Translations under genes and position numbers: made by a program
Part shown: positions 1 to 64,000 of the stretch, one piece after another
Layout: each line of letters begins with the position of its first letter
Position numbering within the stretch: the first letter of the stretch is position 1
Assembly (NCBI GenBank): GCA_027593235.1
Contig: JAQCIU010000007.1
Span: 1-64,000, forward strand
Reading direction: 5' to 3'
Source: Chloroflexota bacterium
GTDB lineage: Bacteria > Chloroflexota > Dehalococcoidia > UBA2979
Length of the DNA: 64,000 bases
The notes under the pieces: generated by a model
The model's database searches: none
Seen by the model: the letters and a program-made list of their open reading frames with translations, nothing else
What the model was told of the DNA's origin: nothing

Positions 1-97
1 CATGGCTCGCTCGGTGGCCGCCCACCCATCAGCCGTGTCTCACATGTCCGTGGTCAGTACAGCTAGCGCACCGTCTCCGGCCTGCTGGCAGGGGTGA

Positions 98-706
98 TCA
101 GCGCCGCCAGCCGCCGCTGGACTTCGGCCCCTCGTCGGTCACACGGACCACGTAGGTCTTCGCCAGCTTGTCGTGCCAGGTCTGGGTGCGACGGTCGAAG
201 TAGGCCCAGATGTAGCCCAGCAACAGCACCTGGCTCAGCACGCTGGCGGCGGTACGCATCACGCCCCAGCGCAGGCCCGGTGCCTCGCCCGCCTCCTTGA
301 CGATGCGAAGCCCCATCGCCAGCTTGCCCGGCGACCAGCCCCGAGGATTGAAGTTCAGCCCGTAACCGGTCTCGATCAGCGTCGTGATCAGGTAGAACTG
401 CGCACTCGCCGCCTCCGTGCTTTCCGGCACGCCGGCGAGCCAGGAAACCGCGATCGCACAGGCCGCGATCAGCAATCGATCGATCGCGAAGCCCACCGCT
501 CGCCGGTTGAAGGTCGCCAGCGCGAAGCCGTCCTGGCCCTCCTCGAGGGCAGGCGGGTAGACCTCGAACTCCACGTCCAGCGGCGTTCGCTGGCGCACGT
601 GACCGGCCGCCAGCGATCCGTCGCCGGACCAGCTCAGGCCGGGATGCCCCAGCTCCGAGGGCGTCTCGGTGGGATCGGCCTCGGCGGGATCGGGCCCGGC
701 GGTCAT
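98..706 (-). CDS. RDD family membrane protein
   Basis: LATFNRRAVGFAID...SPGKLAMGLRIV...QTWHDKLAKTYVV is the typical RDD signature. Confidence 0.85.
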   Translation of the reverse strand: MTAGPDPAEADPTETPSELGHPGLSWSGDGSLAAGHVRQRTPLDVEFEVYPPALEEGQDGFALATFNRRAVGFAIDRLLIAACAIAVSWLAGVPESTEAASAQFYLITTLIETGYGLNFNPRGWSPGKLAMGLRIVKEAGEAPGLRWGVMRTAASVLSQVLLLGYIWAYFDRRTQTWHDKLAKTYVVRVTDEGPKSSGGWRR

Positions 707-709
707 CGG

Positions 710-1480
710 CTAGCCATGCAGGCTGATCGCACCGTCGACCACCAGCAGCTCCGACGTGACGAAGCCTGCCTCGTCTGAGGCGAGGTAGACCAGCGCGCCT
801 TGCAGATCCTCGCCGCGCTCTAGCCGCTGCAGCGGGATGTAGCGCTCCAGCGCGGCGCGCAGCTCCGGATCCTGCTGCGGCCCGGCCAGCTCCTCGGTAA
901 AACCGAACCCGAGGGCGTTGACGGTGACGCCGCTCCGGATCCACTCGATCCCTAGCGACTTCGTCAGCCCCAGCAGCGCGCCCTGTGTCGCCGCGTACAC
1001 GGCAGTATTCGGGACGCCGCGGTCGTGGAGGATCGAAACCAGGTTGACCACGCGACCGTGACCGCGTTCGACCATCCGCCGGCCGACCACGCGGGTCGTC
1101 ACCATCACCCCCGCGAGGTTCGTGTTGAACGTCGCGCCAACCTCCTCGGCGGTCATCTCGAGGAACGGCTTGATCACCGCGCCGTGCGGTGCGTTCACGA
1201 GAATGTCGATCGGCGCGATCCGCTCTTCGAGGCCGGCGACCGCCGCCTCGACGGCGACCTCGTCCGTGAGCGCGAGCGTGATCGCTTCGCCGCGACGCCC
1301 GATCGACCAGCATTCGTTGAAGATCGAGTTAGCCTGGACCTCCTCGTCGAGCTGCGCGGAGGCCGTGGTCAGCGACACATCGGCGCCGGCTTCCGCGAGC
1401 GCGACCGCGAGGGCGCGCTGGAACGGACCGACGGCGCCGGTGACGAGGGCGTGCTTGCCGGCAAGGCTGAAGAACGTCAT
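710..1480 (-). CDS. SDR family oxidoreductase with atypical motifs
   Basis: SDR fold (LVTGA, DILVN, VTVNAL, VDG); Gly-rich motif degenerate and YxxxK reads YAATQ. Confidence 0.8.
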   Translation of the reverse strand: MTFFSLAGKHALVTGAVGPFQRALAVALAEAGADVSLTTASAQLDEEVQANSIFNECWSIGRRGEAITLALTDEVAVEAAVAGLEERIAPIDILVNAPHGAVIKPFLEMTAEEVGATFNTNLAGVMVTTRVVGRRMVERGHGRVVNLVSILHDRGVPNTAVYAATQGALLGLTKSLGIEWIRSGVTVNALGFGFTEELAGPQQDPELRAALERYIPLQRLERGEDLQGALVYLASDEAGFVTSELLVVDGAISLHG

Positions 1481-2280
1481 GCGGCACCCCCGGGGACGAC
1501 CGGCGCGATGCCCGCGGGCGTCACCCCGGCGGCGATTGCGCCGCCGTCAATCAGCACCGTCTCGCCCGAGAGGTACTCGGCAGCGTCCGAGGCGAGGAAC
1601 ACGGCAAGCGGCCCGATCTCGTTCATCCGCCCGAAGCGCCCGGCCGGCTGCAGCCCCGCGCGGTTCTCGACCTCGGGGGTCAGTTCGTGCGGGAACGCGC
1701 CGGGGGCGATGCAAGACGAGCGCACGTTGGCGCGGGCGTAGCTCATCGCCAGCGCCTTCGTCAGCGAGATCACGCCCGCCTTGGAGATGGGATACATGTA
1801 GCGATCGCGCGCGCCGCGGAAGCCCCAGCCGGAGGTCACATTGATGATCCGGCCGTGCTCGTGCTCCACGAAGTGCTCGATGATGGCGCGCGAGCAGAAA
1901 AACGCCGACGTCAGGTTGGTGTCGATCCCGAGGTGCCAGTCCTCGTCGGTCAGTTCAGGCAGCGTCTTGCCGCGCCCGGCCGCGCCGCCGCCGGCGTTAT
2001 TCACGAGAATCTCGATCGTCCCGAACTCCGCGATCGCCGCGGCGACCATCGCATTCACCTCAGCGGAGTCGGTCACGTCGGTCGGTCGCGCGAGGAACCG
2101 TCGGCCGCGCTCGCGCACGAGGGCGCCCGTCTCCTCGAGCGGTTCGGGACGCCGTCCGACGCCGACGATGTCGGCGCCCGCCTCGGCGAGCGCCAGCGCC
2201 ATCTCGCGGCCGAGGTTGCTCCCCGCCCCCGTGACGATCGCGGTGCGGCCGCTCAAATCGAATCGATCGAGGATCGGCAT
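1477..2280 (-). CDS. SDR family oxidoreductase
   Basis: TGAGSNLG, LVNNAG, YPISK catalytic motif; 4-nt overlap with the downstream gene. Confidence 0.9.
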   Translation of the reverse strand: MPILDRFDLSGRTAIVTGAGSNLGREMALALAEAGADIVGVGRRPEPLEETGALVRERGRRFLARPTDVTDSAEVNAMVAAAIAEFGTIEILVNNAGGGAAGRGKTLPELTDEDWHLGIDTNLTSAFFCSRAIIEHFVEHEHGRIINVTSGWGFRGARDRYMYPISKAGVISLTKALAMSYARANVRSSCIAPGAFPHELTPEVENRAGLQPAGRFGRMNEIGPLAVFLASDAAEYLSGETVLIDGGAIAAGVTPAGIAPVVPGGAA

Positions 2281-2298
2281 GCCTGCCTCCTTCCGAGG

Positions 2299-2967
2299 CT
2301 AGTCGACGCGAACGACCTCGCCGGTGGCGTCGCCACTGGCGAGTTGGAGTGCCGCCGCGCTGATCGCATCCGGCTCCGCGTCACGTCCGACCACGAGACC
2401 ATTCACCCGGATGCCGTTGGACGCCAGTTCGCGCCCGGCTTCGCGTACAAGCTGGCGCGCACCGGCCTGCGCTCCGGCGACCGCCGCCATGCCCGGTTCG
2501 CCCTCGTGATCGCGCGTCACCACCAGCACGCTGCCGCGCATCCCGTCGCGTTCCTCGTTGCGGGCGAACTCGCCGGCGGCGGAGCGAATCACAAACAGGT
2601 GCGCGCTGTAGTTCAGCGCCACCACCCGCGCGAGATCGGTCTCGCTGATCTTGTCGAGCGGCACCGACAGCGCCAGTTCGCCGGCGCTGACCACGAGGTC
2701 CAGCCCGCCCATCTCCTTCGACACCTGCCGCGTCGTCACCTGGACGTTGCGGCCCAGCATCACGTCCATCACGTACTCGGCGGAACGGCGCCCCAGCGCC
2801 TCGATCGCGCGCTTCACCTTGCGAGAGGTCAGCACGCTCTGATCCGGCTGCAGCGCGCAGACCGCGACGTCCGCACCGGCTTCCGCGAACGCCAGCGCGA
2901 TCGCGCCGCCGGGCGCGAACTCCGCGCCGATCACCATCGCGCGGCGGCCCTCGAGTGTGCCGCTCAC
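2299..2967 (-). CDS. SDR-like protein lacking the catalytic motif
   Basis: SDR-like N-terminus and ELASNGIRVNGL; no YxxxK. Confidence 0.7.
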   Translation of the reverse strand: MSGTLEGRRAMVIGAEFAPGGAIALAFAEAGADVAVCALQPDQSVLTSRKVKRAIEALGRRSAEYVMDVMLGRNVQVTTRQVSKEMGGLDLVVSAGELALSVPLDKISETDLARVVALNYSAHLFVIRSAAGEFARNEERDGMRGSVLVVTRDHEGEPGMAAVAGAQAGARQLVREAGRELASNGIRVNGLVVGRDAEPDAISAAALQLASGDATGEVVRVD

Positions 2968-3070
2968 CGCGTCACCGCAGCGGCGCGATCAACCTCGGTC
3001 GAGCCAGGGCGGTCGGAACGAGCGTCGTCCATGGGTGCCGGCGATTCATCGAGGTCAGAACGGGAGTTGG

Positions 3071-3907
3071 TCAGATCACGCCCGTCGCGCTCAGCAGGAG
3101 CACCAGGGCGCCGAGGCCGATCCTATACCAGACGAACGGGAGCAAGGTTCCGCTCTGGAGATAGCCCAGTAACCAGCGGATCACGAGTGCGCCCACGACC
3201 GCGGCGACCGCCGCCCCAACAATCGTCGGGCCCCAGGCGATCGTCTCGCCCGAAGAGAGCGCGTCACTGAACTTCAGCACGCCCGCACCGAGGATTACCG
3301 GCGCCGACAGCAGGAACGAGAAGCGCGCGGCCGAGGGTCGATCGAAGCCCAGGGCGCGCCCGGCGGTGATCGTGACCCCTGCCCGCGAGACCCCGGGAAT
3401 CAGCGCGACCGCCTGGGCAACGCCAACCACCAGCGCCCGCGACGGTGTCATGTCCAGCAGCCGCGCCACGGTGCCACCCCAGCGGTCCACCGCGCCCATC
3501 ACCAGGCCAAACACAATCAGGTTCACGCCCACGATCCACGGCTCGCGGAGCTTCTCGTCGATCGCGTCGCCAAAGAGAAACCCAACGACAACCGCCGGGA
3601 TCGTCCCAACGACGATCCACAGCCCGAGCAGTCCATAGGGCGACCATCGCTTGAGCGCGATCCCGTGTCGCGCGATATCGCCCAACCCGGCGCCGATGAT
3701 TCGCGCCCAGTCACGCCAGAAAAAGGCGATCACCGCAAGCATCGTTCCCAGATGGAGCGCGACATCGAAGGTCAGCGTGCTGACGTTGTCGCCAACCAGC
3801 TCAGGCGCGAGGATCAGGTGGCCGGAGGAGGAAACCGGCAGGAACTCGGTCGCAGCCTGGATCAGCCCGAGGAAGGCGGCGCGCAGCAGGTCGTCGAGTT
3901 CACCCAC
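3071..3907 (-). CDS. uppP: undecaprenyl-diphosphate phosphatase
   Basis: TEFLPVSSSGHL, LHLGT, PGVSR, FSFLLSAP motifs. Confidence 0.95.
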   Translation of the reverse strand: MGELDDLLRAAFLGLIQAATEFLPVSSSGHLILAPELVGDNVSTLTFDVALHLGTMLAVIAFFWRDWARIIGAGLGDIARHGIALKRWSPYGLLGLWIVVGTIPAVVVGFLFGDAIDEKLREPWIVGVNLIVFGLVMGAVDRWGGTVARLLDMTPSRALVVGVAQAVALIPGVSRAGVTITAGRALGFDRPSAARFSFLLSAPVILGAGVLKFSDALSSGETIAWGPTIVGAAVAAVVGALVIRWLLGYLQSGTLLPFVWYRIGLGALVLLLSATGVI

Positions 3908-3980
3908 GTCCCGACTCTACGGCCTGCCACGACCTCGGGACATCGGGGCCGTCACCGGTAGCTGGCTCGCCGGCGCCGTC

Positions 3981-4037
3981 CCTCCCAGCCCGGGATTCCG
4001 AGGCAGCCCCTCATCCCATCCCGGGATTCCGAGGCAG
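3981..4037. repeat. two copies of a ~26-bp direct repeat (core CCCGGGATTCCGAGGCAG) in a divergent intergenic region
   Basis: copies at 3981-4006 and 4012-4037. Confidence 0.8.
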
Positions 4038-4055
4038 GCGCGCTAGCATGGCCGC

Positions 4056-4703
4056 GTGGATATCGGACCCTGGCTCGATCGCATCTTCCCGGAGGTCGCG
4101 CCCGACCCACGGCCCGAGAACCCCTCCTGGGTGGCTCGTATCAAGACGCGCACCCCCGAGCACAACCCACCGCTCTTCTGGCTCGGCCGGGCGCTCGACA
4201 TCGTCGAGGAACACGGCGCCCTCGAGGCCTTCGCCGCACGCGCGCGCGCCGCGATTGTCAGCCCCCGCCGCGCCACCTGGGAGTCCGAGCAGGCGATCGA
4301 GGACGTCTTCAGCGAGGCCTGTGCCTTCGCCTGGGCGGCGGAACACCTCGGTCGCCCCGAGTTCATCGAGGAGCCCGGCGGCACGATGTGTATCGCGGTC
4401 CCGGATCACGACGCGGTGATCGCCGCGCGCCGGCTTCATCCGCAAGAAAGACTCGAGGACGTCCTCGAAACCGTCGCCCGGCTCGCCATCGACGCGGCCG
4501 CCGATCTGCCCACCGCCGCCGGTCGCATCCTCTACGTGGACACGTACCTCAACCTGCGGTTCTACGCGCAGGACGTCGGGTACCGACTGGAGCTGACCGA
4601 GCCCGTGATCGCGGCCATGCGTCAGTTCGCCGGCGAGCGCGACCTGGGGCACGTCCTTACGCGGCCATTCCAGTGGGGCAACCCCGTCGACGCTGCGTAC
4701 TGA
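4056..4703 (+). CDS. hypothetical protein
   Basis: 215-aa ORF with normal composition and GC3-rich codons; no family recognised. Confidence 0.7.
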   Translation: MDIGPWLDRIFPEVAPDPRPENPSWVARIKTRTPEHNPPLFWLGRALDIVEEHGALEAFAARARAAIVSPRRATWESEQAIEDVFSEACAFAWAAEHLGRPEFIEEPGGTMCIAVPDHDAVIAARRLHPQERLEDVLETVARLAIDAAADLPTAAGRILYVDTYLNLRFYAQDVGYRLELTEPVIAAMRQFAGERDLGHVLTRPFQWGNPVDAAY

Positions 4704-4740
4704 GCCTGAGCCCTTCGTTCGAGCTGGCGGAGCTGAACCG

Positions 4741-5703
4741 ATGCCCGACCTCTACCCCGAACCCGCCCTCGACGATCACGGCACCCTCGAGGTCGGCGAC
4801 GGCCACGCCCTGTACTGGGAGAGCTGCGGGAATCCCGAGGGCAAAGCGGCGCTCGTGCTCCATGGCGGGCCCGGGTCCGGCTGCACGCCCTGGCACCGCC
4901 GCCTCTTCGATCCGGCGCGCTACCGCGTCGTGCTATTCGACCAGCGCAACTGTGGCCGCAGCACGCCGCACGCCAGCACGCCCGACGTCGACCTGAGCGC
5001 GAACACCACGCAGCACCTGGTTGCGGACATCGAGCGGCTGCGCGAGCACCTCGGGATCGAGCGCTGGCTCATCCTCGGTGGGTCGTGGGGCAGCACGCTC
5101 GCCCTCGCCTACGCCGAGGCGCATCCGGCGCGCGTGAGCGAGCTGGTGCTGTTCGGCGTCACCGCCGGCCAGCACGCCGAGGTCGATTGGGTCTTCCGAG
5201 GTGGCCTCGCCGCCCGCTTCCCGGCGCAGTGGGAGCGTCTCCGCGACGCCGTCCTGCCCGCGGGCGATCGCGACGGCGATGTCCTCGCCGCGGTCCACCG
5301 GCTCCTCTTCGATCCAGACCCCGAGGTTCGCGAACGCGCCGCTACCGAGTGGTGCCTCTGGGAGTCGGCCAGCCCGGACTGGCCGCCGAAGACCGAACTG
5401 GCGCCGCGCTTTCCCGACCCCGCGTACGCGCTGGCCTTCGCTCGCATCGTCACGCACTACGCGCTCCACTACCTCTGGCTGGAAGACGGAGCCCTCCTTG
5501 AGGGCGCCAGCGCCCTCACCGAGATCCCGGCGGTGCTGATCAACGGCGAGCACGACGCGCAGACGACCGACGCTGCGGAGAAGCTCGCGCGTCGGATGCC
5601 GCTCGCCGAGCACGTCCTCGTCAAGGACGCCGGGCACGCGGCGGGCAACAGCGGCATCGCCTCAGCGATCGTCGCGGCGACCGACCGCTTCGCCTCGACG
5701 TAG
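4741..5703 (+). CDS. pip: proline iminopeptidase
   Basis: HGGPGSG, FDQRNCGRSTP, GGSWGSTLAL. Confidence 0.93.
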   Translation: MPDLYPEPALDDHGTLEVGDGHALYWESCGNPEGKAALVLHGGPGSGCTPWHRRLFDPARYRVVLFDQRNCGRSTPHASTPDVDLSANTTQHLVADIERLREHLGIERWLILGGSWGSTLALAYAEAHPARVSELVLFGVTAGQHAEVDWVFRGGLAARFPAQWERLRDAVLPAGDRDGDVLAAVHRLLFDPDPEVRERAATEWCLWESASPDWPPKTELAPRFPDPAYALAFARIVTHYALHYLWLEDGALLEGASALTEIPAVLINGEHDAQTTDAAEKLARRMPLAEHVLVKDAGHAAGNSGIASAIVAATDRFAST

Positions 5704-5782
5704 CAGGCGCCCTCGGCCGCCTCGATATGCCACACTCCGCTCGCGTCACCGCGCGCCCGTGGCGCTCAGCGAGGAGATCCCC

Positions 5783-6568
5783 ATGACCGACCGTTTCGAG
5801 GGCAAAGTCGCCGCCGTCACCGGCGCCGCCGGTGGCATCGGCCGCGCCGCCGCCCAGCGCTTCGCTGAGGACGGCGCGAACGTCGTGCTGATCGATCTCC
5901 CGGGCGCGCCGATCGAGGAAACCGTCGCCGCCGTCCAGAACGCGGGCCGCGAAGCGCTCGTCGTTGAGGCGGACGTGACAAACCCCTCGGACGTGAAGCG
6001 CTACGTCGAACGGACGCGCGAGCACTTCGGCCGCCTCGACGCCTTCTTCAACAACGCGGGCATCCTCGGGCCGGTCTCGAGCCTGTTCGACTACCCGGAC
6101 GACGCCTTCGACAAGGTGCTGCAGGTGAACGTGAAAGGCGTCTGGTACGGCATGCGCGAGACCGCCCCGCTGCTCGCCGAGAATGGCGGCGGCGCGATCG
6201 TCAACACCGCCTCGATCGCCGGGCTACAGGGCACGCCGACGCTCTTCGCCTACGGCGCGAGCAAGCACGCGGTGATCGGCATGACCAAGTCAGCGGCGAT
6301 GACCCTCGTGGGTCAGGGCATCCGCGTGAACGCCGTCTGCCCGGCCGTCATCGACACCCCGATGGGTGCCGAACTGGAGCGCGGCTCCAGCCCCGACGCC
6401 CCGGAACTCGCCCGCCAGGCGATGCAGGCATCCAACCTCATGGGCCGCTACGGCACCCCCGAAGAGATCGCCGCCCTCGTCTCGTTCCTCTGCAGCGACG
6501 AAGCCTCGTTCATCAACGGCGCGGCCTACCCGATCGATGGCGGCGGCACCGCCACCCGCCGCGCTTAG
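5783..6568 (+). CDS. SDR family oxidoreductase
   Basis: TGAAGGIG, NNAG, YGASK; GAGGAG SD before ATG 5783. Confidence 0.92.
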   Translation: MTDRFEGKVAAVTGAAGGIGRAAAQRFAEDGANVVLIDLPGAPIEETVAAVQNAGREALVVEADVTNPSDVKRYVERTREHFGRLDAFFNNAGILGPVSSLFDYPDDAFDKVLQVNVKGVWYGMRETAPLLAENGGGAIVNTASIAGLQGTPTLFAYGASKHAVIGMTKSAAMTLVGQGIRVNAVCPAVIDTPMGAELERGSSPDAPELARQAMQASNLMGRYGTPEEIAALVSFLCSDEASFINGAAYPIDGGGTATRRA

Positions 6569-6573
6569 CGCCA

Positions 6574-6726
6574 CCTCAGGTACTGCGTATACGAGAGCAG
6601 GCAATCGCCGAGCTAACGGATCTCGGGTATGAGGTCTTCTCCCCTATGCGGCACAAGCGGCACCTCAAGGACACCTTCAGTCACACTGCCTACAGCGGGG
6701 CTGAGGTACTAGCTCTCCCTATCTGA
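6574..6726 (+). pseudogene. gene fragment resembling a nucleoside 2-deoxyribosyltransferase-like N-terminus
   Basis: start-less frame REQAIAELTDLGYEVFSPMRHKRHL; more AT-rich than its neighbours. Confidence 0.35.
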
Positions 6727-6742
6727 GACAGCGGAAAACCCC

Positions 6743-6808
6743 GAGGCGTCGTTCATCAACGGTAGGATTTGCCTGATCGAAAGCGGCGGGACCGTGACCC
6801 GCCACTAG
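6743..6808 (+). repeat. degenerate copy of the 3' end of the upstream SDR gene (6500-6568)
   Basis: EASFINGRICLIESGGTVTRH* versus EASFINGAAYPIDGGGTATRRA*; about 15 mismatches in 61 nt by eye. Confidence 0.75.
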
Positions 6809-6864
6809 AAAGGCGGACGACACGAACATCGTCGTCGCGTGTGACACCTTGAACGGAACGAGGA

Positions 6865-7338
6865 ATGGCGAAGGCGCTTCCGTACTCCCAGGGCGATCTC
6901 GTGGTCGTCCCGTTGCGCGACAGCAAGGGATTCGCGGTCGGGTTGGTCACCGTTCATGACGGCCGCGGGATCGTAGTCGCGTACTTCTTCGGGATGAGGT
7001 TCCCGGAAGTTCCGTCGCTCGATGACGTCGCAGACCTAGGTCGTTCCGACGTCATATGCGTGAGGCGGTTTGGTGACAACGGGCTGATCACTCGCAAGTG
7101 GTTAGTGCTGGGTCTGTCACCTCGCTGGAACGAGGAAGAGTGGCCGCTACCCAACTTCTGCCGCAATCCTCCACTACTGAACAAGCCGTACCGGGTCATC
7201 TATTCTCCGGAGAACCTCGCCCGGCCTATCCACGAGTTCCGTATCCGCAAGGACGAGTGCGAAGAGCTGCCTCCAGATTCGCTGGCAGGCTCAGGCGCCA
7301 TCGAGATTTCCTTGACCCAGCTACTGGCTAGCAGGTGA
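6865..7338 (+). CDS. Imm26-like immunity protein (orphan)
   Basis: PYSQGDLVVVPLRD..GFAVGLV...YFFG...RRFGDNGLI..KW.VLG pattern of the Imm26 family; lower GC. Confidence 0.7.
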   Translation: MAKALPYSQGDLVVVPLRDSKGFAVGLVTVHDGRGIVVAYFFGMRFPEVPSLDDVADLGRSDVICVRRFGDNGLITRKWLVLGLSPRWNEEEWPLPNFCRNPPLLNKPYRVIYSPENLARPIHEFRIRKDECEELPPDSLAGSGAIEISLTQLLASR

Positions 7339-7746
7339 TCAGCCACGCTCCGAGGGCGGCCGCACGAGCGGCGGCGCGTGCACCTCGGCAGGTACGCGCA
7401 CCCCGTCCACCTCGACCTCCACGCGTTCGAGGCCCGGCGGCAGGTACGCCAGCGCCACGAGATAGCGACCGAGGCTGCTGACAGCCTCGTCTCGGTCCCG
7501 CTCGAAGGTCGCCAGCAGATCGCCGATCGCCGCGAGGCCCATCTCGATCCCGCGGAGCAGCGCGATCAGACGGCCGCGCTCGACCTGATCGGCGCGGTAC
7601 CGGCGGTAGCCGGTCCGGCGATCGACGCCAGCGGGCGACAGCAGCCCCAGCTCGTCGTACAGCCGGAGAGCCTTCGGCGTCAGCTGCGTCAGCCGGGCCA
7701 TCTCGCCAATCGTCAGCGGCGCGCCGGCGGGTTCCTCGAGCGTCAT
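7339..7746 (-). CDS. truncated MerR-family regulator fused to a copy of the gcvT-like C-terminus
   Basis: LTIGEMARLTQLTPKALRLYDELGLL..TGYRRY HTH; last 39 aa nearly identical to the end of 9141-10334. Confidence 0.8.
   Translation of the reverse strand: MTLEEPAGAPLTIGEMARLTQLTPKALRLYDELGLLSPAGVDRRTGYRRYRADQVERGRLIALLRGIEMGLAAIGDLLATFERDRDEAVSSLGRYLVALAYLPPGLERVEVEVDGVRVPAEVHAPPLVRPPSERG
7343..7459. repeat. 117-bp direct repeat, copy 1 (copy 2 at 9157-9273)
   Basis: about 7 mismatches, mostly at synonymous positions. Confidence 0.92.
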
Positions 7747-7783
7747 GGACTCAACATCGCCGCTGCCCCAGGGGGAAGGTCAA
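7747..7783 (-). promoter_or_regulatory. MerR-type promoter/operator
   Basis: minus strand TTGACC, 19-bp spacer containing dyad CTTCCCC-CT-GGGGCAG, weak -10 GATGTT 6 nt before ATG. Confidence 0.65.
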
Positions 7784-7811
7784 GCGACCGCGTCGACGGC
7801 CGACTCACCCG

Positions 7812-8459
7812 CTATGGCGTCGCTCCCAGTTCGGCTGGCGGCCCGTGCCCGAAGTGCAGCCAGCGCGGCTCGAACGAGGCGATCCGCCTCAGCGACGGAT
7901 CCGTCGCGACCCGCGCCTGGTAGTCCGCGAGATCCTCTGCCGCCTGCGCCACGATCACCTCGAGGCCACGCGCCGTCTCGACGAGCGCCGATTGGTGCCC
8001 GGGCGTGTGGCCGGGCGTCGAGATCAATCGGACGCCCTCGGCAAGAGCGAAGTCGCCGTCGAGCTGGCGATAGTCGAGCGCCTCGTGCGCGACCCATTCG
8101 GGGATGGTGTAGCGCGGCTCGCGCGACGCCTCTAACTCGGCGCGCTGCACGTAGATCGGCGTCGCCGCGAAGCGCGTGTTGTTCCCCGAGTGATCGAAGT
8201 GCAGGTGCGAGTTCGCGACAGCGAGCACGTCCCCGACCGCGACACCCTCCGCCGCGAGCAACGCCTCGAGGTCCGCGTTGCGCGGCTGGTACTGCGCGTC
8301 GATGAACGCGTTGCCTGAGCCGATGCCGGTATCGAACAGCAATGGCCCGTCGTCGTGGATCACGAGGAACGCGTAGACCGGCAGTTCGGTGTTGGGTAGC
8401 GGATGCCAGCCGGGCGTCGTGAACTCGGTGAGCAGGAGCGGGCGGATCTGAGCCAGCAT
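7812..8459 (-). CDS. MBL-fold hydrolase, N-acyl homoserine lactonase-like
   Basis: FDTG, SHLHFDHSG, TPGHTPGHQS. Confidence 0.85.
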   Translation of the reverse strand: MLAQIRPLLLTEFTTPGWHPLPNTELPVYAFLVIHDDGPLLFDTGIGSGNAFIDAQYQPRNADLEALLAAEGVAVGDVLAVANSHLHFDHSGNNTRFAATPIYVQRAELEASREPRYTIPEWVAHEALDYRQLDGDFALAEGVRLISTPGHTPGHQSALVETARGLEVIVAQAAEDLADYQARVATDPSLRRIASFEPRWLHFGHGPPAELGATP

Positions 8460-8583
8460 GCAATCAGATTAGATGATTCGCTCGGCGCGGAGCCGCATCG
8501 GCCGAATGAACGAGGGCGGAACACTAGACTTCCGCCAGACATTGCTGAGGCTTGCCGAGTGAGTCGGAACGGCAGAGGGGATC

Positions 8584-9144
8584 GTGAGGGTGGTCGACAC
8601 GCCGGTGCTCGTGCTGATCAGCGGCCCAGTGGCGTCAGGGAAGACAACGCTGGCGTGGCGTCTGGCCGCGCTGACCCGCGCAGCGGGCGATGTGGCGGCT
8701 TCGATCGACATCGACGAACTGACGGAGATCGGCGGCGGCTCCGACTGGACGCAGGTGACCGCGCAGCACCGACGGCAGGCCTGCGAACTCGCAGCAGCGC
8801 TGATCGACCGCTTGGCCGAACACGGCAATCGCTTCGTCGCCGTGGCCGGCTCCACGCTGTCGCCGTACGAGTGGAAGGCGGTAACCGAGCGAGTCAGCGT
8901 GCCGGTGGAACCGACTCTCGTGCGCCTTCGCGTCTCGGTCACCGAGGCGATCCGCCGAGCGCAAGCGGACCCGACCCGGCTGCTCACGCGGGATCCGCAG
9001 GTCGTCGAGCGCCTGCATGCGGCGATCGAGTGGGACGCCACCGCGTCACCAGACCTCGAGATCGACACAGACGAGGTGACAGCCGACGAGGTCGCTGACG
9101 CAGTGATCGCGTACGTGCGGAATCCGGATCGCGGCGCCCGCTAG
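8584..9144 (+). CDS. P-loop kinase / AAA family protein
   Basis: Walker A GPVASGKTT; small nucleotide-kinase fold. Confidence 0.8.
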   Translation: MRVVDTPVLVLISGPVASGKTTLAWRLAALTRAAGDVAASIDIDELTEIGGGSDWTQVTAQHRRQACELAAALIDRLAEHGNRFVAVAGSTLSPYEWKAVTERVSVPVEPTLVRLRVSVTEAIRRAQADPTRLLTRDPQVVERLHAAIEWDATASPDLEIDTDEVTADEVADAVIAYVRNPDRGAR

Positions 9145-10334
9145 TTCGAGGCGTCCCCACGCTCCGAGGGCGGTCGCACCAGCGGCGGCGCGTGGACCTC
9201 GGCCGGTACGCGCATCCCGTCCACCTCGACCTCGACGCGTTCGAGGCCCGGCGGCAAGTACGCCAGCGCCACGCTCGCCTCGAGGAAGGCCGAGTACGCC
9301 GCGTTCACGCAAGCGCCGATGTTCTCGCCGCCCGCGTAGACGCGGTCGCCACGCGACGCGAGCCCGCGCCCGGTGAGCTTCAGTGCCCGGATCGTCCGCT
9401 CCGAGGCCGCAGCCGCCCTCGCTGCCGCGGCGCCGATCGCATCGACGGCCGCGCCCTCCAGTAGTGCGCCTAGGCCGGCTGCGGCCGGCGTGGCGGGCAC
9501 CGGGGTCTCGTAGGGCGCCTCGAGCACGCCGGCTTCGATGCGCAGCGCGTCGTGTGCCGCCAGCCCGGAAGGCACGATCCCGGCGGCGACGCTGTTCTCC
9601 CAGAAATGCTCGCCGACCTCGGGCGACACGACGAACCAGTAGCCGTCCTCGGCGATCTGCGAGATGTGCGCGACCAGCGCGCGGTAGCCGCCAAGCAACA
9701 GCTCGTGCGCCTCGCCCTCGGAAACGGCGCCGGGAATCGTCGTGCCGACGACCGCCTCGAGGAGTTCGGCCGCCTGTGGTCCCTGCACGGAGAACATCAC
9801 GCTCTCGGTCAGCCGGTCGCGCACCAGTACCTGGTCGACCAGCCCCAACTCCGCAACCGTCGCCTCGGCGATGTCCGGGAGGTGCACCTGCGTTTGCGGC
9901 CCGGTGACCACGAGCCAGCGCCCCTCATCGAGGTGCCAGACCGTCGGGATATCGAGGATCGTCCCGTCCTCGCGCAGCGCGAGTACCCGTCGCATCCCGC
10001 GCGGCGGAATCCCCGCGATGTCCGAGGCAAACAGCCGGCTGAGCACCTCGACCGCCCGCTCACCGGTGACATAGAACCGCCCGAGGTGCGACCGATCGAA
10101 GATCGCGGCGGTCTGCCGCGCCGCCCGCTGCTCGTCGTAGAGCCCGCCAAACCACAGCGGCAGCGTGAAGCTGTGCACCGGCGCGGGGTGCCACCCCTGC
10201 GCCATGTAGACGTGCGCCAGCGCCAGCGTGTTCGTCTGAATCCCGAGGTCAGGCGCGCCACCCGAGGGCACCACGTTGGGATCCCGCTTCGGAATCAGCG
10301 GAATGAAGTCGTCGAACGATCCGCCGTTGGTCAC
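9141..10334 (-). CDS. aminomethyltransferase (GcvT-like) protein
   Basis: AAIFDRSHLGRFYVTG, SVQGPQA, DALRIEAG, VALAYL. Confidence 0.85.
   Translation of the reverse strand: MTNGGSFDDFIPLIPKRDPNVVPSGGAPDLGIQTNTLALAHVYMAQGWHPAPVHSFTLPLWFGGLYDEQRAARQTAAIFDRSHLGRFYVTGERAVEVLSRLFASDIAGIPPRGMRRVLALREDGTILDIPTVWHLDEGRWLVVTGPQTQVHLPDIAEATVAELGLVDQVLVRDRLTESVMFSVQGPQAAELLEAVVGTTIPGAVSEGEAHELLLGGYRALVAHISQIAEDGYWFVVSPEVGEHFWENSVAAGIVPSGLAAHDALRIEAGVLEAPYETPVPATPAAAGLGALLEGAAVDAIGAAAARAAAASERTIRALKLTGRGLASRGDRVYAGGENIGACVNAAYSAFLEASVALAYLPPGLERVEVEVDGMRVPAEVHAPPLVRPPSERGDASN
9157..9273. repeat. 117-bp direct repeat, copy 2 (inside the gcvT-like 3' end)
   Basis: matches 7343-7459. Confidence 0.92.
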
Positions 10335-10340
10335 CGGCTG

Positions 10341-11252
10341 CTACGCCTCGTGCAGGTGCGGCAACCCCTGCCCCTCGGGCTCAACGTCCATCCACTTGCG
10401 AAAGCCCTCGGGCGTGCGGGTCATCCGCCCAATCCCGGGGTACGTCCCGTGGCAGAACATCACCAGCGCCTCTTCGTCGATACACCGCTCGACGAGCTGT
10501 TTCTTCGTCTCCATCGAGACGAGCGGCAGCACGTCGAGGCCTGACACCCAGGCCGTGCGCTCGAGCTGCGAGGTGTGCTGGACCATGTCGCCGACGTAGA
10601 CGCCCCACTCTTGGCCGGAGCGCACGACAACCGCGCCATGGCCTTCGCTGTGACCGGGCGTCGGCAGGAAGACGATCTCGTTCGTGATCTGCACCTCGCC
10701 GTCCAGCATCTCGACGCGATCCGCGATCGGATCGAGGTTGCGCGGCAGGTAGGTGGCGCGCGTCCGCTCGTTCGGGTGGTTGGCGTCGTCCCACTCGCGA
10801 GCGCTGATCAGGTACTTCGCGTTGGGGAACGTCGGCACGAACGCCTCAGTGTCCTTCGGATCGGCGCCCGGCGCGACACTCGTGTTCCACCCGCAGTGGT
10901 CGTAGTGCAGGTGCGTGTTCACGACGATGTCGATCTCCTCGGGCGCTACTCCGAGGGCTGCCAGCGAGGTCATCAGCGTGCCCTCGGAAGCCGGCGAGGC
11001 GGAGTCGCGGTCGCCGGGCTTGCCGCCGACGCCGCTCTCGATCAGCACGGTCTTACCCTGCGACCGCAGCAGCAGGCAGTTGAGCCCGGTGGTCATCCGG
11101 TAGCGGTCATCCAGCCCATCGATCTGCCGCTCCCACATCACCCGAGGCACCACACCGAAGATCGCGCCCGCGTCGTAGTAGTGCGAACCGTCGTTCACGA
11201 CGGCGAACGGCACGCTGCCGATCGAAAAACGCGCACCCGAGGGAATAGGCAC
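10341..11252 (-). CDS. MBL-fold metallo-hydrolase (YtnP-like)
   Basis: DAGAIFGVVPRVMW, THLHYDHCG, PGHSEGH; GTG start at 11252 just after the upstream stop. Confidence 0.88.
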   Translation of the reverse strand: MPIPSGARFSIGSVPFAVVNDGSHYYDAGAIFGVVPRVMWERQIDGLDDRYRMTTGLNCLLLRSQGKTVLIESGVGGKPGDRDSASPASEGTLMTSLAALGVAPEEIDIVVNTHLHYDHCGWNTSVAPGADPKDTEAFVPTFPNAKYLISAREWDDANHPNERTRATYLPRNLDPIADRVEMLDGEVQITNEIVFLPTPGHSEGHGAVVVRSGQEWGVYVGDMVQHTSQLERTAWVSGLDVLPLVSMETKKQLVERCIDEEALVMFCHGTYPGIGRMTRTPEGFRKWMDVEPEGQGLPHLHEA

Positions 11253-11253
11253 G

Positions 11254-11670
11254 CTAGTAGCCCCAGCTGATGGTGCGCGACGGCCGCAGCCGGAACACCA
11301 CCGAGTCCGAGGGATCGCCGGTCGTACTGCCATCCGCGTAGCGGTTGCCCGCCTTGTCGCCGAGGTAGTGGATCGCGAACTCGCGCAGCAGCGCCTTGTA
11401 CTCCGCGTCGGTGACCTCTTCCACCTCGCCCTGGAGGATCGCCCCCTGGTACGGCGCCGTCTTCGTATCGACACACAACGAGGCGTGTGGGTTTGCGAGG
11501 AGGTTGCGCCACTTCTTGCTGCCGCGGTCGGTCAGCAGCAGCGCCGCGCCGTCGTGCCAGCCGTACCAGATCGGCACCTGGTGTGGCCGGCCCTTCGCGT
11601 CGACGGTCCCGAGGACCGCCACGTGCGCTTCGCTCAATAATTCGTCGATCTTCGCCTCGGACAACGCCAT
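11254..11670 (-). CDS. PPOX-class (probably F420-dependent) oxidoreductase
   Basis: AVLGTVDAKGRPHQVPIWY, KWRNLLANPHASLCVD. Confidence 0.85.
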   Translation of the reverse strand: MALSEAKIDELLSEAHVAVLGTVDAKGRPHQVPIWYGWHDGAALLLTDRGSKKWRNLLANPHASLCVDTKTAPYQGAILQGEVEEVTDAEYKALLREFAIHYLGDKAGNRYADGSTTGDPSDSVVFRLRPSRTISWGY

Positions 11671-11736
11671 CGCCCCGCCTTTGTTGCCGCGTCAGTCTGC
11701 CACACCTCGTGAGCGCGGCCTCGCCTCAAACTGGCG

Positions 11737-12582
11737 CTACGCCGACTCCCAGCGGTAGCCCGAATCCACGCGCCGGACGCGGCCCAGCGTCAGGATCGGG
11801 AAGTGCCCGCCGGTCACCAGCGCGTTCTTTTCGACCGCCAGCGCGGCGATCTTGCCCCGCGACCGCGTCGACTCCGCCGGATCGAGGTCCACACCCGGAA
11901 TCCAGTCGTGGTGCTCCAAGTGCACCGGGTGGTGTTCCGCGTCCCCCAGGATCACGAGGTGCTCGCCCTGCGACGCGAGGAGGATCGAGCAGTGGCCCGG
12001 CGTGTGACCGGGCGTCGGCACCATCGTCAGCGCCTCGGAAACCGCGTACTCGCCGTCGGTCGGCTCGAGGCGCCCTGCGTCGACGTACGGCTGCGTGTTC
12101 TTGCGCGCGACCTCGGCACGGTCGTTGCCATCGAGGTCAGGCCCGCGCCAGTGGTCCAACTCGGCACGCGCGACGTAGACCGTCGCATTCGGGAAGGTGA
12201 CCTCACCGCCCGCGTCGGCGTTCGTGTTCCAGGCGCAGTGGTCCGGGTGCAGGTGCGTGTGGACGATCGTGTCCACCTCGTCGCGCCCGACGCCCAGTTC
12301 GTCGAGCCGCAGCAACAACTCGCCGCCGCCCGGGATGCCCATCTCGCGCGCCGGGACCGCCATGCCGGTATCGATCAGCGTCGTGCGCCCATCGCCGCGG
12401 ATCAGGAACGATCCGAAGTTGAACGGCACCGGCTGCTCCGGATCGGAGATCCCGAGGGCGGACGTCCAATCCGCGGCGTCTACGCCGTGAAAGAAGCCAC
12501 CGAGGGCGCGATCCGGCGCCCCATCCGACAGCGCCGCGATCTCCAGCGCACCAAGCGTGAACGTTTCGCTCAACCGACTCAT
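11737..12582 (-). CDS. MBL-fold metallo-hydrolase
   Basis: LIDTG, HTHLHPDHCAWN, TPGHTPGH, GD, GGHFP. Confidence 0.88.
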   Translation of the reverse strand: MSRLSETFTLGALEIAALSDGAPDRALGGFFHGVDAADWTSALGISDPEQPVPFNFGSFLIRGDGRTTLIDTGMAVPAREMGIPGGGELLLRLDELGVGRDEVDTIVHTHLHPDHCAWNTNADAGGEVTFPNATVYVARAELDHWRGPDLDGNDRAEVARKNTQPYVDAGRLEPTDGEYAVSEALTMVPTPGHTPGHCSILLASQGEHLVILGDAEHHPVHLEHHDWIPGVDLDPAESTRSRGKIAALAVEKNALVTGGHFPILTLGRVRRVDSGYRWESA

Positions 12583-12660
12583 CGTTGCCCCCTTCGCTCG
12601 CGCACGAGTCTAGCCGCGACTCGACTCGACCTCGCCGTCGCCCCGAACGAAACTCCGGTG

Positions 12661-13020
12661 ATGGCGACGATCTTCCACATCGCGACGCGTGACGACTGGG
12701 CGGCCGCGCAGGCAGCCGGGGCCTATGCCGCTGCCTCGCTCGACCTCGAGGGCTTCATCCACTGCTCGACCGCGGCCCAGGTCGAATCGACCGCGAACGC
12801 CTTTTACCACGGGCGCAACGACCTCGTCCTGCTCTCGCTCGACGAGGATCGCCTGACCTCGGAGCTGCGGTACGAAGCACCGGCGACCGTGGCGCACGAG
12901 GGCGATGGCGAGCTGTTCCCGCACCTCTACGGCTCGCTCAACCTCGATGCGGTAAGCGCGGTCGAACCGATGGTCCCAGGGACCGACGGGGAGTTCGCGA
13001 ACCTCGTGCCGAACGGGTAG
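12661..13020 (+). CDS. DUF952 domain protein
   Basis: IFHIATRDDW..A...EGFIHCST..FPHLYGSLN. Confidence 0.9.
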   Translation: MATIFHIATRDDWAAAQAAGAYAAASLDLEGFIHCSTAAQVESTANAFYHGRNDLVLLSLDEDRLTSELRYEAPATVAHEGDGELFPHLYGSLNLDAVSAVEPMVPGTDGEFANLVPNG

Positions 13021-13129
13021 CTGACGCCGCCTTGCCGCTCGATCCCGCCGGACCCTATGATCGCGCGCACCTCACCGGCTCGCCCCGGACACCGTGAACG
13101 CACGCCCACGCGTGCGAAGGGAGCCCCAG

Positions 13130-14074
13130 ATGCCGACACCGACCGCATTCCTGCGGGGTGAATTCGTTCCGTTGGAAGACGCGACCATCAACGTGATGAC
13201 GCACGCCTTCAACTACGGGACGGCGGTATTCGAGGGCATCCGGGGCAACTGGAACGCCGAACACGAGCAGCTCTACCTGTTCAAGGTCCGCGCGCACTTC
13301 GAGCGTCTCCGCCGCAGCGCCAAAATCATGCGCATGGAGCTGAAGTACAGCGACGACGAGCTGGTGCAGATCACGCACGACCTGGTGAAGCGCAACGGCT
13401 ACAACGAGGACGTCTACGTCCGCCCGATCGTCTACAAGTCCTCCGAGGTCGTCGGCGTGCGCATGCACAACCTCGAAGACGACTTCCTTCTCTTCGTGAC
13501 CCCGTTCGGCGCCTACCTCGACCCGGAGGCCGGCGTGCGCTGCATGACCTCCTCCTGGCGCCGTATCGACGACACGATGATCCCGGCCCGCGCCAAGGTG
13601 AACGGCCTCTACGTCAACAACGCGATGGCGAAGACGGAAGCGCAGCTCAACGGTTTCGACGAAGCGATCATGCTGAACGCCGACGGCCACGTGTCCGAGG
13701 GTTCCGGCGAGAACATCGTCATGATCCGCGACAACGTGCTGATCACGCCGCCCGAATCGGACAACATCCTCGAAGGCCTCACGCTCGACACCGCGTTGCA
13801 GTTCGCGCAGGAAGAGATGGGCCTCACGGTCGTGAAGCGCAGTATCGACCGCTCCGAGCTGTACATCGCCGACGAGATCTTCATGACCGGCACCGCCGCT
13901 CACCTCACCCCGGTGATCGAGGTCGACCGCGTGCCGATCGGCAACGGCGGTTTCGGCCCGATCTCGAAGCGTCTCCAGGAGACCTACTTCGACATGATTA
14001 CTGGCCGCCTGCCGCAGTACAGCGAGTGGCTGACCCCGGTCTACGAGCCGGCGGCGGTACCCGCGTCTAACTAG
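13130..14074 (+). CDS. ilvE: branched-chain amino acid aminotransferase
   Basis: HAFNYGTAVFEGIR, AKVNGLY, EGSGEN, ILEGLT, FMTGTAA. Confidence 0.95.
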   Translation: MPTPTAFLRGEFVPLEDATINVMTHAFNYGTAVFEGIRGNWNAEHEQLYLFKVRAHFERLRRSAKIMRMELKYSDDELVQITHDLVKRNGYNEDVYVRPIVYKSSEVVGVRMHNLEDDFLLFVTPFGAYLDPEAGVRCMTSSWRRIDDTMIPARAKVNGLYVNNAMAKTEAQLNGFDEAIMLNADGHVSEGSGENIVMIRDNVLITPPESDNILEGLTLDTALQFAQEEMGLTVVKRSIDRSELYIADEIFMTGTAAHLTPVIEVDRVPIGNGGFGPISKRLQETYFDMITGRLPQYSEWLTPVYEPAAVPASN

Positions 14075-14234
14075 GCGTCAGCCGCGGACGGCAGCCGGTG
14101 AGCCCGATCCAGGACGCGCGGTCGCGGTGCGATCCGATCGCTGACGCCCGGCACGCTCTACGCTAGTCTGACGGCACGATCGGTCGCCCGGCAGGGTGGA
14201 CCGTGGCGAGCGACCCTCTCCCCCGAGGCGCGAC

Positions 14235-15137
14235 ATGACGTATCAACCACCGCGTGCGCTCGGGATGCTCGTCGGCGGCGCGCTCACCCTCTGGGCGCTG
14301 GCGATTGCGGCCCTGATCGTTAGCTACGCGGTTGGCGCGGACTTCGGGTTCACCGTCGTGCTCACCGTCACCGGCGCCCTCGCCGCTGCCGCGCTCGCCT
14401 CGCTCTTCGGCTACTGGACCTACGCCCTCGGCACGCTCAGCTACGCCCTCGATCGCAACGGCCTCGTGATCCACTGGGGTGCCACCCGCCAGGTGATCCC
14501 GCTCAGCGACATCGAGCGGCTCGTCCCCGGTACCTCCGTCGGCGTGCCCGCCGTCCGAGGTGTCTCGTGGCTTGGCTATCACGTCGGCAGCGCCACCATC
14601 GATCGCATCGGCAACGTGCTCTTCTACTCCACGCACCAGGCGCCGGAGCAGGTGCTGTACGTGATGACATCGGAACGGAACTATGCCATCTCCGTGACCG
14701 ACCCGGCCGGCTTCGCGCGGCAGGTGCAGATCCGCCAGGACCTCGGGCCAACCGCGCGCGTCACCCACCACGCGCAGCGCCTCGGTAGCGCCGCGCAGGC
14801 GTTCTGGTACGACCCTACCGGTCGCATCCTCGTCGGCGTCGCATTGGTGGCGGCGTTCGTGATGTGGTCGATCGTCGGTCTCCGCTACCCCAGCCTGCCA
14901 GCCGCCTTCGAGCTGCAATTCCCGGCGTATACCGACAGCTCGCTGGTCAACGTGCAGACGAAGGACGCGATCCTCCAACTCCCGCGGATCGCCACCGTGC
15001 TGCTGATCGTCAACCTGCTGATTGGCTTCGTGCTGCACGCGTGGGAACGCGTCGCCGGCTACGTGCTCTTCATCGCCGCCGCGGCCGTCCAACTCGCCTT
15101 CGCCGCCGCCGTCGCGATCGCCGTCCGCGGGGTCTAG
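14235..15137 (+). CDS. membrane protein with bacterial PH-like domain
   Basis: 2 TM, then LSYALDRNGLVIHWG..VIPLSDI...YAISVTDP, then further TM segments. Confidence 0.7.
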   Translation: MTYQPPRALGMLVGGALTLWALAIAALIVSYAVGADFGFTVVLTVTGALAAAALASLFGYWTYALGTLSYALDRNGLVIHWGATRQVIPLSDIERLVPGTSVGVPAVRGVSWLGYHVGSATIDRIGNVLFYSTHQAPEQVLYVMTSERNYAISVTDPAGFARQVQIRQDLGPTARVTHHAQRLGSAAQAFWYDPTGRILVGVALVAAFVMWSIVGLRYPSLPAAFELQFPAYTDSSLVNVQTKDAILQLPRIATVLLIVNLLIGFVLHAWERVAGYVLFIAAAAVQLAFAAAVAIAVRGV

Positions 15138-15240
15138 CACCCATCGAGATCCCGCCACCGATCGCTCGCGGCGTCGGTTCTGTACGATTCCGCCGCGGAG
15201 CGGCTCCAACCAACTGGAGCGCTCAGAGGAGGAACCCCCC

Positions 15241-16176
15241 ATGCCAGATCACCTCGCAGGCAAGACTGCCATCGTCACAGGCGCTGGACGCGGTATCGGT
15301 CGCGGCATCGCGCTCGCCCTCGCCGAGCAGGGTGCCTCGGTGATCGTCAACGACTTCGGAGGATCGGTGGAGGGCGAAGGCCGCGATACCACCGTCTCGC
15401 AGGGCGTCGTCGACGAGATCCGCGCCGCCGGCGGCACCGCCGAGGCGAATGGCGCCGACGTCTCGGATCACCTTGAGGCGGAGAATCTCGTGCGCCAAGC
15501 GCTCGACTCCTTCGGCAAGCTCGACATCCTCGTCAACGTCGCGGGCATCCTCCGCGAGCGGATGATCTTCAACATGTCCGAGCAGGAGTGGGACGACGTG
15601 ATCCGCGTGCACCTCAAGGGCACCTACAACACCACCCACTTCGCCTCGATCCACTGGCGTCAGCGCCGCGAGTTCGGGCGGCTGATCAACTTCAGCTCCA
15701 CCGCCGGCATCAACGGCTCGGCCGGCCAGCCCAACTACGCCGCCGCGAAGGCCGGCTTGATCGGCTTCACCAAGTCCTGCGCGAACGCCCTCGCGCGCTA
15801 CAACGTCACGGCGAACGCGATCGCCCCGGGCGCCGCCACGCGCATGACCGACCGAGGCCTGCGCAACGCCGTCGCCATGCGCGAAGGCACCGCCGAGAGC
15901 GCCGCCGTCGAGGGCACCGAGCGTGATCCGGAAAACGTCGCACCCGTCGTCGTCTACCTCTGCTCCGAGGAAGGCGGCAACGTCTCCGGCCGCACCATCG
16001 GCGCACGCGGCTACGAGATCCAGCTCTACAGCGACATGGAGATCGAACGCCAGATCTGGTCCGAAGGCCCGTGGGACATCGACAAGCTCTTCGAGCGTGC
16101 GCCGAACAGCATCTTCGCCGGGCTCACCCCGCCCGGTGGCGACCGGCCCAGCGGCGCCACCAACTCTGACGCCTAG
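15241..16176 (+). CDS. SDR family oxidoreductase
   Basis: TGAGRGIG, VNDFGG, AGILRERM, YAAAK; GAGGAGG SD. Confidence 0.92.
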   Translation: MPDHLAGKTAIVTGAGRGIGRGIALALAEQGASVIVNDFGGSVEGEGRDTTVSQGVVDEIRAAGGTAEANGADVSDHLEAENLVRQALDSFGKLDILVNVAGILRERMIFNMSEQEWDDVIRVHLKGTYNTTHFASIHWRQRREFGRLINFSSTAGINGSAGQPNYAAAKAGLIGFTKSCANALARYNVTANAIAPGAATRMTDRGLRNAVAMREGTAESAAVEGTERDPENVAPVVVYLCSEEGGNVSGRTIGARGYEIQLYSDMEIERQIWSEGPWDIDKLFERAPNSIFAGLTPPGGDRPSGATNSDA

Positions 16177-16187
16177 CGATCGCCCCC

Positions 16188-17036
16188 GTGCCTGCACCGG
16201 GCGTGCCTGAACTGCGTCGACGCCGCCTCGGTCGGACCAACCTGCTGGTCACCGAGGTCGGCCTCGGCGCGATGGACACGCCAACCTCGCCCGACGGTGC
16301 AGCCACCCTCGTCGCTGCCGAGGATGCTGGCATCAATTTCGTCGACACCGCGCGCGACTACGCCGGCAGCGAGTTCCTGATCGGCCAGCACGTCCGCGCG
16401 CTTGCCGAGGTCGGTCGCGGCACGAACTTCCTGCTCGCCTCGAAGACCTTCAGCCACAACGTCAACGGCAGCCAGCGCGATATCGACCGCTCCGCCGCCA
16501 CGCTTGGTGTCGACCAGATCCCGCTCTACCAGCTCCACGACATCTCGACGCCGGAGGCCTGGGCGGAAGCCCGCGACGAAGACGAGGGCGCACTCGCCGG
16601 CCTGAAGGTCGCCCAGCTCCGAGGCCTGATCACGCACATCGGCGTCTCCAGCCACAACACCGCACTGCTCGCGGAGCTGATTAGCTGCGGTGAGTTCGAC
16701 ACCGTGATGCTGGAGTACTCCGCCTTCCTCACCGAGACCGCCCCGCTGATCGACCTCGCCGTCGAGCACGACGTCGGCGTGATCGTCATGCGCCCCATCG
16801 GAGGCTCCGGCCGCACCAGCGCCATGCGCACCGCGATCGCCGAGGGCGACTCGGGTCCGCTCACCCCCGCCAACCTGCTGCGCTACGTCCTCGCCAACCC
16901 CGGCGTCTCCGTCGCCATCCCCGGCGCGCGCCACCCCTCGCGCATCCTCGAAAACGTCGCCACGGCGACGGACGCACCGCCGATGGGCGAAGCGGAGCGC
17001 GCGGAACTGGAGGCAGCGGCAGCCCGGCTGTACTGA
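16188..17036 (+). CDS. aldo/keto reductase
   Basis: GLG, GINFVDTARDY, LYQLH, HIGVSSH. Confidence 0.9.
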   Translation: MPAPGVPELRRRRLGRTNLLVTEVGLGAMDTPTSPDGAATLVAAEDAGINFVDTARDYAGSEFLIGQHVRALAEVGRGTNFLLASKTFSHNVNGSQRDIDRSAATLGVDQIPLYQLHDISTPEAWAEARDEDEGALAGLKVAQLRGLITHIGVSSHNTALLAELISCGEFDTVMLEYSAFLTETAPLIDLAVEHDVGVIVMRPIGGSGRTSAMRTAIAEGDSGPLTPANLLRYVLANPGVSVAIPGARHPSRILENVATATDAPPMGEAERAELEAAAARLY

Positions 17037-17146
17037 GCGACGGACGCTGCCGAGTCGCGCCCTAGAACATCTGGTCGGCTAGTGACAACGCCTCGCGCCC
17101 CGACTCACCATCGACTCACGCACTCCAAACGGAAGCGAGGTCGATC

Positions 17147-19162
17147 GTGGAAGCACGAACCCAGACGAGCCTGCCAGCGGTCACCGATCGCCAGCTCGAG
17201 GTCGCCGCCCTGATCGCGCGCGGCCTCGACAACCCCGCGATCGCCCGCGAGCTGGGCATCTCGCTCGCCGGCGCGAAGTACCACGTCTCGGAACTGCTCG
17301 CGCGGCTCAACCTCGGCAGCCGCGATGAGGTCGCCCGCTGGTACCGGGGCCACCAACGAGGCGGCACGTTCCGCCGCTTCGGACTGGCTCCGCTCGGCTG
17401 GGCGCTCGGCGGCCTCGCCGGGGCGGCGATCGCCGCCACCGCCGTCGCCGTGTTCGCACTCGGCGGAGCCGTGGGCGAGGAGAGCGTCGAAGCTCCGGCG
17501 CCGACTGCCGCAGTCGTCTCGCAGCCGACCGGCAACGGCGGATTCATCGCAACTGGGTCCCCGACGACCCCGACCCGCGCGCAGTTCACCACAAGCCTGC
17601 TCGAAGACGGACGCGTCCTGCTCGCGGGCGGCGCGACCCTGGACGGTGCCCGAACCACCGAGCTCTACGACCCAGCCAACGGAACCTTCTCGCCGGGTCC
17701 CGAGACCGCCGAGGGCAGGCGCGCCCACGCGGCCGTCCGGCTCGCCGACGGCCGCGTCCTGCTGGCCGGCGGCATGTCGCTCGAGGGCGCGCTCGTCCTG
17801 CGTTCAACCGAGGTCTATGACCCGAACGACGGAGCCTTCCACAGCGCCGCCTCGATGACCGATCCGCGCTGGGACGCGGCGGCGGTGCTGCTCCAGGACG
17901 GGCGAGTGCTGGTCAGCGGCGGCGTGATCGAGAACCTCGAGGACGGCTCACCCGTGCTTAGCGACCGCGCCGAACTGTACGACCCGGTCACCGATGCCTT
18001 CGCCGCGACGGGCTCGATGCACAGCGCACGCCGCAGCCACCACCTCACCCTCCTCGAAGACGGCCGCGTGCTCGTGACCGGTGGCGGACCGCTGGAGGTC
18101 TACGACCCGACGACCGGCGAGTTCACGCTGCTTGGCGGGGAACCGGTGGTCGACAACGAGCCCGCCGTAGCGACGCGCCTGGCCGATGGCCGCGTGCTGA
18201 TCACCGGAGTCTACGACGACCCCGAAGCCCGCCGGCGTGGCGACTCAAACCGGGCAACCGCGGCCTACCTCGTCGACCCGACCTCGGGCACGATCGACCG
18301 CACGGGCGATCTGACGACAGGCCGCTCCGGGTACCACACGGCAACCCTGCTGCCCGACGGTCGCGTCCTCATCGCAGGTGGGAGTAGTGGATACGGCCAG
18401 CAGACCGTCTACCCGCCCGAGGAGATCTTCGACCCGGCAACCGGCCTCTTCGAGGTCATCGCGTCGACCGAGGATGGCCAGACCCCGTCCGGCCTGCGGG
18501 CGACCAACGTCGCGACTCACCTCGCCGGGCACACCGCGACGCGGCTGTCCGACGGCTCGGTACTCATGATCGGCTCGACGCGCACCGCCACCGCGCCGGC
18601 CCTCGTCGCTGAGCGATTCGACCCGATCAAGCAGGACGCAGGCGACCGCTTCGCCGAGGCGGGGCGAAACTCCCCAATTCCGGTCCCGACGCCGGGCCGG
18701 GCGCTGAGTACTGACTACACCGGCTTCCTCGGCAGCGGCGGAACACCGCTCAATGCATCGACATTCGTCGCCGCCGTCGAGGCGCTGGGCGTACAACTCC
18801 GCGAACTCCCGAGCGGCCTCGGTATGTGTGGCGCAGGTGCCGAAGGACGGATCGGACTGGGCATCCGCGCGACACGCGTCGACGGCAACCCCGGCGCCGA
18901 GGATTTCGCGCTGTACGTCTACTCGTCCCCCGAAGCCCTCGCGGCTCACTGGATCACCGACGAAGCCGGGGCCGTGCGAACGAACCCTGGATCAGACTGC
19001 GATGACGCGTGGGGACAGGGAACGATGTCGTGGGAGCTTGGGGGACTCCTGATCAACGGCAACCAGCTGCTGATCTTCGACGTCCCCTCCTCGACGTTCG
19101 ACCAGCACGACCCCGACCTCCGAGCGCGGCTCATCGAGGCCTTCGAGTCGATGCAGCCGTAG
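17147..19162 (+). CDS. LuxR-HTH + transmembrane helix + Kelch-repeat protein
   Basis: TDRQLEVAALIARGLDNPAIARELGISLAGAKYHVSELL HTH; hydrophobic segment; about 7 L.DGRVL..GG / E.YDP Kelch repeats. Confidence 0.85.
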   Translation: MEARTQTSLPAVTDRQLEVAALIARGLDNPAIARELGISLAGAKYHVSELLARLNLGSRDEVARWYRGHQRGGTFRRFGLAPLGWALGGLAGAAIAATAVAVFALGGAVGEESVEAPAPTAAVVSQPTGNGGFIATGSPTTPTRAQFTTSLLEDGRVLLAGGATLDGARTTELYDPANGTFSPGPETAEGRRAHAAVRLADGRVLLAGGMSLEGALVLRSTEVYDPNDGAFHSAASMTDPRWDAAAVLLQDGRVLVSGGVIENLEDGSPVLSDRAELYDPVTDAFAATGSMHSARRSHHLTLLEDGRVLVTGGGPLEVYDPTTGEFTLLGGEPVVDNEPAVATRLADGRVLITGVYDDPEARRRGDSNRATAAYLVDPTSGTIDRTGDLTTGRSGYHTATLLPDGRVLIAGGSSGYGQQTVYPPEEIFDPATGLFEVIASTEDGQTPSGLRATNVATHLAGHTATRLSDGSVLMIGSTRTATAPALVAERFDPIKQDAGDRFAEAGRNSPIPVPTPGRALSTDYTGFLGSGGTPLNASTFVAAVEALGVQLRELPSGLGMCGAGAEGRIGLGIRATRVDGNPGAEDFALYVYSSPEALAAHWITDEAGAVRTNPGSDCDDAWGQGTMSWELGGLLINGNQLLIFDVPSSTFDQHDPDLRARLIEAFESMQP

Positions 19163-19239
19163 CCCGGCCGTGACCGCCCTCACCTCCGCCTCCGGGCGCG
19201 CCCGCGATACTCGCCTCCCGGCCGGGAGGTTCGAGGCCC

Positions 19240-19764
19240 ATGGGACGCACGAGGTCGATCGCCCTGCTCGCGGTGGGGTTGCTGGTCGTCGGAGCCGCGG
19301 CGATCACCGCGCTGCGCATGCTTCGCTCCTCGGACCGGGCGACCGAGGAGTGGGCGGTCGCCGTCTGTTCCGCCTCGGCGTCACACCCCCTCGACGAAGC
19401 GCCGTGGCAGGCGCTCGTCGATCGCTTCGCCGAGGGACTGCTGCTCCTCGATGCGCACGATCCGCCCGACGGCGCGGAGGCGTTCCACGCGATTGTCCAC
19501 GCGAGCCGCGAGCAGCAGCTTGTGCCGCTCCGCGCCTTCGCGCGGACGGACCCGGACGGCAGTCTCCGCGGGATGCTCGACGACCTCCAACGCATCGCGG
19601 ATATCCGGCCGCGTGGCCCGAGCACGGACGCCGCCCTCGGCACGTTCTTCGCCACCGTCGGCAGCGCCGATGGGCGCATTCGCGAAGCGGCCGGTTCGCT
19701 CCCGCAGCGGAGCCGCGAGGCGATCGAGGATCAGCCCGACTGCGCCGATCGGCTGCTGGGCTAG
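19240..19764 (+). CDS. hypothetical exported or membrane-anchored protein
   Basis: N-terminal hydrophobic helix; no family recognised. Confidence 0.6.
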   Translation: MGRTRSIALLAVGLLVVGAAAITALRMLRSSDRATEEWAVAVCSASASHPLDEAPWQALVDRFAEGLLLLDAHDPPDGAEAFHAIVHASREQQLVPLRAFARTDPDGSLRGMLDDLQRIADIRPRGPSTDAALGTFFATVGSADGRIREAAGSLPQRSREAIEDQPDCADRLLG

Positions 19765-19839
19765 CGGCTGGGAGAGGCGCGACGCGGCGAACCCGGCCCG
19801 CCGCCTGACCCCCATCCCCGCGCGTCGTAGCATCGAGGG

Positions 19840-21039
19840 ATGGACGTCGACGTGATCGTTGTCGGAGCCGGACCGGCCGGAAGCACCGCCGCGCGAGAGA
19901 TCGCCGCGACCGGCGCCAGCGTGCTGATGCTGGACCGCGCGAAATTCCCCCGCGATAAGCCCTGCGGCGGCGGCGTCACCATCCGCACCGCCGGCCTGCT
20001 GCCCTTTTCTCTCGATCCCGTGATCGAGACCGTCGTCGATACCGCCCACCTCCGCTACCGCGGCGGCAAGGACATCACCCGCCGCCACTCGCGACCGCTG
20101 ACGTACATGACGCAGCGTTCGCGGTTGGATCACTACCTCGCCGAGCGCGCGCAGGAAGCCGGCGTCGAGTTCCGCGACGGCCAGCCCGTGAAGCGCGTGC
20201 TTCGCCTCGCCGATGGCAACTACGAGGTGCGCCACCGCGACGGCTCCACCCACCGCGCGCGCGCCATCATCGGCGCCGACGGCGCGAACGGCGTGGTGCG
20301 GCTCAACCTCGGCTACGAATCGCCGATCGAGAGCGCCGTCGCCCTCGAAGGCAACATCTACTACCCGGACGGCATCCCGGAGCGGTACCGCAGCGGGATC
20401 GCGCTCAACCTCAGCTACCTCCCCGGCGGTTACGGCTGGGTCTTCCCGAAAGGCGATCACGTCAATGTCGGCGTCGGCGGCTGGAAGGCGCAGGTCGGTG
20501 GCACGCTGCGCGCGGACCTCGATCGCTTCTGCCACCTCTACGGCTTCGATACCGCCAGCGTCACCAAACTCCGCGGTCACCACCTGCCGCTGATCCGCCC
20601 GGGCGCGCTGGTCGCCGCTGGCGGATCCGCCGTGATCGGCGACGCTGCCGGCTTCGTCGATCCGCTCTCTGGCGAGGGCATCCACGGCGCCGTCGCTTCC
20701 GGCATCGCCGTCGCACCGGCGGTCGAGGATTACCTCGCGGGCCGCGTCGACTCGCTGGATGGGTATCACCACCTCGTCAGCCGCGAGCTGACCCCGAACA
20801 TCGAGGCCTCGCGCGCGCTGATGGAGATCTTCCACGCGCTGCCCCAGCCATTCGTCTGGCTGCTCCAGCACTCCGATCGGTTCTGGGACCCCGCCGGCGA
20901 ACTGGTCCGCGGTGAGCTTGAGTACCGAGTGATCGTCAACAAGTTCGGCCCCGTTGTCGCGGCCGCCCTCGATCCAGTCGCGAAGCTCGCGAAGTGGCGC
21001 ACCGGCCGCCGCTCGCTCGCGGCATCGACGATTCGCTGA
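19840..21039 (+). CDS. geranylgeranyl reductase family FAD oxidoreductase
   Basis: VGAGPAGS, FPRDKPCGGG, GADGANG, GYGWVFP, GDAAGFVDPLSGEGI. Confidence 0.92.
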   Translation: MDVDVIVVGAGPAGSTAAREIAATGASVLMLDRAKFPRDKPCGGGVTIRTAGLLPFSLDPVIETVVDTAHLRYRGGKDITRRHSRPLTYMTQRSRLDHYLAERAQEAGVEFRDGQPVKRVLRLADGNYEVRHRDGSTHRARAIIGADGANGVVRLNLGYESPIESAVALEGNIYYPDGIPERYRSGIALNLSYLPGGYGWVFPKGDHVNVGVGGWKAQVGGTLRADLDRFCHLYGFDTASVTKLRGHHLPLIRPGALVAAGGSAVIGDAAGFVDPLSGEGIHGAVASGIAVAPAVEDYLAGRVDSLDGYHHLVSRELTPNIEASRALMEIFHALPQPFVWLLQHSDRFWDPAGELVRGELEYRVIVNKFGPVVAAALDPVAKLAKWRTGRRSLAASTIR

Positions 21040-21047
21040 GCCAACGC

Positions 21048-22574
21048 GTGTCGCGACGCCTCGTCGATCCCCGCTTCGCCCGTCCCAGCGTCGCCGTCGC
21101 CATCCTCGTCGCCGCGCTCGCCCTCGCGCTGGTCGCCTGCGCCGAGGAGACGCCGGCTGGGGGCGCCTCCGCCGTCTCCACGCGGCTCCCAGTGTTCGCC
21201 ACCGCCACTACCGCGACACCTGAGGCGTCCGCCGTCGCCGGTATGACCGACACCGAGGTCAGCGCGCTCCTCCGCGAACTGATCTGCTGGTACGACGCAC
21301 CGCGGCTCGCGAAGGACTGCCTCCCCGTCGGACCGGAGGTCGCCGAGCTACTCCAGCAGATCGCCGAAAGCGGCGATCCCCGCTTCGTCGCGCCGCTGAT
21401 CGACATGCTCTGGATCGACCTCGGCTGGGACCGGTGGGTCGCGGAAGCGCTCACCGCGATCACCGGCCTCAAGTTCCCGGACGCCTACGGTTGGTCTGCC
21501 TGGATCGCGGCCGAACGACCGTCGTTGCCGAACGGTTACCTCACCTGGAAGGGCCATCTCCTCTCGCTGGTCGACGACCGCTTCACCGACCTGCTCTCCG
21601 CCGATCTCCGCCTCGGCGTCCGCCCCGAGGAGCTGATCTGGTCCCGTACCGCCATCGATGAACAGGTACCGCTGGTCGCCCCGAAGACGGTGCACCGCGT
21701 GGAGGAGCGCTACCTCCTCCCCTTCGACGTGGTCTACGGCGTCTTCCTCAACGGCGAGGCACACGCCTACCCGGAGCGCATCCTCGGCTGGCACGAGGTC
21801 GTCACGGACGAGGTGGGCGGCCGTCCGCTCGTGGTCACGCACTGCGTGCCGTGCGGCGGCGCCGTCGCCTACAACGCGACGGCCAGCGACGGCGTCGCGT
21901 ACGAGTTCGGCAACTCCGGCCTCGTCTACCACTCGCGCCGGCTCTTCTACGATCACCAGACGCAAAGCCTCTGGGACCAGCTCACCGGCGACGCGATCGC
22001 CGGCGACGCGTTTGCCGCAGGCGCCTCGCTTTCAACGGTCCCGCTGTTGCGCACCACCTGGGCCGAATGGGCTGGCCGGCACCCCAACACCACCGTGCTC
22101 TCGCTCGATACCGGCGTCGTGCGCAACTACGACGCCGGCGCCGCCCTCGTCGAGGACCAGTCCACCGATGCTCCGCTCTTCCCCGCGCCCGCCTCGAACG
22201 ACGCGAGCATCGCGCCGAAGGATCGGGTGATCGGCGTCCAGCTCGGCGGCGCCGCACGCGCTTACTCCGTCGCCGCTGTCGAGGCCGCCGGCATCGTCCA
22301 CGACGCCGTCGGCGGACAGAGCGTCGTGCTCGTCTCGCGCGGCCCCGGCCTCGGCGTCGCCGTCTACGAGGAGTACGACATCACATTCTCCTACCTGCAG
22401 GGCGCGCTCGCCGGCCTCGAACTGGTCGACACCGCCGGTGAACGCTGGTTCCTGGACGAGGCGGAGGTCGTCAGCGTGATCGATAGTCGCCAGCGCAACG
22501 CGATCCCGGGACGCCTCGCCTACTGGTTCGCCTGGTCGGACGCGTTCCCCGACACCACGCTCTGGAGCGGATAG
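21048..22574 (+). CDS. DUF3179 domain protein, probable lipoprotein
   Basis: AYPERILGWHEVVTD, CVPCG, FGNSG, YDHQTQSLWDQLTG, YWFAW; LVAC lipobox; start uncertain. Confidence 0.8.
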   Translation: MSRRLVDPRFARPSVAVAILVAALALALVACAEETPAGGASAVSTRLPVFATATTATPEASAVAGMTDTEVSALLRELICWYDAPRLAKDCLPVGPEVAELLQQIAESGDPRFVAPLIDMLWIDLGWDRWVAEALTAITGLKFPDAYGWSAWIAAERPSLPNGYLTWKGHLLSLVDDRFTDLLSADLRLGVRPEELIWSRTAIDEQVPLVAPKTVHRVEERYLLPFDVVYGVFLNGEAHAYPERILGWHEVVTDEVGGRPLVVTHCVPCGGAVAYNATASDGVAYEFGNSGLVYHSRRLFYDHQTQSLWDQLTGDAIAGDAFAAGASLSTVPLLRTTWAEWAGRHPNTTVLSLDTGVVRNYDAGAALVEDQSTDAPLFPAPASNDASIAPKDRVIGVQLGGAARAYSVAAVEAAGIVHDAVGGQSVVLVSRGPGLGVAVYEEYDITFSYLQGALAGLELVDTAGERWFLDEAEVVSVIDSRQRNAIPGRLAYWFAWSDAFPDTTLWSG

Positions 22575-22716
22575 AGCCCGCTCTTCCGTGTTCCGGCGAG
22601 CTCGCGCGAAGCGCGGCCTCCGAACGAGGTACAGGGGCGAAGCCCCTGGGGGTGATCCCTCCCCCACCCAGACCACCGCCGAGGCTAGCGACTCCACCCT
22701 CGGGAAATCCCGCAGG

Positions 22717-22746
22717 TTGACTGCCGCTCCGGTGCGCGACAATACT
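22717..22746 (+). promoter_or_regulatory. candidate sigma70 promoter of the ilvB leader
   Basis: TTGACT-N18-AATACT, 9 nt before the leader ATG. Confidence 0.45.
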
Positions 22747-22755
22747 GAACACATC

Positions 22756-22848
22756 ATGCGAACGGACATCAGCATCGACGCCTCTTCGACGGTCGCCAAC
22801 GGCGGCCCGCTCGTGATGCCCGTTCTCCTCGTACTCGTACTTATCTAG
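22756..22848 (+). CDS. ilvB leader peptide MRTDISIDASSTVANGGPLVMPVLLVLVLI
   Basis: 30-aa uORF ending in 8 consecutive V/L/I codons, followed by hairpins at 22848-22885 and 22888-22906. Confidence 0.8.
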   Translation: MRTDISIDASSTVANGGPLVMPVLLVLVLI

Positions 22849-22961
22849 GCGACGCTGCGCGTCCATCTGGACGTACAGTGTCGCCGCCGGCCCGCGTGAC
22901 GGGCCGATTCGCATGCCCGAGGACAGATCCCCAGACCGAGCAGTGTGATGGACCAGTACCG

Positions 22962-24659
22962 ATGACCAAGATGATGGGCGCCGACATCGTTCTCGAATGC
23001 TTGAAGCGGGTCGGCATCGACACCGTCTTCGGCTACCCGGGCGGCGTCGTACTGCCGCTCTACGACCGCTGGCCCTCACACCCCGAGGTGCGCCACGTCC
23101 TCGTGCGCCACGAGCAGGCCGCCGGCCACGCCGCCGAGGGCTATGCGAAGGCCTCCGGCAGGCTGGGTTGCGCCCTCGCGACCTCCGGTCCCGGCGCGAC
23201 CAATCTGGTCACCGCGATCACCGACGCGATGATGGACAGCATTCCGGTGCTGTTCGTCACCGGGAACGTCTCGCGCGAACTGCTCGGTCGTGACGGCTTC
23301 CAGGAAGCCGACATCACCGGGATCACCATGCCGATCACCAAGCACAACTACCTGGTGATGCGCGCCGAAGACATCGCACCCGCCTTCGCCGAAGCCGCCT
23401 ACATCGCGATGACCGGCCGCACCGGCCCGGTCCACATCGACATCCCGAAGGACGTCTTCCTTGAGGAGGCCGAGTTCGAGTGGCCCGGCGAAGTCTCGAT
23501 CCGCGGCTACCGCCCCAGCTCCCGAGGTAACCCCGCGCAGGTGAAGCGCGCCGCCGAGCTGATCCGCCGCGCCGAGCGCCCGATCATCTTCGCCGGCCAC
23601 GGCATCATCCAGGGCAACGCCTCCGAGGAGCTGATCGAGTTCGCCGAGAAGTCCGGCACCCCGGTGCTGAACACCTTGCTCGGCCTCGGTTCGATCCCAC
23701 AGGACCACGTGCTGTCCTACGGCATGCTCGGCATGCACGGCTCCTACTGGGCGAACCACGCCGCCTCCGCCGCCGATCTGATCATTGGCCTCGGCATGCG
23801 CATGGACGACCGCGCGCTCGGTCGCTTCGCCGACCTCAACCCGAAGGCGCAGGTCATCCACGTCGACATCGACCCCGCCGAGCACAACAAGAACATCCTT
23901 GCCACCGTCCCGATCGTCGGTGACGTCCGCGAGGTGCTGACCCAGCTCGTCGCCGAGTTCGAGCCAACGACCCACGTCGAGTGGATTCGCTGGATCGACG
24001 ATCTGCGCCGCGATCACTCCGAGTCCTACTCGGTGCCCACGGGCCCCGAGCTAACCACGCAGTACGCGGAGTCGCGCATCGCCGCGATGGCCGGGCGCGA
24101 GGCGGTCGTCGTCACGGGCGTTGGGCAGCACCAGATGTGGGCCGCCCAGCACATGGACATCTCCCGCCCGCGGCAGCTCATCACCTCGGGCGGTCTTGGC
24201 ACGATGGGCTTCGAGGTGCCGGCCGCCGTCGGCGCCGCGGTCGCGCAGCCGGACCGCATCGTCTGGACCATCTGCGGCGACGGCGGGTTCCAGATGACCT
24301 CGCAGGAGCTGTCGACGATGGTCGACGAGAACCTGCCGGTGAAGATGGCCATCATGAACAACGGCTTCCTCGGCATGGTCCGCCAGTGGCAGGAGCTGTT
24401 CTACAAGGACAACTACGTGTCCGTGCAGATCTCCCAGCCCGACTTCGTAAAGCTCGCCGAGGCATACGGCGTCAAAGCGATCCGCGTCAGCGAGAAATCC
24501 GAGGTCGACGGCGCCATCGCCGAGGCCCACGCCCACGACGGCCCGGTCCTGATCGACTTCCAGGTCCAGGCAGAGGGCAACGTCTGGCCGATGGTGCCCG
24601 CCGGCGCCGCCTTGAACGAAACCATCGAGTCCCCGAACGAAGTCGAGGCACCAGCGTGA
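22962..24659 (+). CDS. ilvB: acetolactate synthase large subunit
   Basis: FGYPGG, RHEQ, TSGPGATN, GVGQHQMW, GDGGFQM, MVRQWQ. Confidence 0.97.
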   Translation: MTKMMGADIVLECLKRVGIDTVFGYPGGVVLPLYDRWPSHPEVRHVLVRHEQAAGHAAEGYAKASGRLGCALATSGPGATNLVTAITDAMMDSIPVLFVTGNVSRELLGRDGFQEADITGITMPITKHNYLVMRAEDIAPAFAEAAYIAMTGRTGPVHIDIPKDVFLEEAEFEWPGEVSIRGYRPSSRGNPAQVKRAAELIRRAERPIIFAGHGIIQGNASEELIEFAEKSGTPVLNTLLGLGSIPQDHVLSYGMLGMHGSYWANHAASAADLIIGLGMRMDDRALGRFADLNPKAQVIHVDIDPAEHNKNILATVPIVGDVREVLTQLVAEFEPTTHVEWIRWIDDLRRDHSESYSVPTGPELTTQYAESRIAAMAGREAVVVTGVGQHQMWAAQHMDISRPRQLITSGGLGTMGFEVPAAVGAAVAQPDRIVWTICGDGGFQMTSQELSTMVDENLPVKMAIMNNGFLGMVRQWQELFYKDNYVSVQISQPDFVKLAEAYGVKAIRVSEKSEVDGAIAEAHAHDGPVLIDFQVQAEGNVWPMVPAGAALNETIESPNEVEAPA

Positions 24660-24790
24660 GCTTCCGAGCGAACGCATCAACGCCCCACAGCGTGAGATTC
24701 CGAGCGAACGCATCGAGACGGCCCAGCGCGAACTTCCGAGCGAGCGCATCAACGCCCTGCAGCGTGAGCTTCCGAGCGAGCGCATCGAAG
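24652..24790 (+). repeat. four copies of a 36-bp tandem repeat (CAGCGTGAGCTTCCGAGCGARCGCATC...), MIRU-like
   Basis: units start at 24652, 24688, 24724 and 24760. Confidence 0.92.
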
Positions 24791-24801
24791 AGAGACGACG
24801 C

Positions 24802-25398
24802 ATGACGACCGCCGGGAAGACGATGAGCCACACTGTCGCCGCGCTGGTCGAAGACCGGCCCGGTGTCCTCAACCGCGTCGCCTCGCTGTTCCGACGGCGC
24901 GGCTTCAACATCGAATCGCTCGCCGTCGGCTCCACCGAGGAGCCGGGCATCTCGCGTATGACCTTCGTCGTCGAGGGCGGCGAGGGCATCGTCGAGCAGG
25001 TCGAGAAGCAGCTCTACAAGCTGATCGACGTGGTCAAGGTCTCCGACCTCACCCACGAGGACGCCGTCATCCGCGAGCTGGCGCTGATCAAGGTGCGCTG
25101 CCGTCCGGAGCAGCGCCGCGAAATCCTCGACCTGGTCGAGATCTTCCGCGCACAGGCGGTCGACGTGACACAGAACGGCATGGTCATCCAGCTCGTCGCG
25201 CAACCCGAAACGCTCGACGGCCTGCTGGACAACCTGCGACCGTACGGCATCCGGGAGATGGTCCGCACCGGTCGCATCGCGATCGCGCGCGGCGCCAAGA
25301 CCACCGCCGTCCACGAACCGGAATCGGAAGCGGCCGCCCGCTTCCACCATGAATCCGGTCGTCGTCCTGAGGGCGAGCTGCCCTACGTGTCAAAGTAG
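24802..25398 (+). CDS. ilvN: acetolactate synthase small subunit
   Basis: LVEDRPGVLNRVASLFRRRGFNIESLAVG, RELALIKV, EMVRTG. Confidence 0.96.
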   Translation: MTTAGKTMSHTVAALVEDRPGVLNRVASLFRRRGFNIESLAVGSTEEPGISRMTFVVEGGEGIVEQVEKQLYKLIDVVKVSDLTHEDAVIRELALIKVRCRPEQRREILDLVEIFRAQAVDVTQNGMVIQLVAQPETLDGLLDNLRPYGIREMVRTGRIAIARGAKTTAVHEPESEAAARFHHESGRRPEGELPYVSK

Positions 25399-25445
25399 CG
25401 TGGGCGAGCTAACGTACGGATCGAAGTAGCGAGAGGCCCGCAGGC

Positions 25446-25574
25446 ATGTCCGTCCAGCAGCGCGAGCGCGTCATCGAACGCACGGGAGTCCCGGACCTCT
25501 GCTCGCCGCTGCACGTCAGCCTGTCCCGCTCGCTGCTGCTCGGCCTCGTCCTTCGTCGGCCCTCCGCCGCCTGA
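25446..25574 (+). CDS. leuA leader peptide (42 aa, ending SLLLGLVLRRPSAA)
   Basis: uORF with a Leu cluster; alternative pairings around its stop codon. Confidence 0.7.
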   Translation: MSVQQRERVIERTGVPDLCSPLHVSLSRSLLLGLVLRRPSAA

Positions 25575-25664
25575 TCGGGCGGACGGGAGGGCGCTACGCA
25601 CCGACCTGGTGCACCACAGGGGCGCACCGACCGCAGCACGAACAAGCATTGACGGAGCGACATC

Positions 25665-27218
25665 ATGGCTGACACCGACAAGGTCTACATCTTCGACACC
25701 ACCCTGCGCGATGGCGAACAGTCGGCGGGCATCGGATTCTCGATCGACGAGAAGGTCGAGATCGCGAAAGCGCTCGCCCGTCTGAACGTCGACATCATCG
25801 AGGCCGGCTTTCCGATCTCCTCCCCCGGCGACCTCGAGGCCGTCGCGCAGATCGCGAAGCAGGTCAAGGGCCCGGTGATCGCCGGCCTCGCACGCGCCGC
25901 CTTCGGCGACGTGGACGCCGTCTGGGAAGCCGTACGCCACGCGGAGAGCCCGCGTATCCACGTCTTCCTCTCCTCCAGTGACATCCACCTGGCGCAGCAA
26001 CTCCACAAGAACCGCGAAGACGTGATGGAGATGGCGCGCGCCGCCGTCTCCCGCGCCGCCGGCTACACCTCGGACGTCGAGTTCTCGCCGATGGACGCCA
26101 CCCGCTCCAACCCGGAGTTCGTCTACCAGCTCGTCCAGGCCGCCATCGAGGAAGGCGCCACCACGATCAACATCCCGGACACCGTCGGCTACGCCATCCC
26201 GAAGGAGTTCGAGGCGTTCATCCGCTCGCTGCCGGAGCACGTACCGGACATGCACAAGGCGCGCATCTCCGTGCACTGCCAGAACGACCTGGGCATGGCC
26301 ACCGCCAACTCGATGGCTGGCATCCTCGGTGGCGCGCGCCAGGTGGAGGGCACGATTAACGGCATCGGCGAACGCGCCGGTAACGCCTCCCTCGAAGAGA
26401 TCATCATGGCGATCCAGACCCGCGCCGACTTCATGCACGTCCACACGGACGCCAATCCGCGCGAGATCTACGCGATCAGCCAGCTCGTCGAGCGCGCTTC
26501 CGGCATGGCGATCCAGCCACACAAGGCGATCGTCGGGAAGAACGCGTTCCGCCACTCCTCCGGCATCCACCAGGACGGCGTCCTGAAGATGCGCGAGACC
26601 TACGAAATCATGGACCCGGAGGCCATCGGTATCCCCGGTGGCTCCTCGATCGTCCTCACCAAGACCTCCGGGCGCCACGGCCTGCAGTCACGGTTGAGCG
26701 CGATCGGCGTCGAGCCCGCCGACGACGAGTTCCAGCGCATCTGGGAGGCGTTCCTCGACGTCGCCGACGCCAAGGACGAGGTCGACGACCGCGACCTGAT
26801 GGCGATCGTCGCCGAGCAGACCCAGATCAAGATCGAGGATGCCTGGACGCTCGACCTCGTGCAGGTCTCCAGCAGTGACCACGGCACGCCCACCGCCACG
26901 ATCCGCCTGATCGGCCCCGAGGGCGCCGCCCACGAAGATGCCGCGATCGGCACCGGCCCGGTGGACGCCATCTACCGTGCCATCAGCCGCGTCACCGGCA
27001 CCCAGCACGACCTCACAGAGTTCGCCGTGAAGTCCGTCACCGAGGGCATCGACGCCCAGGGCGAAGTCACGATCCGCATCGAGGCAGACGGCATCATCTA
27101 CCAGGGCCGCGCCGCCGACACGGACATCCTCGTCGCCAGCGCCCGCGCCTACCTGCACGCGCTCAACCGCTCGATCGCGGCCGCAGCACAACGCCAGGCC
27201 GTCCCCGCGACCGTCTAA
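25665..27218 (+). CDS. leuA: 2-isopropylmalate synthase
   Basis: FDTTLRDGEQ, HCQNDLG, GIGERAGN, HSSGIHQDG, GTGPVDA regulatory domain. Confidence 0.96.
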   Translation: MADTDKVYIFDTTLRDGEQSAGIGFSIDEKVEIAKALARLNVDIIEAGFPISSPGDLEAVAQIAKQVKGPVIAGLARAAFGDVDAVWEAVRHAESPRIHVFLSSSDIHLAQQLHKNREDVMEMARAAVSRAAGYTSDVEFSPMDATRSNPEFVYQLVQAAIEEGATTINIPDTVGYAIPKEFEAFIRSLPEHVPDMHKARISVHCQNDLGMATANSMAGILGGARQVEGTINGIGERAGNASLEEIIMAIQTRADFMHVHTDANPREIYAISQLVERASGMAIQPHKAIVGKNAFRHSSGIHQDGVLKMRETYEIMDPEAIGIPGGSSIVLTKTSGRHGLQSRLSAIGVEPADDEFQRIWEAFLDVADAKDEVDDRDLMAIVAEQTQIKIEDAWTLDLVQVSSSDHGTPTATIRLIGPEGAAHEDAAIGTGPVDAIYRAISRVTGTQHDLTEFAVKSVTEGIDAQGEVTIRIEADGIIYQGRAADTDILVASARAYLHALNRSIAAAAQRQAVPATV

Positions 27219-27232
27219 CCGGTGATCAACAG

Positions 27233-27261
27233 ACGTCGGGGTTCGATGTGAACCCCGACGT
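27233..27261. terminator. perfect 12-bp stem-loop between convergent genes
   Basis: ACGTCGGGGTTC-GATGT-GAACCCCGACGT; no U-tract. Confidence 0.55.
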
Positions 27262-27296
27262 TCGGCAGTCGGCAAGGTGGCTGTCGAAGGTGGGGC

Positions 27297-27605
27297 TTAG
27301 TTGACCCCGCGAGCCTTCTCGCTGATCACGCGGCCCAGAGTCCACTTGCCACCGCGTCGCCGAACACGACCGTCATCCTCGAGGTAGAGGAAGACGGTTT
27401 GATCCTTCTTCGCCGCGTACCAGGCGACATACAGCAGGCCTGGTATGGCGAACAGGAGCAGCAACAAGATGAACGCAAGGAAGCTAAACCGCTTCCGTTT
27501 CACCAGAGATGCGGATGTCTCCGTTTGGCTCGTGACTTCGAACCCACGGCCGACGTAGCGCGCGATCTCTTCCTGGAGTGCTGGTGTTGCCAAGGACTCC
27601 CCCAT
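27297..27605 (-). CDS. small membrane protein
   Basis: GFEVTSQTETSASLVKRKRFS followed by a hydrophobic hairpin. Confidence 0.7.
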   Translation of the reverse strand: MGESLATPALQEEIARYVGRGFEVTSQTETSASLVKRKRFSFLAFILLLLLFAIPGLLYVAWYAAKKDQTVFLYLEDDGRVRRRGGKWTLGRVISEKARGVN

Positions 27606-27730
27606 CCAAGTCGGACCACCGAGAAGTATTTCGGTAGTGTCCTAGCAGATTCATGACATTATCCCGAAGGACCGGTTGCGAAACAGCAAGAACAACATCC
27701 GTCCCGCGCGACCCCACGGTCGCCGCCTTC

Positions 27731-27889
27731 GATCCGGCGCGGCGAACGACGTGTGCTCACCGCCCGGGGGGAAGCGAAGCCCTCGCGCGGTGCGCGACCA
27801 ACGGAGAGGCGCCCCGCAGACATGCAGGGTGGGTAGGCGGGACTACCTGCAAGTAACGTCGCGGGCAAAGCCGGCTCCCTCTCCGCGCA
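27731..27889. repeat. REP/MITE-like intergenic repeat, copy 1
   Basis: GCCCCGCAGACATGCAGGGTGGGTAGGCGGGA..CGTCGCGGGCAAAGCC matches 28980-29042. Confidence 0.75.
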
Positions 27890-27950
27890 GACGGTCCCTA
27901 TCCTCAACCTCACCGTGCGGACGACGAAGCAGCGGCAAGGAGCAGCGGCG

Positions 27951-28811
27951 ATGGAGGCGACAGAGGTCTCGCGGAGATTGACGGCAACGACGGCCGTTGC
28001 CTCGGAGCTCGGCCTGCTGGTCGAAGAGACGATCGTCATTCAGCCTGCGAACCGGCTCACGGTGCGACTGCTGCCGTGTGATGTGCTCGCTCGCGTCGCG
28101 GCCACGGTTCGACGGAACCAGGAAATCGCAACGTTCGAGATCGAGGTCGCACGGCGCCTCGAGGAAATCGACAGCCCGATCGCTGTACTCGATCCTCGGG
28201 TGGAGCCGCTCGTCTATCTCCGTGACGGCTACGCCATCACCTTGTGGAAGTACTACGACCCCCTGCCCGCAGCCGACATCACACCGGCCGCGTACGCGCA
28301 GGCCCTCGAACGCCTGCATACCGGCATGCGGCAGCTCGATGTGGCCGCGCCACACTTCACGGACCGGGTCGATCAGGCGCAGTCGATCGTCCAGGACCGT
28401 TCGCTGAGTCCGGAGCTCACTGACGCCGACCGGGAGCTCCTGACCAACACACTGCGCAGCCTGCGGCGGGCCGTCGTCGACCGAGGCGCGAACGAGCAGC
28501 TACTGCACGGTGAACCGCACGCCGGCAACCTGCTGAGCACCACGAGCGGCATGCGATTCATCGACTTCGAGACGTGTTGCACCGGGCCCGTCGAATTCGA
28601 TATCGCCCATGCGCCCGACGAGGTTGGCGATCACTACCCGCTCGCCGATCAGCTCTTACTGCGCGACTGCCGCATCCTCAAGCTGGCGATGGTCGCGGCG
28701 TGGCGAGCCTATCGGGACGATGTATTCCCGAACGGGCGCGAGATGCGTGATTCACTGCTCAGCGAAATCAGAGAAGCCCTCGAACTGCACCGCATCGACG
28801 TACGTCAGTGA
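27951..28811 (+). CDS. aminoglycoside phosphotransferase (APH)-like kinase
   Basis: LLHGEPHAGN, FIDFETCCTGPVEFD. Confidence 0.82.
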   Translation: MEATEVSRRLTATTAVASELGLLVEETIVIQPANRLTVRLLPCDVLARVAATVRRNQEIATFEIEVARRLEEIDSPIAVLDPRVEPLVYLRDGYAITLWKYYDPLPAADITPAAYAQALERLHTGMRQLDVAAPHFTDRVDQAQSIVQDRSLSPELTDADRELLTNTLRSLRRAVVDRGANEQLLHGEPHAGNLLSTTSGMRFIDFETCCTGPVEFDIAHAPDEVGDHYPLADQLLLRDCRILKLAMVAAWRAYRDDVFPNGREMRDSLLSEIREALELHRIDVRQ

Positions 28812-28920
28812 GTGCGGTGCAACTCAGCCGAACCGTCACGTCTCCTGGTTTGGCCGTCTCTTGGGACCTGAGACGCGACCTCCTCGGTACCCGCGAATAA
28901 ACCGCCAAGTCCCCGCGCTA

Positions 28921-29079
28921 GATCCCGCGCGGCGAGCGACGCGAGCTTCGCGCTCCGAAATGAGGGGAAGCGGGGCGCAGCCCCGCAGACATACAGGGTG
29001 GGTGGGCGGGATACCCTTGAAGACGCGTCGCGGGCGAAGCCCGTGACCCGATCCGCCGCAGGCGGCTCCCTCCCGCGCA
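28921..29079. repeat. REP/MITE-like intergenic repeat, copy 2
   Basis: GCCCCGCAGACATACAGGGTGGGTGGGCGGGA..CGTCGCGGGCGAAGCC. Confidence 0.75.
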
Positions 29080-29156
29080 ATCCTCGAAAGGATGACCGCA
29101 GCGCGCCGCCGGGCATAATGACAACTCGCACTGCGCCGACAAGACATGGACCCCCA

Positions 29157-30562
<1,406 letters not shown>

Positions 30563-30566
<4 letters not shown>

Positions 30567-31183
30567 AGGCTGTGAAGCAGGTCCAGGGCAACGCGTTCCC
30601 GCTCAACCGCGCGGACGTCGATACCGACCAGATCATCCCCAAGCAGTTCCTGAAGCGCATCGAGCGCACCGGCTACGGTGAGTTCGCATTCTTCGACTGG
30701 CGCAAGGACGAAGACTTCGTCATCAACCGCCCCGACTACCTCGGCGCGCCGATCATGCTCGCCCAGCAGAACTTCGGCTGCGGCTCCAGCCGCGAACACG
30801 CCGTCTGGGCGCTCGACGACATGGGGGTCCAGGCCGTGATCGCCCCGTCCTTCGGCGACATCTTCCGCAACAACTCCTCGAAGGTCGGTCTGCTCACCAT
30901 CCAGCTCCCGCAGGACGACGTCGACTACCTGATGTCCCGCGCCGAGGAACTCCCGAGCAGCCAGATCACGATCGACCTCGATACCCAGACCGTCAGCGTC
31001 GGCGCCGACTGGGTCCGCAAGTTCGAGGTCGACCCGTTCATCAAGCACCGCCTGCTCAACGGCCTCGACGACATCGGCATCACGCTCCAGGACGAGCCCG
31101 CCATCACCGCCTTCGAGGCAAAGCGCGACGCCCTCAAGCCGGACACCACCCCCGCCCTCGAGTCCGCCACCAAGATGGGCTGA
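30563..31183 (+). CDS. leuD: 3-isopropylmalate dehydratase small subunit
   Basis: [33 protein letters not shown]; ATGA overlap with leuC. Confidence 0.97.
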
Positions 31184-31195
31184 CGCGCTAGCCGC

Positions 31196-31735
31196 ATGCC
31201 GGTCTTCGTCCTCGCGATCCCCGAGTTCAGCGAGACAGACTCCGCGCGGATCGAGGCGATCCGCGCGGAGCACGATCCACAGCACACCCTCGTCCCGCCG
31301 CAGGTCACCCTCGTCTTCGCGATCGACAGCATCGACGCGTCGGACGCCCATGCCATGCGCACCCTCGAGGCCCACACCCGCATCGCCACCGCGCGCCAGC
31401 GAGCCTTCGACGTCGTCTTCCGCGCCGCCACCCTCTACCCCGCCAGCACACCCACCGAGGACGACTACACCTTCCTCGTCCCCGACGAAGGCAACTCGCG
31501 ACTGATCCGCCTCCACGACGCGCTCCACACCGGCATGCTCGCGACCGAGCGCCGCCTCGACCTCCCCTACGTCCCCCACGTCACCATCGCCCGAGGCACC
31601 CCGCCCGCCATGGCAACGCTCGCCACGACGTGGAACGCCGAGGAGCCGCCAATCCAGGCCCGCATCGCCGCCCTCGACATCGTCGAACTCGCCAGCGGTG
31701 CCGCGACCACACTTGTCCGCGTCGCGCTCGCCTGA
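31196..31735 (+). CDS. 2H phosphoesterase (2'-5' RNA ligase family)
   Basis: second motif YVPHVTIA intact; first motif reads PPQVTL. Confidence 0.75.
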   Translation: MPVFVLAIPEFSETDSARIEAIRAEHDPQHTLVPPQVTLVFAIDSIDASDAHAMRTLEAHTRIATARQRAFDVVFRAATLYPASTPTEDDYTFLVPDEGNSRLIRLHDALHTGMLATERRLDLPYVPHVTIARGTPPAMATLATTWNAEEPPIQARIAALDIVELASGAATTLVRVALA

Positions 31736-31757
31736 CCCGCGCCCGTAGCCTGAACCG

Positions 31758-32672
31758 ATGAACGCCATCCCCCGCGCCGCGCTCTCGACGCTCCGCGCCG
31801 CGATCCCCACGGCGAAGTGGGCGCGCGCCTCGAAGATCGGCGAAGGCTACGGCGCTGCCGCGTTCCGCGTCCCCGATCCCGAGGGCGACTGGTCCGTCCG
31901 CTTCCCCCGCCCGGAGGCGGCCTGGGCGATCCCCGACCTCGAACGCGAGACGCGCCTGCTCCCCGCCCTCGAGCGCCGCATCGCCAGCGTCGAAACCCCG
32001 TGCGACGCCGCCGTCGTCCGCGACCCCGCCGGCGCCTTCGTCGCCGCCATCCACCGCTTCGTCCCCGGCTCTCCACCTTCGACTCGCACCATCCGAGGCG
32101 CGCGCCGCGACCGCCTCGCCACGCAGATCGGCACCTTCCTCCACGAACTCCACGCGGTGCCTCGGAGCGTCGCGAAGCGACACGGCGTCCGCGAGATGGA
32201 CCTCTGGCCCGACCGTTACCAGCCGCTGATCGCCAACAGCCTGCCCCACCTCGGTCCGGGCGGCCGCGCCTGGCTCGAGGCGCAGGGCGCCGCCTTCGCC
32301 GCGGCGGGCGGCACCTCCGAGGCCCCGCGCGCCCTCATCCACGGCGACATCGCGGGACCGCACCTGCTCCTCGACGACGACTCGAACCTCACCGGCGTGA
32401 TCGACTTCGGCGACGCGATGCTCGCCGACCCCGCGCTCGACTTCGCCGGCATCCTCAACGAGTTCTCGTGGTCATTCCTCGAACGCGTCCTCGTCGCCTA
32501 CGAGGCCGCCGGCGGCGCCATCGACGGGCGCGCGCGCGATCGCGCCCGCTTCTACATCGAGGTCGAGCCAATCTTCCAGATCGAGTACGGCGCCTATGTC
32601 CGAGGTGGTGCGGAGCGCCTGACCGGCATCCGCCGGATCGCCGCCCGCGCCGGAGGCGCATCAAAGAGATAG
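31758..32672 (+). CDS. APH-family phosphotransferase
   Basis: IGEG, VRFPR, LIHGDIAGPHLL, GVIDFGDA..DPALDF. Confidence 0.85.
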   Translation: MNAIPRAALSTLRAAIPTAKWARASKIGEGYGAAAFRVPDPEGDWSVRFPRPEAAWAIPDLERETRLLPALERRIASVETPCDAAVVRDPAGAFVAAIHRFVPGSPPSTRTIRGARRDRLATQIGTFLHELHAVPRSVAKRHGVREMDLWPDRYQPLIANSLPHLGPGGRAWLEAQGAAFAAAGGTSEAPRALIHGDIAGPHLLLDDDSNLTGVIDFGDAMLADPALDFAGILNEFSWSFLERVLVAYEAAGGAIDGRARDRARFYIEVEPIFQIEYGAYVRGGAERLTGIRRIAARAGGASKR

Positions 32673-32735
32673 CTGCGCTGGACGCGCATCGCGGAAATAG
32701 CCACGCGGCCGCCGCGAACCGCGCGCGGGCGTGAG

Positions 32736-33224
32736 CTACAGCAGGGTGTAGAGGTACGCCTGGAGCCGGTCGTAACTCTCCGCCGCGCCCTGCTCGAGGC
32801 CTGACTCCAGCATCACGTCCAACAGCTCCGGTGATGGATAGCGAGAGACGATCGTCATCGTCGTGACGTTGTCAGATTCCTCTAGCGTCATCGTCTCGAT
32901 CGACTCTGCATCAGCGAATGGCTCGACGTCGTAGGTAAACGTCTGGACCACGCGTACCGGCGGGGTGATCTGGTGATAGACACCCGTGAAAGGGTGCTCC
33001 CTGCCGTCCTCGGCCATCGTCACAACACGCCACCGACCGCCGACGCGAAGGTCGAGCTCGGTCACCGTGGCCTGATAACCATGTGGCCCCCACCAGCGTT
33101 CGATGTGTCGGGCCTCGACCATCGCGCGGAACACCATCTCGCGAGGCGCGCGGAACTGTCGAGTCATCACCGCTGCTCTGTCGGAGATCACGTGGAGCCT
33201 CAGCGAAGGCCGAACGTCAACCAC
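32736..33224 (-). CDS. SRPBCC (AHSA1-like) domain protein
   Basis: TRQFRAPREMVFRA, WWGPHG, DLRVGGRWR, ESYDRL. Confidence 0.88.
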   Translation of the reverse strand: MVDVRPSLRLHVISDRAAVMTRQFRAPREMVFRAMVEARHIERWWGPHGYQATVTELDLRVGGRWRVVTMAEDGREHPFTGVYHQITPPVRVVQTFTYDVEPFADAESIETMTLEESDNVTTMTIVSRYPSPELLDVMLESGLEQGAAESYDRLQAYLYTLL

Positions 33225-33422
33225 CGCGTCCCCCTAACCGAACGATCGACCACTCGAAGACTGAGCCGCAGGCGAGTCTGATACGACACTGGCGGGAAGC
33301 TAACCATCGCGACGATCGATCCGCAAGTCACGGCCATGCAACTCCCCCGACCCAGCTCCGCGATGCGTACCGGGGCGCTGACGCCGCCCGGATCAGGCCG
33401 TCCGCTTCGGGCAGAGCGACGG

Positions 33423-34814
33423 CTACTCCCCGCGCACCAGCCCGGGCGACACTTCCGCGATCACGCCGGCGGGCACCTCGGCAGGCACGCCGGGCCGCAT
33501 CCAGGCGCGGATCCGCCCGGCACCGAAGTACAGCAGCAGCAAGGCAGCGAGCAGGATGCCCGCGGCCGCCTGCGTTTCCACCGCACCGAAGTGATCGATC
33601 GACCAGCCCATCGGTAGCAGCGCCACCGGGCTCAGCGAGAACGTCAGCATGTAGATGCTCATCACGCGCCCGTAATAGGCGCGGTCCGTCCGCTCCATAA
33701 TCATCACGCTGTTCAGCGTCATGTACCCCTGGCTCGCCAGCCCCACCACCGCCAGCACGACCAGCGACAGCCCGAGGAATGGCGACAACGCGAACGCCAC
33801 GAGGAGCGCGCCGAACGCGATCCCGGCGAACATCTGCAGACGCGCGCGGGTCTCCGCTCCCTGGATCGCACCGACCGAGAGCGATCCGATCAGCGACCCA
33901 ACTCCGACCGCCGCATACATGAAGCCCAGCGACGCCTCGCCGACGTGGAGCACGTCCTTCTGGAACACCGGCAGCAGTTGCTGGAACGGCATCCCGATCA
34001 TCACCGGAATGAACGCCAGCACGATTAGCGACCGCAGCGCCGGGTTCGCGCCCACGTAGCGCACGCCATCGACCATGTCGGCCAGCGCCGACCGCGACCG
34101 CTTCGCCGCCGGCGCCAGCGAGGGCAGTCGCAGCAGCATTAGCGCCGCCATCCCGTAGAAGACGGCGATCAGATCGAAGGCCAACGCCGGATGCCACGCC
34201 AGCAGCAGGCCAGCCAGGCTTGGCGCCAGCACGCGGTTCAGATTCATCCCCGACGAGTTCAGCGCCACCGCGTTCGGTAGCTGATCCTCCGGGACAATCT
34301 CCGGAATGATCGCCTGCCGTGTCGGCATGTTGAACGCGAAGATCAGCCCTTGCAGCACGCTCAACACCACGAGGTGCCAGACCTGCACGATGTCCAGGTG
34401 CACCAGTACCGCGTTCACCGCCGACAGCGCGGCGAGCATGAACTGCACAGCGATCAGTAGCGCCTTCTTGTTCGCCCGGTCCGCGATCGCGCCGCCGAAC
34501 AGCGACAGCGCGCTCTGCGGCAGCCCTCGAGCGAGCGACACGAGGCCCAGCGCGACCGCCGAGCCGGAGATGGTGTAGGCCAGCCACGCCCGCGACACCA
34601 GGTTCATCTGCATCGCCGCCTGGGCGAACAGCATCCCGAACCACAACATGCGGAACTGCGCGTTTTGGAGCGCCGTGAACGCGTCACCAATACGCGGCTT
34701 CGAGCGCGGCGGCGGTACGGGTGCTGACTGCGGAGTTGCCTGATCGGGACGGCGGGACGATGCCATCGGAACCCTCGCGAAGTGGCTCGGTCTGCCCGTG
34801 GGCAGGTCGCTCAT
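33423..34814 (-). CDS. MFS transporter under c-di-AMP riboswitch control
   Basis: FRMLWFG, GGAIADR, MPTRQAIIPEIV, GRVMSIY; ATG 34814 preceded by GGGAG (alternative start 34766). Confidence 0.88.
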   Translation of the reverse strand: MSDLPTGRPSHFARVPMASSRRPDQATPQSAPVPPPRSKPRIGDAFTALQNAQFRMLWFGMLFAQAAMQMNLVSRAWLAYTISGSAVALGLVSLARGLPQSALSLFGGAIADRANKKALLIAVQFMLAALSAVNAVLVHLDIVQVWHLVVLSVLQGLIFAFNMPTRQAIIPEIVPEDQLPNAVALNSSGMNLNRVLAPSLAGLLLAWHPALAFDLIAVFYGMAALMLLRLPSLAPAAKRSRSALADMVDGVRYVGANPALRSLIVLAFIPVMIGMPFQQLLPVFQKDVLHVGEASLGFMYAAVGVGSLIGSLSVGAIQGAETRARLQMFAGIAFGALLVAFALSPFLGLSLVVLAVVGLASQGYMTLNSVMIMERTDRAYYGRVMSIYMLTFSLSPVALLPMGWSIDHFGAVETQAAAGILLAALLLLYFGAGRIRAWMRPGVPAEVPAGVIAEVSPGLVRGE

Positions 34815-34820
34815 CGACTC

Positions 34821-34936
34821 CCGAGCCTGCGAGGTTAGCTGTCGGGTTCGGGCGGGAAGCCCGTCCGCATCACGCGGATTCACCCCAGAACTGGTTCCCC
34901 CGTTCCGCCCTGTTCACGGGCGGATTCGGCTATCGG
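34821..34936 (-). promoter_or_regulatory. c-di-AMP riboswitch (ydaO/yuaA class)
   Basis: minus strand GCCGAATC...GGAACGGGGGAACCA..TGGGGTGAATCC...GGGC-TTCCC-GCCCGAACCCGACAGCTAACCTCGCAGGC; all conserved ydaO blocks in order. Confidence 0.93.
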
Positions 34937-35039
34937 CGAACGTACTCTCACGTGCACGTCATGTCTATGAGCGAGCCCGCGAATCGTGCGGTCGAGCACC
35001 GAGTAGCCCGGCCGTGAGGCGAGGCACTACCTTGCTGCA

Positions 35040-35492
35040 ATGACGGCGGTTGAATGGTCCACCTTCCGCGACTCCGCCCCGACCCTAGAGGCGATCGGTC
35101 GCATGCGGCTGCACGGTCGGACTTGCTACCTCGCGACCTCTCGCCGCGGAGACGGTGCGCCGCGCGTGCACCCGGTGACGCCCGATATCAGCGCCAGCCG
35201 CCTCTTCGTTTTCATGGAACCAACATCGCCAAAGGGTCACGACCTACGGGTCGACCCACGCTTCGCGCTGCATTGCGGAGTCGAGGACAACGCCGGCGGC
35301 GAGGGGGAATTCTTCGTCAGCGGCGCGGCGGTCTTAACCGACGACCCCGAGCTACGCACCGAGGCAGTCCAGGCCGGGAGCTACGCTCCGGCGGATCGCT
35401 ACATCCTGTTCCATCTCCTCATTGACCACGCGACGCTCCGCCGCTACGAGGACGGCACACCCGTTCACCAACGCTGGCGAAGCGACGACTGA
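35040..35492 (+). CDS. pyridoxamine 5'-phosphate oxidase family protein
   Basis: [31 protein letters not shown]. Confidence 0.8.
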
Positions 35493-35584
35493 CCGGCAGC
35501 CCTCAACCCCAACCCACGCTAGACTCGCGCCCGCACCCCGATCGAAGGGCGCTGTCCCAGGCGCGCCGAAAGGATCCCCACCTC

Positions 35585-36679
35585 ATGGCCACGTTCGACA
35601 TCCTCGTCCTCCCCGGCGACGGCATCGGCCCCGAAGTCACCGCCGAGGGCGTCCGTACCCTCGAGGCCGTCGGCCAGCGCTTCGAGCACGTCTTCCGCAT
35701 GACCGACGACGTCGTCGGCGGCGCCTGCATCGACGCGCACGGCGTCGCCATCCGCCCCGAGACCATCGAGGCGGCACGAGCTTCCGACGCGGTGCTGTTC
35801 GGCGCGGTCGGTGGACCGAAGTGGGACGACCCGACGGCGAAGGTGCGGCCGGAGCAGGGCCTGCTCGCGCTCCGTTCGGAGCTGCAGCTCTGGGCGAACC
35901 TGCGGCCCGTGGTCGCCAACCCGGCGCTGCTCGACGCCTCCACCATCAAGCGCGAGGTCCTGGAGGGCGTCGACCTGCTCGTCATCCGCGAACTCACCAG
36001 CGGCGCCTACTTCGGGAAGCCGAAGGAGCGGCGCATGGAGAACGGCCTGCGCGCCGCCGTCGACACCATCTACTACCGTGAGGACGAAGTGGAGCGCGTC
36101 GCGCGCCTCGGCTTCAAGCTCGCCCGCGAGCGGCGCAACAAGCTGACCAGCGTCGATAAGGCGAACGTCCTCGAGTCGTCGCGCCTCTGGCGCGAGATCG
36201 TGCACGAGGTGCGCGCCGACTTCCCGGACGTGGAGTACGAGGACGTGCTCGTCGACGCGATGACGATGCACCTGATCCGCCACCCGAAGAATTACGACGT
36301 CATCATCGCCAGCAACATGTTCGGCGACATCGTCACCGACGAGGCCTCGATGCTGATCGGCTCCATGGGGATGCTCGCCTCGGCGTCGCTCGGCACGATG
36401 GAGGACGGCGGCACCGCGCTCGGTATGTACGAGCCGATCCACGGCTCGGCGCCGGACATTGCCGGCCAGGGCATCGCCAACCCGCTGGCGATGATCCTCT
36501 GCACCGCCATGCTCCTCCGCCACTCGTGTGGCCTCGAGGAAGAGGCGCAGGCCGTCGAGGCCGCCGTGCAGGCCGTCATCGAGGCCGGTCTCCGCACCGC
36601 CGATATCGCCGCCCCCGGCGCGCCGACGCTCAACACGAAGGCGATGGCGGACGCTGTCCTCGCGCAGCTCGGGAGCTAG
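35585..36679 (+). CDS. leuB: 3-isopropylmalate dehydrogenase
   Basis: [46 protein letters not shown]. Confidence 0.97.
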
Positions 36680-36714
36680 GCCACGGGCCGAGGGCCGTCG
36701 TTACTGGCCGGGCG

Positions 36715-37224
36715 TTACTGGCCGGTCGCGATCGGCGGATCGGGGTACTCGCCCGCGATGATCGCGGGCAGCAGCTCGGCGAGGCGCAGCGGCGACACCA
36801 TCTCCGCGCAGTTGGCGATCTCCTCGAGGCTGAGCCAGCGGTGTTCCAGCAGCGACACCATCTCGTCGTCGACCTGCGGTCGCAGTGTCGGCGCGGAGCC
36901 ATCGACGCGCGCCGGGTAGAAATACTCGAACGTGTCGTACCAGGTGTCGTACGCGCCGTAGTACCAGACCCACTCGCGTTCCCAGACACACGGACCCAGC
37001 TCCGGTGTGAATCCGGTCTCCTCGAACAGCTCGCGGCGCGCCGTCTGCAGCGGTGTCTCACCCAGATCGGAGCCGCCACCCGGCGTCATCCAGATGATGT
37101 CCTCGTCGGGCTTGGTGGGATCGGGCGCCGTCCGGAACAGCAGCAGCCGGTCGTCGCCATCGAGCAATAAGACCCGCGCGCCGGGCCGCGGAACGGGATC
37201 AGCCTCGGTGCCAGCGTGGCTCAT
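36715..37224 (-). CDS. Nudix hydrolase (third of three)
   Basis: PGGGSDLGETPLQTARRELFEETG; ATGA overlap at 37221-37224. Confidence 0.88.
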   Translation of the reverse strand: MSHAGTEADPVPRPGARVLLLDGDDRLLLFRTAPDPTKPDEDIIWMTPGGGSDLGETPLQTARRELFEETGFTPELGPCVWEREWVWYYGAYDTWYDTFEYFYPARVDGSAPTLRPQVDDEMVSLLEHRWLSLEEIANCAEMVSPLRLAELLPAIIAGEYPDPPIATGQ

Positions 37225-37736
37225 TCGAACAGCTCCAGCGGCATCCCGGAGAAGTCGCTTTCGAGGATCGGCGGCAACAACGAGGCAAGTTGGCGCGGCA
37301 CGATCCGTTCCGCTCCCCGGTGCGCCCGGATCTCGTCCAGCGACCACCAGCGGTACCACTGATCGCCCGTCATCCATGCTTCGTCGGCCTGCCGCGCCGC
37401 CGGTTCCGGCTTGAACGATGGGGTTCGAACGACGAAGTACCGCTCATCGAAGCGCCACCGCTGCTGGCCCTCGAACTCGATCGTTCGTCGCCAGACCAGC
37501 GGACCCAGTTCGGCGTTCGCCAGACCGGCCTCTTCCCACAGTTCGCGGGTCGCCGCCTCCTCGTAGCTCTCGCCCGCCTCGACACCACCACCTGGCGCGA
37601 ACCAGTACAAACGCCCTCGATCGCGCTGCACCAGCTCGGCGCGCAGCAGCAAGAGCCGATCAGCCTCGTCGATCAACAACACCCGCGAGGTCGGGCGGGG
37701 GACGGGTTCGCCGGACCGCGGCCGTTCGCTGCTCAT
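37221..37736 (-). CDS. Nudix hydrolase (second of three)
   Basis: PGGGVEAGESYEEAATRELWEEAG; ATGA overlap at 37733-37736. Confidence 0.88.
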   Translation of the reverse strand: MSSERPRSGEPVPRPTSRVLLIDEADRLLLLRAELVQRDRGRLYWFAPGGGVEAGESYEEAATRELWEEAGLANAELGPLVWRRTIEFEGQQRWRFDERYFVVRTPSFKPEPAARQADEAWMTGDQWYRWWSLDEIRAHRGAERIVPRQLASLLPPILESDFSGMPLELFE

Positions 37737-38236
37737 CGCAGCAGATCGATCGGCGCGTCGGGCAAGCGTCCATCGAGGATCGGCGATAGACGATGGCTCA
37801 GGTCGGGCGGCAGCAGCAGATCCGGGCCGCGGTGCGCACGCAGCTCCTCGTGGCTCCACCAGCGGAACCAACCCTCTTCAATCATGTAGCGCTCGTACTC
37901 CGGATCGGGCGCACCCGGCACTGGCTCGAACGACTCCGTGTAGATCACGAAGTAACGCTCCATGAAGCGAATACCTCGGTACTCCCGATCACGCTTCCAC
38001 ACCCAGGGCCCAACATCCGGCACCGTCAGGCCCGTCTCCTCCCACAGCTCGCGGCGCGCGCCCTCCTCGTAGCTCTCGCCGGGCTCCACGCCGCCGCCGG
38101 GCGTGAACCAGAGCATCCGATCCGGGCGCTCGTCACTGGGAGCGCGAAACAGCAGCACCCGACGCAACTCGTCCACGATCAGCAATCGTGAGGTCGGACG
38201 CTCCTGAGGAAGGTGTGCGGTCCAATCGGCCACCAT
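37733..38236 (-). CDS. Nudix hydrolase (first of three)
   Basis: PGGGVEPGESYEEGARRELWEETG. Confidence 0.9.
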   Translation of the reverse strand: MVADWTAHLPQERPTSRLLIVDELRRVLLFRAPSDERPDRMLWFTPGGGVEPGESYEEGARRELWEETGLTVPDVGPWVWKRDREYRGIRFMERYFVIYTESFEPVPGAPDPEYERYMIEEGWFRWWSHEELRAHRGPDLLLPPDLSHRLSPILDGRLPDAPIDLLR

Positions 38237-38335
38237 TGCTCCTCGAACGCTCCCCTACCCAAACGGCCGGAACGGCCCTCGGGGAGTTCTTCATTGCTGC
38301 TGTCCGCGCGGCCAGTCTAGACTGGCTACATCGTG

Positions 38336-38413
38336 ATGAAGACGCCAACGACGTTCGAGGTGGTGCGCGCCGTCCGGTCCCTGCGGCCGACGGCTTCGCT
38401 CATTCTGAGCTAG
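38336..38413 (+). CDS. candidate cimA leader peptide MKTPTTFEVVRAVRSLRPTASLILS
   Basis: 25-aa uORF ending LILS, 58 nt before cimA; TCGAGGTG/CACCTCGA complementarity. Confidence 0.45.
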   Translation: MKTPTTFEVVRAVRSLRPTASLILS

Positions 38414-38471
38414 CCCCTACCATTCACCTCGACAGCGCGGCCCCAGCCGAGCACCTCACGAAACGACAACC

Positions 38472-40082
38472 ATGACACTCCCCGACGCCAGGGCGATCCG
38501 CCTCTACGACACCACGCTGCGTGACGGTCTCGGCATGGAGGGGCTCAGCCTCTCCCTGCAAGACAAACTGCTGCTCCTCGAAAAGATCGACGAACTCGGC
38601 GTGCACTACATCGAGGGCGGCTACCCCGGGTCGAATCCCAAGGACGCCGAGTTCTTCGAACGCGCGCGCGACGTCAAACTGAAGCACGCGAAGCTCGTTG
38701 CCTTCGGTTCCACCCGCCGCGCCGGCGGTACCGCCGCGACTGACGCGGCTCTGCGCAGCGTCCTTGATGCCGGCACCGAGGTGATCACCCTCGTCGGCAA
38801 GTCCTCGCAACGCCAGGTCATCGATGTCCTCCAAACCACCGAGGAAGAAAACCTCTCGATGATCACCGACTCCGTCGCCTACCTGCGTGAGCAGGGGCGC
38901 GAAGTGGTCTTCGACGCCGAGCACTTCTTCGACGGCTTTCGCGCCAACCCGGAGTACACCCTCTCCACGCTGCGTGCGGCCGAGCGCGCCGGCGCCTCCA
39001 CCGTCACGCTCTGCGACACCAACGGCGGTGCCACCTCCGACGAGGTGCGCGCCGGCGTCGAGGCCGCTCGCGCCGCCGTCGACTGCGCGATCGGCATCCA
39101 CTGTCACAACGACGCGGACCTCGCGGTCGCGAACACGCTGATTGGTGTTCAGGCCGGCGCGACCCAGGTCCAGGCCTGCGTGAACGGCTGGGGCGAACGC
39201 ACCGGCAACGCCAGCATGATGTCGGTGATCCCCAACCTGAAGCTGAAGCTCGGCCTCGATGTGGTCACCGACGAGCAGCTCGCGCGGCTCACCGAAACGG
39301 CGCTCTTCGCGACGGAGCTGGCCAACCTCAACCTCGACCCGCAGCAGCCCTACGTCGGTTCGGGCGCCTTCGCCCACAAGGCTGGGCTCCACGTTGCGGC
39401 GATCACCAAGAGCCCCGGCTCCTACACCCACGTCGATCCGAGCGCCGTGGGCAACCGCGAGCGCGTCCTCGTCTCGGAGCTGTCCGGTCGCCGTAACGTC
39501 GTCGAGAAGCTGCGTGAGCAAGGCGTCGCGATCGAGCTGAGCGACGCTGCCGCCTCGGAAGCCCTCGCCCAGGTGAAGCGCCAGGAAGCCGCCGGCTACC
39601 AGTTCGAATCCGCCGAAGCCTCGTTCGAGCTCCTCGTGCGCCGGCTTGAGCCGGGCTACGTGCAGCCGTTCGACCTCGAGGATTTCCTGATCGTCCAGCG
39701 CCGCCGCCACGTCGCCAACGGCGGTGAGCGGGTCGAAATGCAGGCCGAGGCGATGGTGAAGCTGCGCATCGGCGACCACCTGAGTCAGGTTGCCGCTGAC
39801 GGCAACGGCCCGGTCTCCGCGCTCGATGCCGCGGTGCGCAAGGCCCTCGAGGAGGTCTATCCGGAGATCGCCCGCGTCCACCTCGTGGACTACAAGGTGC
39901 GCATCATCGACTCCGGCGCCGGTGCGGACGCCGCCGTCCGCGTGCTCATCGAGTCGAGCGATCGCTTCCACCTCTGGCGCACCGTCGGCGCGTCAACGGA
40001 CGTCGTCGAGGCGTCATGGCTCGCCCTCCAGGACGCGTACGAGTACTGGCTGCTGCACTGGAGCGGCGCCGCGCCGGATTAG
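38472..40082 (+). CDS. cimA: citramalate synthase
   Basis: YDTTLRDG, EGGYPGSNPKD, DAEHFFDG, LCDTNGG, AFAHKAGLH, VSELSGR, GYQFESAEASFEL, LVDYKVRI. Confidence 0.93.
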   Translation: MTLPDARAIRLYDTTLRDGLGMEGLSLSLQDKLLLLEKIDELGVHYIEGGYPGSNPKDAEFFERARDVKLKHAKLVAFGSTRRAGGTAATDAALRSVLDAGTEVITLVGKSSQRQVIDVLQTTEEENLSMITDSVAYLREQGREVVFDAEHFFDGFRANPEYTLSTLRAAERAGASTVTLCDTNGGATSDEVRAGVEAARAAVDCAIGIHCHNDADLAVANTLIGVQAGATQVQACVNGWGERTGNASMMSVIPNLKLKLGLDVVTDEQLARLTETALFATELANLNLDPQQPYVGSGAFAHKAGLHVAAITKSPGSYTHVDPSAVGNRERVLVSELSGRRNVVEKLREQGVAIELSDAAASEALAQVKRQEAAGYQFESAEASFELLVRRLEPGYVQPFDLEDFLIVQRRRHVANGGERVEMQAEAMVKLRIGDHLSQVAADGNGPVSALDAAVRKALEEVYPEIARVHLVDYKVRIIDSGAGADAAVRVLIESSDRFHLWRTVGASTDVVEASWLALQDAYEYWLLHWSGAAPD

Positions 40083-40086
40083 ACCG

Positions 40087-41544
40087 CTAGCTGGCGGTCA
40101 GGACGAGCACCGCATCGCCAGCCGCGTTCGACGCGACCGACGACACCGCCCAGAGCCGAGGCGCCGATCCTACGATCGCCGTCTCCGCGGTCAGCGCGAA
40201 GCCGATCGCGCCGCGCGACCCGTCGAGGATGATCCGCGTGTCGGTCAGCAGCGTCACCGTTCCGCGGAACACCGTGAGATCACCAAACGTCGCCGCAACC
40301 GACGGCGCATCCGCAGGCACTGATGTCGCATCCGCGGGCGCCGGCGTCGCATCCACCGGTGCCTCGGCGCGCGGCGCGGCGTCACGCATCGCATCCGCCA
40401 CCAGTGCCTCGATCCGACCGCGAAGTCGCTCCCCGAGTTGATCGATGAACACTTCGGATCCCAGGAACGATCGCAACGCCTCGAGGTCGTCGAGTTGCCC
40501 GCTGAAGCGCTCGGGTGTGGCCGTCGCGTTCGGCAGCGCTGGATCGAATCGGTCGCCCGGCACCACCTGGATCGGCGGTCCCTGAGGGAACTTCGCTTCG
40601 ATCGTCAACCGCCGGTCGCCGCGCTGAACGAGCAGCTCGATCACGTGCACGATCGAGGATCGCTGTCCCCGTTCCAGCGTGGTCCGCGGCAGCGCATCGC
40701 GGAGCGTCTCGACGTCGCTCGCCGCTACCCCTTCAACCTCGAGGATCACGTCGCCTTCCTCGAGCCCGGCCACCGCCGCCACTGAGTTGGGATCGACGCT
40801 GACGACGCGCAACCCGTCGTTCGCCTGCACCACCGCGATCCCGAGCACGGGTCCCAGCCGCTGCCGCCCAAAGCGATCCGGGGCGGGCTGAGACTGACTG
40901 CCTCCCCCGCCGCTGGGTGCGAACCCAAAGTCCCGCAGGTCGAAGTTGCCGAAGTCGTACCCCCGGAGATCGAACCCCTGCCCCGCGAGTTGCTCGAGGA
41001 ACGAGGTGATCGCTGGTTCGATGCCAAGGCCGCGCGCGACCGTCAGCGTGTGTTCGTCGCCGTCGCGCCGGATCTCCAGTTCGTAGTCGTCGCCCACCTC
41101 GATCGCGGAGACCGCGGCGCGCAACTGCTCGCTGGTCTCGACACGATCGCCGTTCACCGCTCGTATCTCGTCGCCGACCTCGATCCCGGCGTCATCCGCG
41201 GGACTGTCCGCGTCAACGTGACCGACGACCAGCGTCCCGTCCGCCTCGCTGACGCTAACGCCCAGCACCGCGCCGCCCATCAGGAACTGTTCGAGCAGCC
41301 CGCGCAGTCCCTGATCCGCGAATGGACCGTCCTCGAACGCATCACGGGCAAACGGGCCGTCCGCGAACAGGCCGCCCCGCCGGTTCGCGGTGTCGGCGGT
41401 CGGCACGCGCACGTCGTCGTCACGGCTGCGATCGACGACCACCACGATCGCGCCAACGATCGCGACAATCGCCGCGACGCCAACGATCAGCGGTGGCAGA
41501 TTGCGACGGACGTAGCTTCCGGTGGAGCTGGGTGGCGTACTCAT
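40087..41544 (-). CDS. membrane-anchored protein with two PDZ domains
   Basis: N-terminal TM; LGVSV..VDADSPADDAGIEVGDEI and LGIAV..VDPNSVAAVAGLEEGDVI. Confidence 0.8.
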   Translation of the reverse strand: MSTPPSSTGSYVRRNLPPLIVGVAAIVAIVGAIVVVVDRSRDDDVRVPTADTANRRGGLFADGPFARDAFEDGPFADQGLRGLLEQFLMGGAVLGVSVSEADGTLVVGHVDADSPADDAGIEVGDEIRAVNGDRVETSEQLRAAVSAIEVGDDYELEIRRDGDEHTLTVARGLGIEPAITSFLEQLAGQGFDLRGYDFGNFDLRDFGFAPSGGGGSQSQPAPDRFGRQRLGPVLGIAVVQANDGLRVVSVDPNSVAAVAGLEEGDVILEVEGVAASDVETLRDALPRTTLERGQRSSIVHVIELLVQRGDRRLTIEAKFPQGPPIQVVPGDRFDPALPNATATPERFSGQLDDLEALRSFLGSEVFIDQLGERLRGRIEALVADAMRDAAPRAEAPVDATPAPADATSVPADAPSVAATFGDLTVFRGTVTLLTDTRIILDGSRGAIGFALTAETAIVGSAPRLWAVSSVASNAAGDAVLVLTAS

Positions 41545-41561
41545 CGCAGTTCCCTTCTCGG

Positions 41562-43010
41562 CTACGGCCGAGGTGACGCTTCGGGGTTGCCAGGTCCGCC
41601 GATCGGCAGCCACACGCTGAACGTGGTGCCCGCGTCGCGCGACGACTGCACGTGGACCGAGCCACCGTGTGCCTGCACCAGCTCCTGGACGATCGAGAGT
41701 CCGAGGCCGCTGTGCCGCGACTCCGCGCGCGCCGGATCGACCTGGTAGAAGCGGTCGAACACCGCGGCGAGGCCCTCCTTCGGGATCGGTTCACCGCCGT
41801 TGTTCACCTCGATCGCCGCTTCGTCCTCCAGCGCGTAGGTGCGGATCAGCACCTCGCTGCCGCTCGGCGCGAAGCGGATCGCGTTGTCCACGAGGTTGGC
41901 CAGCACCTGCTCCAGCCGCCGCCCGTCCGCGCGTACCGTCGGGCCATCGAGCACCAGCCGCAGGCTCACCGCCGCCTCGTCCGCCTGGAACCGGAACCGC
42001 GCCGCCGCGTCCGCGACGATTGCGTCCAGCCCCACCCGATCGAGGTTGAGCTGCAACGTGCCCGACTCGAGCTGGGAGAGGTACAGCAGGTCATCGACCA
42101 GCACGCGAATTCGTTCGGTCTCGCCGACGATCACGCCGGACATCTCCGCATAGTCCTCGGGCTTCGTCGCCAGGCCGTCGACCATCGCCTGCCCGAATCC
42201 CTGGATCGAGGTCAGCGGCGTCTTCAGCTCGTGCGAGACGTTGGCGATCAGGTCGCGCATCGCACTGTTGCTTCGCGCCACCTGCGTCGACATCTGGTTG
42301 AACGCCGCCGCGAGGCGGCCGATCTCGTCGTCGCCCTCGCCGCGGATGCGCTGATTGAGGTCACCGCGAGCCATCGCTTGCGACGCCCGCGTCATGTCCC
42401 GCACCGGCGTCGTGATCCGCGCAGCGAACAGGAACGCGAACAGCACCGCCACCACGCCGGCCCCGACACCCGCGATCGTCAACCGCGGTAGCAACGCCGC
42501 CCACGCCGAGTTCACGTCCCCGGCCGGCACAGCCAGCACGAGCTGACTGCCCGGCACCCGCGGGAACGAGATGTCGGACGACGTGGTCGCAACGCGGAAG
42601 AAGTACAGATCGTCATTGTTCATCGTCATGCGGACCGATTGGAACGGAGCGATCTGGCCCACCTCGGCGGGCGCTCCGTCCGGAAGCTCCAACACCTCGC
42701 CGAGCGCCGGGTGTTCCGGATCAGTATCGATCAGCACCTCGTTGTTCGAGTCCAGCATCAGAATGCGAATGTCGTAGTAGGTTGCGAATTCGACGAGCTG
42801 CGTGCTGATCTCCGAGCGTGGCCATTTCTGCAGTTCCATACGCTCGACACTGGAGTTGATCGGACCGACCAGGATGCCGATCCGCTGCTCTGCGGCCTCC
42901 GCCTGTTGCTCACGAAGCAGCAGCACGAACGCGGACGCGGAGAGGAACAGCGTCAGGAGAATGACGATGCCGAACCCGGCGAGCAGCCGGGCCCGGAAGC
43001 TACCCAGCAT
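41562..43010 (-). CDS. sensor histidine kinase (HAMP-HisKA-HATPase)
   Basis: DEIGRLAAAFNQM, SHELKTPL, NLVDNAI, FDRFY, SGLGLSI. Confidence 0.95.
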   Translation of the reverse strand: MLGSFRARLLAGFGIVILLTLFLSASAFVLLLREQQAEAAEQRIGILVGPINSSVERMELQKWPRSEISTQLVEFATYYDIRILMLDSNNEVLIDTDPEHPALGEVLELPDGAPAEVGQIAPFQSVRMTMNNDDLYFFRVATTSSDISFPRVPGSQLVLAVPAGDVNSAWAALLPRLTIAGVGAGVVAVLFAFLFAARITTPVRDMTRASQAMARGDLNQRIRGEGDDEIGRLAAAFNQMSTQVARSNSAMRDLIANVSHELKTPLTSIQGFGQAMVDGLATKPEDYAEMSGVIVGETERIRVLVDDLLYLSQLESGTLQLNLDRVGLDAIVADAAARFRFQADEAAVSLRLVLDGPTVRADGRRLEQVLANLVDNAIRFAPSGSEVLIRTYALEDEAAIEVNNGGEPIPKEGLAAVFDRFYQVDPARAESRHSGLGLSIVQELVQAHGGSVHVQSSRDAGTTFSVWLPIGGPGNPEASPRP

Positions 43011-43698
43011 CTCCGGCGGGCACGAACTTGTAGCCCACGCCCCAGACGGTCTCGATCGCGGGCTTGCCGCCCTTGAGCTTGTCCCGCAACCACGCTACGT
43101 GGACGTCGATCGTCCGCGCGTCGCCGTAGAAGTCCTCGCCCCAGACCATCGCCAGCAGCCGCTCGCGGTCCAGCGCCACGTTCGGATGGCGCATGAACGC
43201 CTCGAGAAGATCGAACTCGCGCTGCCGGAGCTTCACCCGTTCGCCCGCCACGTTCACGTCGCGCCCGGCCGGGTCCAACGTCACATCGTTGATCGTCACC
43301 GGACTCGGTCCGTTGTCGCCCTCGATCTTGTCCCACTCGCGCCGGCGCAGCACCGCTTTCACGCGCGCGACCAGTTCACGAGGGTTGAACGGCTTCGTCA
43401 CATAATCGTCCGCCCCCATCTCGAGGCCGACGATCTTGTCGACGTCGTCGGAACGGGCGGTCAGCATGATCACCGGCACATCGGACTGCTTGCGAATCTC
43501 CGTGCACACGTCGAATCCGCCGATCTCCGGCATCATCAGATCCAGCAGCACGAGATCGGGATTCTCGGTCGCGAACCGATCGAGCGCTTCGCGCCCGTTG
43601 CGCGCTACGACGACCTCGTAGCCCTCCTGGCGGAGGTACAGCCGCAGTAGTTTGGTGATGTTCTGTTCGTCATCGGCGACGAGGATTTTGGCGGTCAT
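43000..43698 (-). CDS. OmpR-family response regulator
   Basis: ADDE, LLDLMMP, GADDYVTKPF, ETVWGVGYKF. Confidence 0.96.
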   Translation of the reverse strand: MTAKILVADDEQNITKLLRLYLRQEGYEVVVARNGREALDRFATENPDLVLLDLMMPEIGGFDVCTEIRKQSDVPVIMLTARSDDVDKIVGLEMGADDYVTKPFNPRELVARVKAVLRRREWDKIEGDNGPSPVTINDVTLDPAGRDVNVAGERVKLRQREFDLLEAFMRHPNVALDRERLLAMVWGEDFYGDARTIDVHVAWLRDKLKGGKPAIETVWGVGYKFVPAGDAG

Positions 43699-43950
43699 GG
43701 GTACGCCTGGACGGTGGGGGGTGGAGGTCGGGGCCGAGCCAAGTCACCACAAGGGTGACCCCGTCGTCGTTCGCAACCGCTCCCACCACTTGCTCTTTTC
43801 GACGAACGTCGCCGGGTTGGCTCGGCCCCTACAGTCCATAGGATGCCGGAAGCCCATTGGCGCGCCGCTATCCAAGTGTAAACGAACTATGATCTTTACC
43901 CGGCTCCAATTCACCGGAAAAACGCCCTATTTCCGGGGCGATCCCGCCCC

Positions 43951-44184
43951 TTACTGCGGCGGACGCCGCAGCCGCCGAAGCTGATCGGTTCCCACGCTCG
44001 GCCGCACCACCGCTTCGCGGTTCTCGCCGGCCACCTCGGCCAGCAACTCCTCGCGTAGGACCGAGATCGATCGAGGCGCGTCGATGCCGATCTTCACCCG
44101 CTCGCCGTCAATCGACAGCACGCGAACGATCACATCGTTGTTGATCACAATTCCTTGCTCAACCTTGCGCGTCAGAATCAGCAC
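43951..44184 (-). CDS. csrA: carbon storage regulator CsrA
   Basis: MLILTRK.EQGIVI...VKIGIDAPRSISVLREEL. Confidence 0.95.
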   Translation of the reverse strand: MLILTRKVEQGIVINNDVIVRVLSIDGERVKIGIDAPRSISVLREELLAEVAGENREAVVRPSVGTDQLRRLRRPPQ

Positions 44185-44250
44185 GCTGGGCCTCCTGCCG
44201 CTCGTGCGCTCTGGGGACGGCGCCGAAGCACCGCTCGAGGGCGGTTAATC

Positions 44251-44741
44251 TCAGGCGCTGGCCGCCAGGCCCAGCATGGTGAAAACGGGTCGTCGAAGCG
44301 CGTACTCGGATTCCTGCAGCACCACCTGGCGTGCCAGGTGCGTCCGCCGGCAGAACACGATCGGCGCCAGCAGGTTCGCCGTAATGTCCTCCGGCACCTC
44401 GCGCAGCGTCAGGATGCACCGGACGAACGCGTCCTCCGGGCTCTCCATCCCCAGCTCCTCCGCATCCCGATCGGGAAGCTCGAAGCCAAAGTCAGGCTCG
44501 AAGAGGAACGGCTCCAACAGCGGCAGCGCGATGTCCGGATCCTCGACCGACTGCAGCCACTCCACGGGCGAATCGTTGCCGTCCGGGATCAGCGCGAAGC
44601 GGCGAAGCTGCTCGAACCCACCCAGTGGTGGCTCGAACGCAAACGATGCGCGGGCGGTACCGCGCGGATCTGCTCCGCGACTTCGTGCTCATGCTGGGAT
44701 CGCTTGAGCTCCCGGATGAGGGGATGCTGACGCCGTTGCAC
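44251..44741 (-). pseudogene. fliW: flagellar assembly factor FliW, frameshifted near 44641-44643
   Basis: GFEQLRRFAL, WLQSVEDPDIALPLLEPF, ITANLLAPIVF, QVVL; adding one base to the short T-run joins the N-terminal frame (…VPPAHR|FAFEPPLGGF); start uncertain. Confidence 0.8.
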
Positions 44742-44937
44742 CCCCCGTTGGAGGCTGCAAAACCCGCGTTCCGGTCGCCGACCATCTAGCGACGATCGGC
44801 TTGCGGCGCGCTGTCAGGCGACAGCAGGGTCGATCATGTACGGCGGCGGGGCCGCACATGTCCACGGAACTGCGTCGACGACGTTCCTTCGCCCGGGAAC
44901 CGATCCCGAGCCCCAAAGAACCGCCGAGGGTTGAACC

Positions 44938-45150
44938 CTAGAGGCGCAGCTTGCCGTGCGAGGGCTGACGGCGGCGCTGCTTGCCGGCCATCAAACGCTC
45001 TTCTTCTTCAATGTCCTTGGGGTCACAGCGCTCGCTGTCGTGGACAAAGCCACAAGCGATGCAGGTGCCGAACTTCCCGTACCAGTCGTCCTCGATAAGC
45101 ATGAGGCCGCGGCAACGCGGGCAGTTCTTTGGCGGGGCGCTTGAAATCAT
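44938..45150 (-). CDS. small Cys4 zinc-ribbon protein of unknown function
   Basis: CPRC-x17-CIAC; GAGGAG SD; acidic then basic tail. Confidence 0.85.
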   Translation of the reverse strand: MISSAPPKNCPRCRGLMLIEDDWYGKFGTCIACGFVHDSERCDPKDIEEEERLMAGKQRRRQPSHGKLRL

Positions 45151-45206
45151 GGCCCGCACTCCTCTGTCTGTCGTGCGTCCGGCGTCCCGCCGGCTGGGCC
45201 TGAATC

Positions 45207-45336
45207 GTCTGCTTCCGGGGTTAGCTGACGGGTTCGGGTCGGTCCAGGTTGACCCGTCCTCCCATTGGAGGATTCACCCCTAGGATTGGTTCCCCCGGTC
45301 TCGACTGTCCTGGCGGGCAGCCGAGATTCAGCAGAG
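45207..45336 (-). promoter_or_regulatory. c-di-AMP riboswitch (ydaO/yuaA class)
   Basis: minus strand TCTGCTGAATC...GACCGGGGGAACCA..GGGGTGAATCC...GGGTC..GACCCGAACCCGTCAGCTAACCCCGGAAGCAGA; closing TCTGCT/AGCAGA; pseudoknot CCTGGA/TTCAGG. Confidence 0.93.
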
Positions 45337-45349
45337 CGCTTACGCGCCA

Positions 45350-45388
45350 TAGCACAATTACAAGCGGAATCCGTTCGTGATTGTGCTA
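45350..45388. promoter_or_regulatory. 39-bp imperfect palindrome (candidate operator)
   Basis: TAGCACAATTACAAGCGGA-A-TCCGTTCGTGATTGTGCTA; 16 of 19 positions Watson-Crick. Confidence 0.55.
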
Positions 45389-45526
45389 ACAAGAGCATAC
45401 CCCGGCGCCTCGTCATGTCAAGGTTCGGTAAATGGCGTTTACGCACAGTCTCATCACGGCTGATCGACCGCTGCTTCGATAGGATTAGCCCCTGAATCCC
45501 GCTTGCAGCCGGCGAAAGGTCGCCCC

Positions 45527-46627
45527 GTGTCCGCCCTTCCCGATCCTCGCACGGTCATCCACGACACCGTCACTCGCATCGCTCCGGTCAGCGACCTAGC
45601 CGCGGAAACGGCGCGCGCACGCCACGGTCAGCTCACCAAACCGCCCGGATCGCTGGGCCGACTGGAGGATCTGGCGGTGCGGATCGCGGCGATCCGCGAC
45701 GAACCGCGCCCGCGGCTGGATCGGCGATTGATCGTCGTGGCGGCGGCGGATCATGGCGTGACCGCACGCGGGGTCTCCGCCTACCCGGCGGAGGTAACGG
45801 CGCAGATGGTGGCGAATTTCCTGGCTGGCGGCGCGGCGATCAACGTGCTGGCCGATCACGCGGGAGCGCGCGTGCGTGTGGTGGACGCAGGCGTCGCAAC
45901 CGACACCGGCGACCACCCGGCGCTGGAGACACTGCGACTGGGTCGCGGCACCGCCGATATCACCGCGGGGCCAGCGATGCCGCAAGCGGTGGCGGAACGC
46001 GCGCTGGCCGCCGGGATCGCCATCGTCGAGGACGAACTGGACGCCCGAGGCCTGAACCTCGTGGGGTGTGGGGAGATGGGGATCGGCAACACGACCGCGG
46101 CGGCGGCGATCGTCGCGGCGGTGAGCGGACGACCGCCGATCGCGGTGACCGGGCGCGGGACGGGCATCGACGACGCGACCCACGCGCGCAAGGTGGAGGC
46201 GATCGAAACGGCGTTACGGGTAAATCACCCGGATCCGCTGGACGGTGTGGACCTCCTCGCGAAGATCGGCGGCTTCGAGATCGGGCTGCTGGCGGGCGTT
46301 TATCTCGGCGCGGCCGCGCGGCGGGTGCCGGCGATCGTCGACGGCCTGATCTCGGGGGCGGCCGCGCTGATCGCGGTTGCGATCGAGCCACGGGTGCGCG
46401 ACTACCTGATCGCGTCGCACCGCTCGGTCGAGCCGGGGCACACGGCGACGCTAGAAATACTGGGGCTCGACCCGCTGCTGGAGCTGGACCTGCGGCTCGG
46501 CGAGGGCACTGGCGCGGCGTTGGGGATGACGATCTGTGTCGCCGCCTGCCGCGTGCTGGACGAGATGGCCACGTTCGCGGAGGCCGGCGTCTCCGACTCC
46601 GACACGGTGATCGAACCGGAAGGATGA
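45527..46627 (+). CDS. cobT: nicotinate-nucleotide--dimethylbenzimidazole phosphoribosyltransferase
   Basis: LTKPPGSLGRLE, ADHGV, GEMGIGNTT, GGFEI, RLGEGTGA, MATF. Confidence 0.96.
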   Translation: MSALPDPRTVIHDTVTRIAPVSDLAAETARARHGQLTKPPGSLGRLEDLAVRIAAIRDEPRPRLDRRLIVVAAADHGVTARGVSAYPAEVTAQMVANFLAGGAAINVLADHAGARVRVVDAGVATDTGDHPALETLRLGRGTADITAGPAMPQAVAERALAAGIAIVEDELDARGLNLVGCGEMGIGNTTAAAAIVAAVSGRPPIAVTGRGTGIDDATHARKVEAIETALRVNHPDPLDGVDLLAKIGGFEIGLLAGVYLGAAARRVPAIVDGLISGAAALIAVAIEPRVRDYLIASHRSVEPGHTATLEILGLDPLLELDLRLGEGTGAALGMTICVAACRVLDEMATFAEAGVSDSDTVIEPEG

Positions 46628-47412
46628 ACGCGATCGGGCGCGTGCTGAGCGGCGCGCCGATCGCCCTCGAATTCCTCACCCCGCTGCGGCTCCGCGCGGT
46701 GCAGCGTCATGACGACCGCGTGTTCGCGGAGGCGGTCGGCTGGTACCCGGCGGTCGGCCTGCTGATCGGCTGCGGGCTGCTCGCGCTGGACCGAGGGCTC
46801 TCCGAACTGCTCCCGCCGGCGCCGACCGCCGCGCTGCTGATTGCGGCGCTGGCGCTCGTTTCGGGCGGGCTCCACCTCGACGGCGTCGCCGACACGGCCG
46901 ACGGTCTGGCGGTACAGGGCGACCGCGAGCGCCGGCTCGCGGTCATGCGCGACAGCACGACAGGGCCGGCCGGCGTGATGGCGCTGGTGTTGGTGCTGTT
47001 GGTCGGCTGGTCCGCGCTCGCCGCGCTGGAGGATCCGTTCCGGTCCGGTGCGCTGGTGCTTGCGCCGGCCCTCGGACGGTGGGCGGTGATCCCGGTTGCC
47101 GCGACCTTCACCCCGGCACGCGCGGGCGGCCTGGGCCAGACGATCCACCGCGGTATCTGGCCGTTCGCCGGGCCATTCGGCACGCTGACAGTCAGCGCGG
47201 CTGCCGTCGCGCTGTTCGGCCTCGGCGGGCTCGTGCTGGTGCTGATCGCGGGCGTTGCCGCGTTGATCGTCGCGGCTGCGGCGGCGCGGCTGCTACGCGG
47301 CGTGAGCGGCGACATCTTTGGCGCGTGCATCGAGGTGGCGCAGGTGGTGAGCTGGCTCGCGATCCTCGCGGCGGCGCAGCGCGACTGGATCGACGCGGCG
47401 CTGCTGGGCTAG
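46624..47412 (+). CDS. cobS: adenosylcobinamide-GDP ribazoletransferase
   Basis: FLT, GGLHLDGVADTADG, MRDS..G, GVSGDIFGA; ATGA overlap. Confidence 0.94.
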   Translation: MNAIGRVLSGAPIALEFLTPLRLRAVQRHDDRVFAEAVGWYPAVGLLIGCGLLALDRGLSELLPPAPTAALLIAALALVSGGLHLDGVADTADGLAVQGDRERRLAVMRDSTTGPAGVMALVLVLLVGWSALAALEDPFRSGALVLAPALGRWAVIPVAATFTPARAGGLGQTIHRGIWPFAGPFGTLTVSAAAVALFGLGGLVLVLIAGVAALIVAAAAARLLRGVSGDIFGACIEVAQVVSWLAILAAAQRDWIDAALLG

Positions 47413-47441
47413 GGCGGCTCGAGGGAAGAGGCAGGGCGGCA

Positions 47442-48002
47442 ATGGGCCAGATCACATTCGTCACCGGTGGCGCGCGCAGCGGGAAGAGCGCCTTCGCAGA
47501 GCAGATCGCGGCGGCGTCTGACCAGCCGGTCACCTACATCGCCACGCTCGAGCCGTTGGACGCGGAGATGCGCGAGCGAATCGCTCGGCATCGCGAGCAG
47601 CGACCGACGGCGTGGCAGACCATCGAGGCGCCTCGAGACGTCGCGGCCGCCTGTAGCGCCGCGCCGAACGACACGACGATCCTGCTCGACTGCCTTTCGC
47701 TCTGGGTGTCGAACCGGCTCCTCGCACTGGGTGACGAACCCAGCCTCGAGGGCGTGCGATCGCTGGAGCAGGCGTTGGATGCCGAGATCGACCAACTGAT
47801 CGGGCTCGCGCGCGGGCGTCCGGGTGCGCTGGTTGTGGTCAGCAACGAGGTCGGCAGCGGCGTGGTGCCGCCCTCGGCGTTGGGCCGCGCGTACCGAGAC
47901 GTGCTGGGGCGCGCGAACCAGCGGGTATCGCTGGCGGCGGACCGCGCGTGGCTCCTCGTGGCCGGGCGCGCCCTCGAGCTGCCGTCGCCCGAAGGACGCT
48001 AG
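47442..48002 (+). CDS. cobU: adenosylcobinamide kinase / guanylyltransferase
   Basis: TGGARSGKSAFAE, EMRERIARH, DCLSLW, SNEVGSG, GRANQ. Confidence 0.95.
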   Translation: MGQITFVTGGARSGKSAFAEQIAAASDQPVTYIATLEPLDAEMRERIARHREQRPTAWQTIEAPRDVAAACSAAPNDTTILLDCLSLWVSNRLLALGDEPSLEGVRSLEQALDAEIDQLIGLARGRPGALVVVSNEVGSGVVPPSALGRAYRDVLGRANQRVSLAADRAWLLVAGRALELPSPEGR

Positions 48003-48023
48003 CGGGGACGGCTGGCGAACGGA

Positions 48024-48512
48024 CTACGCGCCGGGTTTCACGACCATCAGGTAGGGGAAGACGATCAACAGGATCGTGAGCACGGCCCCGATCGCCTTCA
48101 CCTTCGGCGAAGCGAACTCGGCTTGCAGCTCGGCGCTCGCGGACACCCCGCTCGCGATCAACTCGTCGGCCTTCGCCCGCATCTGCTTGGCGTGGGGCCC
48201 CATCACACCGGTGCCCAGTCCCATCGCGACGAACCAGAGGAGGAACGAGGCGCTCACCCACGCGTCGCTGAACTCGACTCCGGGATGGTCGATGACCAGC
48301 AGGCTGCCGAAGACGATCGCCAACAGCGCTCCGGGAATGGTCAGCACGTATTCGAGCTTGTGCTGCAGATCGGCCGCGACGCGCATCGTGTGGACCGCCG
48401 TGCCGTTACCCGCGTAGATCCCGAGCGCCGTCGCCGCGAGTGACCCACCGGCAATCATGAAGGCACCCGCGATGTGAACGATCAGATACAGCTCGTACGT
48501 GCTCAAGATCAT
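48024..48512 (-). CDS. DUF2269-like membrane protein
   Basis: 4 TM, LIVHIAGA…YLMVVKPG; GAGGAGG SD. Confidence 0.75.
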   Translation of the reverse strand: MILSTYELYLIVHIAGAFMIAGGSLAATALGIYAGNGTAVHTMRVAADLQHKLEYVLTIPGALLAIVFGSLLVIDHPGVEFSDAWVSASFLLWFVAMGLGTGVMGPHAKQMRAKADELIASGVSASAELQAEFASPKVKAIGAVLTILLIVFPYLMVVKPGA

Positions 48513-48560
48513 GCCTCCTCGACCGGCGACCTTGCCGGTCACGCAGCGCACGCTACACCA

Positions 48561-48592
48561 GCAACCCCGGTGGTTGTAGCCACCGGGGTTGC
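48561..48592. terminator. perfect 13-bp stem-loop downstream of the HtrA-like gene
   Basis: GCAACCCCGGTGG-TTGTAG-CCACCGGGGTTGC. Confidence 0.6.
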
Positions 48593-48624
48593 AGTGTGGA
48601 GGTACTTGGGCCGACCCGCGGGGG

Positions 48625-49749
48625 CTAGCCGGCCCAGGTCTGTAACGTTGCGGTCAACTCCAGATCGGAGCCTCCGCGGAGGATGCTGAGCGTCACCTGA
48701 TCGCCCACCTCGTAGCTGTCGATCTCCACGGCGAGTTCCTCGAACGACTCGATCGGGACGCCCTGGATATGGGTGATGATGTCGCCGGCTTGCACGCCAG
48801 CCTCAAGGGCAGCGCCTTGGAGTTGGCCGCCGACGCGGAACCCTCGGGTGACGGGGAGGCCTTCGTCCGCGGCCAGCACTTCGTCGACGGTGGCACCACC
48901 GACGCCAAGCTGGGTGTGTTGGACCACATCGCCGGCGATTAGTTGCGGCAGGAAGCGGAGCGCGGTGTTGGACGGGACGGCAAAGCCGAGCCCAACGCTA
49001 CCGCGGAACCCCTCCGGACCGGCGATCGAGGTATTGATGGCGATGACCTCACCCTTCGCGTTGAAGAGCGGGCCTCCAGAGTTGCCGGGGTTCAGCGCGG
49101 CGTCCGTCTGGATGACGTTGAGGATCCGACGATCCGTGAAACTGGAATCGGTGTAGCGCCCGGTGCCACTGACGATCCCGGTGGTCACGGTGAAGGCGTG
49201 CGAGTAGGGGTCGCCGATGGCAAACACGGCATCACCCACGCGTGCGGCGTCCGAATCGCCCAGCGTCGCCGGGTGGAGCAGCGCGGGATCGAAGTCCGCC
49301 TGAATGACCGCCAGATCGCTGCTCGGATCAGTCCCCAGCACCGTCGCGACCGCAGCGCTACCGTCCGGCAGGTACGCGACGATCCGCGTCCCGGACTGCA
49401 GGGAGTCCTCGATGACATGGAAGTTCGTGAGGATGTGGCCGTCGGTGTCGAGGACCACGCCGGAACCTTCGCTGTTGCCGATGGAGAGCTTGACCACGGA
49501 GGGCATCACCGACGCAACGAGCGTCGGGAGATCATCAAACGATGAGAGTTCGCTGATTGTCACTTCGGTCGCGGAATCATCTGGGGTGCGAACGACCGGT
49601 AGTGAGCCGCCGCTGAGATCGCCCTCGGCGGTTGCGGCGGGCGCGGCCGTTGGCGCGTCACCGTCCACCATCTGGGCGGTCACGAATCCGCCGACGAGCA
49701 TGGACGCGACCACCAGCAGTGCGATCCCGCCTGCACGTAGTCCCGCCAC
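48625..49749 (-). CDS. HtrA/DegP-like serine protease with PDZ domain
   Basis: LTNFHV, SDLAVI, QTDAALNPGNSGGPL, C-terminal PDZ. Confidence 0.93.
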   Translation of the reverse strand: MAGLRAGGIALLVVASMLVGGFVTAQMVDGDAPTAAPAATAEGDLSGGSLPVVRTPDDSATEVTISELSSFDDLPTLVASVMPSVVKLSIGNSEGSGVVLDTDGHILTNFHVIEDSLQSGTRIVAYLPDGSAAVATVLGTDPSSDLAVIQADFDPALLHPATLGDSDAARVGDAVFAIGDPYSHAFTVTTGIVSGTGRYTDSSFTDRRILNVIQTDAALNPGNSGGPLFNAKGEVIAINTSIAGPEGFRGSVGLGFAVPSNTALRFLPQLIAGDVVQHTQLGVGGATVDEVLAADEGLPVTRGFRVGGQLQGAALEAGVQAGDIITHIQGVPIESFEELAVEIDSYEVGDQVTLSILRGGSDLELTATLQTWAG

Positions 49750-49885
49750 CGCACACCTCCACTGCCAACCGTTCAGTCAGACCATCTTCGGACGCGCGCA
49801 CCAACCCCGCGTCTTCAAAGTGTGAAGGGGCTGCTAAGGCTCCGGGAGCGCGGGGACCCCGATCTGGCGGCGTGCGGACCCGTAG

Positions 49886-50692
49886 CTAGCGGCCGACGAA
49901 GTTGGGGGCGCGCTTCTCGCGGAACGCCAGCGGTCCTTCCTTCGAGTCCTCGGTGGACTGGACGATCGTCATTGCGTGCTGGGCGGCGTTGAGCGCCTCC
50001 ATGAAGGAGAGCGTCTCGCTGCGGCGGACGAGTTGCTTGGCGAGCTGGATCGCGACGGGCGGGCCGGCGGCGAGCTTCAGCGCGTAGGCGCGCGCCTCTT
50101 TCATCAGCGATTCGTGCGGGACGACCTTGAGCACGTAGCCCATCTCCAGCGCCTCAGCCGCGCCGAACATCGTGCCGTTCCAGATCAGATCGAGGGCGCG
50201 CTGCTTGCCGATGAGCCGGGGCAGCAGCCAGCCACCACCGTCGCCGGGAATGAGCGCGACGTTGACGTACGACATCGCGAAGCGCGCCTGCTCCGAGGCG
50301 ATGCGGATGTCCGCCATCGAGACCATGTCCATGCCCGCGCCGACGGCCGCGCCATTGACGGCGGCGATGTACGGCTTGTCGAGGTATTCGAGGGCCTGAG
50401 GCACGCGGTGGACACTGTAGCGGAGGGAGTTGCGGCGCTCGGCCGGGCCTCGATGCTGCTGGAGGGCGTAGTCGTCGTCGCCCTGCGCCTTCAGATCGGC
50501 GCCGGCGCAGAAGGCGCGGCCGGCACCGGTGATCAGCACGACGCGCACATCGTCATCGTCCTGGCAGCGGATCACGGCGTCCGCCCACTCGGTCAGCAAT
50601 GCCTCGCTAAACGCGTTCATCCGCTCGGGACGATTCAGGGTGATCGTGGCGACGCCACTCTCGATCTCGAAGAGAATCGCCTCGTACGCCAT
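49886..50692 (-). CDS. enoyl-CoA hydratase/isomerase family protein
   Basis: LNRPERMNA, FCAGADL, AAVNGAAVGAG, AFREKRAP. Confidence 0.92.
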   Translation of the reverse strand: MAYEAILFEIESGVATITLNRPERMNAFSEALLTEWADAVIRCQDDDDVRVVLITGAGRAFCAGADLKAQGDDDYALQQHRGPAERRNSLRYSVHRVPQALEYLDKPYIAAVNGAAVGAGMDMVSMADIRIASEQARFAMSYVNVALIPGDGGGWLLPRLIGKQRALDLIWNGTMFGAAEALEMGYVLKVVPHESLMKEARAYALKLAAGPPVAIQLAKQLVRRSETLSFMEALNAAQHAMTIVQSTEDSKEGPLAFREKRAPNFVGR

Positions 50693-50863
50693 GCCGCCAC
50701 CTCGATCTCAACGTGTGCCCGTGTTCGCTGGTCAGATCGGGAGTGTACGTGCGCGCTGTGGATGACGCGTCCCCGTCGGGAATCCGTCAATTCTGGCCGG
50801 AATGCGGATCATCACGTCCGGCGCTAGTCAGCGGTTGCGTGGAGACAGTACGGTGGCGCATCG

Positions 50864-52480
50864 ATGTCGCGAACTGGTCTTGTCGCACTCCTCCTCCTCG
50901 TCGCCTCGATCCTCGCCTGCGAGCAAGCTGGCGATCTGATCCCTGGCCAGGGGTCCGCGACGCCCGAAAGCACCGTGGGTACAGACCCGACGCCGATCGT
51001 AGTGACGCCCGATCTGCAGACCGGTAGCGACACGGCCACGCCGACGCCGTCGATCCCGGATCACGAACTGGCTCGATCCGTGGTCCAGATCCGGGCGGTC
51101 GATACGGCGAACGGACTGGAACGAACGACGCGCGACGGCAGTGGCGTGATCGTCGACAGCGAGGCCGGTCTGATCCTGACCGCGTATTCGATCGTGCGTC
51201 CGTATCTCTCAACCGGCGCACCTGCGTACACAACGATCGCGATTGGCGTGAACGACGGAAACGGCGGCGCGCCACGACTGGAGTACGAAGCGCGGTTGGT
51301 CGCGCTCGACGAGTTGCTTGGTCTGGCGGTGCTCCGTGTGACGAGCGAATACGGGGGCGACGCACTGCCCTCGGACGGCCTCGTCTTTCCGGCAGCGGAC
51401 CGTGGCGACGCCTCGATCGTGGAACCGGGGAACGCGCTGCGGCTGTTCGGGCACCCCGGGCTGTCGGGTTCCTCGGCGGAGTCGCAGACGCTGACGGTGA
51501 CCGAGGGCAAGGTGACCGGGCGGCGCGGCGAACCGGATCACGCAGGCACGACGCGGTTGAAACTCGACGTGCAGCTCCCCTACGGCACCACCGGTGGGCC
51601 GGCCTTCAACCGAGGCGGATCGGTAGTGGGCATCCTGGTGCCGGAGCACTACAACGTGGGCGCGCCGGTCACCCAACTCCGCCCGATCAACGTCGCCGAG
51701 GCCCTGATCGCGAGTGCACGCGCACTACCGGAAGGCGTTCCGTTCATCGCGCCGCTCCACGCCCAGGAGCCCCCGGGCGGGTTCGAGGCGCCGATCCCGA
51801 CGGACCAAATCTGGGTCAGCGAGCCCTACTTCGCGGAAAACACGACGAACACAGCGGGACAACTCGATCTGTTCGACTACGAGCGCGGGTTTGTGAGCGG
51901 GACCCAGGAGCTGTACTTCGAGTACGTCGTCCAGGGCGCGCAGACCGGCGCGATGGTGGAAGAGCGCTGGTACCTGAACGATGTCCTCCAGGACGCGCTC
52001 TCATCTGACTACGCGTGGGATCGATCCACGTTCGCGTTCGTCGCGGACAAGATCAGCGTCGCGGGCGCGGCGCTGCCGGATGGACGCTGGCGACTGGAAG
52101 TCTGGGTGAACGGCACGCTCCGCGCGGATGCCACGGCGGTGGTAGGCGTGGACCTGGATCCACCGGTGATGTTCAACCCGGTCTTTGGATCGCTGGCCGG
52201 CGCGTCCGGTCAGAGCCTGAGCGGACCGACCGCCGCAGCCAGCCAGATTCTGCTCTTCTTCGATTACACGGGGATGGACATCACCGGCGGTGTGCGCTGG
52301 TTGATCCAGCGCGACGGCGAGCTGATGTACCAGTCGCCGGAGATGCGCTGGCCGGGTGATGCGCACGGACGGTTCTGGATCGGCTTCTCCACGCCTGACG
52401 GGGTCGGTGCGGGGCGCTGGACGTTCCAGGTGCTGGTGGACGGCGCGCAAACGCTGGAGTCCGCCTGGGACGTCTTCTAG
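50864..52480 (+). CDS. lipoprotein with a trypsin-like domain lacking the catalytic triad
   Basis: ILAC lipobox; GSGVIVD, LTAYSI, LGLAVL, GTTGGP. Confidence 0.75.
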   Translation: MSRTGLVALLLLVASILACEQAGDLIPGQGSATPESTVGTDPTPIVVTPDLQTGSDTATPTPSIPDHELARSVVQIRAVDTANGLERTTRDGSGVIVDSEAGLILTAYSIVRPYLSTGAPAYTTIAIGVNDGNGGAPRLEYEARLVALDELLGLAVLRVTSEYGGDALPSDGLVFPAADRGDASIVEPGNALRLFGHPGLSGSSAESQTLTVTEGKVTGRRGEPDHAGTTRLKLDVQLPYGTTGGPAFNRGGSVVGILVPEHYNVGAPVTQLRPINVAEALIASARALPEGVPFIAPLHAQEPPGGFEAPIPTDQIWVSEPYFAENTTNTAGQLDLFDYERGFVSGTQELYFEYVVQGAQTGAMVEERWYLNDVLQDALSSDYAWDRSTFAFVADKISVAGAALPDGRWRLEVWVNGTLRADATAVVGVDLDPPVMFNPVFGSLAGASGQSLSGPTAAASQILLFFDYTGMDITGGVRWLIQRDGELMYQSPEMRWPGDAHGRFWIGFSTPDGVGAGRWTFQVLVDGAQTLESAWDVF

Positions 52481-52538
52481 CGTTCTTGGGGCCGAGCACG
52501 CGGAATCCCGTGGCGAGCGACCCCTCAGGCCAGCACCG

Positions 52539-53492
52539 TCAGCTCAGCAGTGCCTGTAGCTGTGCGCGCGTGACGTTGGCACCGGAACAGACGAGGACGA
52601 CGCGACGGCCACGGAGCCGTTCGCGCTGAGCCAGCGCCGCAGCACCTGCCGGTTCCACCAGCAGGTGCTGCAGATCCAGAAGCAGCACGACCGCCTGATT
52701 GATGGCGTCATCATCGACGAGCAGGAAGTCGTTGAGGCTGCCACGCATGATCGCGAGCGGGAGCGCGAAGCCCTCGCCGGTCGCAAGGCCCTCGGCAGTG
52801 GTCAGGTTCGGACGGACGACCAACTCGCCGGTTCGCCAGGACTCGTAGGCGGCGGGTGCCTGCGCGGACTGGACGCCCCAGACCTCGGCGGGATGCCCGA
52901 GGCCGTCGCGAACGGTCAGCCAGCCGCAGACGCCGCTCCCGGCGCCGACGGGCACGATCACCAGCTCGATGTCCGGCTGCTGGTCCTCGAGGACCTCGAG
53001 GGCGGCGGTGCCCACGCCGGCGATCAAGGCCGGCTCGTCGGCGGAGGAGACGAAGCGCATGCCGGTGGCGTCCGCATGCGCCTTCGCGGAGCGGATCGCG
53101 TCATCGAAGCGGGCGCCACCCTCGTGAATCTCGGCGCCGAGCCGGCGGATCGCGGCGACCTTGTCGGGATTGGCGCCCTCAGGGACGAAGATCGCGGTAC
53201 GGACGCCGTAGATCCGTCCGGCGTACGCGATCGACTGGCCGTGGTTACCGGTCGAGGCAGTGACGAGGCCGGCGGCGCGTTCGTCGGCGGAGAGCTGCGC
53301 GCCGAGGTTGAGCCCGCCGCGCACCTTGAACGCGCTGACCGGCGTCGCCAACTCCAGCTTCAGCGACACCTCGGCGTCCAGCAGCTCGCTGAGCGCCGGG
53401 GACGCGACCAGCGGCGTGGGAAGCGAGAGCGCCGAGGCGATCTCAACCGCCGCCGCTCGAACATCCTCGATCGTCGGCGGCCGGATCGTCAT
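52539..53492 (-). CDS. threonine/serine dehydratase family PLP enzyme
   Basis: AFKVRG, STGNHG, PVGAGSG, VEPAGA, CSGAN. Confidence 0.9.
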   Translation of the reverse strand: MTIRPPTIEDVRAAAVEIASALSLPTPLVASPALSELLDAEVSLKLELATPVSAFKVRGGLNLGAQLSADERAAGLVTASTGNHGQSIAYAGRIYGVRTAIFVPEGANPDKVAAIRRLGAEIHEGGARFDDAIRSAKAHADATGMRFVSSADEPALIAGVGTAALEVLEDQQPDIELVIVPVGAGSGVCGWLTVRDGLGHPAEVWGVQSAQAPAAYESWRTGELVVRPNLTTAEGLATGEGFALPLAIMRGSLNDFLLVDDDAINQAVVLLLDLQHLLVEPAGAAALAQRERLRGRRVVLVCSGANVTRAQLQALLS

Positions 53493-53529
53493 CGCTCGCT
53501 CCTCGGATCAGCGCTCGATCGGCGCGCGG

Positions 53530-54654
53530 TCAGTCGAGCGCGCCTGATTCGTACAGCGCATCGACGAACGAGGCGATGAATGCCTCGTTGACATCGGTGG
53601 GCTGCTCAATCACCTCGAACTGGATCAGGAGATCGACCAGCGCCTGCCATTGTTCCGGATCGGAGCGACCAATGCCGTCGGCACGCTGCGCGGCGGCGAG
53701 ATCGGTCTCCAGCAGGAACCGCTGGTGCTCGGGATCGGCTCCGTCGGCGTAGACGAGGGTGGCCTCGACCGCGGCGTCCAGGTTGTCCTCGATGAACGCG
53801 ACCGCGCGCAGCGTGGCGCGGAGGAAGCGCTCCACGAGCTCCGGATCGTTCGCGATCGTTGCCTCGGTAGCCATGTAGGTGAGGCCGAGGGTGGGGACGC
53901 CGAACGCGTCCGGATCGATCACGTTGATGTCGACGCCGGCGCGGCGGACGGTGTCCGGCTCGTTGTTCAGGAAGACCGGGTAGATATCGACCTGGCGCTC
54001 GATGAAGGCGCGTGGATCGAAACCGACGGCGACCAGCTCGACATCATCGACAGTGAGACCGACGGTCGCGAGCAGCGCGTGTAACTCCGCGGGTACGACG
54101 CCGGCCTTGAAGCCGACGGTGTGCCCGGCGAAGTCGGCCGGGCCCTCGATGCCGGAATCGGCACGGGCGATGAAGCCCTGGTCGCCGCGCTGGCCGAAGA
54201 GCGCGATCGCGCGCACGGGCAGCTCGTCGACCCGCCGACGGATCACCTGGGCGGCAGTGCCGGTGGTGAACGCGATCTGACCGTCGAGCAGCAGCTTCAG
54301 GTGCTCGTCCTGGCCGGACGAGTGCTGGATATTGACATCGAGGCCCTCATCGGCGAAGAAGCCCTGGGCCTCCGCGACGTAGACGGCGACGAACGGCAGG
54401 TTCGCCTGCGGCCGGAAGCCGGCCATGAAGGTGATCTGGCGCGGTTCGGGCGTTTCGGTGGGCGCCGTGGTCGCCGATTCCGTGGCGACGAGGGTGGCCG
54501 TCACCTCGGCGGTGGCGCTGGGTGAGGCGGTGGCGGCGGACGAGTCGCCGTCGTCGCCGCAGGCGGCAGCGACGAACAGTAGCGACGCGGCAAGTACGGC
54601 GAACAGGACAAGGCGCGGCGATCGGGCAGCCGCCGGTGCGACAGAACGCAACAT
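53530..54654 (-). CDS. ABC transporter substrate-binding lipoprotein (NMT1/THI5 type)
   Basis: AAAC lipobox; AGFRPQANLPF..YVA..QGFFA.EGLDV; PELVERFLRA. Confidence 0.88.
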   Translation of the reverse strand: MLRSVAPAAARSPRLVLFAVLAASLLFVAAACGDDGDSSAATASPSATAEVTATLVATESATTAPTETPEPRQITFMAGFRPQANLPFVAVYVAEAQGFFADEGLDVNIQHSSGQDEHLKLLLDGQIAFTTGTAAQVIRRRVDELPVRAIALFGQRGDQGFIARADSGIEGPADFAGHTVGFKAGVVPAELHALLATVGLTVDDVELVAVGFDPRAFIERQVDIYPVFLNNEPDTVRRAGVDINVIDPDAFGVPTLGLTYMATEATIANDPELVERFLRATLRAVAFIEDNLDAAVEATLVYADGADPEHQRFLLETDLAAAQRADGIGRSDPEQWQALVDLLIQFEVIEQPTDVNEAFIASFVDALYESGALD

Positions 54655-54755
54655 GACAGGGACTCCAGAGTGCGGAGCGTGCATCCGCGCCGTTGGCGCG
54701 GGCGCTACACGCGTGGCGAATTCGTTCGGGACGCATCCGCGGCGTTGCGCGGGAG

Positions 54756-55628
54756 CTACGACCCGGTCATCGAGGCGTGCCAGAACAGCACGCGACGTTC
54801 AATGTACGCAACCAGCGCGGTGAGGATCACCCCGAGCGTGGAGAGCACCACGATTGCGCCGAACAGAACGGGGGTGTCGAAGTCGCCGTTCGCGATCAGG
54901 ATGAGCTGTCCCATCCCCGAGGAACCGGAGAGGAACTCGGCGACGACGGCGCCAATCAGCGACAGCGGCACGGAGATGCGCAGCGCCGCGAACACGTACG
55001 GCAGCGCCGACGGCAGCCGCAGCGACCAGAGCACGCGCCAGCGCGAGGCGTCGAGGGCACGCATGAAGTCGAGGGCCGCCGGGTCCACGGCGCGCAGCCC
55101 GATCAACGCGTTGACGAGCATCGGGAAGAACGCGATCAAGGCGGCGATCGCGATCTTCGGACCGATGCCGAACCCGAACCAGATCGCGAACAGCGGGTAG
55201 ACCGCGACGATCGGCGTGACCTTGATCATCAGCGCCGGCGGATAGAGCGCCCGCTCCAGCAGGCGTGAGTGCGCCATCACGACGGCGAGCGCGAACGCAC
55301 CGAGACTGGCCACCAGCAATCCGCCGAGCGCGGCGGCGAGCGACTCGCGCGCGGCGGTCGCGAAGCGCCCGGGATCGTCGCGCAGGGCCTCGAAGACGGC
55401 GGAGGGGCGGGGGACCAGGTACTCCGCGATCTGGCGTTCACGCACCCAGAACTCCCAGGCGATGACCAACACCACCAGCGCGACGAGTGGCGGGAGCGCG
55501 ACGGCGAGCGAGCGACGTAACTGCACGCCGAGACTCGCCCGTGGCGCGCGGACCACGCCCGCGCCGCCCGTCACACCGGGCGCATTGGCGGCGCCGGGCA
55601 CGCCGTCGAGCCAGCCGGTTTCCTGCAT
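54756..55628 (-). CDS. ABC transporter permease (SsuC/TauC type)
   Basis: P.PSAV, PLFAIWFGFG, LRLPSALP, GAVVAEF. Confidence 0.92.
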   Translation of the reverse strand: MQETGWLDGVPGAANAPGVTGGAGVVRAPRASLGVQLRRSLAVALPPLVALVVLVIAWEFWVRERQIAEYLVPRPSAVFEALRDDPGRFATAARESLAAALGGLLVASLGAFALAVVMAHSRLLERALYPPALMIKVTPIVAVYPLFAIWFGFGIGPKIAIAALIAFFPMLVNALIGLRAVDPAALDFMRALDASRWRVLWSLRLPSALPYVFAALRISVPLSLIGAVVAEFLSGSSGMGQLILIANGDFDTPVLFGAIVVLSTLGVILTALVAYIERRVLFWHASMTGS

Positions 55629-56455
55629 CAGGCGCCCGCCCGTAACAGTGCGCGGATGTGCTGCTCGGCCTCGAGGAACGCGGGCGCGCTCAGCAGCGCG
55701 TCGCTGCGCGGGCGGGGTAGCGCGACGGCGACGTCCTCAAGGATCCGTCCCGGCGATCCGCTCATCACGACGACGCGATCGGAGAGCAACAGCGCCTCAC
55801 GGATCGAGTGGGTGACGAACAGCACCGACATCCGTTCGCGCTCCCAGAGCGCGAGCAGTTCCAGGCGCATCGCCTCGCGCGACAGTTCATCGAGCGCGCC
55901 GAACGGCTCGTCCATCAGCAGCAGTCGGGGCCCAACGGCGAGCGCGCGCGCGAGTGCGACGCGCTGCTTCATCCCACCGGACAACTCGCCCGGGTAGAGG
56001 CCGGCGTAGCGATCGATCCCGACGCGCTCGAGCCAGCCGTGGGCGGCGCCGGCTGCAGGCGAAGCGGCACTCGATCCCGCGAGGTCGATCGCGAGCTGGA
56101 CGTTCGCCTGCACGGAGCGCCACGGCAACAGGCCCGGATCCTGCGTGACGAGTCCCAGCGCGCGATCCCGACGCGCCAACCGCGGCGACGCCCCGAACAC
56201 CTCGATGCGACCGCCCGAGGGCTCCAGTAGTCCGGCGACGGCGCGCAGCAGCGTGGTCTTGCCGCAGCCGGACGGCCCGACGATCGAGACGAATTGGCCG
56301 GCCTCGATGGTCAGATCGACGGCGCTCAGCGCGCTGACGGTTCCGCTCTCCGCCGCGTAGGTGTGTTCGACGCCGCGAATCGCGATCGCCGCCGCGGCGC
56401 CCTCCGGGGTGGCGCCGGCCGGCGATGAACGATCGACGGTCGGACTGGGGGTCAT
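55628..56455 (-). CDS. ABC transporter ATP-binding protein (SsuB/TauB type)
   Basis: GPSGCGKT, LSGGMKQR, LLMDEPFGALD, VTH. Confidence 0.93.
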   Translation of the reverse strand: MTPSPTVDRSSPAGATPEGAAAAIAIRGVEHTYAAESGTVSALSAVDLTIEAGQFVSIVGPSGCGKTTLLRAVAGLLEPSGGRIEVFGASPRLARRDRALGLVTQDPGLLPWRSVQANVQLAIDLAGSSAASPAAGAAHGWLERVGIDRYAGLYPGELSGGMKQRVALARALAVGPRLLLMDEPFGALDELSREAMRLELLALWERERMSVLFVTHSIREALLLSDRVVVMSGSPGRILEDVAVALPRPRSDALLSAPAFLEAEQHIRALLRAGA

Positions 56456-56514
56456 CGCGTTCCGTCCGGTGCACGCGCCGTTCCGGTATCCGATCGGGCG
56501 CGCAGATGCGCAAC

Positions 56515-56529
56515 GAACATTGTATGTTC
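56515..56529. promoter_or_regulatory. palindrome GAACAT-TGT-ATGTTC overlapping a minus-strand TACAAT -10
   Basis: lies between the divergent ABC operon and fno-cofE. Confidence 0.5.
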
Positions 56530-56683
56530 CGAGGCGGTCGACTCCGCTTGCTCGGACGGCCCTCAGCAGTCGCACGGTCGTGATTCCATCGCGGCGCCAC
56601 CGTCCACCCTCGATCACGCGGAAGCGCCGACGAACGGATCGCCGAGCGACCGGCACGCGGATCAGATACAGATCGGAACCCCC

Positions 56684-57367
56684 ATGACTCATCGCATCGC
56701 GCTGGTCGGCGGCACCGGCCCCGAAGGCCGCGGCCTCGCTACCCGCTTCGCCAAAGCAGGCCACACGGTGGTCCTCGGTAGCCGCGACGCCGCGCGCGGT
56801 GCGGAGGTGGCGGCGGAACTGGCGGCCAGCCTCGCGGTCAGCGCTCCCTCGGCCACTACGGTCACCGGCAGTGACAACGAAACCGCGGTCGCGGACGCCG
56901 ACGTCGTCGTGGTCGTCGTGCCCTACAGCGCGCACCGCCCCACCCTCGAGGGCCTCGGCTCCGCGCTGGACGGCAAGATCGTCGTCGACGCGGTCGTGCC
57001 GGTGCAGTTCGATCGCGGCCCGCGGCCGATCGAGGTCGCAGCCGGATCCGCCACCGAGGAAGCGAAGCAGATCCTCCCGGAGGCGCGCGTCATCGGCGCG
57101 TTCCACAACCTCTCCGCGGAGGTCTTGCTGGAGCCCGATGCACCGCTGCACGCGGATGTGCTGGTCACCGGCGGCGACCAAGAGGCGAAGGCGCTGGTCA
57201 TGGCGCTCGCCAACGAGATCGAAGGCGCACGCGCCGTGGACGCCGGTCCGCTGCGCTTCTCGCGGTTCGTCGAAGGGATCACGATCTTGCTCATCGGCAT
57301 CAACGGTCGCTACAAGACACATTCCGGCATCCAGGTGGCCGGGCTCGATGGCGAGGCGTCGTCATGA
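56684..57367 (+). CDS. npdG: NADPH-dependent F420 reductase
   Basis: GGTGPEGRGLA, LGSR, GAFHNLSA, DAGPL, LLIGIN.RYK. Confidence 0.92.
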   Translation: MTHRIALVGGTGPEGRGLATRFAKAGHTVVLGSRDAARGAEVAAELAASLAVSAPSATTVTGSDNETAVADADVVVVVVPYSAHRPTLEGLGSALDGKIVVDAVVPVQFDRGPRPIEVAAGSATEEAKQILPEARVIGAFHNLSAEVLLEPDAPLHADVLVTGGDQEAKALVMALANEIEGARAVDAGPLRFSRFVEGITILLIGINGRYKTHSGIQVAGLDGEASS

Positions 57368-58167
57368 CCCCTCCCAGCGATGCGCGAAGCAACGTGCCGA
57401 GCAACGCGGCGGCAAGCGGCGAACTGCGGATCATCGGCCTGCGCGGCATCCCGATCGTGCAGCCGGACGACGACATCGCCGCGCTGATCATCGAGGCCGC
57501 GACCGCCCAGGGCGTCGGGATCGAGGACGGCGACGCGATCGCCGTCACACAGCGGATCGTTTCGCGCGTCGAGCACCGCCTGCGCCCCCTCGAGGAGTTC
57601 GAACCCAGTCCGTTCGCGCTCGCCTACGCCGAGCGGACGGAGAAAGATCCGCGCGTCGTCGAAGCGGTGCTTCGGGAATCGGTGCGGGTGATCCGCCAGG
57701 TCGGTGGGGTGTTCCTCACGGAAACCCGCCACGGGTTCAAGTGCGCGAACGCGGGTGTCGATGGATCAAACGTGGGGAGCGAGGGCGTGATCTCCCTGCT
57801 GCCAATCGACCCGGACGGCTCGTGCGCGCGGATCCGCGCGCGAATCCTGGAGCTGACCGGCAAGGACGTGGCGATCGTGATGACGGACACCTTTGGGCGT
57901 CCGTGGCGTCACGGCCAAACGAACGTGGCGATCGGGGTCGCCGGGATGCTCCCGTTCCGCGACTACGTGGGGAAGCCGGACATGGACGGTCACGAACTTC
58001 GCGTCACGACGATCTGCATCGCGGACCAGATCGCCGGGACGGCGGAACTGGTGATGGGCAAATCCGATGGCGTGCCGGTCGCGATTATTCGCGGCTACGA
58101 CTACCCGCGCGGCGAAGGGGCCGCGTCCGAGATCGTTCGTGAGTCGGCGCTTGACCTGTTCCCCTAA
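57364..58167 (+). CDS. cofE: coenzyme F420-0:L-glutamate ligase
   Basis: GIPIVQPDDD, TRHGFKCANAGVDGSN, DTFGRPWRHGQ.NVAIG, DLF. Confidence 0.93.
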   Translation: MTPPSDARSNVPSNAAASGELRIIGLRGIPIVQPDDDIAALIIEAATAQGVGIEDGDAIAVTQRIVSRVEHRLRPLEEFEPSPFALAYAERTEKDPRVVEAVLRESVRVIRQVGGVFLTETRHGFKCANAGVDGSNVGSEGVISLLPIDPDGSCARIRARILELTGKDVAIVMTDTFGRPWRHGQTNVAIGVAGMLPFRDYVGKPDMDGHELRVTTICIADQIAGTAELVMGKSDGVPVAIIRGYDYPRGEGAASEIVRESALDLFP

Positions 58168-58240
58168 GCAATCGATTTCTGACAATCGGCGAAATAGTGC
58201 GCGCAGCGTGGCCCGGGAGCAACGCAGGCTCTAGCCTGCT

Positions 58241-59575
58241 GTGATGTTCGAGGCAGAAACCAGCGACGAGGATCCAGCGCTCCTCGAGTCGATGGAGCGC
58301 AACCTCCGGCTCCTCGGCTGGTGGTGGTGGCTGCGCGTGTTCTGGCTCGGCGAGGCGATCTGGGTCGTCTACCTGACCGAGGAGCACGGGCTGACGCTCG
58401 GCCAGATTCTGCTCTTCGAAGCCGCCTACGCGGGAACCGTGCTGGTCACCGAGGTGCCGTCCGGGATATTGGCCGATCGCTTCGGTCGCCGTCGCCTGCT
58501 GCTGGCGGCAGGCGTGATCTTCATGGCCGGGCTGCTGATGTTTGGTCTTGGCACCGGCCTGCTGATGCTGATCATCGCCTACGCCGCGTTTGGCGTATCG
58601 GACGCGTCGATCTCCGGCGCGGACAGCGCGATGCTCTACGACTCACTCCAACCGCTAAAACGCACCGACGAGTTCGAGCCAAAACTGGGGCGGTTGAACG
58701 CGTCGTTGATGGGCGGCTTCGCGGCGATGACGATCGCCGGATCGTTGATGGTGCGGTGGACGTCGCTCTCGTTCCCGATCCTGCTCTCGGCCGCGCTGAC
58801 GCTGCCGAGCCTCCTATTCGTCCTGAAGATGCGCGAGCCCCCGCGCGAGCACCAAAGCTCAAGCTTCCGTGCGATCGGCATGAGCACGCTCAAGAAGATC
58901 GTGACGACCCGTTCGATGTGGTCGGTGGTGCTGCTCGGCACGGTAACGCAGCAAGCGATCGTGCTAATGGCGATCGTGCAGCAGCCGGTGCTGCTGCAGT
59001 TCGGGTTCCCGATCTGGAGCCTTGGCCTGTTCGTCGCGGTGCAGATGCTGGTGGGCGCCGCCGGATCGTGGACCGCCGGGGCGTTAGGACAGCGGATTGG
59101 CCTGCGCACGCTGTTCCTGGTGGTCCCGTTGATCAGCGCGCTCTCACTGCTCGCGGGGATCTCGGATTGGCCCTGGATGTACGCCTTCTTCATGCTGCCG
59201 GGGGCCGGGTTCCACCTGGTCTTCCCGCACGCCTCCGGGTTCCTCGCTCGCCGTGTCAGCGAGGGCGAGCGCGCGACCGTGATCTCGATGGCCTCGATGG
59301 TTGCGAGCACGGCAACGCTGGTGGTGGCGCCGGTGGTCGGTCTGCTGGTGGACCGCTCCAGCCTCGATACGGGGCTGATCGCCGCGGCGCTCAGCCTCGC
59401 GGCGCTGGGACTCTTCGCGTACCTCGTGTGGGTCACAAGCGACGACACGAACCGCGATCCGCGGGGCGCGGCGCGCCCGACGCTCGAGGGCGTCGCCACC
59501 GCGGCGGACAGCGGCCCCCCGTTGCCTCGGAGCGACGAGGCGCCGCCGTTCGTCTTCCCGCACGGCCACCCGTAG
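58241..59575 (+). CDS. MFS transporter
   Basis: EVPSGILADRFGRR, SGADSAMLYDSL, RATVIS. Confidence 0.9.
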   Translation: MMFEAETSDEDPALLESMERNLRLLGWWWWLRVFWLGEAIWVVYLTEEHGLTLGQILLFEAAYAGTVLVTEVPSGILADRFGRRRLLLAAGVIFMAGLLMFGLGTGLLMLIIAYAAFGVSDASISGADSAMLYDSLQPLKRTDEFEPKLGRLNASLMGGFAAMTIAGSLMVRWTSLSFPILLSAALTLPSLLFVLKMREPPREHQSSSFRAIGMSTLKKIVTTRSMWSVVLLGTVTQQAIVLMAIVQQPVLLQFGFPIWSLGLFVAVQMLVGAAGSWTAGALGQRIGLRTLFLVVPLISALSLLAGISDWPWMYAFFMLPGAGFHLVFPHASGFLARRVSEGERATVISMASMVASTATLVVAPVVGLLVDRSSLDTGLIAAALSLAALGLFAYLVWVTSDDTNRDPRGAARPTLEGVATAADSGPPLPRSDEAPPFVFPHGHP

Positions 59576-59629
59576 CATCGAACCGGCACGACACCGCGCG
59601 ACACCGCGCCGCGCGCGAGGGGGTTCGAT

Positions 59630-59962
59630 GTGACCGAGGACGCCCGCACGCCCGAGACCAGCGAGACCGCCGGGACCCCCGAGGGTGCCGCGGACAGCAC
59701 CGGCATGGAGAACGCGCACGAACCAGCCGCTGTCGCGTCCGGCGCCGGCGAGCTGCTGCGCGACGCGCTGGTGGACGCCGACGATCCGCGGTTCCCGATC
59801 TGGTTGCCGTTGCCCGGCATCGCCGCGGCGAGCGGCTGGGCGCTCTACGATGCGAGCGCGGCGGGCGGATCGTTTCTCCCGACGCTGCTCTGGCCGGGGA
59901 TCGCGATCTTCCTCGGCACGACCCTCGCGAGCTGGCTCGGCTGGCAGCTCGACATCGACTAG
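59630..59962 (+). CDS. small membrane protein
   Basis: acidic N-terminus, two hydrophobic helices. Confidence 0.6.
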   Translation: MTEDARTPETSETAGTPEGAADSTGMENAHEPAAVASGAGELLRDALVDADDPRFPIWLPLPGIAAASGWALYDASAAGGSFLPTLLWPGIAIFLGTTLASWLGWQLDID

Positions 59963-60009
59963 ACGCGCCGCGCGACAGCGCCCGCCGCGATGACACACCC
60001 GGGAACGCG

Positions 60010-61050
60010 ATGCTGCACGTCTACTACGGTGCCGATGACTTCCGCGCCAGCGAAGCGCTCACCGAACTGCGCGAGTCGCTGAACGGCGACGGGATGCTGA
60101 TCAGCAACACCTCGGTGCTCGCCGGGCGCGGACTGACGCCGGGACAACTCACCCAGCACGCGATGGCGGCGCCGTTCCTCGCGGAGTCTCGACTCGTGAT
60201 CGTGGAAGGCCTGCTGACCGCGCTGGGCTCGCGTCGCGGGGTCGCCGACGAGTGGCAGCCGTTCCTGGACGCGGCGGCGCAACTCCCGCCCTCGAATCAC
60301 GTGGCGCTGGTGGAGCCGGCGCTCAAACGCGGCGATCGCGAGGGCGTGAGCCGGTCGCCGGTACTGCGCGCCCTGAAGGCGGTCCCCGGCGCGGAGATCC
60401 GCGAGTTCGGGGAGCTCAAGACCTGGGATCGCAGCGGCCCGAGCGAGGTCGGTCGCTGGCTCTACGATCGCGCGAGCGCCCGCCAGATCGCGATCGAGGA
60501 CGCGGCGATCGACACGCTCGTCGATCTGATCGGCGCGAACCTCCGCGCGCTGGCGCAAGAACTGGACAAGCTCGCGGCCTACACGGCAGCGATCGATGCG
60601 CCCTCGATCACGGCGGCGCACGTCCGTCTGCTCACGCCGCAAGCGCGCGAAGAGAGCATGTTCGCCGTCGTCGACGCGATCGTCGAAGGCCGCGCGGAGC
60701 TGGCACTCCGGCTGCTCCGCAGCGTGCTCGACGACGGCAGCGTCGCACCGGCCCTGCTGCAAGTGATGATCGCGCGCCAGCTCCGGCACCTGATCCGCGC
60801 CACCGAACTCCTCGAACGCCACGCTCCCCAGAACGCGATCGCGGAGGCGACGGGCCTCCGCGGCTTCCCGCTCACGAAGCTGATGCGCCAGGCACGTGGC
60901 CTCAGCCGCGCCGCAGCGGAAGCCAACCTGCGTGACCTCGAGCACGCCGATCATTCGGTCAAGACCGGCCGGATGAGCGACGAGCTCGCCCTCGAACTCC
61001 TCGTCTGCAGCCTCGCCGAGCGCACCCCCCGAGCCTTCGGCTCTCGATGA
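60010..61050 (+). CDS. holA: DNA polymerase III subunit delta
   Basis: YYGADDF, PFLAESRLVIVEG, ELDKLAAY, FAVVDAI, DHSVKTG. Confidence 0.9.
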   Translation: MLHVYYGADDFRASEALTELRESLNGDGMLISNTSVLAGRGLTPGQLTQHAMAAPFLAESRLVIVEGLLTALGSRRGVADEWQPFLDAAAQLPPSNHVALVEPALKRGDREGVSRSPVLRALKAVPGAEIREFGELKTWDRSGPSEVGRWLYDRASARQIAIEDAAIDTLVDLIGANLRALAQELDKLAAYTAAIDAPSITAAHVRLLTPQAREESMFAVVDAIVEGRAELALRLLRSVLDDGSVAPALLQVMIARQLRHLIRATELLERHAPQNAIAEATGLRGFPLTKLMRQARGLSRAAAEANLRDLEHADHSVKTGRMSDELALELLVCSLAERTPRAFGSR

Positions 61051-61060
61051 CCCCCCGGGG

Positions 61061-61448
61061 CCTTCGGCCCTCAATGACGCTTCGCGGGGTGTCGGCCTTC
61101 CTCGGCGGTCACGCGACGCCCTAGCACCCCAATCGGAAGTCAGGTCCGAGCACCACCGCCGCGAGCCATCACCAAGGACCCGAGCAACGACCGGAACGGT
61201 CAAGAAGCCCCGAAGGGACCTTCGGCCCTCGATGACGCTTCGCGGGGTGTCGGCCTTCCTCGGCGGTCACGCGACGCCCTAGCACCTCGATCGGGACGCG
61301 GTCAGGACCGGGCCGGATCGGTCATCGCCGCGAACCCGCGCTGCCGCGCCGACGTGCCAACGAGGGACGCAGCGTCCAAGCACCGCCGCCACAAACCGAC
61401 ACCCGAGATTCAAGTAACGACCGGAACGGTCAAGAGCGCCCCGAAGGG
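61061..61448. repeat. tandem pair of composite intergenic repeat units
   Basis: 68-bp block at 61061-61128 and 61219-61286 (1 mismatch); ~32-bp block at 61186-61217 and 61416-61448. Confidence 0.88.
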
Positions 61449-61450
61449 GC

Positions 61451-62464
61451 CTAGCGGAGGGGGACGGCGATTGGGTTGTAGCAGGCGGCGAAGTGGCCGG
61501 GCTCGTCGCCAACGGGCGCGAGGGGTGGGGCCGGATCGATACGGCACTGCGAGATCGCTTTCGGGCAGCGGGGGAGAAACGGGCACTGTGGCGGGAGATC
61601 GGTGAGATCGGGCGGCTGACCGCGTAGCGGGCGCAGGCGCGCCTGATGTGGGCCGGGCAGGCTCTGCAGCAGACCGTGGCTGTAGGGGTGACGAGGAGCG
61701 CGAAAGATCGTGCGGACATCGGCGCGTTCCACGATCTCGCCGGCGTACATCACGTGGACTCGATCGGCCATCCGCGCCACCACGCCGAAGTCGTGGGTGA
61801 TCAGCAGCAGGCCGACGCCTGCCTCGTCGCGGAGCTGCTCGAGGATTGCCAGCGTCTCCATGCGGACACCGGGATCGAGGCTGGCGGTCGGTTCGTCGGC
61901 GATGATCACGCGCGGCTTGAGCGCAATCGCCAGTGTGATCATCACCCGCTGCGCCATACCGCCGGAGAGCTGGAACGGATACGAATCGAAGGCGCGCTCC
62001 GCATCGGGCAGGATCCGTTTGAGGGCCGCCAGCGCCTCGACTTCCGCCTCGTGCTTGGTGATGTCGCGATGGGCCTGGTACAGCTCGACGAGCTGTTCGC
62101 GTACGCGGAGCGTTGGGGTGAGCGCGCTCAAGGCGTCCTGGAAGATCATCGATATTTGTTCGCCGCGGATCTTGCGGAGCTCTTCGCCAGGGAGATCGAG
62201 CAACGATCGACCGCGGTACCGTAAGGCGGTGGCGGTCACGGTGGCGTTCGCCGGGAGCAGCCCGAGTACGGCGTGACCGACGGTGCTCTTGCCGGCGGCA
62301 GATTCGCCGACCAGCGCCAGCGTCTCCCCGGCGCGCACCTCGAGCGATACGTCCCGAACGGCGGCGATCGTGTCATCGTCCGCGCGGTAGCCGACGGAAA
62401 GGCCCTCGATCGAGAGCAGCGGCTCTTCGGACCAGCGCCCGTCCGGCCCCTTACCCGATGTCAC
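61451..62464 (-). CDS. oligopeptide/dipeptide ABC transporter ATP-binding protein (OppD/DppD type)
   Basis: GESAAGKS, QLSGGMAQR, ADEPT, PRHPYS, CPFLPRC. Confidence 0.92.
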   Translation of the reverse strand: MTSGKGPDGRWSEEPLLSIEGLSVGYRADDDTIAAVRDVSLEVRAGETLALVGESAAGKSTVGHAVLGLLPANATVTATALRYRGRSLLDLPGEELRKIRGEQISMIFQDALSALTPTLRVREQLVELYQAHRDITKHEAEVEALAALKRILPDAERAFDSYPFQLSGGMAQRVMITLAIALKPRVIIADEPTASLDPGVRMETLAILEQLRDEAGVGLLLITHDFGVVARMADRVHVMYAGEIVERADVRTIFRAPRHPYSHGLLQSLPGPHQARLRPLRGQPPDLTDLPPQCPFLPRCPKAISQCRIDPAPPLAPVGDEPGHFAACYNPIAVPLR

Positions 62465-62721
62465 GCCGCGCCACCCTCGCGTTCCATCGCGACAGCCTAC
62501 CCCCTTCGGGGGCTTTTTGACCCTTCGGGGTTGGGTGCGGGACGTTTGTGGGCTGGGCGAAGCGACGGGGCCGCTTCAGCCGCTGCTGTTGGGAGCCGGA
62601 TCTCGCGCGCGTCGCCTCGTCCCCGCGGTCCTCACGTCTGAACCCGGGGACAGCGGAAGAAACGAAACGCCCGCAGAAGGACGCCCGCACGCAGCGAAGC
62701 CCAGAAGGGGGTCGAAGACCC

Positions 62722-63375
62722 CTAGAGGGAGCGGATGGCGGTGACGACGCGGCCCTGGACCTCGATGTTGTCGGCGCCGGTGTAGATCGGGGCCATCGTC
62801 GAGTTCATTGGCTGGAGGCGGACGCGATCACCTTCGTGGAAGAACTTCTTGAGGGTGGTCTCATTCTCCGCCTTGAGCCAGACGGCGACCATCTCGCCGT
62901 CGTCGCAACTCTGGGTCGGCTCGAGAACCACGATGTCGCCATCGTTGATCAGCGCATCGATCATCGAGTTGCCCTCGACACGGAGCGCGAACACGTTGCT
63001 GCGGCCGCCGGTCTGCTCTTCGGTGAGTTCGATCGTCTCCATGGCGGTCTCCGCCGTGGCCGAATCCGGGGGCGTCGGGATCGGGATCCCGGCCGCGATC
63101 TTGCCGAGGAGCGGCACGGGGATCGTGCGGCGACGGCTGCCGTTGGTGCCACCGAGGAGTTCAATCGCTCGCGAGACCTCGCGGTCGCGGCGGATGAAGC
63201 CCTTCTCTTCGAGCCGTTTCAGGTTGTAGTCCACCACCGAGGTGGAGGAGATGTCACAGCCGGACTGGATGTCGCGAATGGACGGCGGATAGTCGTGATC
63301 TGAGATGAAGGCTTCGAGGAAGCGCAGGATCCCCTGCTGCTTGCTCGACAGTTCCTCGAATTGCGGATCAGCCAC
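62722..63375 (-). CDS. lexA: SOS repressor LexA
   Basis: YPPSIRDI, STSVVDYNL, IAAG cleavage site, GNSM, TLKK; GAGGAG SD before GTG 63375. Confidence 0.96.
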   Translation of the reverse strand: MADPQFEELSSKQQGILRFLEAFISDHDYPPSIRDIQSGCDISSTSVVDYNLKRLEEKGFIRRDREVSRAIELLGGTNGSRRRTIPVPLLGKIAAGIPIPTPPDSATAETAMETIELTEEQTGGRSNVFALRVEGNSMIDALINDGDIVVLEPTQSCDDGEMVAVWLKAENETTLKKFFHEGDRVRLQPMNSTMAPIYTGADNIEVQGRVVTAIRSL

Positions 63376-63505
63376 GGTTATCTCCTCTGCCCTCCGGCCG
63401 GCTCCACGCTGAGAGCACGACAACCGAGGAACGTTGCGCCCCACCGCGCGTGTCCCGGATCCGCCAATCGGTCCGCGGCCACTGACCACGGTAGCCGGCG
63501 GCTCC

Positions 63506-63537
63506 GGCACATATGTTCTGTTCCGAACAAACGTACC
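63506..63537. promoter_or_regulatory. two tandem SOS boxes (GAAC-N4-GTTC type) upstream of lexA
   Basis: AGAACATATGTGCC (minus, 63506-63519) and CGAACAAACGTACC (63524-63537), one mismatch each. Confidence 0.75.
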
Positions 63538-63707
63538 GCCCGTCCCGAAACACGTCAACAACGCCAGCGGTAGCCGCGCGCCGCGGCCCGCGCGGTAGGA
63601 TCCGCTCGCTGCGCGGCCGCACCCGACCGACCGCGACCGACGGGGCGCGATACGGAACAGCGGCGGACCGCGCCACGAGCGAACATGGGACAAGGCGAGG
63701 AGCACGG

Positions 63708-64000
63708 ATGGCGGCCGGACTCGAGGATCTGTTTGGGCGCGAGGCTCCCGGTGAGCCAGACGAGGCGGCCGGCGAGCTGCGCCGCGCACTCGTGGTTGCC
63801 GCGCACCCGGACGACGCCGACTTCGGCGCGGCCGGCACCGCCCACCTGCTGGCGCAGGCCGGCTGGGAGGTGCGCTACGTCGTCGCGACCGACGGCTCGA
63901 AAGGGTCGGACGATCCGGCGCTGACGCCCGATCAGCTCGTGACGATGCGCGCCCAGGAGCAACGCGATGCGGCGGTGCTGCTCGGCGTGCAGAGCGTCGG
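63708..64000 (+). CDS. PIG-L family deacetylase (partial, runs off the window)
   Basis: LVVAAHPDDADFG, TDGSKGS, RAQEQRDAA; GAGGAG SD. Confidence 0.88.
   Translation, partial: MAAGLEDLFGREAPGEPDEAAGELRRALVVAAHPDDADFGAAGTAHLLAQAGWEVRYVVATDGSKGSDDPALTPDQLVTMRAQEQRDAAVLLGVQSV

Follow-up and report, generated by a model that had tools for sequence, protein, structure and literature searches.

The riboswitch–zinc-ribbon–fliW–csrA gene order of a Dehalococcoidia bacterium is probably a deletion scar beside a conserved c-di-AMP riboswitch–miniprotein unit

The succession of a c-di-AMP riboswitch, a zinc-ribbon gene, fliW and csrA on one strand of the window (the whole 64,000-nucleotide stretch of DNA analysed) from a Dehalococcoidia bacterium is best read, with a probability of about 0.9, as two unrelated units joined by a recent deletion, i.e. 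as a scar and not as an evolved circuit. The first unit would consist of a sigma-70-like promoter, the riboswitch and the gene of a 70-aa miniprotein, together a conserved single-gene unit, and the second of the end of a flagellar operon, (flgM-flgK-flgL-)fliW-csrA, with a two-component system behind it. Relatives have flagellar regulatory, motor and export genes between the two units, and this strain would have lost about 22 kb of them by a deletion that presumably began within a convergent HD-domain gene, ended near codon 22 of fliW and took the fliW start codon with it. The features of the locus, described with the aid of a genome of the same genus (G001; 77-80% identical in DNA), are as follows.

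45394..45421, minus strand: sigma-70-like promoter candidate (TTGACA, 16 nt, TATGCT), by consensus match only
45195..45343, minus strand: c-di-AMP (ydaO/yuaA) riboswitch aptamer, by RF00379 match
45147..45203, minus strand: putative expression platform, a hairpin inside an outer stem, by fold and paired-cell counts
44938..45150 (ATG 45150), minus strand: gene of the 70-aa zinc-ribbon miniprotein, by ORF, conservation and AlphaFold2 model
44790..44937, no strand: former convergent intergenic region between the zinc-ribbon and HD genes, by comparison with G001
44643..44789, plus strand: 3′ stub of the HD-domain gene (last ~48 codons), by translation against G001
44641..44643, no strand: deletion junction, 21.9 kb absent relative to G001 C8:1632092-1654024
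44251..44643, minus strand: 5′-truncated fliW (from about codon 23, no start codon), by PF02623 match and comparison with G001
43951..44184, minus strand: csrA, intact, 77 aa, by PF02599 match
43923..43940, minus strand: terminator-like hairpin and T-run directly 3′ of csrA, by terminator scan
43698..43000, minus strand: OmpR-type response regulator, by Pfam
43010..41562, minus strand: HAMP/HisKA histidine kinase, by Pfam

Alignment with G001 placed the junction to within a few bases. Window positions 46770..44939 and 44779..44641 correspond to G001 1630010-1631849 and 1631953-1632091, respectively, and the alignment resumes with window 44639..41039 at G001 1654025-1657590. The content of the 21.9 kb skipped, as read from G001 and not from this species' own undeleted allele, comprises an HD-domain protein, a NarL-type regulator, a CheY-like regulator, MotA, MotB, FliM/N, FliP, FliQ, FliR, FlhB, FlhA, an SRP54-type GTPase (flhF), a PilZ protein, a sigma factor, a rod protein, FlgM, FlgK and a Flagellin_N protein, after which come FliW and CsrA. 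The near border still carries the end of the HD gene, the plus strand of the window reading ..TMRGRYRADLLRDF..AFRSPTI*, where the C-terminus of the G001 protein (with Pfam HD and HD_5 domains) reads ..ETMRGRYRPDLLRDF..AFRSPAA*. Microhomology at the join amounts to 1-2 nt at most. Since the gene 3′ of the zinc-ribbon gene is convergent in G001, the zinc-ribbon gene would have been a single-gene unit before the deletion; the former intergenic region behind it is predicted to fold into GC-rich hairpins without a T-run, and it holds no canonical terminator. The stretch between the zinc-ribbon gene and the HD stub was also considered as a member of a repeat family, and this was rejected, no other copy being present in the genome.

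On the far side of the junction, the FliW domain itself is well preserved, matching PF02623 with 120.5 bits (cut-off 25) over profile positions 2-121 of 122. The reading frame, on the other hand, offers no ATG, GTG or TTG from an in-frame TGA (44691-44689) down to GTG 44565, about 22 N-terminal codons are absent, and the FliW N-terminus of G001, MKLTTHLLGTEETVDVSPQQIF, has no counterpart in the window; a complete gene with start codon and N-terminal strand is not present. A frameshift or programmed shift in fliW was ruled out, as the alignment with G001 identifies the sequence upstream as unrelated antisense of the HD gene. The remnant is most likely a pseudogene. The downstream csrA is an intact ORF (PF02599, 72.8 bits against 27) with AGGAGG 7 nt 5′ of its GTG start, and the two-component pair behind it (41562..43698) represents its conserved right-hand neighbours, orthologous in G001 and found at many loci. 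The first-pass annotation had listed fliW and csrA as co-directional genes following the zinc-ribbon gene, which holds for the strand and for both domains, but not for the integrity of fliW. It had also seen no clear U-tract terminator between the zinc-ribbon gene and fliW, and a simple scan for T-run terminators likewise found none there. Its further remark that the window lacks flagellin and other flagellar genes is correct within the window, where no further flagellar family was detected among the 52 other ORFs (Pfam, E <= 1e-5), but not beyond it, as the genome has a flagellin gene (C32:81289-82461) 37 kb away on the same contig.

As the assembly is a metagenome-assembled bin of 78 contigs (89.7% complete), the join at 44643 might be a chimeric contig put together from two places in one or more genomes, and it could be held in favour of such an artefact that agreement with the window breaks off at exactly 44643, from either side, in near-identical contigs of runs X4 and X5, which go on into different sequence. 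Run X3, which belongs to another study, nevertheless supplied a 1284-nt contig that covers 43900-45075 in the deleted form with 0 differences; both flanks of the join are the syntenic borders of one G001 cluster, which a random chimera would not give, and flagellar export and motor genes are absent from the rest of the bin too. An assembly artefact is thus hardly credible. Translated by hand, the X4 and X5 overhangs read ..ETVNVSPEQI before FAFEPP, which is the FliW N-terminus, and ..AYRALYTLRE before TMRGRY, which is the HD protein; the undeleted allele of this species is known only from these 30-letter overhangs in the two runs. Because X3 has the deleted form, and X4 and X5 continue at the same base into the sequence absent here, the connection between c-di-AMP and the CsrA network suggested earlier is interpreted, in agreement with the G001 alignment, as a deletion scar at the strain level. 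Flagellar loss would here be caught in progress, with deleted and undeleted alleles both present in nature in near-identical strains. In the strain's own assembly, at its 89.7% completeness, FHIPEP, MotA_ExbB and Flg_bb_rod have no match, and tblastn with the relatives' ABM-like, CVHHW, FlbD-like, MotA and MotB proteins found none in the genome (E < 1e-6), while flagellin, FliG and a gene that is FliD-like by reading are kept. The absent flagellar genes could in principle lie on unbinned contigs, although a position at this locus is impossible.

In relatives, fliW does not adjoin the zinc-ribbon gene. Two overlapping sets of loci gave fliW within its flanks in 0/25 (±1.5 kb) and 0/80 (up to 4 kb) cases, and csrA in 2/25 and 6/80. 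Nine relatives possess both the zinc-ribbon gene and fliW, and in five of them the latter follows on the same strand after 22-24 kb, in one it is far away and in three it is on another contig; in flagellated relatives fliW-csrA occupies its usual place at the end of the flagellar cluster. The idea that selection has assembled riboswitch, zinc-ribbon gene, fliW and csrA into an operon linking c-di-AMP to the CsrA network, as in the signalling module proposed by the first-pass annotation, agrees with the co-directional genes, with a promoter-like site before the riboswitch and with a terminator-like site only after csrA. It is close to refuted, since the gene order is kept in none of these loci, fliW is missing its start codon and some 22 codons, the deletion accounts for the adjacency base by base, the undeleted ends still exist in near-identical strains, and G001 has a convergent gene behind the zinc-ribbon gene. 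What looks like a tidy "operon" in a single metagenome-assembled genome can be a deletion scar. Somewhat different is the possibility that the deletion rewired csrA by accident, leaving it without the flagellar-operon promoters and dependent on read-through from the riboswitch promoter, so that CsrA would track c-di-AMP. The deletion took everything 5′ of fliW codon 22, and within 43600-45600 the sole promoter-like site (45394..45421, 10/12 hexamer matches, mean of 0.2 sites in shuffled sequences) lies about 50 nt 5′ of the riboswitch and the sole T-run terminator after csrA. The promoter scan, however, covered sigma-70 consensus sites only, csrA may use a promoter inside fliW or be silent, and before the deletion transcription presumably stopped at the GC-rich hairpins in the 148 nt that once separated the two convergent genes; fliW and csrA also lack RNA cover, an absence that is uninformative with contigs of one RNA run. 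Accidental rewiring is unlikely, though not far-fetched.

Under the preferred reading, two units joined by deletion, the first unit can be considered in its own right. Its aptamer matches RF00379 at 45343..45195 on the minus strand with 82.3 bits (gathering score 38, E 1.3e-17) over model positions 1-134 of 134, in line with the earlier recognition of a second full ydaO aptamer in the window; RF00379 has two copies in the window, and the same two in the genome. The distance of about 57 nt from aptamer to gene given previously fits the end of P1, whereas 44 nt separate the end of the Rfam match from the ATG. One DAC cyclase domain in the genome provides for c-di-AMP synthesis, and the RNA contigs of run X15 are confined to two of 151 nt, at 45015-45165 and 45193-45343. 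The aptamer sits in the leader of a co-directional gene, a position kept in relatives: RF00379 is found directly 5′ of the zinc-ribbon gene in 25/25 relatives' loci and, with our own covariance model, in 80/80 Dehalococcoidia loci, the two sets overlapping. With the pairing present at every locus examined, riboswitch and miniprotein gene are, by sequence comparison, a real conserved unit, which supports the original proposal that a c-di-AMP riboswitch controls the small zinc protein. Literature searches found nothing for a c-di-AMP riboswitch with a zinc ribbon, nothing on this gene for ydaO in Chloroflexi, and nothing relevant among the matches listed for a c-di-AMP riboswitch with a hypothetical protein or Chloroflexota.

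Between aptamer and gene, the expression platform is predicted to form a hairpin (45193..45179) nested in an outer stem (45203..45196 / 45155..45147) in which the U and G of the start codon are base-paired, with the SD sequence GAGGAG at about 45164..45159; the minimum free energy is -36 kcal/mol (z -2.13). The hairpin was named by hand and its pairs were then counted: 88.3% of cells are paired in 48 sequences, a slid partner giving <=49%, and 14 cells are changed on both sides, a value reached by 0/500 shuffles. RNAalifold, run on the window and 47 of 71 distinct platform sequences (14 long variants with an extra hairpin and 10 near-duplicates were left out), returned 4 trivial pairs only and did not predict the hairpin itself. 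A T-run follows the hairpin in the low-GC members L084-L091, whereas high-GC members have none. Characterised ydaO-class riboswitches are OFF switches, and by analogy binding of c-di-AMP would lower expression of the zinc-ribbon miniprotein, which would be made when c-di-AMP is low. The likely route would be attenuation by the conserved hairpin between aptamer and ribosome-binding site, a hairpin with a terminator-like look in the low-GC members; the stem pairing the start codon may add to the switch-off.

The 70-aa ORF (45150..44938) carries the CPRC and CIAC motifs and a strong SD, as first described, the latter being GAGGAG 8 nt 5′ of the ATG; at least 414 species-level Dehalococcoidia genomes encode the protein. 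The CPRC...CIAC ribbon is followed by an acidic helix and an invariant C-terminal tail, RRRQPSHGKLRL, identical in 26/26 strong homologues; these last twelve residues are arginine-rich. A six-frame translation of the genome contained the tail motif nowhere outside this gene, ruling out a shared tag. Another 25 longer profile matches might have been fused forms, but their N-terminal parts hold no Pfam domain and they were taken as over-called ORFs. The AlphaFold2 model (pLDDT 77) has three strands, one helix and a disordered tail. Pfam Zn_Ribbon_TF (PF08271) matched weakly, with 19.4 bits against a cut-off of 29, the PDB sequence profile gave a weak match to the TFIIB ribbon (E 0.0063), and NCBIfam returned nothing above its cut-offs. 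The best structural match was ZifS of Thermus thermophilus (TTHA0897, PDB 8yoz; Foldseek E 0.11, VIA Z 3.5, rmsd 5.2 over 58 residues), on whose zinc finger a literature search brought nothing relevant; beyond generic ribbons or hypothetical Chloroflexota clusters, Foldseek against PDB, VIA wide, the PDB profile, NCBIfam and ESM Atlas gave no matches. Judged by its four cysteines and modelled ribbon fold the miniprotein behaves as a zinc ribbon, yet it stands outside PF08271 by score. A TFIIB-type ribbon combined with an invariant arginine-rich tail would suggest that the protein binds nucleic acid or else a highly conserved machinery, RNA polymerase or the ribosome for example.

The conserved position of the miniprotein gene near flhA raises the thought that the miniprotein is a regulator heading the flagellar regulon in flagellated Dehalococcoidia, where c-di-AMP, reflecting the osmotic or potassium state, would gate motility, and that it was kept for a second role after flagellar loss. 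Of ten relatives with both miniprotein and FlhA, seven carry the miniprotein gene 8-13 kb 5′ of flhA in the same orientation, one of these seven belonging to another family, and at many loci regulators and motAB follow it co-directionally. Against this count the 15/25 relatives with the miniprotein but without FlhA, and the convergent gene that separates it from the flagellar cluster in G001; a literature search for a link from the c-di-AMP riboswitch to motility or flagella gave none among the matches listed. Such a role is doubtful.

Comparison with known systems sets the two units apart. In Bacillus subtilis the locus flgM-flgK-flgL-fliW-csrA-hag houses the FliW-CsrA-flagellin partner switch. 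The order FlgM, FlgK, Flagellin_N (FlgL-like) protein, FliW, CsrA recurs in G001, and the FliW domain and CsrA are kept in the window and flagellin in the genome; in the window, however, the operon is interrupted, with the start and some 22 codons of fliW absent, and the export and motor genes have been lost. This strain probably no longer uses the partner switch. Concerning the miniprotein, the TFIIB, RPB9 and TFS ribbons and ZifS share with it the four-cysteine, three-stranded ribbon but have neither its acidic helix nor the invariant RRRQPSHGKLRL tail, and all matches to ribbon families are below the family cut-offs or within the range of a common fold. RF00379 leaders precede ydaO(kimA) and ktrAB of B. 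subtilis and actinobacterial rpfA, and like the ydaO/yuaA regulons this locus has a full-length aptamer in a co-directional 5′ leader, a hairpin before the ribosome-binding site and a DAC cyclase in the genome. Comparative genomics lists transporters and wall-remodelling enzymes in the ydaO regulon (PMC3766115). While the ydaO/yuaA regulons control transporters or cell-wall enzymes, the target here is a 70-aa zinc-ribbon miniprotein, one of only two targets of this riboswitch class in the genome. With known targets being mostly transporters and cell-wall enzymes, it may represent a new kind of c-di-AMP output, small and probably nucleic-acid-binding, and the riboswitch-controlled miniprotein is a concrete, uncharacterised lead.

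The first-pass annotation had proposed a c-di-AMP riboswitch, a zinc-ribbon gene, fliW and csrA as a candidate signalling module. All features of the locus, from the riboswitch through the histidine kinase, share the minus strand; they are given here together with the second riboswitch copy of the window:

45421..45394, minus strand: promoter-like site (TTGACA, 16 nt, TATGCT), the sole such site found by consensus scan in 43600-45600
45343..45195, minus strand: full c-di-AMP riboswitch aptamer (RF00379; score 82.3 bits, gathering score 38)
45193..45179, minus strand: platform hairpin between aptamer and ribosome-binding site (covariation count)
ATG 45150 to 44938, minus strand: zinc-ribbon ORF of 70 aa (the miniprotein), with GAGGAG and an 8-nt spacer before the ATG
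after the miniprotein ORF, minus strand: FliW domain (PF02623), 120.5 bits
44184..43951, minus strand: CsrA (PF02599), 72.8 bits
43940..43923, minus strand: hairpin with T-run (terminator scan)
beyond this hairpin and T-run, minus strand: OmpR-type response regulator, then histidine kinase (Pfam)
34941..34811, minus strand: second RF00379 copy, 82.7 bits, preceding an MFS transporter gene (Pfam MFS_3 and MFS_1)

The Rfam score confirms the annotated full aptamer upstream of the zinc-ribbon gene. The two RF00379 copies of the window are also the only two in the whole 3.39-Mb assembly, and the regulon found there consists of the MFS transporter gene and the miniprotein gene and nothing else; the riboswitch and transporter gene together occupy 33423-34941 of the minus strand.

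The pairing of riboswitch and zinc-ribbon gene, as annotated, is deeply conserved. Strong miniprotein homologues (57–97% identity over nearly the full length of the 70-aa query) were found in 25 of the 40 nearest genomes, and at all 25 loci Rfam places RF00379 above its cut-off, immediately upstream and on the gene's strand; it also precedes one of four weak look-alikes. A family-profile scan over one genome per species gave at least 414 stretches encoding a miniprotein relative, and the 80 loci retained from it are all titled as Dehalococcoidia or Chloroflexota MAGs. With our own covariance model, built from 26 aptamers, each of these 80 loci gave exactly one riboswitch, which lies on the gene's strand and stops about 40–75 nt ahead of the start codon. 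The 25-locus and 80-locus sets overlap (L006 and L035, for example, are the same place) and their counts are not additive. Cobalamin riboswitches (RF00174) occur within 1.5 kb of the miniprotein gene at 5 of 20 relatives' loci (L010, L018, L019, L023, L025), adjoining cobT/cobS/cobU, genes that also flank the miniprotein gene in the window.

The platform hairpin, chosen by hand before pair counting and not predicted by RNAalifold, has 88.3% of its cells paired across 48 sequences (at most 49% with the partner slid), with 14 cells changed on both sides, a result reached by none of 500 shuffles. Low-GC marine members (L084-L091) carry a T-run after it, as in an intrinsic terminator, and high-GC members, the window included, have the hairpin without a T-run. 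In the minimum-energy fold of the window the U and G of the AUG are also paired, in an outer stem (z -2.13). Control may act at the level of transcription, translation or both, and the OFF direction is assumed by analogy with characterised members of this riboswitch class.

The miniprotein alignment has the ribbon CPRC...C(I/L)xCG, an acidic stretch and the C-terminal tail RRRQPSHGKLRL, which is identical in 26/26 strong homologues and close to invariant among 75 database representatives; no second occurrence of RRRQPSHGKLRL was found anywhere in the genome. Pfam gives a weak match to a TFIIB-type zinc ribbon (19.4 bits, cut-off 29). In the AlphaFold2 model (pLDDT 77) residues 16-38 form a three-stranded ribbon and residues 44-55 a helix, and the tail is disordered. 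The best fold match is ZifS (8yoz; Foldseek E 0.11, VIA Z 3.5); by sequence profile, a TFIIB ribbon matches with E 0.0063. Searches of NCBIfam and ESM Atlas gave nothing further, and the named database entries, from Chloroflexi-type MAGs throughout, all bear the name 'hypothetical protein'. Fold and sequence searches thus yield generic ribbons only.

The adjacency of this gene to fliW stems from a deletion. Window positions 46770..44939 align with 1630010-1631849 of the same-genus genome G001 (cobT, riboswitch and miniprotein gene), 44779..44641 with 1631953-1632091, and 44639..41039 with 1654025-1657590 (fliW from about codon 23, csrA, regulator and kinase). Between the aligned blocks G001 carries 21.9 kb, followed by FliW and CsrA; in order of mention, the stretch holds:

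first genes: convergent HD-domain protein; small CVHHW/CKRCG protein without a family
regulators and others: NarL-type regulator, CheY-like regulator, methyltransferase
motor and export: MotA, MotB, FliM/N, FliP, FliQ, FliR, FlhB, FlhA
further genes: SRP54-type GTPase, taken as FlhF; PilZ protein; sigma factor
last genes: rod protein, FlgM, FlgK, Flagellin_N protein

Remnants of both edges are present in the window: the plus strand (44643-44789) still carries the HD protein's final ~48 codons, and the minus strand from 44643 reads FAFEPPLGGF..., i.e. FliW minus its first ~22 residues. Judging from the two edges, the junction microhomology would be at most 1-2 nt. A 1284-nt contig of metagenome run X3, from a separate study, covers 43900-45075 with 0 differences and bridges the junction. 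Two more studies supplied runs X4 and X5, in which contigs 99-100% alike to the window end their likeness exactly at 44643, on both sides, and carry differing letters beyond it; by hand translation, the overhang before FAFEPP reads ..ETVNVSPEQI, the missing FliW N-terminus, and that before TMRGRY reads ..AYRALYTLRE, the upstream part of the HD protein. As the deleted form is found in X3 and the undeleted ends in X4 and X5, both alleles exist in nature, in near-identical strains. No match to FHIPEP, MotA_ExbB or Flg_bb_rod was found in the assembly (89.7% complete), whereas flagellin, a FliD-like gene (named by sequence reading) and a FliG domain at a contig end are retained, which fits a recent loss. 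The window is therefore a clean example of flagellar-cluster loss at strain level. The FliG C-terminal domain lies at the extreme end of contig C44 (G000:C44:369-686, minus strand), where the assembly may break off within a second flagellar cluster. In G001, an HD/HD_5-domain gene flanks the cluster (C8:1631943-1632962, L130) and a PilZ-domain gene lies inside it (C8:1646066-1646626, L131); these domains hint at c-di-GMP control of motility beside a c-di-AMP-controlled gene.

The proposed order of riboswitch, zinc-ribbon gene and fliW-csrA was encountered at none of these loci: tblastn placed fliW in the flanks of the zinc-ribbon gene at 0/25 loci (±1.5 kb) and 0/80 loci (up to 4 kb). csrA was found there at 2/25 and 6/80 loci, invariably right before the orthologous response regulator. 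By family search FliW is present in 14 of 40 relatives, nine of which also carry the miniprotein; in five of the nine (G001, G016, G019, G020, G024) the two genes share a strand, with fliW 22-24 kb downstream, in one they are far apart and in three they are on different contigs. The end of such a flagellar cluster is the textbook position of fliW-csrA, as in B. subtilis. At six loci (L066, L072, L074, L088, L095, L042) csrA, the same response regulator and the kinase follow within ~3 kb of the miniprotein gene without fliW, and at seven more (L040, L041, L060, L061, L080, L107, L112) the regulator follows directly, which suggests that other Dehalococcoidia lost the flagellar cluster here several times, independently of one another.

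A functional link of the miniprotein to motility might be read from this neighbourhood. FlhA is found in 15 of 40 relatives, ten of which also carry the miniprotein; in seven of the ten, one of them (G039) from another family, the miniprotein gene shares the strand of flhA and precedes it by 8-13 kb, and in the remaining three flhA is distant (one) or on another contig (two). At many of the 80 loci two regulators, an FlbD-like gene (by reading) and motAB follow co-directionally, and at 29/80 a CVHHW protein does so. Since 15 of 25 miniprotein-bearing relatives are without FlhA and still keep the riboswitch and gene pair, the neighbourhood is treated as retained synteny, and a role in motility appears very improbable. 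The CVHHW protein (~75 aa, conserved CVHHW...CKRCG...RFDDYRELT; L035:5544-5768, L057:4675-4896 and 27 other loci) has no Pfam or NCBIfam family, invariably sits where the flagellar cluster starts, just ahead of a NarL-type response regulator, and may be a second zinc miniprotein. A co-directional gene for a ~100-aa protein (MxYVRxSxM...GRxGVWES...; e.g. L047:4033-4338 and ~33 other loci) directly follows the miniprotein gene at ~34/80 loci by our own count from the listing; it matches nothing in Pfam or NCBIfam, its ABM/Dabb-like look is an impression, and tblastn did not find it in the window's genome. In G016 the FlhA match is broken into two neighbouring parts (profile positions 1-224 and 225-656; C53:123902-125858), possibly by a frameshift in the flagellar cluster of this other lineage.

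The co-directional order of riboswitch, zinc-ribbon gene, fliW and csrA was annotated correctly, but fliW is broken. Its frame has no ATG, GTG or TTG from the in-frame TGA (44691-44689) to GTG 44565, so that translation from a proper start is impossible as the gene stands. This GTG, the sole in-frame start, has no ribosome-binding site by reading of the sequence, and starting there would cost FliW conserved residues; most likely the shortened FliW is not produced. The strain, which has lost its flagellar export apparatus, would then also lack the antagonist of CsrA. The deletion also stripped csrA of everything upstream of fliW codon 22. Accidental read-through, by which csrA would now be transcribed from the riboswitch promoter, agrees with the simple scan, in which, as in the annotation, nothing resembling a terminator turned up from the zinc-ribbon gene to fliW. 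Since a convergent gene follows it in G001, the miniprotein gene was a single-gene unit before the deletion, with a transcript that presumably ended within the present 44937..44790. We regard read-through as unlikely; csrA may instead be silent or served by an internal promoter. A module of c-di-AMP, zinc ribbon and FliW/CsrA is not supported, its adjacency stemming from the deletion. What stands of the proposal is the miniprotein gene as a conserved, uncharacterised target of a c-di-AMP riboswitch, and as such it adds an uncharacterised member to a known kind of c-di-AMP riboswitch regulon.
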